Positions 1 to 64,000 of a stretch of DNA of 64,000 nucleotides are shown here, piece by piece (within the stretch, counting starts at the first letter, position 1; every line of letters starts with the position of its first letter). Under the pieces are notes generated by a model. It ran no database searches, was not told the origin of the DNA, and was given only the letters and a program-made list of their open reading frames with translations. The translations under genes were made by a program, and so were the position numbers. Source of the stretch: the human T2T-CHM13v2.0 reference genome, Homo sapiens; assembly GCF_009914755.1 (NCBI RefSeq), contig NC_060928.1, one strand, 5' to 3'.

Positions 1-845
1 CACCATGTAATAAGATTCAGAAAACTTCACAAACATGGAAATATGAACATTTAGACTGACATAAGGCACAGGCATGAGCAGACTGTGCCCTTTACCACCC
101 CAACCGTATAAAATAAAAGGAGATGGGGAAGAGGAAGGAATATAGTGGGCCATATTCTACTTCTCTCATCCTTGAAAACTTAAGTATTTGATGGGCATAG
201 AGAAGTCTGGGCGGTAAAGACAGAATGATCCCTCTCTAATACAGATTTAGATGATAGTCTTGCTTCCAAATATTCTGTACTCTTTTCTCTGTAACAGTTG
301 AACTATCATGGAAATTCCAGTATTTCAGCAAGTCAACAACATATACTTATGTTTTCTGTATGCCATGTGCTAGGAATACAGTAGAAAACAATATAGCTGT
401 CGTCTCTTTTATAGTGTGGATTTAGGGATGTTATTAACCTCTTATTTCCTTCCCTCTTAATTCTATGTTAGTTGAGCTCAGATGCCAAGAACTAGCTGAG
501 GATTAAAGTACCATGTCAGGACATGTAAGACAAGTGACAGTAAAGGTAGTTCAATGAATCTCACTAATAAGATAAGAAATTCATTCTTCCCTAAAGAGAG
601 AGACAGATGGTAGTGACAATGGAAAGAAAGGGAGAAGAATGCTCCCACATTTCTCCTTCCTGGAGTGTGGAGTGGATAACTGCTTCTTTCTAAGAAAACA
701 TGAAGAATCCATGAGAACCTCCACTCACTGCTAACATCAAGCTTCTGGCTCATCAATTGAGTAGAGAGAGAACACTAGAAAGAGGAGTAGGTTGGAGTGA
801 GCCAGAGAGGGGATGAATTTCTATTTTGGATGAGCTACATCCTGG

Positions 846-1209
846 TACCGTAATACATTCATCCCAAAATCTCAGGGACTTAACCCCACAAAGGTTTAGT
901 TCTTACTTCTTGTGCACACGATGTCTGTTAATGCATTTGCAGCAGCCTTCCAAGCAGTGAAATAAATCCACTCACTTTCATCTTGTGGTTCTGTTACCCT
1001 CACCAGGGCTGCCAGATTGCCCGGAGCTGTGAGATCCTTGGCATTCACAGCCTTTGCATGGAAGGGACGTATATCTCTCTTATTCACAGTCCATTGTGCA
1101 GGGCTAGTCACGTGACTTTGCATAACTGCAAGAGGGCTTGTGGTGTTATTCTCTGTGTTCAGGAAGGAAGACAGCTGGATGTTAGTGAGCACTAAGAATG
1201 TCCATCACA
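846..1209 (-). mobile_element. MaLR solo LTR (MLT1J/K-like)
   Basis: CCCAAAATCTCAGGGACTTAA...TTTAGTTCTTAC start, and CACAGTCCATTG...CTAGTCACGTGAC...AACTGCAAG...CACA end, typical of old MLT1 LTRs. Confidence 0.55.
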
Positions 1210-1282
1210 TAAATGGTGCATTTACAGTATCTGTGAAATATCCAGGTAGAACTATCCCCTAGGCAGTTGGATAGATGGGTCT

Positions 1283-1452
1283 GCAATGGCACATCTCAAA
1301 CATGTTGGTGCATAAGACTCATCTCCAGGACACTGTAAAAGATTCAGTTTCTTCAGTCCAACTCAGAGATTCTAATTCAGTAGGTCTGGAGTGAGGCTCT
1401 GGAATCTGAATTTCCAGACTCTGTAGAGACCATAATTTGATAAACACTTGTC
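1283..1452. mobile_element. MER5A-type hAT-Charlie MITE
   Basis: CAGAGATTCTAATTCAGTAGGTCTGGAGTGAGG...GAATCTG core; ends TTTGATAAACAC. Confidence 0.5.
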
Positions 1453-1534
1453 TAGAAAATTTGGCATTACATGGATGGTTCTAGCTGCCACTCAGGGAGA
1501 GGCAATCATCTATGGAAAGAAGAGAGCGGGGTGA

Positions 1535-1978
<444 letters not shown>

Positions 1979-2148
1979 TAATGACAAGGAAGTTACCCAT
2001 AACCTTAGCAGGAGCTGGACACCAGGTCCTGTTTGTTGAAGAGTGGGTGGGAATAGACCACCTGTGTGGACCATTCTTCAAGGATGTTTGGATGTAAAGA
2101 AGAGGAGAGAGGGAGGTACCTGAAGTGGGTGGGGTGTGATCAGAGGAA

Positions 2149-2306
2149 CTTTTTTTTTTTTTAATTCTTTAAGTTTTAGGGTGCATGTGCACAACGTGCA
2201 GGTTAGTTACATATGTATACATGTGCCATGTTGGTGTGCTGCACCCATTAACTCGTTATTTAACATTAGGTATATCTCCTAATGCTATCCCTCCGCCCTC
2301 CCCCCG
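2149..2306 (-). mobile_element. L1PA extreme 3' fragment
   Basis: Poly(T), then TTTAAGTTTTAGGGTGCATGTGCACAACGTGCAGG...CCTAATGCTATCCCTCC (L1PA 3'UTR); AACTTTTT on both flanks. Confidence 0.9.
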
Positions 2307-2517
2307 CAACTTTTTAAAAATGTAAGTGAGACTGGAAAATGATTAAGTGCTAATAGGAAGGAGAAGTTGAAGAAAGAGAAGACAAGAGATCCTCACTAGA
2401 TTTCCTGAGAAGACAGGAGGGGATGGAATATTGAGAACACTTTGGAAGGGTTTGCTCTAGCTCAACAGGGGAACACTCCTTCATCATCAAAGGAGGGAAA
2501 GAGGAAATAATGGTTTT

Positions 2518-2692
2518 GGGGTGCTCACTAGAATCACCTAGGAAGCTTAAAAATGTATATACTGTTGCCTGCTCTCAGCCCTAAGATTCTACTTTAATTG
2601 ATCTGCCTTACTGCCTGGATGTCAGGATTTTAAACAAGCTCTCCCAGATGGTTCTAATGAATAACCAAGCCTCCAAGGTTTTCACTGGGTTA
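2518..2692. mobile_element. MER5B-type hAT MITE
   Basis: TAGAATCACCTAGGAAGCTTAAAAA...GATTCT...AAGCTCTCCCAGATGGTTCTAATG. Confidence 0.5.
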
Positions 2693-2714
2693 GAAACAGG
2701 TCTGCTTAGGGTTT

Positions 2715-2972
2715 TTGTAGATGCTTAGGTCACAGCTTAGACAGCACTTCCTTAGAGAAGACCATCCAGGGCACCCATTAAGTTAGGCCCCTGGATGTAT
2801 GGTCCTATAGCACTGTACTTACTCACTACCTTTACTTCTAATTTCTTACAGAATGCATGTCTTCCTACTAGATTGTAAGCTTGTCGGGGCCACATCTATC
2901 CTGTTTACTACTGAATCCCAGCTAGCAGAAAGTAGACATTTCACAATATTTTTGGAGCAAATGCATCAATCA
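2715..2972 (+). mobile_element. L2 3' end
   Basis: CCTACTAGATTGTAAGCT...AATATTTTTGG...AATG, the L2 tail pattern. Confidence 0.5.
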
Positions 2973-3244
2973 GACCATCATGTGTAAGGGAGGTCACAGG
3001 ATGAAGGAACAGTGCAGTGACCTGGAACACCATGCCACGCTGCTGCAACTGTGTCGGTCCGTGGCTGTGTGTGCGTGCTCTGCACCCCTAGATGAACTCA
3101 CCAAACAGCATCTACGGAAAAGCCCATGAACTGTTGCTGCCAAGCAAAGGTGATTAAATGTAAGGTTATAACAATAGTGAGTGTTTCTCGTGTCATCAAG
3201 CATATTTTGTTTGTATTTTAAAGGTGTTTGAAGTGCAAAATTAC

Positions 3245-3784
<540 letters not shown>

Positions 3785-3996
3785 TCATGAGACTATTTAA
3801 TGGAGTATGTCTCCTTGAGGAGCCATCACAATCTGCAGGCAAGTTTGTGTACCTACATCAGTAAGAAAAGCTTTGCTTATCGCAAGAAATCTTATTTCTT
3901 CAGCCTTTGTCCAATTGTGTGTAACCACAGGCTCATTCTTATTATACAGATGCAGGACGGTTGAGTATGTGTGATTCTACATCATAATTATATAAC

Positions 3997-4904
3997 CTAA
4001 GTGTTTACAATTTTTTTGGTAAATATTTTGCATTTTGTGGGCTATGTTGAGTGTGTTTCACAACTAGTCAGCTCCACCACTGTAGTCCCACAGTATCCGT
4101 AGACAATACTTAAACAAATGAGCATGGCTGTTGTATTGATTTTATTGCTGTATAGTAAGTTACCACAAACTTAGTGGCTTAAAACAACATCCACTTATCT
4201 CACAGTTTCCATGGCCAAGAGTCAGTTTAGCTGAGTCCTCTACTCAGGGTCTCTCAAGTCTGTAGTCAAGGTGTCAGTAAGGGCTGCAGTCTCATCTGAT
4301 GTTTGTGATCCTCTTCCAAACTCCAGGGCTTACTGCAGAATTTATTTCCTTGCAGCTGGTTAACTTGTGATACCTTGCTTCTTTATAACCCTCAGGAGAG
4401 CACACCTCAGCAGGAGGCTCAGATAGGTCCCAGCCGCCCATCTTTTACGGGCTCACCTGATTAGGTCAGGCCCACTCAGAATTATTTTTCTTTGGTTACT
4501 CAAAATCAACTGGTTATGAACTTTAATTCTATCTGCAAAATCTTGTCACCTTTGCTATAAAAAGTAACATAATCACGGGAGTGACACCCCATCATATTCT
4601 CAGTCCCACCCACACTTGAGTAGAGGAGAGATTATACAGAGTGTCTATACCAGGCCATGGGAATATTGGGGCTACCTTAGAATTCTGTCTGCCACATCGG
4701 TGTTCAAATAAAACAACAAATGGATACTGAAATGTGAATAGCAGATAATTTTTCACCTGTCACAAAACTATTTTCTTGTTTTGATTATTTTCCAATTATT
4801 TTAAAATGTTATAACCATTCTTAATTTGCGGGCTTGGGGAAAAAAAACAACAAACCATGCACTAGGCTGTATTTTAATTGTGGGCTGTAGTTTGCCATCC
4901 CCTG
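3997..4904 (+). mobile_element. MER58B hAT-Charlie element split by an MLT1
   Basis: GTAAATATTTT...TAGACAATAC...AAATGAGCATGGCTG, resuming GTGTTCAAATAAAAC...GGGCTGTAGTTTGCCATCCCCTG. Confidence 0.7.
4132..4696 (-). mobile_element. MaLR solo LTR (MLT1E-like)
   Basis: TG...CA termini; TTACCACAAACTTAGTGGCTTAAAACAAC start, CTTAGAATTCTGTCTGCCACA end. Confidence 0.75.
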
Positions 4905-5689
4905 ATATAACCTGAAAAATGGAAGAAGATAGCCCAGATTGCCTGGTAAGAAGTAGGTCCCATAACCAGATGTTAGATCCAGATGACATGGCTCTGCAAC
5001 GTGGGAGCAATGCTGAAGTTTAAGGATAGCTTCTCTTGCAAGTTGCTTCCTGTGACCTGGCAGGATTTAACCTTGAATAGACAGGAGACCAAGGTCACTG
5101 ACCTAAAGGCATCTCCTGTATGAGGACATGGGGACATCTAGGAAGCTGTTCTCACCAAACATACCCCAGCTGGAAAGCCCCCAGATGCTTTCTGAAGTTG
5201 TCATCTTTGTGCTTATTGATGCAAGCTGCAGCTTCTTTGCATTTATTTGTTCCAGTGCTTATTTTCTTCAAGCCTACAAACGAATCCTCTATGGGGCTGT
5301 GCAACTTCAAATAGTCAATCAAAGATGAGAATGTTCTTTAGTTTTACTGGAAATGTAATTCTGCAGAAACAGAATTTAGGAACAACCATTAAGAGCAACC
5401 ATTGCTTTTCATATCACAAGGTACAATCATAATTTCAGATATTTGTATTGTACATCCAGGCTAATTTTCATATTATTTAAATCAAAATTTTCGACAGCAC
5501 AAATAAAAAGATTAACAACAGTGAAAAACATCCTTGTTCCAGGAGCGCAAAAAATCCTTAATACTATTGTGTGTAACATTAGATATTAGAATCATAATAT
5601 ATTTGTCTAGCCACAAATGTATTTGAACAATGTTAAAATGATGCTTGCGGCATGTATTTCTTCCTAAGGCTTCTGTTTAAGAAAGTCTG

Positions 5690-5990
<301 letters not shown>

Positions 5991-6212
5991 TGGTGCTTGT
6001 CTATCTGACAGGCACAATACAAATATTAATTTGTTCAAACCTTATAATAGCCTTTTAAAGACAGCATTATTATATATCATCCTTGATAAGAAAACTGAGA
6101 CGCTGAGCACAGTTGGCCAATATCTCCTGACTAATAACTGACTGAACTGGGATTTGAACCCCACCTATTTCATTCCAGATTCTGTGTTCTCAACCACTAT
6201 CCTCTGCTACCT
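5991..6212 (-). mobile_element. MIR
   Basis: GATAAGAAAACTGAGAC core, and CTGGGATTTGAACCC...CTCAACCACTA. Confidence 0.7.
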
Positions 6213-6335
6213 CTCCAGTATATACTACTAATAAAAATATTTTCTGAATATGCTGACATAGTTTATGATGTACAAATAATAAGATATTTTTAATGAAAAC
6301 ACGGAAATTAAAAATTCTTGAAGGTGACATCCCTC

Positions 6336-7766
6336 CAGGTGACTAACGTGCCCAATTAAATGACCATCTTTCCACTCGTCTAAGCCTCAGCAGGCTTGCG
6401 GATTATCTTGTCAGTGTGTCATCCAATATTTCTTTTTTTTTTTTCATCCAGTATTTCTAATGCTAGCTTTGAGAGTCTTTTCCAATAATGGCAATATCAG
6501 AATCTTGGTAGGGATCAGTTGCATGGTACAGATTTGCACAATTGTATTAATAATTCATCAGATTTTTTCAATTGATGTAGAAGATGTTATTGTAAAATTA
6601 TTCAAAATTTGTTACATTTCTATAATATGAGTGAAGACACTGAAATAATCCTGCGATGTTATCAAAGACAAATTTGGTCCTATTCAAACATAAGATTTCT
6701 GATACAGATGCCTGTTCTCAGAAGAATACTAATAATGTTTCGACCATCACATGCTTAGTTTTTATCAGCTGAAAAAGTTGATTGTCAAGACATTTTCCAA
6801 TGACATTAAATCAAAACAATGCCATTGCAATTTTCCATGACACTTTTTCCAAAATGGAGGGACAGAATATTTCTCCATGTGAATCTTTGCATTTTAATCA
6901 GAATTGAGGAGAAAGATAAAAATGTGAATGGTTTCACTCTAAAAATAAAATAATTTTTTAGAATACAATTGCTAATAATGTTAAATATTCATTGTGATGT
7001 AGATTTAGTGAAACTAATAAAGGGGATGGGAATTGAATTACCTACCTGTAGAGGCATATATTGAAAAGTCTTTAACAGTTTTGCTTTATTTGAAACAAAC
7101 AAGCCAACAAACAAAGATTTGTTAAAAGGCTGTGAAAAGGATGATCTGAAGAAGGCCTGGAATCATTTCTAGGATATTTTATTTTCTGTTGTTATGGAGA
7201 CTTTTAAAAACAAAATTCTTATTATTTAAATATTTGCTTACCAAGTCAAAGCAGAAGAAAACAAAATCCTCTATAAAGATTTTCATGAAAAAATATGTTA
7301 CTATTCCAATATTTCATACCACCTGGTATGACTGATTTATCGGATCATTTTTACTAACAACTTTTGGGGATTACTAAAGAAATTGATACAAAATCTCACT
7401 CAATAATCCAAATGAATTACTCAAACTTTCCAAGACATGCTTGGAAAAAATAAAGAACAAATTCTCAATTTATAAATTGAATTCTACAAATGAACACAAA
7501 AGTGGAACACCCTGCCATCTGCTTCAACAAGAATGATGAAAATGACAAGACAAAAATTGCATCAACCCCTCTGTAATTTTTGGCAGAATTTTGTACTTAT
7601 TCTCATGTACCTATATTCTTGTCAATAAAAGGTGATGGTCGAATGTATAACTCATAAAATTTGATTTTGTAATTTTTGAGGCTTTCTAAAAATAAATTCA
7701 CAAATTAAAAGTATAACTTGTCAGAACATGAAGTCAAATTTGGGCTCTAGAAATACGGTCACCATA
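6336..7766 (+). mobile_element. hAT-Blackjack DNA transposon with degenerate transposase fragments
   Basis: 6499-6660 translates, with a compensated frameshift and stops, as ILVGISCMVQI-LHNCINNSSDF-SIDVEDVIVKLFKICYISII*VKTLK*SCD, a hAT CxxH-region pattern. Right end GAAATACGGTCACCATA (7750-7766) resembles Blackjack/MER81 TIRs; left boundary uncertain. Confidence 0.7.
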
Positions 7767-7921
7767 TGAGTGTTCTGGATCAGAAAGAGCACTCTAAGTC
7801 AGAAAGGGTGAAGCAAAGACAGTCACAGTGGATGTAAATGAAAGAAAAATGAGGTGTGGGTGATTTGAGGATTAATGGGGGCTTTTTCTGTCCAGAAGAA
7901 ATGCATTGCAGACATAAGATG

Positions 7922-8287
7922 ATTCTTGATAAGGTAATAATCGCTTACTATAGTCAAACTCTAAGTACTTCAGCCAGAAACTACTGAGCACCAGGAGAGA
8001 GCTATTAGGCATTGTTAAAGCAATTGATCGCTTCCATCATTATTTGTGTGGCTGGAATTTCACAATCAGAACTTATCATGCTGCATTATGAGGCTTGCTG
8101 AAATTCACAGATTTGTAGGGACAAATTGGCTGGATGTTTACAAAACTGTAAGGCTATCATTTGCGAATTGAACATCGACAGAGAGTAAAAAAACATCGTA
8201 ATGCCCATACATTATCTAGGCACCCTGTGTTGGGATAATGCTTGTGAAGCTGACATTAGGCATGAAGAAAAGAAACAAATAGTCTAA
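7922..8287 (+). pseudogene. Fossil Ty3/Gypsy retrotransposon pol fragment (RNase H domain)
   Basis: Manual translation: DKVIIAYYSQTLSTSARNY(fs)TRRELLGIVKAIDRFHHYLCGWNFTIRTYHAAL*GLLKFTDL*GQIGWMFTKL*GYHLRIEHRQRVKKHRNAHTLSRHP(fs)CWDNACEADIRHEEK. This is collinear with the Ty3/Gypsy RNase H motif series. Confidence 0.85.
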
Positions 8288-8374
8288 CAGATCTGGTAGT
8301 TAGTGTTTTGGAACAACCAAAGGTTTCTGGCTGGGAGAGTGGAAAACACTCTTATTTCCTGAATAGAAAGTTAT

Positions 8375-8470
8375 GAAATGGTTCATTCATCCACAAATAT
8401 TTGTTGAGTGTATGCTATGTGCCAGGCACTGTCGAGGTATGAAGAATATACTAGCAAACAAGACAAATCG
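8375..8470 (-). mobile_element. L2 3' fragment, inserted within or beside the Gypsy fossil
   Basis: TTCATTCATCCACAAATATTTGTTGAGTGTATGCTATGTGCCAGGCACTG...AACAAGACA. Confidence 0.75.
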
Positions 8471-8677
8471 CAGAGCTGAGGTCCAGCAAAGGCCCAGAGA
8501 GAAAAAATATTATTTTGTGACAGTTGGATTGACTATACGTAAAAAACACCCATAAATTTTATGAAGAAGAGATGTCTAATAATATTGCCACTATTAAATA
8601 CCATCATGTGTCATGTAAATATAGTCAAACTTTAAATTTCTTTTGCATGAAAGTGGTATCTAATTGACTGAGTGTGC

Positions 8678-8992
8678 TTTTTTTTTGTTTGTTTGTTTGT
8701 TTGTTTTAAGACGGAGTCTCGCTCTGTCGCCCAGGCTGGAGTGCAGTGGCGCGATCTCGGCTCACTGCAAGCTCTGCCTCCTGGGGTTCATGCCATTCTC
8801 CTGCCTCAGCCTCCCGAGTAGCTGGGATTATAGGCGCCCGCCACCACGCCCGGCTAATTTTTTTGTATTTTTTTAGTAGAGACGGGGTTTCACCGAGTTA
8901 GCCAGGATGGTCTCAATTTCCTGACCTCGTGATCCGCCCGCCTCGGCCTCCCAAAGTGCTGGGATTACAGGCGTGAGCCACCGCGCCCCGCC
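8678..8992 (-). mobile_element. AluY
   Basis: GCAAGCTC, ATGCCATTCTCC and GTTAGCCAGGATGG diagnostics; TSD AGTGTGCTT. Confidence 0.95.
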
Positions 8993-9080
8993 AAGTGTGC
9001 TTCTTTTAAAAAATGTAATATTTAACCTTTGCACATTCCCAGAAGTTTGTTCACCTAGTTTTTCAAGAAAATTTAGGTTC

Positions 9081-9378
9081 GGCTGGGCGCGGTGGCTCAC
9101 GCCAGTAATCCCAGCACTTTGGGAGGTGAAGGCGGGCGGATCACAAGGTCAAGAGATAGAGACCATCCTGGCCAACATGGTGAAACCCCGTCTCTACTAA
9201 AAATACAAAAATTAGCTGGGCGTGGTGGCAGGCCTCTGTAGTCCCAGCTACTCGGGAGGCTGAGGCAGGCGAATCCCTTGAACCAGGAGATGGAGGTTGC
9301 AGGGAGCCGAGATCACGCCACTGCACTCCAGCCTGGCAACAGAGTGAGACTCCATCTCAAAAAAAAAGAAAGAAAAAG
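9081..9378 (+). mobile_element. AluSc
   Basis: GGTCAAGAGAT and CCTGGCAACAG diagnostics; TSD AAGAAAATTTAG. Confidence 0.93.
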
Positions 9379-9566
9379 AAAATTTAGTTCCTTATACATG
9401 GTCAACCAAATTAAAATTGATTTGCAAAAAGGTGGATTTAACATATACAACCTAGAGAAATTCCAACTTTGAGGAAAACACAAGGAAGCTCTATAGTTCT
9501 ACTTGATACCTTCTTATAGTTAAAAGTGTTTCCAAGGAATTCACAATTTTTAAAAATATAGTTCTG

Positions 9567-9758
9567 GTTTTTTTTGTTGTTTGGGGGTTTTTTGTTTTGT
9601 TTTGTTTTGAGACAGGGTCTCACTTTGTCACCCAGGTTGGAGTGTAGTGGCGTGAATATGGCTCATTATAGCCTGACCTTCCGGGCTCAAGAGATCCTCC
9701 CACCTCAGCCTCCCAAGTAGCTGGGACTACAGGCGCACACCACCACATTTGGCTGTAT

Positions 9759-9789
<31 letters not shown>

Positions 9790-9911
9790 TTTTGCAGAGA
9801 CGGGGTTTTGCCATGTTGCCCAGGCTGGTCTTGAACTCCTGAGCTCAACTGATGCACTGACCTTGGCCTCCCAAAGAGCTGGAATTAAAAGCGTGAGCCA
9901 CCACACGAACC
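9567..9911 (-). mobile_element. AluJ with (ATTT)n expanded in the linker
   Basis: GAGACAGGGTCTCAC...GGGCTCAAG and GTTGCCCAGGCTGGTC J-type diagnostics. Confidence 0.9.
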
Positions 9912-10126
9912 TATATTTCTAATGTACTGAACTCTAGATGTTGGCATTATTTCTCAGATGCACCCAGAAAATGTTCTGATAGTCTAAACAGAACTAACCC
10001 TGAAAAGCAAATAAAAATTTCTAAGCACTTCACGCAGTGCTTGGCACATAATAAGTACTTATTAAGTATTTGTAGACATGATCAAGCAAATTGGATATGA
10101 CAAATTGGCATCACAATAACTAGGTA

Positions 10127-10595
10127 GTAGGGGCAGATCCAGTTTTGTGGAACCTGAAGCTTATAAAATTGGAAGCCCCCTTTGAAAAAGGAATACAAAA
10201 TCATCCACATGAAATTAGGCATGAGGCCGGGCCCAATGGCTCATGCCTGTAATCCCAGCACTTTGGGAGTCTGAAGCAGGAGGATTGCTTGAGTCCAGGA
10301 GTCTGTGGCCAGCCTGAGCAACATAGCAAGACCCTGTTCTCTACAAAAATAAAAGTAAAAAAATTAGCCAGGCATGGTGGCACATGCCTCTAGTCCTACC
10401 CACTTGAGAGGCTGAGATGGGAGGATTGCCTGAGCCTAAAAGTTTGAGGCCACAGGGAGCTATGATTGTGCCACTGCACTCCAGCCTAGGTGACATAAGG
10501 ATACCCAGTCCCTAAAAAAATAAATAAGTAAAATAAAATTGAATTGGCATGAAACTGAATATTTAGAATGAGAAAATAAATCACTATAAATTATA
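10127..10595 (+). mobile_element. hAT-Tip100 (Zaphod/MER115-like) 5' fragment interrupted by an AluJ
   Basis: TAGGGGCAGATCCAGTTTTGTGGAACCTGAAGCTTATAAAATTGG, resuming after the Alu with ATTTAGAATGAGAAAATAAATCAC. Confidence 0.6.
10225..10537 (+). mobile_element. AluJ
   Basis: GGAGGATTGCTTGAG and CAACATAGCAAGACCC J-type diagnostics. Confidence 0.9.
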
Positions 10596-11023
10596 TTTTT
10601 TCCAGCTTTATTTGAAGTACAACTGACAAATAAAAATTGAATGAATCTATTTACTGTATAGAACATGATGCGTTGATATATGTATATGCTGTGTGTATGT
10701 CACCCTCTTCTGCCTAAAGCATACCTTCTCCCCCTTCATCTAACCAATCATTCATCTTTCAAAATGCTCCTCATCTATCACCTCTTCAAGGAAGCCTTTC
10801 CTGACACCCCCAAAGTCTGGGCTAGGTCCCACCATGTGTGCTCCCAAGATATCACCTCTACCATGACACTTACCCTACTGCACTGAAACTGGCTGTCTAC
10901 TCATCATCTGAATTCCCAACAGCTGAAGCATCTTAAAGAAAAGACCTGTGTCTTTTATCTTTATATTTCAGCGCCTAGTGCCCAGTAAACATACAATAGC
11001 TATTTGTTGAATGAATAAATGAG
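10596..11023. mobile_element. L1MA 3' fragment (minus, to ~10695) followed by an L2 3' end (plus)
   Basis: CAGCTTTATTTGAAGTACAACTGACAAATAAAAATTG; then AGGAAGCCTTTCCTGACACCC...TATTTGTTGAATGAATAAATGA. Confidence 0.6.
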
Positions 11024-11173
11024 ATTTATTGACTTTTTTTGGCATCAAACGAGTCCAGACCCTAGTGATCTCAAATCCATCATCATACTCTGCACAAACT
11101 GATTGAATATTGATCCCTTGCCATTGCTTCAAGTTAAAAAAAAAAAAAAACCTTTTGAAAATATGATGTGCAG

Positions 11174-11422
11174 GGCTGGGAGCGGTGGCTCCCGCCTGTA
11201 ATCCCAGCACTTTGGGAGGCAGAGGCGGGCGGATTGCCTGAGCTCAGGAGTTCGAGACCAGCCTGGGCAACATGGTCAAACCCTATCTCTACTAAAACAC
11301 AAAAAATTAGCCAGGTGTGGCAGCGTGTGCCTGTAGTCCCAGTTACTTGGGAGGCTGAGGCAGGAGAATTGCTTGAACCCAGGAGGCGGAGGTTGCAGTG
11401 AGCCGAGAAAAAAAAAAGAAAA
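11174..11422 (+). mobile_element. AluS lacking its 3'-terminal ~48 nt
   Basis: Ends GAGCCGAG directly into poly(A); perfect 17-bp TSD GAAAATATGATGTGCAG at 11157-11173 and 11423-11439. Confidence 0.92.
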
Positions 11423-11832
11423 GAAAATATGATGTGCAGCTATAAAACAACAAAACTGATTCTATAAGACATACATAAATACCAGGTTCATTATTTTATG
11501 ATCATCCTTCACAAATAACAATTTGAAATGACTGAGTTGCAGTCAGACTTGAACACATACTTGTTATGAAGAATTATAACTTCATTTCCTACTATAAAAC
11601 TAATTGTTGCCATTGAAAATGTTGGAAAGAAACAGGCTGGTCTAGAGAAGACTTACAAAAAAATATTCGATTTCATTTCTGTTAAAACTTTACCTGATTT
11701 TTTCCTATGTCTTAGTCTCCATGTTCTGTTTTTCAGTTCTGTTTTTCAGTGGACTCCATATCTGTGTCATCCAAGACGCCTACTGTTGACATAAAGCTGC
11801 TGCATACGTAAGACTCTACTCAATTTATTTAA

Positions 11833-12262
<430 letters not shown>

Positions 12263-12753
12263 TAATGTGAAGCTTTCACTATAAGATCATAAGACACTGC
12301 TGTAACTACCACAGGAGGAAAAAGGGATCAATACATTTCTGATTTCATAGAAATTATAATTTAATTAGGGAGATAAGATATGCAGACGTAACATGTTTAA
12401 CATCAACACTGAAGTTTAATAGCAACATGAGCCAATTATATAAAAACTCTTCTATGATTAAGTCACATCATCCTGGGCTTTTCCAGGCTCTCCCTGGGTC
12501 GGTGGGTTCACCCTCACAGGAAGCCGGGTTGTGCTAAAAGGAAAGTTTCAGAAATAGGCTAGTGTTTGAAAATGGGGCAAGTTCCCAGCCTCAATTGCTT
12601 CATCTTATATACTCATAGAATGATGGGGAAATGTGTGTCTCCCTCTTTACCCCTCCCTTTTGTGTAGAAAATGCCCTCAGTGGGCTCAGTGGGTATCAGT
12701 GCCACAGGTGAGCATAGTAACCCTGACGGTCCCTTACAAGGTTGGCAGCGTGA

Positions 12754-13221
<468 letters not shown>

Positions 13222-13558
13222 TAGCTGTTTTATAACCACAACAAACTAGTTCAGAGAATGACCTGTACAAAACACAATAAAGGTTCAAAGATGAAGGCGT
13301 TCCCTTAGCAAGGCTGAAAATGTCCATCTCTGGCATTTGGAATTAAAGCTGCAGTCTTTGGTTTTGGATGGATCTCTGGGTGTGTGGCACAGTCCAGGTT
13401 TTGGGGAGGTGAGAGGAGTCGCCAGATTCCTCAATCTGGAGAGTATAGTGTTGGTGATGACAAGATTTCCACTCTTCTCTGTGGGATTAGGACGGGAGTG
13501 TATTCTCCACCCACCACCAAGCTTAATTGAGGGGGAGATTTCAAGAAGTCTTGTAGCG

Positions 13559-15480
<1,922 letters not shown>

Positions 15481-15577
15481 TTGTTAAAAATCATGTCTGC
15501 TACAATTCCTTTAGCCTTAATTCCTGGACGTAGATTTGTTAGAACAAAATAATTTGGTTTTAAAAATTTTCTGATAG

Positions 15578-15904
<327 letters not shown>

Positions 15905-16354
15905 TTCTGATACATGTCGCAAATTGCCCTTCAGTAAAAGACATGGGTCCTAAATTACATATAATGTTTCACTTAAAAACCTTGATTCAGGTATATGAAA
16001 ACGAAATCCATGTATCTTAGCCATGATCAAGGCAACTTTTGATTTTCACAGGGAAGGAGGAAAATCGTGGGAGAGAAAGTAAGCCATAGAGGAACCCACC
16101 CTGCATTGTGAGGTAATTAACAAAAACACCTTTCGGCAGAGTTAGCCTTAAGAGACGGTGAAGCAATGAAGTTTGCCTGTGGTGCCCTCAAAGTCCTCTT
16201 TCAGTCATTTCTAGTGCCTGGTCCCTCCCATCCAGCCCCTTCCCCCTTTCTTAACTGCATCATTACTCTTGTTCCCATTCCCGACAGGACAGGCACCTCA
16301 TTAAGGCGTTTGTTAATAATAGATAATAGCGATTAGAATGTTAACTCCAAGGCA

Positions 16355-16636
16355 GCTGGGTGTGATGGCTATAATCTCAGTACTTTGGGAGGTCGAGGCG
16401 GGTGGATCATCTTAGGTAGGGAGTTCAAGACCAGCCTGGGCAACATGGTGAAACCCCATCTCTACCAAAAATACAAAAATTAGCCAGGCATGGTGGCGTC
16501 TGCCTGTAATGCCAGCTACCTGGGAGGCTGAGGCACGAAAAATCACTTGAACCCAGGAGGCGGAGGTTGCAGTGAGCCGAGATGGCACCATTGCATTCCA
16601 GCCTGGGCGAGACTCTGTCTAAAGAAAAAAAAAAAA
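16355..16636 (+). mobile_element. AluS
   Basis: TSD GTTAACTCCAAGGCA at 16340-16354 and 16637-16651. Confidence 0.92.
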
Positions 16637-16919
16637 GTTAACTCCAAGGCATATTTACATTTTTTTAGACTTTTGGACTTTTGAAGATCTAAAAGTATGT
16701 ATTTCTAATGTTGGGGATTTGGGAATTCTTACTGTTGGGCATTTGGGGCTAATGGAGATTTCCTGCCACCTCCACAATTGCACAATGTAGGAGGCCCTGA
16801 TTGTCTCCAAGGCCAGATATATTGTTAGGACTTCCTAGATAAGATGGTGGGCCTCATGATTTCTGGGTGAGACATGTGGGTGGTGTTTGTGTCTTTCCTT
16901 AAACAGTGTGCTATAGAGA

Positions 16920-17273
16920 CCCTTTTCTCCAAGTGTGGTCCCTAATCCATCTGCTCAGAATCACTCTGGGAGCTTTTGTTTAAAATACAGATCCCTAGGT
17001 CCTTCTACTTACCTGCATTTTACAGTTTTTTGGGTAATCCTTAGTGATATTAAATTGACTCCTCAGATAAGTTTTATAAATACTAAAGTTTAAGAACTAG
17101 AGCTATAGAGCAGTGGCTGTCAACCCTGGGAGTACATTGAAATGACTGGGGTATTTTTTAAAAACAAATCTTATTGTGATTCATAGGTCATATTCCAGAT
17201 ATTCTGGTTCTATTGGTCTGGAGTAGGTGCCAGGTATCAGTATATCTTAAATTTTCTTGGTTTATTCTAATGC
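16920..17273. mobile_element. Two adjacent MER5-type MITE fragments
   Basis: CAAGTGTGGTCCC...CAGAATCAC...GGGAGCT...AAAATACAGAT; and CAGTGGCTGTCAACCCTGG...ATTGGTCTGG. Confidence 0.5.
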
Positions 17274-19246
<1,973 letters not shown>

Positions 19247-20110
19247 GTAAGAGCCTTTGAATCCTGTACCTCAAAATCTTTGCCTTGCTGTTTCCATTAA
19301 TGTTGGGCTTTTATTTCACAATCCTTACCTGATACTAACTCCCTATTATGAAGAACTGATCTGTAAACCAAAAATAAGATCCCAAGGTCCCCCGGCCACC
19401 TGCAGGGACTTTCTCTTAGGTCAGGGCACTCTAAAATTTAACCTGAAAGACTGGTTCAGGCCATTATGGGAAGTGGGAGTTGACATGCATCATTATACCT
19501 CTTCCGCATTAACATCAACAGACTTTAAGTCTGATAAGAAACATTTACAATCTATTTGCTCTAAAACCTGCTACCTGAAGGCTTCATCCGCATGGGAAAC
19601 CTTTGGTTTCCACAGCCCAGACATTCCTTCCCATTAGTAACTCTGTCAACCAATTGCCAATTAGAAAAAATTTAAATCTACCTATAACCTGGGTTCAGCT
19701 GACCCCCCCAACCCTGATAGCTGTCCCACCTTTCTGGAATGAGCCAATGTATTTCTTGAATGTACTTGATTGAAATCTCATGTCTCCCTAAAATGTGTAA
19801 AACCAAGCTTCACCCTGACCTTGGGCACATTGTTCTCAGGATCTCTTGAGGGCTGTGTCAGAGGCCGTGGTCACTCATATTTGACTCAGAATGAAACTCT
19901 TCAGGTATTTTACAGAGTTTGACTCTTTTTGTTGACACATCTGAATCAAATTTCCAATTCTTTATGAATTCTGACCTCACTTTTCCTCCATCCGAGATGC
20001 TTCCAAAGCACTGTCAAATATTGCTTTCTCTTAGCGCAGTAAACAATAAACTCAGCCTTGTCTTGTCAACGGGTTGTATTGATGACATTTTGTAGCCAAA
20101 AAGTTTGACA
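19247..20110 (+). mobile_element. 3' part of an old ERV LTR (MER110-like), interrupted by MER4
   Basis: CTTGCTGTTTCCA...AATAAACTCAGCCTTGTC...TTTGACA; similar to the host LTR around the HERV-W (37060-37303 and 44791-44935). Confidence 0.5.
19362..19937 (+). mobile_element. MER4A-type ERV1 solo LTR
   Basis: TGTAAACCAAAAATAAG...GAGTTTGACTCTTTTTGTTGACA; TSD GATC/CATC. Confidence 0.85.
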
Positions 20111-20194
20111 TAGGGGGAATTGAGAATCACTGATATATTAGAGAGAATGCTAAAGTTGATGTCAGATGGCTTATTATTATTTTAATTGTCTGGG

Positions 20195-20330
20195 TCCTGA
20201 CTCTATTGCTTATGAACTAGATGACCTTGGTCAAGTTACTTAGCCTCTCTGACTATTAGTTTCTTTTGTAAAAACAAGAGTTTCTGATACCTCACCTTTG
20301 CCTCAGGATCATTATAGGCTTCAAGGAAAA
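20195..20330 (+). mobile_element. MIR
   Basis: TGACCTTGGTCAAGTTACTTAGCCTCTCTG...TGTAAAA core. Confidence 0.6.
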
Positions 20331-21249
20331 TGTCTCTCAAAGTGGTCTGCAACCTGGAAAATTCTTTCTAAATGTAATGTAATATAGATGAACTGACAAT
20401 CATAGGTTACCCTTTTTTTCCATTTAGCCTTTACTTGAAATTCATAACTTACAGTTTTTGAACACCTACTATAGGGTCAGAAAATACATGGCTCTTGGAC
20501 CCTGCCTCCCTTTCTACTGCCTAAAGCAGACATTGTGACTCAAGTGCAGTGGTCATTCAGTAGCAGGCCTGATGACTTCAGATTCCTCCCTGTAACAGCA
20601 CTCTAATGTCACCAATAATTGATTCTCGTTGGCACTCTTGCTAAAACTTATTTGTCATCCTGGCCAATTTAGAAGCAAGGAGAATTTCCTCCCTACACTG
20701 AGGTTAGAATTGAAGACTATTGAAATGAATTGACAATAGACAGATTAGCAGGAAACAAAGTTATACAAATGTATTAACATGAACATGGACATAGGAGTCC
20801 TGCAAATATGGGACTCAAAGAAGAGCCAGATGACTAAAATGTTTATACTATGCAGAAAGATAAAGAAGCATGGAGTGCGGCAACAGGTTATGGGAAGGAG
20901 AAGGTTGGAAAGGCATGACAAGCAAAGGCCGTCTTGTTATGCAAATGAAAATCTCCCAGGTAATCTCAGAGGTGTCCTCACAGAGAACAGATGGTAGCCT
21001 GTGGTCAAAGTTTCTCTTTCAGACCTTTAAAATTGGCAGACTTTTAGTCCCTTTTTCCTGTGAGTTCATCTTTCCTAGATTCAGATAATGCAGAAAAGGG
21101 GGTTCTTGGAGAAAGCCTGTTTGCATTGCTGTTTCTTTCACTAATGTAGATTTCCTCATGGATGCAAATCTCCCCCAAAAAAGACAGATTTTCAGAGCTA
21201 TTTCAGTGTCTGCAGCCCCTGTAAAGCCACATTGAAATATAGCAGAGAA

Positions 21250-21990
<741 letters not shown>

Positions 21991-22472
21991 TTATTTATAC
22001 AATGGCCATTTATTCATTATGTACCATAAGTTCCAAGCTCTTTGATACAAAATAGGTTAAAATGGTTATGCTTTTACCTTATCTGCATGGTTGGTGACCT
22101 TGATGTTAGGTAGGCAAAATTTTACCTCTACTCTCTTAGGGCTGTTTTGGCTGGGCCTGAGAATTAAACTGACATAATGAGGCAGGAGGATCATGTGAAC
22201 CCGGAAGTTCAAGGATGTAGTAGGTTATGATCATGCCCCTGCACTTCAGCCTGAACAACAGAGCGAGACCCCTATCTCTAAAAATAAAAATAAAAAAATA
22301 AAAAAATTTAAAACTAAACTAACATGAGACAGATTAACAGCATAAACACACACAAATTTATTTAATATAAGTTTTATGTGCCATAGGGACCCTCATAAGA
22401 AAATGAAGACCCAAAGAAGTGGCAAAATCTAAATGCTTTTATACCAGGTTGAGCAAAGAAATGCAATTTTGG

Positions 22473-22793
<321 letters not shown>

Positions 22794-22889
22794 CTAAACT
22801 ATGTGAGGAGGCTAACGGAATATAAGGATTATTTTAACAAGGTCTGTTTGTTCAGAATTCTCTTGGTCTCAACTTCCCGTTCTTGATGA

Positions 22890-23631
22890 TGTGGGAAACC
22901 AAAATATGCCACCCCAAAATATACTTCTTTGGCATATTTTGAGTTGGTTATTCAGAGAAACTGTAGAAAGAAATAGCTCAGAAAAACTATCCTTTTGTAA
23001 AAGAAAAATTTACATTTACCCAAATTAGTGAAGCAAATGGGGGATGCAGGAAGAGGCTTTCTCTGAGGTCCTCTTATCCGGATCTAGGAAAGATCAACTT
23101 GCAGGAAAAGAAGACCTAAGGTTTGAAAGGGAAATCTTTACCATGGGCTACCATCTATTCTCTCTGAGGGCTGCTACCTGAAAGGCTTCATCTGCATAAC
23201 AAGCCAGCCTTTGCTCACTGTGAATTTCTTCCCTTCACCCTCCTATAACCTGTCACCACCTCCCCCCAGGAGCTACAGGCTCTATTTCCTTGTGTACGGT
23301 GTAAAAACTTCAGTCACCTGGCTCTTCTTTGAGTTCTCATATTCTGTGTGACTCCCATGCTTACGGATGTAATACATTTTTATGCCTTATTTTTGGTTAG
23401 TCTTTCTATTGTCAGTTTGTTTTTTTTTTCTTAATTAAAAAGAGAGATGAGGTCTCACTTTTTTGCCCAGGCTGGTCCCAGACTCCTGGGCTCAAGTGAT
23501 CCTCTTGCCTTGGCCTTCCAAAGTGCTGGGATTACAGGCATGAACCACTGCACCCAGCTATCAGTTTGTCTTATAGACTCAAATTATCGAACTTTCAGAG
23601 GGGTGGGGAAAAAACTCCCTTCATTCTTACA
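22890..23631 (+). mobile_element. MER34-group solo LTR nested in the opposite orientation; contains an Alu left-arm fragment at 23420-23558
   Basis: TGTGGGAAACCAAAATATGCCACCCCAAAATATAC...CTTACA; TSD ATGA/GTGA. Confidence 0.7.
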
Positions 23632-24949
23632 GTGACGGGAATGTTGCTTTCCTTTGTGTATGGAGGACATTTTTCACATGGAGATTTTGTCTCCTGCTTT
23701 TGGGAAAACAAAGGGAAAAGAGTGCAGTCTTCTTGTGCTTGCTCTTGTGTGCCTGTAATCCCAACTACTTGCTTGAACCCAGGAGGCAGAGTTTACAGCG
23801 AGCCAAGATTGCACCACTGCACTCCAGCCTGGGTGACAGAGTGAAACTCCATCTCAAAAAAAAAAAAAAAAAAAAAAAAAAGTGCCTCTAACTCAAAATA
23901 ATTTATATGCCAAAGTGGCATCTTTTGGGGTGACATATTCCACCACCCTTCACTGTTTATCTGGGGAAATCCTAGAGGGGCTATGTTTCCTGAATTCACA
24001 CATTACACTCCTGAATAAACACAGAGTAAATTTTCTGAGTAAACAAGAAAAGCAGGTGGAGATACCAGCCACAGGCTCTCACCCCTCTTACCAGAGTGGT
24101 CTGCCTGATTTCCAAGGCTGCAAATACACAAACTGATGTCCTTGTATGAGAGGCTTCTTCCTTCTGCTTGTCTCACTCAACCTAAAGGGCACGGCTATAA
24201 TAGAGAAAATGAGTGTCTGCCCTGAACAGCCAAGATAACCTTGAAGGGAATAAATGAACATGCATATTGATGGAGCAATTTGAGTACATATTGATTCCTG
24301 GTAGCTGGTGTCTGTATTCTTAGCTCATATAATAGGTAGTAGGAGTTCTTATAAATAAGCCTACAGAATACTTTTTTTTAAGAAACTCAACCAACCTTTG
24401 GGAGATCTTGTTATTTTTATTTACAAATAATTGATGGAGAATGCAGTGTGGCCTATGGCTTGGTGATTATTGATTTTCAGTCCTGATTAACAGAGCTCAA
24501 AACCTATAGGTGGCTACAGAAACAATCCTGAGCAAACATGATTCCCTACTGGGAAATTAATAATGCAAAAGGAAATTCTCCCAATGAGCGTGCTGTTGGA
24601 AAGGAAACCATGTTGATTTTTCTTCTGGAAGGAGGGGAATACAGCTCTGGAAATTCCTGCTTCATTCTAAATAGGATCAAATGCAAAAACCAGGGACAAG
24701 AGTGAATATGATGGTTTGTGGTATTGTGCTTATATTTCTGTTCAATCAGCAGCAATTGTTAAGTCACTTGCATTTATTTAATATCCATTGCTCACAAAAT
24801 AGCCTTTCAAGATCTTCTTTTTTTCTATCACTGTCGTGTCATGAGGGAGACAGCAAAGTCATATTCTTGGCTGTGCATGCGAACAGAAGGAGGCTGAATC
24901 CATTGGTGTATTCCAGTGGAACAGATATCTAGTGATACTGGAATTGGAA

Positions 24950-25100
24950 CATCCATTCATCCACACATCCATTGTACATTTGCTGAGTGCCAGCCCTGTG
25001 TTTGCATCTGCAGATACATAGATAAACAAAACACAAGCCCCTGGCTTAGAAGCTCACAGTCTTATAGGGGAGAAGGAAAGACAGCCATGTGAGCAAATGT
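24950..25100 (-). mobile_element. L2 3' fragment
   Basis: CATTCATCC...CATTTGCTGAGTGCC...AAGCTCACAGTCT. Confidence 0.55.
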
Positions 25101-25147
25101 AGGCATTCTTATCATCCAAATATAGTCTTTTTAAAAAATCCCCCCAG

Positions 25148-25332
25148 GGCCGGGCTCGGTGTCTCATGCCTATAATCCCACCACTTGGGGAGGCTGAGGC
25201 AGGAGGATTATGAGGTCAAGAGATCGAGACCAGCCTGGCCAACATGGTGAAACCTCGTCTCTACTAAAAATACAAAAATTAGCTGGGTGTGGTGGCGCGA
25301 ACCTACACTAAAAAAAAAAAAAAAAAAAAAAA
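25148..25332 (+). mobile_element. Alu left arm plus ~25 nt of right arm, then poly(A)
   Basis: TSD AAAAAATCC(C/T)CCCA at 25133-25146 and 25327-25340. Confidence 0.88.
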
Positions 25333-25387
25333 TCCTCCCAAAATGTTGGATTGCATATTTTCAGATACAATAACCTATACTCTATTG

Positions 25388-25688
25388 TTTGTTTGTTTAC
25401 TTATTTATTTTTGAAACAGTCTCATTCTGTTGCCCAGGCTGGAGTGATGCGATCTTGGCTCATTGCAACCTCCGCCTCCCAGGTTCAAACGATTCTTCTG
25501 CCCCAGCCTCCAGAGTAGCTGGGATTAGAGGTGCCCACCACCACACCTGGCAAATTTTTGTATTTTTAGTAGAGACAGGGTTTCACCATGTTGGCCAGGC
25601 TGGTCTCCAACTTCTGACCTCAGGTGATCATCCTATTTCGGCCTCCCAAAGTGCTGGGATTACAGGTATGAACAACTGTGCCCAGCCC
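25388..25688 (-). mobile_element. AluSx
   Basis: TSD ACTCTATTGTTT. Confidence 0.92.
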
Positions 25689-26104
25689 ACTCTATTGTTT
25701 TAAATTGGAAAAATAATGTGTCCCCATCCCACCCAAAAATTCCAACCAATTTATCTAAGAATCTTTCAAAACACTTGTAAACACCTATACAACTAGCCAC
25801 CAAAGACTATTGTTTAACATATATAAAAATTTTAAACACGAATTATCTGATTTTTTAAGCATTTAATGAATGCCGTATGGTTTTGCACAGCATATGAAGA
25901 TACTGAAGAGTACTGCGTATGAATTATGTTTTACTTCTGTTGCCAGGAACACTGCCTCAACGCATCCCACTCTGATTTTGCTTATCAATTGACTATGCAC
26001 AGTATTTCTCTAATATGTCATGTCCAGTGAAGCTTTCCAGAACCAACAGCACTTTTGAAATTTTTCTGCATTTTCTCTTGCATAAAAAAAGTAGATGGAG
26101 ATGA

Positions 26105-26431
<327 letters not shown>

Positions 26432-26770
26432 TCGGATGCATTTTTGGTAGACATTTTCACTTACCGTTGTGAGATCTCTGTGAGTGATAATGCATGATAT
26501 GGAAAAACAGAAGCTTGAGATAATGTCCTTTTGGAAGAACAGCTGACATAGAGTAAAATGCAGGGCACTCTACGTTTTTGCCTGGATTTGCATGCATCCT
26601 AAATATGCAGATCTATTGTAATGGATTTCTGATTTGGATAAAGATTATTGGGTGAAAAATTGTGCAAGTCATTATAGCAAATGTTTATAAATTGAGTCCT
26701 CAGATAACAGAGGATATCCATACTTTCAAGAGGGGTGAGCATAAAGTAATGTGGTCACACAGAGTGATGA

Positions 26771-28716
<1,946 letters not shown>

Positions 28717-29639
28717 AGAAAGGTTGGGGAAGATTGTGCAGAAGGGAGAGAGGAGCAAGGAAGATCTGCAGGATGATAGTTCACTAGACAGGCCAGGTGG
28801 AGAGGCAGAGTGGAGGGCATTTTAGGCAGAGAGAAAAATGTGTGCAAAGTCAGAGTGGCAAAACACCCTATCATATTGTGTTCAGGGAAATGAAAGCAGT
28901 TCCATATGGCTGAAGTATAAGGAGCAAGGAAGATGAAATGGAGAGAGAGGCATGGGCCTGAGAGGGAGGGGCCTTATTTGGTCTTTATTCTGGAATAAAG
29001 AATAAATGGATGAACCATAACTGAAGGCCTTTAAGCAAGAGCATGTTAGCATCCCATCTGAAGTTCAGAGAAATACTCTAGCAACGAAAAAGAAACAGGA
29101 TCTGAGGACAGACACTGGAGGGCAGAGATGACAAGGACCCGAGCAAGGGTAGCTGCAGTGCTGATCAAGAAGACAGAATAGACTGGAGAGAGGGCTGAGA
29201 GGCAGAACTGATGGGAGTTCATGGTCTCCATGATAGACAGCAGCTCCTTTGATCCTAATGTCTAGATTAGGAAATCAAGATCAGGGGTTCTTTTTCATTT
29301 AGTATCTCCCAAATCGAACACAGTTCTTGGCAGACACTCAACACTTGGTAAATGGATAAATTCCATTGTTTAGCAAACACATCTTCAGCCAGGAGCTAAG
29401 TGAATGAGTCAAGAAATGAATCAGTGAATGAGTTAATAAATCAAATGACTATTTCCTGGTTAGTTTCTGATGGTCCTCCAAAGCAATTAAAGACTTCTCC
29501 TTCATTTCTACCACTGTCCGCATCACACGGAGAGCAGAAGTCACAGTTGGAATATTGCAATATCCTCCTAACTGATTCTGCAGTCTCTATTCTTTTGCCA
29601 AAAGTCCCAAAGCTAGAATGGTTGTGAAGTGAGGCTTCT

Positions 29640-29815
29640 CAGTTCAGGATTGTCTTGACCTCAGCTAAGCCTCAGCCACTCAACTTTTCCCATCATTTCT
29701 CTCCTCGATGGAAATAATGATTCTTATTCATCTACCTCACACAGATGTTGGACAGATTGATTAGTTAGTGTTCAAAAATTGCTTGGAGGATGAAAAGTGC
29801 TGATTATTATTATTA
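29640..29815 (+). mobile_element. Ancient CORE-SINE (MIR3/MIR1_Amn-like)
   Basis: ATCTACCTCACACAGATGTTG...GATTAGTTAGTGTT...GCTTGGAGGATGAAAAGTGCT tail. Confidence 0.5.
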
Positions 29816-32499
29816 TGTTGTCTAAGAGAAATTCCCTGCCTTTGAAAGGGAGCCATAGAATGGTCACTGACATTTAATTTTAATGCGCTACATCTCACAG
29901 GTGGAATATTTATTTACCAATAAAGAAAAATGTCTCTACATAGAATAGCTCCTTGAAGCCCATTCATCTGTTTTTAAAAGATGGAACTGAATTACCATCA
30001 TGGAATGTAATTTGGGCAACATGGTTAAGGTTGATGTCTAGGCCTTGTGTCAGCAAGGGGTTTGCCCCCTTATCCAGGGGCACTGATGGTAAAAAATGGG
30101 GTTGCCTTTTGTAAGCCAAATGTCACCTCAAATGCTTCTGACATCAACCTAGATCATACGCAGAGTATTGGATGACTGTATATATACGCTGTATATATAA
30201 TTGTTTTTCTTCCTTCCAGAATACTCTGAACTTACAACTTTTCATCTTGGCCAGGAATGAATAATGGTTTCTTAGGAGTATCTTTTTTTCATTTGTTTGT
30301 TTCCTTACAAAGGTGATTTTTATGACTATACCACAGAAAGTTCAATATTGCATAACAACAGCAACAAAAAAGCAAGTGAACATTTTGAATTTTCCTTTTT
30401 TTTTTGGTTTGGAGCTTAATATAAAGTAAGGAAAAGTTGTAAGAAAAGTTTGCATTTAAATAATGGGGAGGGAACTCTTAATTTGAAGTGTGTAAATGTA
30501 GAATTGATGCTGGTGGCTTGGTATTCCAATCTTGATTTGCTGCTAGTTTTCCTCAGTAACTTGGGCTTTTAGTGTGATTTATGCCTAAACTTTTAGAGTA
30601 AAATTTATGAACTGCATTAAGTGCTAAGGAAGAAGCATAAAAATCAGCAATTTGAGAGTCTGGAGCAGTGGAGTGCTGTGTACAAATAGGCTAAATGGAA
30701 ATAATAGGCTAATAGATGCGTTGGAGAAAAGCAAATGGCTTTCTGACATCAAGGAATCAGAGCTTTGGGAAATTCTTTAATTATCGTCTAATTGGCTGGG
30801 TGAGATAGTGTTGCGAAAGATGTATGAAATCAAGAAGTGAGAAGTTTCATTTTAAAATGAAACAGGTTTCTGTAGGGGAACGGTGAAATGTATGGCAGGA
30901 TTTTACTAATGCAATCAACTGGACCAGCGTAGAACATCACAGAAGCCACGTCTTAGGACTTTGCCCAGCAGATGGCAGAAGCGAAGGTTCCAGATCAGGT
31001 GCGTGGGCCTGCGGAGCCATGATCTGTCTTCTAAACCCTGCCCCTGTGGCTGCCCAAGCATTATGGGTGGGGGGGCCCGGCCACTTTGCACTTTTGTTCT
31101 TGGGCTACATCTTGACTTTTCCCGGTTGTGTGCCCGCGTCCTCTTCTTCCCACGTTCGATCTCCAAGATTCCTCTGCCAGCCATGGGGTCCCCTGGGAGG
31201 GTGTCCATGCACTTTTCCTACTGCCTTTTTTCTTTATTCCAGAGCAGTTGCTGTGGACACTCAGCCCTCTTGATTTCTTTTCTATCCAGGAGTGCTAAGA
31301 GACAGCAGGAGTGGGGCCTTGGGAGTGGGGGTTATTGTATAAGCCTCCGAGCCAGGAGTTTAACCTTTACCCTTCGCCACAACCCTATGTGGTAGACAGC
31401 ATTTTCCCTTTGGCTAGATGAAGCAACCGAGGCTCAGGGAGAATCAGGAGCTTGCCGAACGTCCACAGGAAGTTTTCAGAACAGCAATGGACCCTTTTCA
31501 CTCAATATTTCCTGTAACTCTTGACCCTTCCAAATTTCTGCGGCGTTTAAATTCCCTGGTGTCATGTGGATCCATGACCTCTGGAAAGGGTGGTTACAGG
31601 AACTCTAAAGAGGTCTCAGAACATAGAAAACTTTGATGACTCAGGGCAAGGCGAACTCCCCACCCCAGTCCTCCCGGACCAGACAGACAGTGTCTCCATC
31701 AGAGTGAGAGAAGCTGCAGAAGGAGCCGCTGCAAGGAGACATTGTGGGTCTCTGAGAGAGGGAGGCCCATATGCCTCACCTTCCGGGGTGGGCTAGGGGC
31801 TAGGATCGGGTGGAAATGAAAGCCCAGCTGGTTTTAGAGGGCAGAGACGTCCTGAGGAGCGTGGCTGGTGTGGCTCCCAGTGGGGCCTGGGGCAGCCTCT
31901 GCAGCTCAGGAGAGGCCCAAGCCACAGCAGAAGAACCCCAGCCGGAAGGAACCGTGGAGACTCCAGCGAATGTTCCTCCAGACTTCTCAGGTGGCGCAGC
32001 TGAGGACAAGCTGGGAAGGGGAATAGCGCAGAGGGAAAGATCCAGACCACAGCTCCTTCCAGTCCGCCTTGCTCTGAATCACGGCTGCTGCCAAATGCAG
32101 GACCACAGTTTGCTGACAAAAAAGGGTTCTAGGCAAATGCATAACATTTTAGCATCTTAGGGGGGGCTTAGTAATCCCTGATTAAGAAAATGTCGTCATT
32201 ACTTGAAAATACCTTTGATCTATCTATCATTACATATATTAAATAAAATTACTGACCTATTAGAAAACCCAGAGTGGTTCTAAATAAATATTTTCATTTT
32301 CCAAAGAAGAAAAAAATCAAGTCAGATGCCAGTCTGCAACACTGTGACCCCACATAGCCCAATATGTGCCAATATGTGCCAATATGGTGAAACGAGGAGG
32401 AACCATGATTGACTCAGCTAACCTTTCTGCCCCCTAGTGGAATGGGGACTCACTACAGAAATTGAGTTAAGTTAGGGAAACTTCAATTTTTGTAATTAT

Positions 32500-32795
<296 letters not shown>

Positions 32796-32823
32796 TAGGG
32801 AAACTTTAAAGTTTCGGTTTTAG

Positions 32824-32959
32824 CGTTTGGGAAGTGAGGAGCGCCTCTGCCCCACCACTGTGCAACCTTGGAAGTGTGAAGTGACAGCCTTGTGTGTGAT
32901 CTTTTCTGTTTTCCCCAAGTTTGCATTTTCGACTTTAAAGTTTACTTTTTAATAAAAAA
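32824..32959 (+). mobile_element. SVA2 retroposon, 5'-truncated
   Basis: One SVA VNTR unit (TGGGAAGTGAGGAGCGCCTCTGCCC), a non-SINE-R tail (GTGTGAAGTGACAGCCTTGTGTGTGATC...CCCCAAGTTTGCATTTTCGAC...), poly(A), and 16-bp TSD AAAGTTT(C/T)GGTTTTAG. Confidence 0.8.
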
Positions 32960-34931
32960 AAAGTTTTGGTTTTAGGTTTGTGGATGGGGATCTGTACCCT
33001 GAAGCAGCATTGACCCCAGGTTTTTCTGCCTCCCCAAACTGCTCATTTCACTGCACCCGGAGGAAGCGGCACTGTTAAATCAAGAAGTCAACATAATTTT
33101 AGCAACTGTTATCTCCGTATTATCTAGATGCCTAATATATATTTTTTAAATTGCACTGTTCAAACCCATTTAATTCAAGGTTCATTTTCCCCACTCATTT
33201 CCACTCAATTTAATGAGATTTTACTCAGTATTACATTAAGGCAAATCATCAGGGATCCAGGGATCTCTTTTCAAATATTTTCAGTGTCTTAAACAAAAAA
33301 GGCACTCTGTAAGTAAAAAATCACGAAGACATGAATGACTTCAAGATAAGGCATACTTCCAGTCATCCCATACATGAGAGCTTCTCACATATGAATCATT
33401 CATCTATTTGAAGTGAGTTTTCACACTTCGGGATAACCCAGTTGTTCTCAACCCTCATCATCATACTTGCAAAAAAGAAAGAGTTCAAAGGGCATTTATA
33501 GCAAGATTTTGCAGGTGTATGACCCCTGACCTCATAACGACTGAAGCAAAATTTCCAGGAGTTCGTCAGCCTTCATTTTAAGAAGTTACATGACTTGCCT
33601 GGGGTCACGTGGCTTGCTGGTGGCCTGAATGGTACTGACTGGACTTTTGCTGTGGTTTGTGAAACCTCAGGGGAAGGGCAGTGAGGATGTTTTGTGGTAG
33701 TTTCAGAGATTCACCTTCCCGGCAATAATGGTTCTCACTAGCACAGAACTGTGGGTTTGTGAGGTCTTTTTCTGGTTGAATTCTTCCAGGGTGACTGAGC
33801 TGTCGTCTGCCCTGGGGGCTACTCAGCAAGAAATGCATCTTCTCAATGGTTAATAATGTTCATTAAACTTCATCCTGCCCAGCTCTGACTCTGAACAGCA
33901 GCACTGGCTTTCGCTCTGACTTGCAAACCAATGCATCTGCTTCTCGCAGAAAATGTACTTAAACGCTGCATATATATCCTGAGAAATTGATGCTTTCCAG
34001 AATTCAGCCCGGACAAGAGCAGCCCTAGTTGGCCCTTTTCACCGTGTGTAGATGTGAAAGAGAGAAAATTCCTCTAGAGGGCGCTCGTAGATTCTTCATG
34101 AATGGAGTGCTGGTGAAATGCAGTTCTCCACAAATGGCGCAGACTGCACGGGAGCGAAAGGGGATTTATATAAATAGATGGATGTGGATATGCAATTTTT
34201 TTCATCTGCAAATAATGCCTCTTTGTTTTTCTTTCTGATCAGCATCAGTGAAAATCATGCACATGTGGGAAAGTGAAATATGGAGGATTTCTTTTTGTTT
34301 CCTTTGTGAATGAATAGTGAACCCTCACCTCTAGGGGAGTTTGCTGTAGTTCACTGCAGTGTCATATTTATAATTATCAGGAGAAGGAGGGAAATTAAAA
34401 GATTTGACTGCTTTACTCTTCAGCGGTTGAGCTGTCGGCCCTGGGGACATGCCGGGAACTTCATGTTCTGGCTGAGCTCTGTGGAAATCCTGGGGAATGG
34501 CTATTTGACCTCTCATTCAGCCACCTGAGGAAATCAGCTTTGGTTAGATCAGATGGACCATAATTGGCTTTGGAGTTGTTAAAGCACACTCTGGGTACAC
34601 ATTTCTCTATGTTTTGAAAAGCGTGTGTTTTCCTTGGATCAGATCAGCATGTAGGGGAGTCAATCACAGCTTGGGTGGGTGGTTGGACTAGAATGCTGTT
34701 TCCCAAGACCTGCTCTGCCTCTCAGCCTCCCCCAGTGACAGGGTGCCTGCCTGGCCCCGCTGGGCCCTTCTCTTCCTCCCCTTCCTCCCCTTCCTCCCCT
34801 TCCAGCCCAGGATTAGGGAGAGAGGGCTGAGTCTGCAACCTCAGCTTCCTGGGCTCAGGAGATCTTCCCACCTCAACCTCTCGAGTAGCTGGTATAATTT
34901 GCAAGGGAGGCATGGGTTTGGGTGATTTTAA

Positions 34932-35233
<302 letters not shown>

Positions 35234-35339
35234 TTAAGGGTTCTTTTCAACCCTTAGGTTCTATGACTCCATGAACGTGTGGATTCTGAAGTGAGAAGAA
35301 CATAAATATGAATCAGTGTGACTTCAGCCTTGTAAATGG

Positions 35340-35800
35340 TATAACTGCTTTCCCTGCCTCTAGTCATGCCCCTCCCCAGATCATTCGCCAGCACCAGGAT
35401 GATCCTTTACAAATGTGCATTGGATTATGGTTTTCTTTTCTGCTAAAAACTCTTCAGTGGCTCCACATTGCCCTTCATGAAAATGTCCAAACTCCTTAGC
35501 ACACACAACTTACAAGGCTTGTTACAGTCTGTCCTACAACCTCAGCCCTTCCTCCTGGATGACAGGCAGCTCTCCAATGCACACACTCTGTCTCTCTCAT
35601 TTCCAGGCCCATGCTGCCCCTTATGCCTAGAACACAGCCTCTGGGCTGACTTGCACACTCCTTGCCTGGCTGATGTTTTTCATCCTTTAGGTCTCGGCAT
35701 AGGTGCTTCTTCCTCTGAGAAGCCTTACCCAACTCTTAAAGACTGAACGAGGTGCCCCTTCTTATGTTATCTTAGCATTCTGTTCTATCCTTAGCCCTGG
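35340..35800 (+). mobile_element. L2
   Basis: GATCCTTTACAAATG...CTGCTAAAAACTCTTCAGTGGCTCCACATTGCC...AAATGTCCAAACTCCTTAGC. Confidence 0.7.
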
Positions 35801-35946
35801 AGACACAGAGTTTGTTCTTAGAAGCTGAAAGGCGTCCACGAGGATGTCTGGTAGTGCTGTCTGAATGTTCAAGTCCATTGAGAACGAAGTTCAGAAAGTT
35901 TTTAATCTACCTGAGAACCCAAACTGCCCATCCGGACGCTCAACCT

Positions 35947-36314
35947 TGTTAAATCAAGTTTAGTCTAAAGCTGCCTCCTTACATATTTTAAGTTAGGTCT
36001 AAAGGTTTCTCTGTACATTATGAACTGTAACAAGTGAAAGTGTAAACAGACCAGAGCCTACACATGTGCCAATCACCCGAGTTTTGGCCAGTCAAATGTA
36101 GCTAACTGTTTGAACCTGTTCAAATAAGGCAAATACTGAGCTGTAACCAATCCGGCTGTTTCTGTTCCTCACTTCCGTTTTCTGTACATCACTTTCCTTT
36201 TTCTGTCCATAAATCTTCTCCAACATGTGGCTGTGCTGGAGTCTCTGAGCCTAATTGTTCATTGCTCAATTAAACTCCTTTAAATTTAATTCCACTGAAG
36301 TTTTTCTTTTATCA
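35947..36314 (+). mobile_element. MER51-type ERV1 LTR
   Basis: TGTTAAATCAAGTTTAGTCTAAAGCTGCCTCCTTACATATTTTAAG...TTTTCTTTTATCA. Confidence 0.8.
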
Positions 36315-36337
36315 GGCAGAACACCAATCCTGGAACC

Positions 36338-36727
36338 TATTAAATTATCCTAAATTTGGCCTAAGACCACCTCCCATACCTTGAGTATCACTAAGTAATA
36401 AACTGCAACCTAACTTAGTATGTAAACAAATGAAAATCCAATGAGGAGTATATTTTATAGCAAATAGCTGGGTGTCCAGCTTCTGCCAATCACAGGCTGC
36501 CATCTGAAAGACCACGTCCAAATTAAGCAAACGCCAGGATGTAACCAATCCAGCTGTTTGTGTACCTCACTTCCATTTTTCTGTCTATAAATATTCCCTG
36601 CAAAGTGCCCGCTTTGCAGAGGGGGGCTCTCCTAACCTCTTCTGCTTCTGAGGACTGCATGATTTGCGAATCCTTTGCTCAAATAAACTCTATTAAATTT
36701 AATCTGTTTAAAGTTTTTCTTTTAATA
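36338..36727 (+). mobile_element. MER57/MER51-group ERV1 LTR
   Basis: TATTAAATT...TTTGGCCTAAG...GCTCAAATAAACTCTATTAAATTTAAT...TTTTAATA; TSD AACC/ATCC. Confidence 0.7.
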
Positions 36728-36734
36728 ATCCTCT

Positions 36735-37052
36735 TCTCTTCTTTTCTTCTCTTTTTTCTAGACAGAGTCTTGCTTTGCTGCCCAGGCTGGAGTGCAGTGG
36801 TGCTGGCATGCTCTAGCTCACTGCAACTGCAACCTCCGCCTCCCAGGTTCAAGCGATTCTTGTGCCTCGGCCTCCTGAGTAGCTGGGATTACAGGCAGCA
36901 CCACCAGGCCTGGCTAATTTTTGTGATTTTTAGTAGAGATGGGGGTTTCACCATGTTGGCCAGGCTGGTCTTGAACCCCTGACCCCAAGTAATCTGCCTG
37001 CCTCAGCCTCCCTAAGTGCTGGGATTAGAGGCATGAGCCACTGCACCCAGCC
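36735..37052 (-). mobile_element. AluS
   Basis: Full dimer with a degenerate CT-rich tail. Confidence 0.9.
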
Positions 37053-37303
37053 ATACAATCCACAGCTTTCTGTCTACATTAGCAGAACTTTGCACCACTC
37101 TTCTGTCTTCATTAGCATGACTTTATTTTCCCAGAACCTGCCTATCGAGGCAAATGGATTGATTGTTCGTTACAGGAACTTGCAAAAGACTCTTCCAAAC
37201 TCTTCAGTGGAAAGCATCAACAGATAATTTGTGCCCTAAATCTCTGAATCCTTTGCTTCCAAATTCTTGCCTTGCTGTTTCCACCAATTCTGGACTGTTC
37301 TAT

Positions 37304-38043
<740 letters not shown>

Positions 38044-38102
38044 GTCCCCCCTCTCAACAGGAAAACCCACATACTATTGGGGATGTTAGCCAACGACTGC
38101 TC

Positions 38103-38362
38103 TTAACTGCTTCCTGCTGAATTGGGGCTTAGTAGGGGTCGTGCAGTTGAGATTTCCTCGGAAGGTGTGCCTTTGATGTCATCAACATCGGAGCATGGGC
38201 TAACAGGCCGGTCTAGGGCTCTGTGGTAGATCTTAGTCATGGACTGCATCTGGGGCTCCATATGAGGAACCATTTGCAGTTTTACAGCTTTGAGTCTGGA
38301 AGAGACAAACAACAGGAGGTTAAAGATACAGGGATTGAAATGTATGGCTTGAAGTGCAGGGG
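38103..38362 (-). pseudogene. HERV-W env remnant (36-nt SU island plus cytoplasmic tail)
   Basis: PLHFKPYISIPV, then FVSSRLKAVKLQMVPHMEPQMQSMTKIY...PNSAGSS, homologous to the syncytin-1/MSRV Env C-terminus. Confidence 0.9.
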
Positions 38363-40507
38363 ATTATTTCTTTGGCACATTTCACAGGCCCTGACTATCT
38401 GCTTGATAGTTTTGAAAAGGCCTGGTCCAGTAAATAATAAATTGGCCATCTGATAGATGCTATCCATGCCCAAGTGAAAGGTTTGGTGAAGGGTTTTAAG
38501 TAATTTCCATTGATTAGCTGCAGGCAAAAGTATTTTCCCTTTTTCGGTGGCTAGCCATCCTGAGGGGAGGAAACTATGTCCTCGTGTCTATTTCTCCTGC
38601 TGAGTACTGGGGCTTGGTTTCCCGGAGGGGATTACCCCATACTAGGGATCCTTCTATAAGCATTTCTAATGGAGGGCCTGCCTTGTGGCTCTTTTGGCTT
38701 CAATATCCACTTGGTGGTTCCTTTCTATTTCCTTTTCCTTTCCTTTCTGATGACCCCAGCAGTGTAAGACTGCCACCTCATTAGGTTTCTGTACAGCCAA
38801 TAATAATCTCCTAATGGCTTCCTGATGTTTGATCGGTGTTCCCTCAGAAGTTAGGAATTTCCTATCTCTCCATATTGCTGTGTGGGCGTGGAGGACTGGG
38901 TAAGCATACTTAGAGTCTGCATATATATTTACCCTTTTTCCTTCTCCTAATTCTAGTGCCTGAGTGAGGGCTATTAGTTCTGCCAGCTGAGCACTAGTTC
39001 CTGGAGTGAAGGAATTACTTTCAAGTATTCCATTATCACTGACCACTGCATACCCCACCTTTCAAAGTCCTTTTTCTACAAAGGAGCTTCCATCAGTATA
39101 CAAGTTGAGGTTGGGATCAGTCAAGGGAACCTCTAGAAGGTCCCCTCGAGCGCCGTAGGTTTGAGCAATCACCTGTTGACAGTTATGTTCTATCTTTTCT
39201 TCATTGTCTGAAAGAAATGTGGCTGGGTTAAGAGTTGAACAAGTGGGCAGTCGCAGCACTGGCCCTTCAAGTAATAGAGCCTGATATTTAAGTAAACGGT
39301 TGTCTGACAGCCACAAGTCTCCTTTAGAAGTGAGTACGCCGTTTACATCATGAGATGTCCACACAGTAAGATCTCTTCCCTGTATTATTTTAACTGCTTC
39401 AGATACTAAGACTGCTACTGCCGCCACTACCTGTAAACAATGAGGTCAACCCTTTGCAACTACATCAATTTCCTTACTCAGGTATGCCACAGGTTGCAAG
39501 CTCATCCCTTGGACCTGTCTAAGGACTCCTAGAGCTATTCCTGTTTTTTCTGTGACATATAAAGAAAAGTCTTCCCCGTTGGCAAGCTTAACACTGGGGC
39601 TTGGGTTAGGGCCTTCTTTAGGGCCTGGAAAGCTGCTTCTGCTTCAGGTGTCCATCTTAATAAATGGGTGTTGGCTTTCTGAGTTTCCTTAATTAGGGTA
39701 TATAATGGCCTGGCTATTTCACCGTACCTGGGAATCCACATTTGGCAGAAACCTGTTATGCCAAGGAACCCTCTTAGTTGCTTTAGGGTTTTGGGATGAG
39801 GATAAGCCAATACAGGCTGGATACATTCCTCACTGAGGGCCCTGGTGCCTTTGGATAATTTTAGCCCTAAGTATTTAACCTGCTGTGAGCAGAGCTGAGC
39901 CTTTGGTTTGGAAACCTTGTAGCCACAGGTGGCGAGGAAATTTAAGAGCACTTGGGTGGCTTGATGGCACAAGGTTTCTGAACGGGCAGCTAAAAATAAA
40001 TCATCCATGTACCAGAGGACAAGAGTGTCCAGGTAGGAGAACTGGCTCGGCTAATGCTTGGCCAACTAGATGGGGGCTATCCCTGAACCCTTGGGGTAAA
40101 ACAGTCAAGCTGAGTTGAGACATTGGGTTCGAAGGATCTCCAAAGGCAAACAAGAATTGAGAGTCAGGATGTACAGGGATGCAGAAAAAGCCATCCTTAA
40201 GGTCCAGGACTGTAAACCACTCTGCTTCTTCTGGTATTTGGGAAAGCAGAGTATAAGGGTTAGGAACAACAGCCTCATTGATAATCCTGAGATCTTGCAC
40301 TAACCTCCACTGTCTGTTGGTTTTCTGTACTCCTAAAATTGGAGTATTGCAGGGGCTACTGCATGGTTTTGCTAGGCTTTGAGCTTTTAGGTCCTTAACA
40401 ATCTTTTGGAGTCCTTGTTGGGCCTCGGGTCTAAGGGGGTACTGCCTTTGGTAGGGAAAGGAGGCATAATCCTTTAGTTTAACTTGAACAGGACAGGCAT
40501 TTGTTGC
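38363..40507 (-). pseudogene. HERV-W pol (RT, RNase H, start of integrase zinc finger), disrupted
   Basis: QDLR, TVLDLKDGFF, LPQGFRDSP, YMDD (40000-40011), LRGFLGITG, YTDGSS, SAQLAELIAL, H...H...CEMC; multiple stops and frameshifts. Confidence 0.93.
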
Positions 40508-40924
40508 TCATCTGTATTGTCCTTCTGTTGTCCAGACTTCAGGATTAATTCCTTCTTCAAGCAGGGGACAACAAACAGGTGTTCCTTCTCCTATGTTCAG
40601 GTGTATAATGGCCCCTGCTTTTGCTAGAATGTCTTTCCCTAACAAAGGAGTGGGGCTTTCAGGCATAATTAGAAAAACATGTGAAAAGAGTAGAGTTCCC
40701 CAGTCACAACTTAGTGGCTGGGAGAAGTATCTAGTGGCTGGCTGTCGTAGAAACCCTCGGATAGTGACAGATCTGGAGGACAGTTGTCCGGGACAGGAGA
40801 GTAAGACTGAGAAGGCCACGCCAGTGTCCAGGAGATAGTTAACCTCCTGACCCTCAATGGTCAAGCATACCCAGGGCTCTGTGAGGGTGATGGCATAGGC
40901 TGGCGCTTGCCCTGGGCACCCTGA
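40508..40924 (-). pseudogene. HERV-W protease
   Basis: LLDTGVAFSVL...PTPLLGKDIL aspartyl-protease motifs. Confidence 0.9.
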
Positions 40925-41940
40925 GTCCTGGGGCTGAATCATCTGGTTAGTGGCTTCTGACTCAGAGGACCTTCATCCCCTGGGGCAGTAGGCCTTCCAG
41001 TGATTCCCTTGACATAAGGAGCATGGACGAGGGGGTGGCTTATTTCTATTTGGACAATCTTTTTTAAAGTGTCCTTGTAGACCACACTGGAAGCAAGTCT
41101 TATTAGGCATTCGATTTGCCCAGCTTTTCCCTTTTCCAGAGTGTCCAAAGTCTGCTTGCCTGAGGGCCATGACTAAAGTGGTGGCCTTTTTTTAAAATCT
41201 CATTTGTCCATTCCACCTGATCCTCCTGATCTCTATCATAAAAAACTGAGGTTGCCAAGTTCAATAGGGTTTCTAAGTTTTGCTCCCGGCCTAACGCAGA
41301 CTTTTGAAGTTTTTTTCTAATGTCTGCAGCTGACTGAGTGGAAAACTTATCCTTTAAGATTAGTTGGCCTTCAATAGAGTCAGGTGACAGAGAGGTATGC
41401 TTTCTCAATGCCTCCCTTAGTCTCTCCAGAAAGGCAGTAGGATTTTCTTCCTTTCCCTGTGTTATAGTGGACATCATTGAATAATTCATAGGCTTCTTCC
41501 TAGTTTTCCTTAGTGCTTCTAGCGCGCAAGTTAGTAAATGTCCGCGGCACCAATCTCCATGTTCTGATTCTGTGTCCCAATGAAGGTCTACGCTGGGAAC
41601 TGCCTGCTGGCCTGTGGGGAATTGTTTTCTTTCTTCTGTTGTCATCCTATCATTGACCTGACTGAGATACCAGAGATCATCAAACTCTCTGGCTGCAGTT
41701 ATGGTGGCACTTCTTTCATTTGGGATTAGTGTCTGATCTAGCAGTAACAGTATATCTCTCCATGTTAGATCAAAGGATTGTCCTAACCCTTGTAAAGCAT
41801 CAATATAGCCATCAGGGCTATCTGATAATTTACCTCGGTTTGCTTCAAGTCTGACAGGGAAAAAAGATACATACACTCTGGGCCGAATTCTCCAGAATAT
41901 ATCTTATGGGCGTTTTTGCCTTGGGGGGAATGTTTCCCAT
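40925..41940 (-). pseudogene. HERV-W gag, matrix deleted, frameshifted
   Basis: MGNIPPKAKTP start at 41940; MHR QGKEENPTAFLERL; CCHC knuckles CFQCGLQGHFKKDC and CSLCQGNHWKAYC. Confidence 0.92.
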
Positions 41941-42396
41941 CTGAAAAAAAAACATAGGGATGCCAGCACCCCTAGTCATTTTCCAATGAGCATTAGTCTT
42001 AGAGTGTCCTCTGTGGTCCTAATGCTTATTCCTTTCCAGGGTGCGTAACCACCCATGGACTTCTGCTTATCAGATTAGTTACGCTCACTGATGTAGCAGT
42101 CCTGCACCCCTTTTCCCGCCTTTCTTGATCACAAAGAAAGGGGTCTGGGCTGCTGGATTCTAGTGGTCCTTTACTGGTGTGCCTAACATTGCCTTTGCAC
42201 TCAGAGGTGAGTTCCTTTCCAGGGTGCTTAACCACTCATGGAACTCTGCTTATCGGATTTGTTATGCTCTCTGATGTAGCAGTCCTGCACCTGTTTTCCC
42301 GCCTTTCTTGACCACAAAGAAAGGGGTCCAGGCTCCTGGATTCTAGTGGTCCTTTACCAGCATGGCCAACATTGCCTTTGCGCTCAGAGGTGAATT

Positions 42397-42714
42397 CTAG
42401 ACCTGGGCTGGGTTCCTGAGTATTTCATAACAACCCAGCTGCCCCATCAAGATGCATTCCCATAAACAACAGTTCTTATGCAAATTCATGTCAGAGATGG
42501 TGTAGGTAACATTTTGAGTCAGGATTGAGATAGAGTCTTTTTGATTCTGTAAGTACTTTAAGGCTTGGCTGAGTGCAAACAGCTCGCACATTTGAGCTGA
42601 CCAATTATTAGGCAATTTTCCTAACTCTGCTTCCACAAGAGTCTCCCTATCAATTACTGAACACCCATTGTGGTTTTTCACCCCCTCAATCACCCAGGAG
42701 GAACCATCTATCAT
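42397..42714 (-). pseudogene. HERV-W leader pre-gag ORF with RNase H-like sequence
   Basis: IDGSSWVIEG...NGCSVID...LPNNWSAQMCELFALSQALKYL matches the retroviral RNase H DGSS...SAQ.AEL.AL..AL pattern. Confidence 0.75.
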
Positions 42715-44010
42715 CCTGTCCTAAAGGGAGTTCCTGCTGGGTCTGGTCGGACCTTTGTATGGTAATGAAGATTTAAATCCCATTAGGAAACCTGCTGGGT
42801 TAAGGGAATTTTCAGTGGTTAATGTTAAATCACCTTTTTCTAACAGAATAACCCCATACTTTAAGATTTTTGAGTTAGTAAGCTACCTTTTTGCTTTTTT
42901 GACTTAGAATAATTCTGAACTGGTGAGGTGTGCTCACAATGAGGTTTTCTCTAAAAGTTACTTTTCTACTTTCTTCTGTTAGCAAAGCAGTTGCTGCTAC
43001 AGATTGAATGCATTTGGGCCATCCATGGGTTCCTGGGTTAAGGATTTTTGATAGGAAGGCTATGGGTTGTCAGTGGTCTCAGTGTTTTCGGGCTACACCC
43101 TTGTTTACACTGAAAACAAGGTGGTATTGGAGTGTTATAGGGTCATGGAGAAGACCTTCAATTATCAATTATAGGTTTTAAATTTACCCTGGCTTTTAAA
43201 GGAATGGGGCATACTTTTTTTCTTTACTAGTTCTATCTTTCTCTTTCTATCTCTCTTTGACTCCCTCTTTGTCTCTCTCTCTTTCTCTCCCCTCTGCCTC
43301 TCTCTCTCTTTCTCTCTTTTTTCTTCTAGCCCTTTGAAAACTTGGGGCCCTGGCAAGGGTGGTAGGGAATGGGTCCCACATAACTGTCCATGTTGAGAGC
43401 TGTATGCCTAAATGGGGAGAGATAACAGGGAGAAGACTCTCTGGGTTCATAGCCTAGGGGCCTAAGGACACAGCATAGATCCCTTCCTTAGATCCCTCTG
43501 GAGATACAACTTGCTAGAGGAAATGAAAGTCTGAACCATTAGTACCTAGGAAGCAGGGATGAGAAGAAGTAGATTTAGAGGTAAAGAGAATTTAGGGGCT
43601 ACACTTTCAAGAAAGTCATGGTTGGGACCCGGGAGGTATGGGTTAGAAGGAAAGGTAGGGGTGCACGCATGGGTGACTGTTGAGTAGAGACTTCTGGCTG
43701 CGCCACGATCTCAACTGTCTAATGCCAGGAGTTCGGGATGACAGCTTTCTGCCTCTAGTCAGCCCTTGGATTCCCCAGGAAAATTGAAAGTGGAAGCTGG
43801 TTCCAGGCAGACCAAAGCTCCCAACCCGGAAGGGTTGGGGGTTGTTAGAAAGTCCTTTCCCAGACAGCCTCACACCAGAGTCTTAAGTCTGGCGGCCACG
43901 CTAATCGTTCTTAACTGGCCGACAGGTGCCCGGTATTTTCCTCCAATTCTAAGGAAGGTTAGGACAGAATAGCAAGCGAAAGTGGTTCAATATTACTCAC
44001 TGCTTTGGAG

Positions 44011-44028
44011 GTCCCTTCGTGGTCACCA
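44011..44028 (-). promoter_or_regulatory. Primer binding site (tRNA-Arg type)
   Basis: TGGTGACCACGAAGGGAC, 3 nt downstream of the 5' LTR. Confidence 0.85.
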
Positions 44029-44031
44029 AAA

Positions 44032-44790
44032 TGTTACTGGGGGGTCCTTGTTCTTAGAGCTCCCAAAATGGTGGCGGGCTGCTTCCAAGATGGTGGCAAG
44101 CTTCTTGTTCTCTGACCGGGGGTTCTTGGCCTCACAGATTCCAAGGAATGGAATGTTGGGCCATGCAGTGAGTGTTATAGCTCTATTAGAAGCTGTGGGT
44201 CACGGAAGAGAACTGTGGAACCCAGCGACTAGTGTTCAGCTCAATTAGCACGAACCCGGGCACTTAGCCATGCAGGAACAATGGCAAGCCTTTAGCCTGA
44301 TTGGGAGCAGCAGTGGGTGCCTGGCTGGATCAGGAGCGCAGCAGACACCCTGCCAGATCCGCAGGGGTGGGAGTCAGCAAGGGGTCTGCGACGGCAGCAA
44401 ACAGCAGTGGTGGACAGCCAGCAAAAGCTCAGCTCAAGCCATAACAAACACAGACCAGAAGAGTGTGCAGTTGCAAGATTTAATAGAGTGAAAACAGAGC
44501 TCCCATACAATGAGAGGAGACCCAAAGGGAGTTGCCGTTGCCAGCTCGAATTCCTGGGTTTATATCCCAATCATTGTCCCTCCCCGTGTGGTGTCAGGCA
44601 ATAGATGATTGGCTATTTCTTTACCTCCTGTTTTTGCCTAATTAGCATTTTAGTGAGCTCTCTTTACTACCTGATTGGTCAGGTGTGAGCTAAGTTGCAA
44701 GCCCGTGTTTAAAGGTGGATGCGATCACCTTCCCAGCTAGGCTTAGGGATTCTTAGTTGGCCTAGGAAATCTAACTAGTCCTGTTTCTCA
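44032..44790 (-). repeat. LTR17 (5' LTR)
   Basis: Direct repeat of 37304-38043; about 13 substitutions in the ~195 nt compared by eye. Confidence 0.95.
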
Positions 44791-44965
44791 GTATCATGAT
44801 ACTTACCCAAATTTTTACCTATGTTACCGACCTTGGAGATACTGCTAAACTTTGCAAGGTGGCATTCTCCCTTAGCGTAAATTCAGCTTTGTCTAACAGG
44901 TTGTGTTAGTGATGTTGGGGAGCCGGCTTCTGACGCGCTCAGTAGTCAGGAGAGCCGGGTGCTTC

Positions 44966-45511
44966 TGTCAGAGGCGTTTGAACCAGAGCAACATCATCCT
45001 GAATAGGAGCTGGGTAAAATGGGGCTGAGACCTCCTGGGCTGCATTATCAGACGTTTAAGGCATTCTAAGTCACAGGATGAGATAGTGGTCAGCACAAGA
45101 TACAGGTCATAAAGACCTTGCTGTTAAAACAGGTTGCAGTAAAGAAGCTGGCCAAATCCCACCAAAATTAAGGTGGCCACAAGAGTGACCTCCGGTTGTC
45201 CTTATTGCTACACTCCCACCAGCACCACAATTTATAAATATCATGGCAATGTCAGGAAGTTACTCTATATGGTCTAAAAAGGGGAGACATAAATAATCCA
45301 CCCCTTGTTTAGCATATCATCAAGAAATAACCATAAAAATGGGCAACCAGTAGCCCTCAGGGCTGCTCTATGAGTAACCATTCTTTTATTCCTTTATTTT
45401 CCTAATAAACTTGCTTTCACTTTACTCTATGGACTCACTCTGAATTCTTTCTGGCATGAGATCCAAGAACCCTCTCTTTGGAGTCTGGATCTGGACCCCT
45501 TTCCTGTAACA
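44966..45511 (+). mobile_element. MER41A solo LTR
   Basis: TGTCAGAGGCGTTTGAACCAGAGCAAC...GGACCCCTTTCCTGTAACA; perfect TSD CTTC. Confidence 0.9.
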
Positions 45512-47142
45512 CTTCCTCCTTAAGAAAGTATGATGAACTTTATTGAACTTCTGGAGAGCAGTTTGCCTGGATTTGGGTGTTTGAATTCTGAATTCAAACT
45601 TTACTCACCCACTCACCTGGCCCATGTCTTTTTCCAGTGTTTCAGTCAGGGATCATTAAGAAGGGACATGGGTTCATCTAACTAGCTTTATTGAAAATAT
45701 GAAAGGGAATCTCTTGAAAACTAAAGTCAGTCAAGAAGTACATCCAGGCCTCAAGGAACCTGGAAAGTTACTAAACAGCTATTCAGACCATGTCTTGCTC
45801 CCTAAGACCATGTGGCCTTTGGGTTTTGCTTTTCTTTGTACATCTATTCCACTCTTCCTCCACTTTGTTTTGGTTCCAGGGTAGCTGCTCATAGCTTTAT
45901 CTTGCCATGATGCTGACTTTGTCCCTCACTCTACTTGGCATTGTGGGACCAGTATCTACCAATAGCTGGCTCTAATCTCCACATGTTTGGATCATACTCA
46001 TGAGAACCCCTGATTAATCACTGACCAGCCAGTAGTGAAGGCTGGAGTCCAGGCTGGCTGGAGAGGGATTTGTTTCGATGCTATCTGTACAGGGGTTTTG
46101 GTCACCTGCAGTTTTCCCCTCCCAGCAAGGGCTCCAGGAGGGAGCAGACTGTGAAGGTTTTATGGTTTGGACAGTCAAACTTGCTGATGTAACAGAGATT
46201 CTACTTGTTGAAATGTATGAATGTCCTTGAATAGGGCCTTCTCATATTCAGCCAGAAGCATCTTAGCAGGATTCCAAAAAGAAAGACTCAGTCTTCAGTG
46301 TTGACTTTAAAACAGGTTTTTGAATTCCATAATGAAACAATAGTCTTGAAATCCAGGCTTTGTGAAAAGAAAATAAGGATTTATAAATTACAAAAGCCTC
46401 TTTTACATGTCAAGAGCAGAAGGGGAATGCATTTGAATTGGTGATCTGAACAGAGTGTTTTATGAGAAACCAAAGATAGAGACTCAGGGTATGCAGTAAG
46501 AAAAGTCCCTTCCAGCCTTGTGGGGGTAGGGGACAGGCAAGGAATACGAGAAAAGTGAGAGAACTAGAAAAGCTACAGATTCCATGGGAAGGAATCTGTG
46601 CTCCCCAGGGGAGGAGGAGATGAGCAAGGGGTGGTGAATAAAGTACAGATGGGTGTGTGGCATCCTACTGTGGCAGGGCTTAGCTCTTGTTTCTGAGGGA
46701 TAATTTGGGAAATTGTCAGCCCCTTAAGAGTAGCCCTGAATTTAGCCTGGAGCTGGAACTTCATGGAGCCCTCGAGGGGTAATTTGAAAATGTCTAAGTG
46801 AGGTACTCAGGTGATGGGCCTGAGAAACCAGGGAATGTGTGCAGGGTATCCATAAGTTCTTAGATGCTGCTGTAGAGGGATGAAGAAGAGTCTGGGGTCA
46901 GAATGAGTCTGCAGCAGTTGGGGCCACACCATACTCAAGATAACCAGGTGGGACCAGCTATACCTCAGTGAGGACCCATGCAGGACCTGCAGGGACAAGA
47001 GTAGACCAGCCACACGACATCAGGGACCTGCAGAGACCATGGCCATTATGAAGATGTATGAGCTTTTCCCTTGTACCCAAGGGGGACCTTTTGGAGAAGA
47101 GAAATAGCCTTGAGAAGGAATTTGATAGTTGAACCAAGTGAA

Positions 47143-47482
<340 letters not shown>

Positions 47483-47723
47483 TGAGTTAGACCCAAAGGG
47501 TCTGTTTTAAATTAGAAGAAATTGAATTATCTTTAGTTTTCAAGTTTAAGTTTCTTTTCCACCGTCCACAGGAGTGGGACTTAAGAATGTGATGTGAACA
47601 GTTAGGGTGACAAAATACCCCTCCCCTTTTTTTGCACATCTGAACCATTGTGTTCACTGTGCTTTTATCATAGTATTGGGTCTACTAAGCCCACACCATT
47701 CCACCCATCATTTAAAAATATAT

Positions 47724-48090
<367 letters not shown>

Positions 48091-48944
48091 ACAAGGTAGC
48101 CAAGGAGTGTATACTTTGACTTACTTGTTCAATCAATATTTGTTGAACAAGTACTATTAAGTGGGCTCTAGTGGTATAGCGTGGAACAAGACCGGCATGA
48201 TCTCTTCCCTAAGCAGTGGTTAGTCTTTGGGATAAGGGAGGCAGGTCATGTTTCTGTCCAGATGAAGATTTGTCATTGTTCATTGCACTCTGTGGCCGCT
48301 TGGAGGTATTTCCTGCCCACATCATATAAGAAGTTAGTACAATTTGTGTATTGGGCAATGTGGTCAGGTGCTGAGTTAAAATTCATTCTAGTTTGAATTC
48401 ATTCTCTTTCTGTAAAGTTTCCCAGTGCCTATGGCTTTCTGAACCATTTCAACATATATTCATGATTGATCATCATTTGTCTAGCAAATGTTTATTCTGC
48501 ACCAGTTTATAGGTTCTCTATTAGTTGCCAAAGATTCCGAGATAGATAGATGAAGACCTTTCAATCTGCTGACTGTTTACTGGTGGAATATGAATAAATC
48601 AATAAACATGAGGAGGGAATGAAGCTAACTCGGCCTGAGTTTGTGCAGACAAGGCAGGTCTGCCAGTTATGTTGCACAGGGTGTGCACTGCACACGGTGT
48701 CAGGCCAGAAGGGCAGAAACCTAGCTCATGGGCCCTGGCATAGGGCTGCATACATCCAGGGGAAACATTGCATTTCTGTTTACACAAGGTGCCATTTGCT
48801 CACCAGGCACTGAGGCTCTCCATCCATTGGACTAGCCAGAGGAAGTAACATTTCCTCATTTGCAAAAGAGTGCTGTGAAATCTGACAAGCATTCATAAGA
48901 GAAAATGGGATGGTTGAACTGAGTTTAAAAGAAATTGGTCAAAA

Positions 48945-49742
<798 letters not shown>

Positions 49743-50244
49743 AAATCGACCAAAAAAGACAGAGGTTTTGGAGAGTTTTCTAGGTAAAAGGAAGAGTGTG
49801 AGTGGATGTACTGTGGAGGGAGAAGATGGTGAATTTGGAGAAGAATAAGCAGTTTGCAAAAGAGACTGTCCAGGAACATGCTGGGAGATTAGCCCACAAG
49901 GATGGTCAGAGGCCAATCATGAGGGGGCAGATGTGCTGAGAAATTGGCCATTTGTCCTGTAGCTCTGGGGAACCTTTGGAGATTTAAATGTAAACTCTAA
50001 ATCAATACATTTAGCATGGATTCACCCTTCCTGGCCTGCAGCCCTTCTCTCCCCCACTGGCATCTCTATTTTTCTGACCTCTCATTTTCTTTCCTGCCTT
50101 GGCCACACGCTTTGGGATTTAACTATAGTCTGCCTTTTCACTATGTATCCATCTGCTGTGAAATCTTCCTCTCCCTTTATCTCTTACCAGATGTAAAGCT
50201 CTGTGACAGCAAAGATTGTGCCTTGTACTCCTAAAAAATATCTC

Positions 50245-50885
<641 letters not shown>

Positions 50886-51579
50886 AGGCTTAACAAATAA
50901 CAGTTGGGAAATTGACTTGATTTTAATTAGTTTATTTTACATGTTCAGGATGTTTTGCCTAAAAGGTAATAGTATAAATCTTGGAAGGAAGCAAGAAGGA
51001 ATTAAGGGATAAAAGAAAGGAGAGAGAGAAAGAAAAGAGTTGGGAGAGAACAAGTGCCAGTCTTGGGCCTTACAGTCTGAGGTTTCCATGCTGCTGGATT
51101 GGGATATGAGATGAGCTCATAGTTCTGTGTTTCAAGACTCTGAGCCCATCACAAGCAGATCATCAGGTGTCCAGGAAGAGGTTGGGGTTCCATATCCTCA
51201 CAGATGAGAAGATTACCTGGGTAGGAGGCAGAATTGTATCATCATCTGGTTGTCTTCCCAGAGTCTAGCTTTGTTTTGATATCTTTTTGTCTTCAATGCT
51301 TGCTGGGAAAAAAAACTTTTCCTCTCCTATACTGTTGCAATTCTGGTCACCAAAATGTATGTGCTTTCCCTCCACACCATGCAATTCTCCACTTTGTGGA
51401 AGACACTGACTGAATTGTCATACAATGTAACTCAATTTGATGCTATTGGCTGGGCATGGTGGCTCATATCCGTAATCCCAGCAGTTCAGGAGGCTGAGGC
51501 AGGAGAATTGCTTAAACCTGGGTGTTCAAGAACAGCCTGGGCAACATAGCAAGATCCTGTTTCTACAAAAATTTTTTTA

Positions 51580-52373
<794 letters not shown>

Positions 52374-52584
52374 TGACCTCGTGAATCACCTGCCTCGGCC
52401 TCCCAAAGTGCTGGGATTACAGATGTGAGCCACGGTGCCTGGACTGTTACCTGTGTTTCTGACATACTTGCTATAAATCAGGGATCCCCATGACCCCCTC
52501 CTAAGTTTTAATCATTTGCTGCCACTGCTCACAGAACTCAGGAAAGTGATTGACTTAGTATTACCCATTTATTATAAAAGGATA

Positions 52585-53232
52585 TGTAGGGGAGTTTTAA
52601 ATTTTCCTCTATTCTCTGAAGGTTTGATAAGTTGAATCTATGAAAATCAACTGACAATAGACAAATGAACAGGAGAAAAGGCACGCAAATTTATAACATG
52701 CATATGCATGGGAGAATCTCAAAGTATGAGATTCAAAAAAGGGCAAGATACTTGAAGCTTAAATAACAGCTTGAACTACAGAAAGAAATCGAAGCTTGGA
52801 GGTTCCTGGAGGGTGGTGGTGAAAAACTATTGGACGGTGAGGGGAGAGACTGCATTTTGAATAAAGATTGTCTCATTGTGCAGATAAAATCTCTCAGGTA
52901 GCTGCCCTCAGAAGAACAGGTGAAAAGTCTGTCCAGGCGTGGTGTCTTGGGAGATGAGTCCTCTAGTCTCCTGCTGTGTGAATTAATCTTCTCTGGTTAA
53001 TGTAGAGATCAGGGAGGAGGTTCACGGCAACCACATTCATTCTGGAGGAACTTCCCTTAGTCAGAGACGGAAAATTGCAGAGAAAACACCTCCCTGTGCT
53101 TCAAGAGGGCCTCGGGAGGGAAGGAGGGGTGAGAGGCAGGGGATCAGGAGGTCAGAGAGATTCTCCTGTAGTTCAAAGCACTCAGCATGCCAAAACACCA
53201 TACTTTGGGGCATTGTTTTGTGAGCCCCAACA
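52585..53232 (-). mobile_element. MER34/MER39-group solo LTR nested in MER21
   Basis: TGTAGGGG...GAGCCCCAACA; perfect TSD GATA. Confidence 0.75.
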
Positions 53233-54114
53233 GATACATCTCAGGACCAGCCAGATGGAAGAGATGAATGGGACAAGTTACAGGGGTAGGGGCACAGCTC
53301 TCCCATGCCCTCTCTGGATGCACCACCCTCCACCACCTCCACATGTTCAGCAACCTGTAATTTCTCAGAATCCTGTACTTTTGGGTTTTTATAGAGGCTT
53401 CATCACTTAGACATGATTGGTTAAATCACTGGCCATTGGTGATCATCTCAACCTTTAGCTACTCTCTCCTCCTCCGAGGTCTGGGGATGGGGTTGAAAGT
53501 TCCAGCCCTCTAATCACATGGTTGATTCCTATCCAACCAGCCCCCATCCCGAAGGAATCCAGGAGCTCCCAGCCATCAGTCTTCTCCTTAGCACACAAAT
53601 AAACCCTTATTTCTTCCCAGATTCCAAGGGTTTTAGGAGCTGTGTGCCAGGAAAGAGAGAAAGACCAATATATATATATTTCTTATTATATCGCAACATC
53701 ACAGTGTCTCTTATTATCCCCTGCCCCACAGCACCCGCCCCCCCCTACCCCAACACACACACACACATCCTTCTCAAGGTCATGATCATTCAGGGAGCAA
53801 AAGCACCGAGACGAGAGGTTTAACCCCAACTGAAACCAGAACATGTTCACTTCAATGGGTTTCCTCTGGAAGAAGTTCATATTTTAAAGTTTTTAATGTC
53901 TGTTTACCCCATTAAACACTTGGTCTTTGGTTAAAGGAATTTTAGGTAATAGTTCAGAGGTGGGAGATATTTGGGAGTTTTGAGAGAAGCAGGACTTAAC
54001 CTTTGGCTTTGACATCATAGTCAGTATAGGATGACCTGAAGGATAAACACGTTTTGAAGGTCTAGGATGCCCAACAATGATGTCACCCCAGCCTTTTGAT
54101 TCTCTCCCTTGGTT

Positions 54115-54600
54115 CCCATGTCCACAAATACAAAGGGTCCTAGGCCCATTTTCACGTGACCTTTTGGGTCAGTCAGACCACACAGGAGACACCTGGCACT
54201 CTCAGAGGGTCTAATGGAAAAGGGTTTAGTGACGAGGTTATTTACTGAGAGGAGTGGGGGTATGAAGCTCTCCAGGTTTAGCCACAGTGGGGCTACTGCT
54301 TTCCTAGGCCTGAAGAAGCTGAGGTGGGGGATGATGTTACAGAATTGGGAAGGCAGAAGCTGTGGTCATATTAGAATGCAGCCACTGCCAAGATGTGGCC
54401 AGGCCGGGAGAAAACAGAGGGCTCAGCACTCCAATGTCTTTTTCTTCCTGTCCTTTGATTTCCCGCCGGTGCCACCCAGTGGTCAAATAAAAATGGAAGC
54501 CAAAGACCAGGCAGGCTGGGTGATGCAATCCACAGAGAAGGGGAGAGGAAGAGAAGGGTGGGGAATTGACCTGACAGGCGAAGAGAATAACTGGCTGTCT
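54115..54600 (-). mobile_element. Old ERVL LTR (LTR41-like)
   Basis: TTCCTGTCCTTTGATTTCCCGCCGGTGCCACCCAGTGG...GGAAGCCA...GATGCAATCC...GAATAACTGGC. Confidence 0.45.
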
Positions 54601-54911
54601 ACTCTCCTCCCATCCAGTTCCTGGAGACCCCCAGCCCCATTCCCTGCTTGAAAATCATGACGCTCGCAGAAAGTCAGATTTGCAGGATATTAAAAAAAGA
54701 AAGATAGAAAATAAAGGACACTTTTATACTTTATGCTCTGTAGATTTCAGTGACATTTTTGCACCTTTTGTTTATCTCAAAACAACTTTGTGAAATACAT
54801 ATTATGGAACTAAGTAGGTAAGTGTGTCTTGCTCAAATCACAATGAATGGAATCAGGACTTGACTTGACCCTCATGTCTCTAAGCTTTTCTCTTTCTTTT
54901 AGACGAGTGTC

Positions 54912-55508
<597 letters not shown>

Positions 55509-55852
55509 GTTAGACCACCTTCTCTTTTCACTCTGTTTATTCTTTCATTCATTTCTTCATTCATTCTCATTTATTGAACATCTTTTATGTGCCAGATCCT
55601 GAACTCAAACATCGCCAGATTTTGAATTCGGTATCATCATCTCACGCATTTGTTCAGTGCAAATTCTTTCTCCATTCTCCTTACACGCCCTGCTTCACCA
55701 CTTTCACTTTCCTAAACAATCCATGCCTTCTTTCATCTTGGGGACCTTTGCAAAACTCCACCTATCCTTTTCCCCTCTCTCTGTGAGCTAATTCCTAGTC
55801 ATCCTTCAGCTATAGAATCCTGCCTCTATCCTCAAAATCTGGCTTTGGTTCT

Positions 55853-56398
55853 TGAGGCAATTTTTAAATTGGGCTGCAAGTTATTTGACACTCACTCCAA
55901 AGAGGTAGAAACTATGTCACGTCTCCTTGATGTGTACTCATGACTACTTCAACCAATAAAGTATGGTGGAAGTGAAATGGTGTGACTTCCAAAGCCAGGT
56001 CATCAAAGGTCATGCAGCTTCCACCTTATTTGCTGGAATGCTCACTTTTGGAGCCCTGAGCTGCTGTGTAAGAAATCCAAATACCCAAGGCCACCATGGT
56101 AGAGAGGCCATATGTAAGTGCTCTAGGGGACAATTCCAATTAGATCCAGCATTCCAGCCATCTCTGCCAGGGAGCAAGACATGTAACTGGGTTATCTTGT
56201 ACTCTCCAGACCAGCCCACCCACAAAATGGATGACACTGAGTGACCCCCATTGATGCCACGGTTAACACAAAAATCACCCAGCTGAACCATGCCTGAATT
56301 TGTGACCCACAACATTTATGAGATGTAATAAAATTGTTATTGCTTTAAGCCAGTATGTTCTGGGATGGTATTTTGTGTAGCAATAGATAACTGCAACA
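55853..56398 (+). mobile_element. MaLR solo LTR (MLT1G/H-like) within an L2
   Basis: GGAAGTGA...TGTGACTTCCAAAGCCAGGTCAT...TTTAAGCCA...GCAATAGATAACTGCAACA. Confidence 0.8.
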
Positions 56399-57139
56399 AT
56401 TCTCTCTATGTGCTTCCATAGCATTCTGTTTTGTGAAGTTTATTGCATTGGAGCTTAACTTCTAAGATCTACTTGTCTGTGTTTCCTAACAGAAAATATG
56501 AAGCCTGAAATGATATTTTGCTGCCAATTGTATTTCTAATATCTAGCATCGGTTCCACACAAAATATGGACTTAATAATTATTTTTTAAAATTTGGGTTC
56601 AATTTTTTTAAATTTTGGGAACAGAGCTTATTACAGGTAAGGTGTTCATATGTTTGTGTCTGCCTGGACCGACTGATCTGATGTAATTATTAATAGAGTC
56701 CTCTTTCAGTTTCAAAATGTAAAGGATAAATGATACGAGCACTCTAATTAGAGGGGTCCTCGTGGGACCAGGGAAGGATTCTGAGTGATGCCCATCAGAT
56801 TCATTAGAGTTCGGATTTGTCTCCGGTTGGATAAGAATGTTGAATTTTTAGATGAGCAATTTTAAAGAGTGACTGTTATTACCCTTGTCACCATTATATT
56901 TTGATTATATGCTCTATAATTAGATGTTGAAAATGCTAATGCATATTAATACTTGATTGATTTGATTACCCATCATAATTATACTTTGATCACTTTTGAT
57001 AAATATATTGATTCATTTTTTATTTACTTCACAGTATTCTTTGTATAACTGCTTTGATAATATCTGATTACATCTTAATATTTGATTGCTTTGAGTAGCT
57101 CTTGTTTTAACCGTTGGGAAGTTGGATCATATTAGCTAT

Positions 57140-57335
57140 GATGAACCTACTAGTGGTTATGAGGGTAGATTTTACAGTAAAACATACCTGGGTTTGATGT
57201 TCCCCATTACTTATACTGTGTGACATTGGGTAGGTCACTTAACCTCTCTGGCCTTTAGTTTCCCCATCTCTAAAATGGAAGATGATAAAAGTTACTCATG
57301 AGGGTGCCTGGTGGATTAAATAAGATAATCATGTA
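57140..57335 (+). mobile_element. MIR
   Basis: TGTGACATTGGGTAGGTCACTTAACCTCTCTG...CCCCATCTCTAAAATGG. Confidence 0.75.
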
Positions 57336-57977
57336 TTAGTAGGGTATTCTGGCTGGTCCCTAACTGACATTCTAGATAATTCTCATGTGTAGACGGATGA
57401 TATCCCCTACTCCACCCAAATATCTATTTGCATGAGCTGATACACATTAAGGCTTTTTGTTGATGTTGTTTCAGGAGGGGGCTCAGGGAGAAGGGAGAAG
57501 TTGTTCTGGGTAGGGTGCTGATGAAGGGGAGAGGAAGAGAAGAGAAATGAAGGAGAGGCCATGTCGTGGGCTCCATTCTGCCATTCAGGCCACAAGGTCC
57601 AGGTGTTCAGAGTACAAGAGGGCCTGGCCAAAGGGACAAGTGGGCTGACATCTGGCCACAGGGTTGCATTTGCTTGGGTGGCATGAGTATCTTTTCTAAT
57701 TCACACCGAGGAGCCATGAGAGCCGCTCAGAGGTGTCACATGAAAGAAGGACTCAGTTGAGACTCAGTAGAAATGAAAGAGAAGAGAGAGACTGAGCGCA
57801 AACCCTGAAGTTCCTATGTGTGTGGAGGGTTTTGTGAGACTCTAGGTACCAGAACAGCAGTTGAGGCCCGGGAGAGCCTCTTTTCCCCTAGTGCTGTAGT
57901 TTGTGCCCTGGATCCCACAGTGCTCTGTGGGAGATGGCTGTGCCTGGCGATCAGCCTTCTCATGGGATTTGGGGACA

Positions 57978-57981
<4 letters not shown>

Positions 57982-58009
<28 letters not shown>
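57982..58009. repeat. (GT)n microsatellite
   Basis: About 14 GT units. Confidence 0.95.
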
Positions 58010-58074
58010 CACGTGCACATGCTGAGAGGAGAGGAACATGGATGGTATGTGGGTGGCGGTGACCCTTAATTACT

Positions 58075-58330
58075 GTAATAGCTAGAAATTATAGAGCATT
58101 TAGCTCCAGGTACTTTGCCAAACACTTTATACACATTATCATTTTTAATGGTCACAACAACCCTGTGACAATTACCACTAGTACTTTTATTATCCCCAGT
58201 CTACAGATGGGAAATAGAGGCAAAGAGAAATTAAGGAACTTCTCCCGATGCTACAGAGAGTAGAGCTGGGATTTGAATCCAGACGGTCAGATGCCAGAGT
58301 CGCTACTTTTAGCCATGACGCCATATTTCC
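58075..58330 (-). mobile_element. MIR
   Basis: TTATTATCCCCAGTCTACAGATGGGAAATAGAGGC...CTGGGATTTGAATCCAG. Confidence 0.75.
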
Positions 58331-59568
58331 TCCTCATCAGGGAAACTGGAACTGTTCCTGACATGGGTGAGCCCCCTACTCCTATCCCTGGGGTCACCGG
58401 GAGCGGGGAGGAGCTCAACTGCTGCATAAGCCCATGATCCCCAACTCACTGAAATCTGTGTTAATGGGATACATCACTTCCTCAGCCTAGGGACACTGTG
58501 TTTTGGATATAAAGCATACTTGCCCAGGACCTGGCTCTGGCTTAGGACTCAGTAGAGAATTCTATTTTTAGTGTTCTGGATGATTGGCTTAGCAGTTCCT
58601 TTCTTGAGTCATGTTTTTACAGATGAGAACACAGAGAACCTCTTAGCCAAGTCAGTGCTCACTTTGACCTTCTGTTGAGCCTGTCCTTGTCTCTGACCCA
58701 AACTGAAGTCCACAGTGCAATGGGATGACCTGCCTTCTCTCCAGCTGGGGGGAGACTCAGGTGTGGGTAATGGTCCCCTGGCACTGGGCCACTGGAGAAG
58801 GAAGGCTATTAGCTGCCCATCTGCCGGCTGCTGTCACTGGCTGCTGTCCAAATGACCCACAAGCCCTGGGAACGTTCAATGACCAGACACAGCCATGTGC
58901 TCCTGGAACACCGGAGCGACCACCCCATACTGAAAGGACACCTTTCCAGAATCCCATATGAGTCCCCACACATTAGCAAGCCTCTTCTCTTAATCCTTCC
59001 TTCCTTTGCAGAAAACCGATGTACCTACATCTCATCCCTGAAACTGTGAGATATTATCTTTTCTTTTCCATCCCTCTATTTTATAACTTTTTGAGTATAG
59101 TACAGTAATATTTTTAATATGTTAGGGATTTCCAAAATTGAGATGTTACTTTTTTCATATATATATATATAAAGTTACATTTTTTGGTCATGCATGGATT
59201 TAAAAAAAAATCCTTCGAGGAAATAAAGTAAAATGCTAACAAGTCTGTGGGTGATGCGATTATGGGTTAATTTAATTTTCTTCTCTGTACTTCGCAGTAA
59301 GAATGTTCTGTTTTTAATGATATGAAAGGAAGTAGATTTTGTTTGTATGGGTTTTTTTTTTAGATTAGTTGCCTCTTTCAATATTTTTATTCTATCTAGT
59401 GCAAACTATAGTGCAACTTTATTTCAAGTAGGCATGGTATTTTTTTTTTTACTCCATTTTGCTCCCTAAAATTTCTCTAGGATGGATCTGTTCTGCTAAG
59501 GAGTAAGTGGACTAGAAACCAAAAGTACAGACTCAGGCAACTTCTCATACAGATGGAAAGAGCTTTGA

Positions 59569-59940
<372 letters not shown>

Positions 59941-60672
59941 TAAAGCCACTTAGACTCCATGGCCTCTGCCATCTCTTCCAGGCCTGAACCTCAGTGAATC
60001 TTTGCTGTCTTGTGGAAATCAGCTGGAAAATAGGGCAACAATTAGCCTACAGCTGACTTTGTTAGAATATAACGATTTAAATACTTGAAGATCCTGGTAG
60101 TTCAAATTAAGTATGAGAATGGTTCTTCTGGTGCTGAGCAAAGGAAGAAAACTGAAGTAGTAGCAATCTGGCTGGCTTTTCCTGGAACTGTACTTGACGT
60201 GTTTTTTTTTTTTTTGAGGTGGGGTCTCACTCTGTCACCCACGCTGGAGTGCAGTGGCACAATCATAGCTCACTGCAGCCTTGACATCCTGGGCTCAGAT
60301 TTCTCTCTCCTCTTTTTATGTACACATATATGTATGTATGTATGTACACATACATACATATATTTATATATGTAAATTTTTCTGAACTATTTGGGAATAA
60401 GTTGCATACATCCAAAGCTGTTGCCCTGGCACTCAGTGCAGTCCAGTCCTGGCCTGGATGTCCCTCAAGCCTGGTGCCACATCTTCCCTCCCATCACTCC
60501 CACTGCCACCAGCACACCCTCAGACTCAGACCTAGCGTTTTTCCTCTCATCAGAAAGCCCTCCCTCTACCCACGCAGACCAGAACTCCACTGTACGTGCC
60601 CTTCCTTGGGTGTTAAAAAGAAGAGTATTTAATTTGATTGGCTCACTTGGGAGAAGAGGCCAGCTCCCGACT

Positions 60673-61218
60673 AGAGTGCAGTGGTGCGATCATAGCTCAC
60701 TGCAACCTCAAACTCCCACCTCAGCCTCTCAAGTAGTTGGCACTACAGGCATGCGCCACCACACCTGGTTTTTTTTGTTTTTGTTTTTGTAGAGACCGAT
60801 TTTCGTCATGTTGCCCAGGCTGGTCTTGAACTCCTAGACTCAAGCGATCTGTCCGCCTTTGTCTCCCAAAGTGCTGGGATTACACAGGTGAGCCACCATG
60901 CCTGGCCTACTTGGTTTTTTTTTTTTTTTTTTGAGTTGGAGTCTTGCTCTGTTGCCCAGGCTGGAGTGCAGTGGCACAATCTTGGTTCACTGCAACCTCC
61001 GCTTGCTGGGTTCAAGTGATTCTCATGCCTCAGCCTCCTGAGTTGCTGGGATTACAGGTACCTGCCACCATGCCCGGCTAATTTTCATAGTTTTAGTGGA
61101 GATGGGATTTCACCATGTTGACCAGGCTGGTCTCTAACTCCTGACCTCAAGCGATCCGCTTGCCTTGCCTCGGCCTCCCAAAGTTCTGGGCTTACAGGTG
61201 TGAGCCGCCGTGCCCAGT
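60673..61218 (-). mobile_element. Tandem AluJ (60673-60908, partial) and AluS (60912-61218); another Alu fragment at 60200-60298
   Basis: Alu consensus motifs. Confidence 0.88.
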
Positions 61219-62118
61219 CTAATTGGCATATTTGTAGAGAAGAACCCACATGGGATAGGAAGGAAAGAAGATGGTCTAGTGTCTACTACTAGTGTCTACA
61301 AGCCCATCCCATGTGGTCAATGGATGGGACACAAAAAATCAAAAACACGAAGAGGAAGCCAGAAATGTCTCCCAGCTGGGGAGAGTATAAAGCGTCATAG
61401 GCCCCTTTTCCCATTCATGGGGCTGTGTGGTAGGAACGCAACAGCAGCCTCCATGTATTCTGTGACAGTTAATTCATCAATTTTGTTTTCCTTTAGTTAA
61501 ACTGTAAGTTTAAGGTAAATATTGATATTTTCTAAGATATAAAAGCAGTCACTCATCACAATGCATTTCAACAAAACCAAACAGTTTGGTGATCGAGACT
61601 CACAGAGATTTCTCCTAATTGGATAAAAAGATGAGGCCTGTGCTTTTTCATTTGCTTGATTAATTACTGCTCTGAAACCCTTGAAAACAGACATGGTCTG
61701 TAAGTGGTATCTGTTGTTTAATCGAGGACAGATGTTTTTGAAAACCTTTTAAATAGGCCTAGAGAGTTATTGACTCTGAAGTGAATCATTGAACTGTATG
61801 TTTTTTACAAGTAACATGCCAGCAAAAAATGATTTTTACTAATATTCAAGTTATAGTCACCATAATTGTGGTTTGTCCTAAACCTACCAGCATCTAGAAG
61901 CAGCTGCAAGATAATGGTAGTAAATGGCATCACCATCGACCCAGGGGACTAGGCTGAAAATCCAATAATCACTCACAACTTCTTCCTGCCTGTACTTCTC
62001 TCCCTCATTCCTGCTCTGTCCAAGCCCCGTTGTCATTCTCAAGTTCATTGCCTAAGAGCAGTATCTCTCCAGGTGTCTCCTGTGTCTGTTCCTACCACCG
62101 CTTATGTTAAGACAACTG

Positions 62119-62746
62119 TGATATGGCTTCGGTGACTGGAGGAGCACCAGGGTCCTTAGTCTCATGCTGATTTAGATAAAACAACACGGACACATATAGA
62201 GTGGTTTTAAGGAGCGGAGAGTTTAATAGGTAAGAAAGAAGGAAGAAGCTCCCCCATACAGAGACTGGAGGGGGGGCTCCAAGCCAAGAGAGGAAACCCC
62301 ATGTGCCGCAGAAAAGTGGCTGCTTATATGAGTAGGCTGGAGGAGGTGGTGTCTGACTTGGGTAGGGCTCAGGGGATTGGTTTGACCAGGCATGTCATTC
62401 ACGTAGCCTATGGAAAAACTGGCCCTCCCACCCTAGCCTTTTAATATGCAAATGCAGGGTGCCATGATGTTCTACACACGTGGAGATATGTGGGGGTGGT
62501 CATGTTGCCAGGCACATGTAGGGGCAAGGGCAAGAGGACAAGGGTGGGAATTGCCATGTTTGGGTGGACCCGGTTTCTAATGGCCTGCATTTGCATATCA
62601 AAGCTTGCCAGCCCGGCTCTAAGAGCTGGGGCTTTCCTGCTAGACAAGAAGCATTTCTGGAGCTGCTTTAAAAGAAACAAAAACTTCCCAAGGACCCCTT
62701 TTCCTCTCTATCTGCCTAAAATAATTTCTTAATAACTCCTATAACA
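62119..62746 (-). mobile_element. LTR9/MER61-type ERV1 solo LTR
   Basis: Reverse complement begins TGTTATAGGAGTTATTAAGAAATTATTTTAGGCAGATAGAGAGG; TSD ACTG/ACCG. Confidence 0.8.
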
Positions 62747-62754
62747 ACCGTATC

Positions 62755-63512
62755 TATTAGGCCTGGTAGAAAACTACATGCACCCCAGATGGGTGAAGTG
62801 AAGAGACTTTAATGAGGACACTATTTGAGAAGCGTAGCGGAGGAGAATGGAAAAGCAAGGAGCAGTGGGGCACCTGGGTGACAAGAAGAGTGATGCCCTT
62901 CCTACTCCTAGGGCTGGGGCAGTGGGAGGATACTGTGTTCCCAAGACCCAGTGAGAGCCAATGGAAGAGGCTATGGGCTGTGATCACCCAGTGGTTGCCA
63001 TGGTCAAAGAGAGCATGTGGAAGAGGCTGTGGCCTGTGTAGCACCGAAGTTGGGGTGAAGGGATAAAAACACCAACCCTTCCTCCTCCTGTCTTCTAGTC
63101 TTGTCGGTACCTCCTACTGGCCAAACCCAACTGACACCAAAGGGCAAGGGAGCCCAGGAGATGCAGTCCTCAGGCTCCTCTCTCCTGCACTAAGCACCAA
63201 ATGCTGGTGAGGGTGTGGAGCAATAGGATCTCTCATTCGTTGCTGGTGGGAATGCAAAAGGTAAAGCACTTTGGAAGACAGATTGTTTTTCACAGAGCTG
63301 AACGTGATCTTATCATACATTCCAGCAATCATACTCCTTGATATTTCTCCAGTGGGTTGAAAACTTACATCCACACAAAAATCCTCAGAGGAATGTTTCT
63401 AGCAGTTTTATCCATAATTGCTCAAACTTGATCACAACAGTTTCTCTGCACAGGGTAGGGCAGAGACAGCAGAGTGGGTCTGGAGGCTCAAATGAAGAAT
63501 AACTAGCACAGC
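62755..63512 (-). mobile_element. Old ERVL LTR (LTR41-like) with an L1MC/MD fragment inserted (~63192-63430, plus)
   Basis: CCTCCTACTGGCCAAACCCAAC...AGGGCAAGGGAGCCC...GAATAACTAGCACA; L1 part CACCAAATGCTGGTGAGGGTGTGGAGCAA. Confidence 0.55.
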
Positions 63513-63514
63513 AA

Positions 63515-63910
63515 TCACCCCCCTGCACTTGAACTATTGCAGTAGCCTCTTAAAGGCTTCCCTGCCTTCAGGCTTGTTTTCTCTCCTAAAGATTCTCCAT
63601 AATGTGACAAGAATGTTCTTTCTAAAGCAAAAATCTCCAGGTCACTCCCTTCTTACAACCGTTGAGTGACTTCCCATTGCTCCCAGGATAAAATTAGTAC
63701 TCCCCAGCATGGTGTCCAATGTCCTGTGAGCCGCATCTCTATCCACCCCACAATTCCTTTGCACTCCATACAATGCTGGGAACATGAACCTCTCTCTTAT
63801 CACCCACCTTAGCCCCTGCTTAGCCACGCCCTCTGCCTGCAATATTTTTTTTATTCCATTGTGCCTTACTCTCCATGCCTTTTCCCCAGCTGGCTAAATT
63901 CTGCTCCCTC
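63515..63910 (+). mobile_element. L2
   Basis: CTATTGCAGTAGCCTCTTAA...CTTTCTAAAGCAAAAATCT...CTTCCCATTGC. Confidence 0.65.
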
Positions 63911-64000
63911 ACCTTTTGTTTTGTTTGGTTTTTATTTTAAGACTGCATAGGTTTCTTCCCTTTTTTTTTTTTTTTAGTTTTTAAATAGACTTTATTTTTT

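What the first reader, a model, noticed from the sequence alone, without database searches (positions are those of the whole stretch)
7922..8287. Readable Ty3/Gypsy RNase H fossil invisible to the ORF track
Seen: translating across two frameshifts (near 7987 and 8227) and three stops (8089, 8116, 8149) gives IAYYSQTLSTSARNY/TRRELLGIVKAIDRFHHYLCGWNFTIRTYHAAL*GLLKFTDL*GQIGWMFTKL*GYHLRIEHRQRVKKHRNAHTLSRHP/CWDNAC. Known: this is collinear with the Ty3/Gypsy RNase H consensus (IAY.S..L...ERNY..T.RELLA.V.....F..YL.G..F..RTDH..L.WL.....EGQ.ARW...LQ.Y...I.HR.G..H.NAD.LSR.PC). Each stop is one base from the expected R, E or Q codon. Gypsy elements are extinct in mammals and survive as domesticated genes or very old fossils. 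Inference: this much retained coding signal suggests slow evolution, from cis-regulatory exaptation or a domesticated gene lost later.
Basis: partly seen in the sequence, partly recalled or inferred. Interest (0 to 1): 0.8.

Follow-up and report, generated by a model that had tools for sequence, protein, structure and literature searches.

The report
Dead Ty3/Gypsy RNase H fragment
This is a real but broken 350-base leftover of an ancient Ty3/Gypsy jumping gene in a human gene desert, and nothing tested here suggests it is more than ordinary genomic debris.

Summary
Window 7934-8287 (+) reads, across two frameshifts and three stops, as the C-terminal two thirds of a Ty3/Gypsy RNase H. The main frame hits Pfam RT_RNaseH at E 2.6e-8, above the cut-off. 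A profile of 22 related Gypsy pol segments gives 79 bits, against 2.6 bits for the best of 600 shuffled frames. Its best solved-structure match is yeast Ty3.

The nearest intact relatives are 38-56% identical and have the Gypsy domain order RT, RNase H, integrase. Nothing else of the element survives: no RT, integrase or LTRs. No DNA-level paralogue was found in the genome.

- Four orthologous database "proteins" use different reading phases and seem to have been called with TGA read as W.
- The fossil is no better conserved than its flank.
- A chr15 Gypsy RNase H fossil scores much higher.

Estimated decay is about 10-16%, roughly what old neutral DNA shows. Dfam annotation and phyloP could not be checked.

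The parts
7934..7984 (+). First readable piece of the RNase H fossil (VIIAYYSQTLSTSARNY), in the phase of 7853-7987
   Evidence: Lineage profile positions 261-279, i-E 0.003. tblastn 7937-7984 shows 50-69% identity to relatives.
7985..7987 (+). First frameshift: one base missing after the Y codon. TGA in the old phase.
   Evidence: Phase change. The relatives have a Cys column here. P0004 and human share this state; P0003 does not.
7987..8226 (+). Main RNase H piece, with in-frame stops at 8089-8091 (TGA), 8116-8118 (TAG) and 8149-8151 (TAA)
   Evidence: PF17917 at 34.4 bits, E 2.6e-8. Lineage profile 79.2 bits, positions 277-366. Ty3 structure 4ol8 at E 5.7e-5.
8227..8227 (+). Second frameshift: one extra base
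   Evidence: Phase change between 8152-8238 and 8189-8287. The relatives continue ...LSRRPC....
8228..8287 (+). Tail after the RNase H (CWDNACEADIRHEEKKQIV, then TAA). The Cys motif resembles the relatives' PC-x4-C motif. Similarity fades by about 8275.
   Evidence: Comparison by eye with P0009 and P0018 and the alignment row. No Pfam hit on its own.
7584..7933 (.). Upstream flank. It is shared with the orthologous sequences but shows no recognisable Gypsy signal. The N-terminal third of the RNase H and the RT are absent.
   Evidence: The orthologue ORFs are collinear from 7584. The lineage profile finds nothing upstream, and Pfam finds nothing.

Best explanation
A non-functional, neutrally decaying internal fragment of about 340-350 bp from the pol gene of an ancient Ty3/Gypsy (Metaviridae-type) LTR retrotransposon. 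It covers the C-terminal two thirds of the RNase H domain and the first residues of the linker toward the integrase.

I infer that the element inserted in an ancestor of human and at least a few other mammals. The rest of it (gag, protease, RT, the N-terminal part of the RNase H, integrase, LTRs) was lost by deletion or overwritten. What remains has picked up two frameshifts, three stops and loss of the TDH aspartate.

It does nothing. It is readable because RNase H motifs are distinctive and the decay is only about 10-16% at the nucleotide level.

Shown: identity, extent, breakage, lack of paralogues, and lack of a shared reading frame in the orthologues. Inferred: neutrality and age.
For: **Identity**
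- PF17917 is above the cut-off. The lineage profile gives 79 bits against 2.6 for shuffles.
- 13 long relatives were Pfam-scanned. RVT_1 is in 12 of 13, Integrase_H2C2 in 11 of 13 and rve in 8 of 13. A separate PF00075 RNase_H or Gag_p30 is in 0 of 13.
- A profile of 20 relatives hits the Ty3 structures 7q5b and 4ol8 at E 6e-32 and 4e-31, with no retroviral RT at E<=0.01. The human piece itself hits 4ol8 at E 5.7e-5.

**Isolated fragment**
- No other pol domain lies in 4000-12000 in six frames. The profile finds none either.
- Only Alu-type direct repeats flank it. Rfam finds only Alu/SRP matches, at 8706-9360.

**Dead**
- There are stops and frameshifts.
- At the 14 columns invariant in the 20 relatives, I count 11 retained in human from the rows. 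The TDH Asp is Tyr.

**No coding constraint**
- The database ORFs P0003, P0004, P0006 and P0010 follow the orthologous DNA in different phases. For example, over 7821-7871 P0003 is in phase 2 while P0004 and P0010 are in phase 0.
- They are 4.6-7.6% Trp, and W faces human TGA at 7677, 7767, 7839, 7850, 7866, 7920, 7985 and 8089.

**No extra conservation** (fossil versus flank identity)
- P0003: 63/82 versus 56/80, p 0.38.
- P0004: 55/70 versus 40/60, p 0.17.
- P0010: 18/27 versus 70/101, p 0.82.

**Not exceptional**
- The chr15 fossil scores 94.4 bits over 99 profile positions. This one scores 34.4 over 57. Intact relatives score about 120-129 over 105.
Against: - The decay estimate is on the low side for a fossil that should be at least 100 My old. 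By my own count, 27 of 34 columns that are at least 90% conserved are retained. In one search, 42 of 62 columns that are at least 70% conserved are retained. The region holds three stops in about 110 codons.
- In two of three orthologue comparisons the fossil is about 7-12 points more identical than the flank, though not significantly.
- The species behind the orthologous sequences are unknown, so the distances (about 9-15% at the nucleotide level, inferred from 70-81% amino-acid identity) cannot be calibrated against a neutral rate.
- No DNA-level paralogue was found, so it may not belong to any multi-copy Dfam family.
- Neither Dfam nor phyloP/phastCons could be consulted.
Confidence: 0.8

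Rival explanations
1. Exapted non-coding element. The fragment, perhaps with its flank, is kept by selection as a cis-regulatory element of the BEND4-SHISA3 gene desert, which slowed its decay.
For: - Decay is on the low side.
- The fossil is slightly but not significantly more identical to P0003 and P0004 than the flank is.
- According to the hub table, the desert holds several RefSeq enhancers.
Against: - The hub's enhancer list begins at 13120, and four further enhancers are not itemised. None of the listed ones overlaps 7.6-8.3 kb.
- There is no significant difference from the flank.
- CpG is depleted to 6 observed against 21 expected, as in ordinary methylated DNA.
- A better preserved Gypsy fossil exists elsewhere, so readability needs no special cause.
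Confidence: 0.1
2. Remnant of a Gypsy-derived host gene that was domesticated in early mammals and later lost in the human lineage.
For: Database ORFs of 186, 153 and 142 aa exist on orthologous DNA of other species.
Against: - Those ORFs use different phases and leave the Gypsy frame.
- Their W residues face human TGA at 8 sites in all three phases. They are best read as ORFs called under a TGA=W code.
- Only part of one domain exists.
- No gene is annotated here (hub table).
- There is no similarity to the chr14 open frame with RT_RNaseH, L030: P0001 has no hit at E<=1e-3.
Confidence: 0.03
3. A neutral fossil that is younger than assumed: a late, single Gypsy insertion, possibly arriving horizontally, after the main mammalian Gypsy extinction.
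For: - Decay is low.
- It appears to be single-copy in the genome.
- Identity to extant non-human relatives is 38-56%.
Against: - At columns conserved in the relatives, 9 of 49 changes are shared by human, P0003 and P0004, against 2 that are human-only. Much of the change therefore predates their split.
- Gypsy activity in early placentals is documented for MamGyp-int and PNMA2 (passages read in bioRxiv 10.1101/2023.02.09.527862), and that alone could explain this age.
Confidence: 0.07

Closest known systems
Mammalian Gypsy fossils of Repbase/Dfam: MamGyp-int and X1_LR to X4_LR internal portions; MamGypLTR1-3, LTR85, LTR88 and LTR104_Mam LTRs
   Same: Both are ancient, inactive Ty3/Gypsy remains in the human genome. 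[quoted passage not shown] One relative of this fossil, P0068, carries a PNMA-type gag. PNMA2 is said to derive from MamGyp-int.
   Different: Membership could not be tested because no Dfam or Repbase consensus is on hand. No DNA-level paralogue was found in the genome. It may be a singleton or belong to a very low-copy family.
Ty3 reverse transcriptase/RNase H of yeast (PDB 4ol8, 7q5b)
   Same: Best solved-structure match, both for the human piece (E 5.7e-5) and for the profile of its relatives (E 6e-32). Same RNase H domain placed directly after the RT.
   Different: The human copy is a broken partial domain. The TDH Asp is replaced, and no RT or integrase is attached.
Domesticated Gypsy-derived genes (RTL1, PEG10, PNMA family)
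   Same: Same superfamily of origin. A 1377-aa open frame on chr14 with an RT_RNaseH hit is probably RTL1; that name is recalled, not tested.
   Different: No open frame, no annotated gene, and no conserved phase in the orthologues. No detectable similarity to the chr14 locus.
RT connection domain of endogenous retroviruses, e.g. the ERV at about 38.4-41.8 kb (-) in this window
   Same: Both hit PF17917.
   Different: The ERV copy scores 23 bits over 98 positions and is followed by a separate PF00075 RNase_H with Gag_p30 upstream. The fossil scores 34 bits over 57 positions, and its relatives lack PF00075.

Membership tests
Ty3/Gypsy pol RNase H domain (Pfam PF17917 RT_RNaseH) | Profile hit above the curated cut-off | tested here: met
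   34.4 bits against a cut-off of 24.8, E 2.6e-8.
Ty3/Gypsy pol RNase H domain (Pfam PF17917 RT_RNaseH) | Nearest relatives have the Gypsy order RT, RNase H, Integrase_H2C2, rve, with no second retroviral-type RNase_H (PF00075) | tested here: met
   Of 13 long relatives: RVT_1 in 12, H2C2 in 11, rve in 8, PF00075 in 0, Gag_p30 in 0. PDB hits are Ty3, with no retroviral RT.
Ty3/Gypsy pol RNase H domain (Pfam PF17917 RT_RNaseH) | Complete domain with catalytic residues | tested here: not met
   Only profile positions 261-366 of the lineage model, or 46-102 of Pfam, are present. The invariant TDH Asp is Tyr in human. That this Asp is catalytic is recalled, not tested.
Complete LTR retrotransposon | Flanking LTRs and the other pol/gag domains at the locus | tested here: not met
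   No direct repeats other than Alus in 5500-10500. No other domain in 4000-12000.
Named Repbase/Dfam family (MamGyp-int, MamGypsy2-I, X1-4_LR) | Nucleotide match to the family consensus, and several genomic copies | not testable with these tools
   No Dfam or Repbase library is on hand. Own-genome DNA search finds only the locus itself. Only weak 63-77 nt matches to other loci, E 0.002.
Domesticated Gypsy-derived gene | Open frame conserved across species in one phase | tested here: not met
   Human has 3 stops and 2 frameshifts. The four orthologue ORFs run in different phases and depend on W at TGA sites.
Exapted conserved non-coding element | Conservation above that of neighbouring neutral DNA | tested here: inconclusive
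   Fossil versus flank identity to three orthologues gives p 0.38, 0.17 and 0.82. The species are unknown and no phyloP is available.

The most novel reading that the evidence does not exclude
The fragment has decayed less than a Gypsy fossil of at least 100 My should. Either it, perhaps with its flank, is under non-coding constraint in the BEND4-SHISA3 desert, or it records a late single Gypsy insertion after the supposed extinction of Gypsy elements in mammals.
Probability: 0.12. Interest if true: 0.5.

Novelty: new member of a known kind. Interest (0 to 1): 0.2.

Why it matters
It matters little. It adds one clean, apparently single-copy example to the short list of readable Gypsy pol fossils in the human genome. 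With P0012 as query, only 3 places matched genome-wide at E<=0.01, and this one was the best. It may help in dating the end of Gypsy activity in mammals.

One practical by-product: large metagenome-derived protein databases hold spurious "proteins" called on mammalian non-coding DNA under a TGA=W code. These can mimic open orthologous ORFs.

Tried and rejected
1. **Extension upstream.** I first thought the element reached about 7660, reading FWGFLKINSQIK as the RT FLG..YYRRFI motif and GDLRINGG as the DAS..G.G motif. The lineage profile found nothing upstream of 7934, so I dropped this.
2. **Second copy or split element.** The RT and H2C2 matches at 38.4-40.4 kb (-) looked like the missing parts of the same element. 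Pfam shows a gammaretrovirus-like ERV there, with Gag_p30 and its own PF00075 RNase_H. It is unrelated.
3. **Open orthologue as evidence of a gene.** The 186-aa open ORF P0003 looked like evidence for a gene that stayed intact until recently. I rejected this after the phase and W/TGA analysis.
4. **Own-genome search with the alignment A1.** This query type is not accepted, so I used the single proteins P0018 and P0012.
5. **Literature.** Searches for MamGypsy2 / MamGyp-int and X1_LR to X4_LR gave no locus-level description. The Jurka 2012 paper was seen only in a search listing, with 0 occurrences of "gypsy".

Full report
**1. Observation**

- The phase of 7853-7987 ends ...VIIAYYSQTLSTSARNY, then TGA.
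- The phase of 7954-8238 gives STRRELLGIVKAIDRFHHYLCGWNFTIRTYHAAL*GLLKFTDL*GQIGWMFTKL*GYHLRIEHRQRVKKHRNAHTLSRHP. The stops are at 8089 (TGA), 8116 (TAG) and 8149 (TAA).
- The phase of 8189-8287 continues CWDNACEADIRHEEKKQIV.
- No stop-to-stop ORF here exceeds 47 aa.

Read with X at the stops, the main piece hits Pfam PF17917 RT_RNaseH at E 2.6e-8 and 34.4 bits, against a cut-off of 24.8, over profile positions 46-102. A profile I built from 22 pol segments of the nearest database relatives gives 79.2 bits (E 7.8e-26) for 7981-8253, plus a small match for 7934-7990. The best of 600 shuffled frames of the same DNA gives 2.6 bits. All 18 related proteins tried by tblastn hit this place at 38-56% identity.

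**2. What it is**

A full HMMER search of 1.84 billion representatives with the orthologue-derived query P0003 found 1471 proteins at E<=0.001. These match only the RNase H part.

I scanned 13 long relatives against Pfam:
- RVT_1 is in 12.
- Integrase_H2C2 is in 11.
- rve is in 8.
- gag-type aspartyl protease is in several.
- A PNMA-type gag is in one.
- A separate PF00075 RNase_H or a retroviral Gag_p30 is in none.

This is the Ty3/Gypsy architecture. A profile of 20 RNase H relatives hits the Ty3 structures 7q5b and 4ol8 (E 6e-32 and 4e-31) and one "Enzymatic polyprotein" (8r0s), with no retroviral RT at E<=0.01. The human piece alone hits 4ol8 at E 5.7e-5.

PF17917 by itself does not separate Gypsy from ERV. 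It gave 1513 first-look candidates in this genome, and all 150 that were scored are above the cut-off. Those I compared further (L007-L035) look like ERV pol, matching Gypsy RT and integrase at about 20-40% identity. The ERV that lies in this same window scores only 23 bits on PF17917 and is followed by its own PF00075 domain. The Gypsy label therefore rests on the relatives and on the structure matches.

**3. Extent and surroundings**

- Six-frame Pfam scans of 4000-12000 find no other pol or gag domain.
- The lineage profile spans RT to integrase but matches only positions 261-366.
- The N-terminal third of the RNase H, the RT and the integrase are therefore absent rather than merely faded. 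Equally decayed neighbours would have been seen.
- There are no LTR-like direct repeats. The only repeats in 5500-10500 are Alus.
- Rfam finds only Alu/SRP matches, at 8706-9360.
- CpG is depleted, 6 observed against 21 expected.

In the whole genome:
- The DNA search finds only the locus itself.
- P0018 finds only this locus, with 13 of 13 candidates scored.
- P0012 finds three places out of 119 candidates: this one (56.4 bits), chr15:69118551 (42.8 bits) and chr8:96871560 (32.8 bits).
- Direct blastn and tblastx against the other loci give only weak matches. The clearest is chr14 L003, at 38% identity over 45 aa.

So it is a rare kind of fossil in human and appears to be single-copy.

**4. 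The orthologues and the apparent open frames**

The protein databases hold P0003 (186 aa), P0004 (153 aa), P0006 (66 aa) and P0010 (142 aa). They are collinear with window 7584-8182 at about 65-80% identity. Since the human genome holds no paralogue, I take them to be orthologous loci of other mammals. The species are unknown and I did not seek them.

An open 186-codon frame looked at first like support for a lost gene. It is not, for three reasons.
- **Phases differ.** Over 7676-7744, P0003 is in phase 0 while P0004 and P0010 are in phase 2. Over 7821-7871, P0003 is in phase 2 while P0004 and P0010 are in phase 0. Over 7980-8015, P0003 and P0004 are in the Gypsy phase while P0010 is in another. 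P0003 leaves the Gypsy phase after about 8150.
- **Tryptophan is too common.** The sequences are 4.6-7.6% Trp.
- **W faces TGA.** Their W residues face human TGA at eight sites in all three phases: 7677, 7767, 7839, 7850, 7866, 7920, 7985 and 8089.

The simple reading is that these ORFs were called under a TGA=W code on non-coding DNA. This is an inference, because their DNA is not on hand. No reading frame is conserved.

**5. Decay and constraint**

- Human is on average 43.9% identical to the 20 relatives. The relatives average 57.6% among themselves.
- By my own count from the rows, human keeps 11 of the 14 columns that are invariant in the relatives. It keeps 16 of the 20 that are nearly invariant.
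- At columns that are at least 70% conserved, human keeps 42 of 62.
- The invariant TDH Asp is Tyr in human and P0003 and Asp in P0004.

Translating these retentions into nucleotide change with a simple codon model gives roughly 10-16% decay since inactivation. Three stops in about 110 codons point to the same range. This estimate is my inference and carries wide error. It is at or somewhat below what I recall for repeats about 100 My old in the human lineage (about 15-20%; recalled, not checked). It is not clearly anomalous. It also comes with ascertainment bias, because only a readable fossil would have been flagged.

Three further points argue against special conservation.
- Polarised on the relatives, 9 of 49 conserved columns are changed in human, P0003 and P0004 alike, against 2 changed in human only. 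Much of the change is old.
- Identity to the orthologues is not significantly higher in the fossil than in the signal-free flank: 63/82 versus 56/80 (p 0.38), 55/70 versus 40/60 (p 0.17), and 18/27 versus 70/101 (p 0.82).
- A chr15 fossil scores 94.4 bits over 99 Pfam positions despite five stops. That is far better per position than this one. Readable Gypsy RNase H remains therefore need no locus-specific explanation.

**6. Comparison with what is known**

Kojima 2018 (PMC5753468; passages and Table 4 read) lists the human Gypsy remains: MamGyp-int, X1_LR to X4_LR, and several LTR families. [quoted passage not shown] A preprint on PNMA2 (passages read) derives that gene from a MamGyp-int gag co-opted in the placental ancestor about 100 My ago. 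That fits the age suggested here.

Whether this locus is already annotated by RepeatMasker or Dfam could not be checked. The hub's list of masked stretches is no guide, since the obvious ERV at about 38.4-41.8 kb is not in it either. The literature searches found no description of this locus.

**7. Verdict**

It is most likely neutral debris (confidence 0.8). Exaptation, a lost domesticated gene or a late insertion are not excluded, but nothing I could test supports them. Interest is low, and I file it as a new member of a known kind.

Noticed in passing
window about 38360-41780, minus strand: Gammaretrovirus-like ERV remains with long open stretches: Gag_p30 (53.5 bits), zf-CCHC, RVP, RVT_1, an RT_RNaseH connection domain (23 bits), RNase_H PF00075 (76 bits) and Integrase_H2C2 (40.8 bits). 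It is absent from the hub's list of longest masked stretches. Observed only.
   Followed up: partly
L006 = G000:C15:69118551-69118841 (-) and L032 = G000:C15:69176254-69176451 (-): Two Gypsy-type RNase H fossils 58 kb apart on chr15. The first scores 94.4 bits on PF17917 with 5 stops. The second scores 41.7 bits with no stop inside a 131-aa open frame. Both are 34-39% identical to the relatives used here.
   Followed up: partly
P0003, P0004, P0006, P0010 (database proteins; source tag lgn shown for P0003 and P0004): These are spurious "proteins" predicted on mammalian non-coding DNA, apparently under a TGA=W code. They are 4.6-7.6% Trp, and W faces human TGA at 8 sites. Such entries can mimic conserved ORFs.
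   Followed up: yes
L030 = G000:C14:95117339-95117614 (-): An RT_RNaseH hit of 42 bits inside a 1377-aa open frame. It is probably the domesticated gene RTL1; the name is recalled, not tested.
   Followed up: no
L039 = G000:C8:96871560-96871835 (+) and L003 = G000:C14:96994487-96994624 (+): Further weak Gypsy-like RNase H remains. L039 scores 32.8 bits to P0012. L003 is 37-38% identical to the C-terminal part of this fossil.
   Followed up: no
window about 4450-4615, minus strand: Weak Protocadherin PF08374 match, E 8e-4 and 19.9 bits, below the cut-off of 26.3. Probably chance.
   Followed up: no
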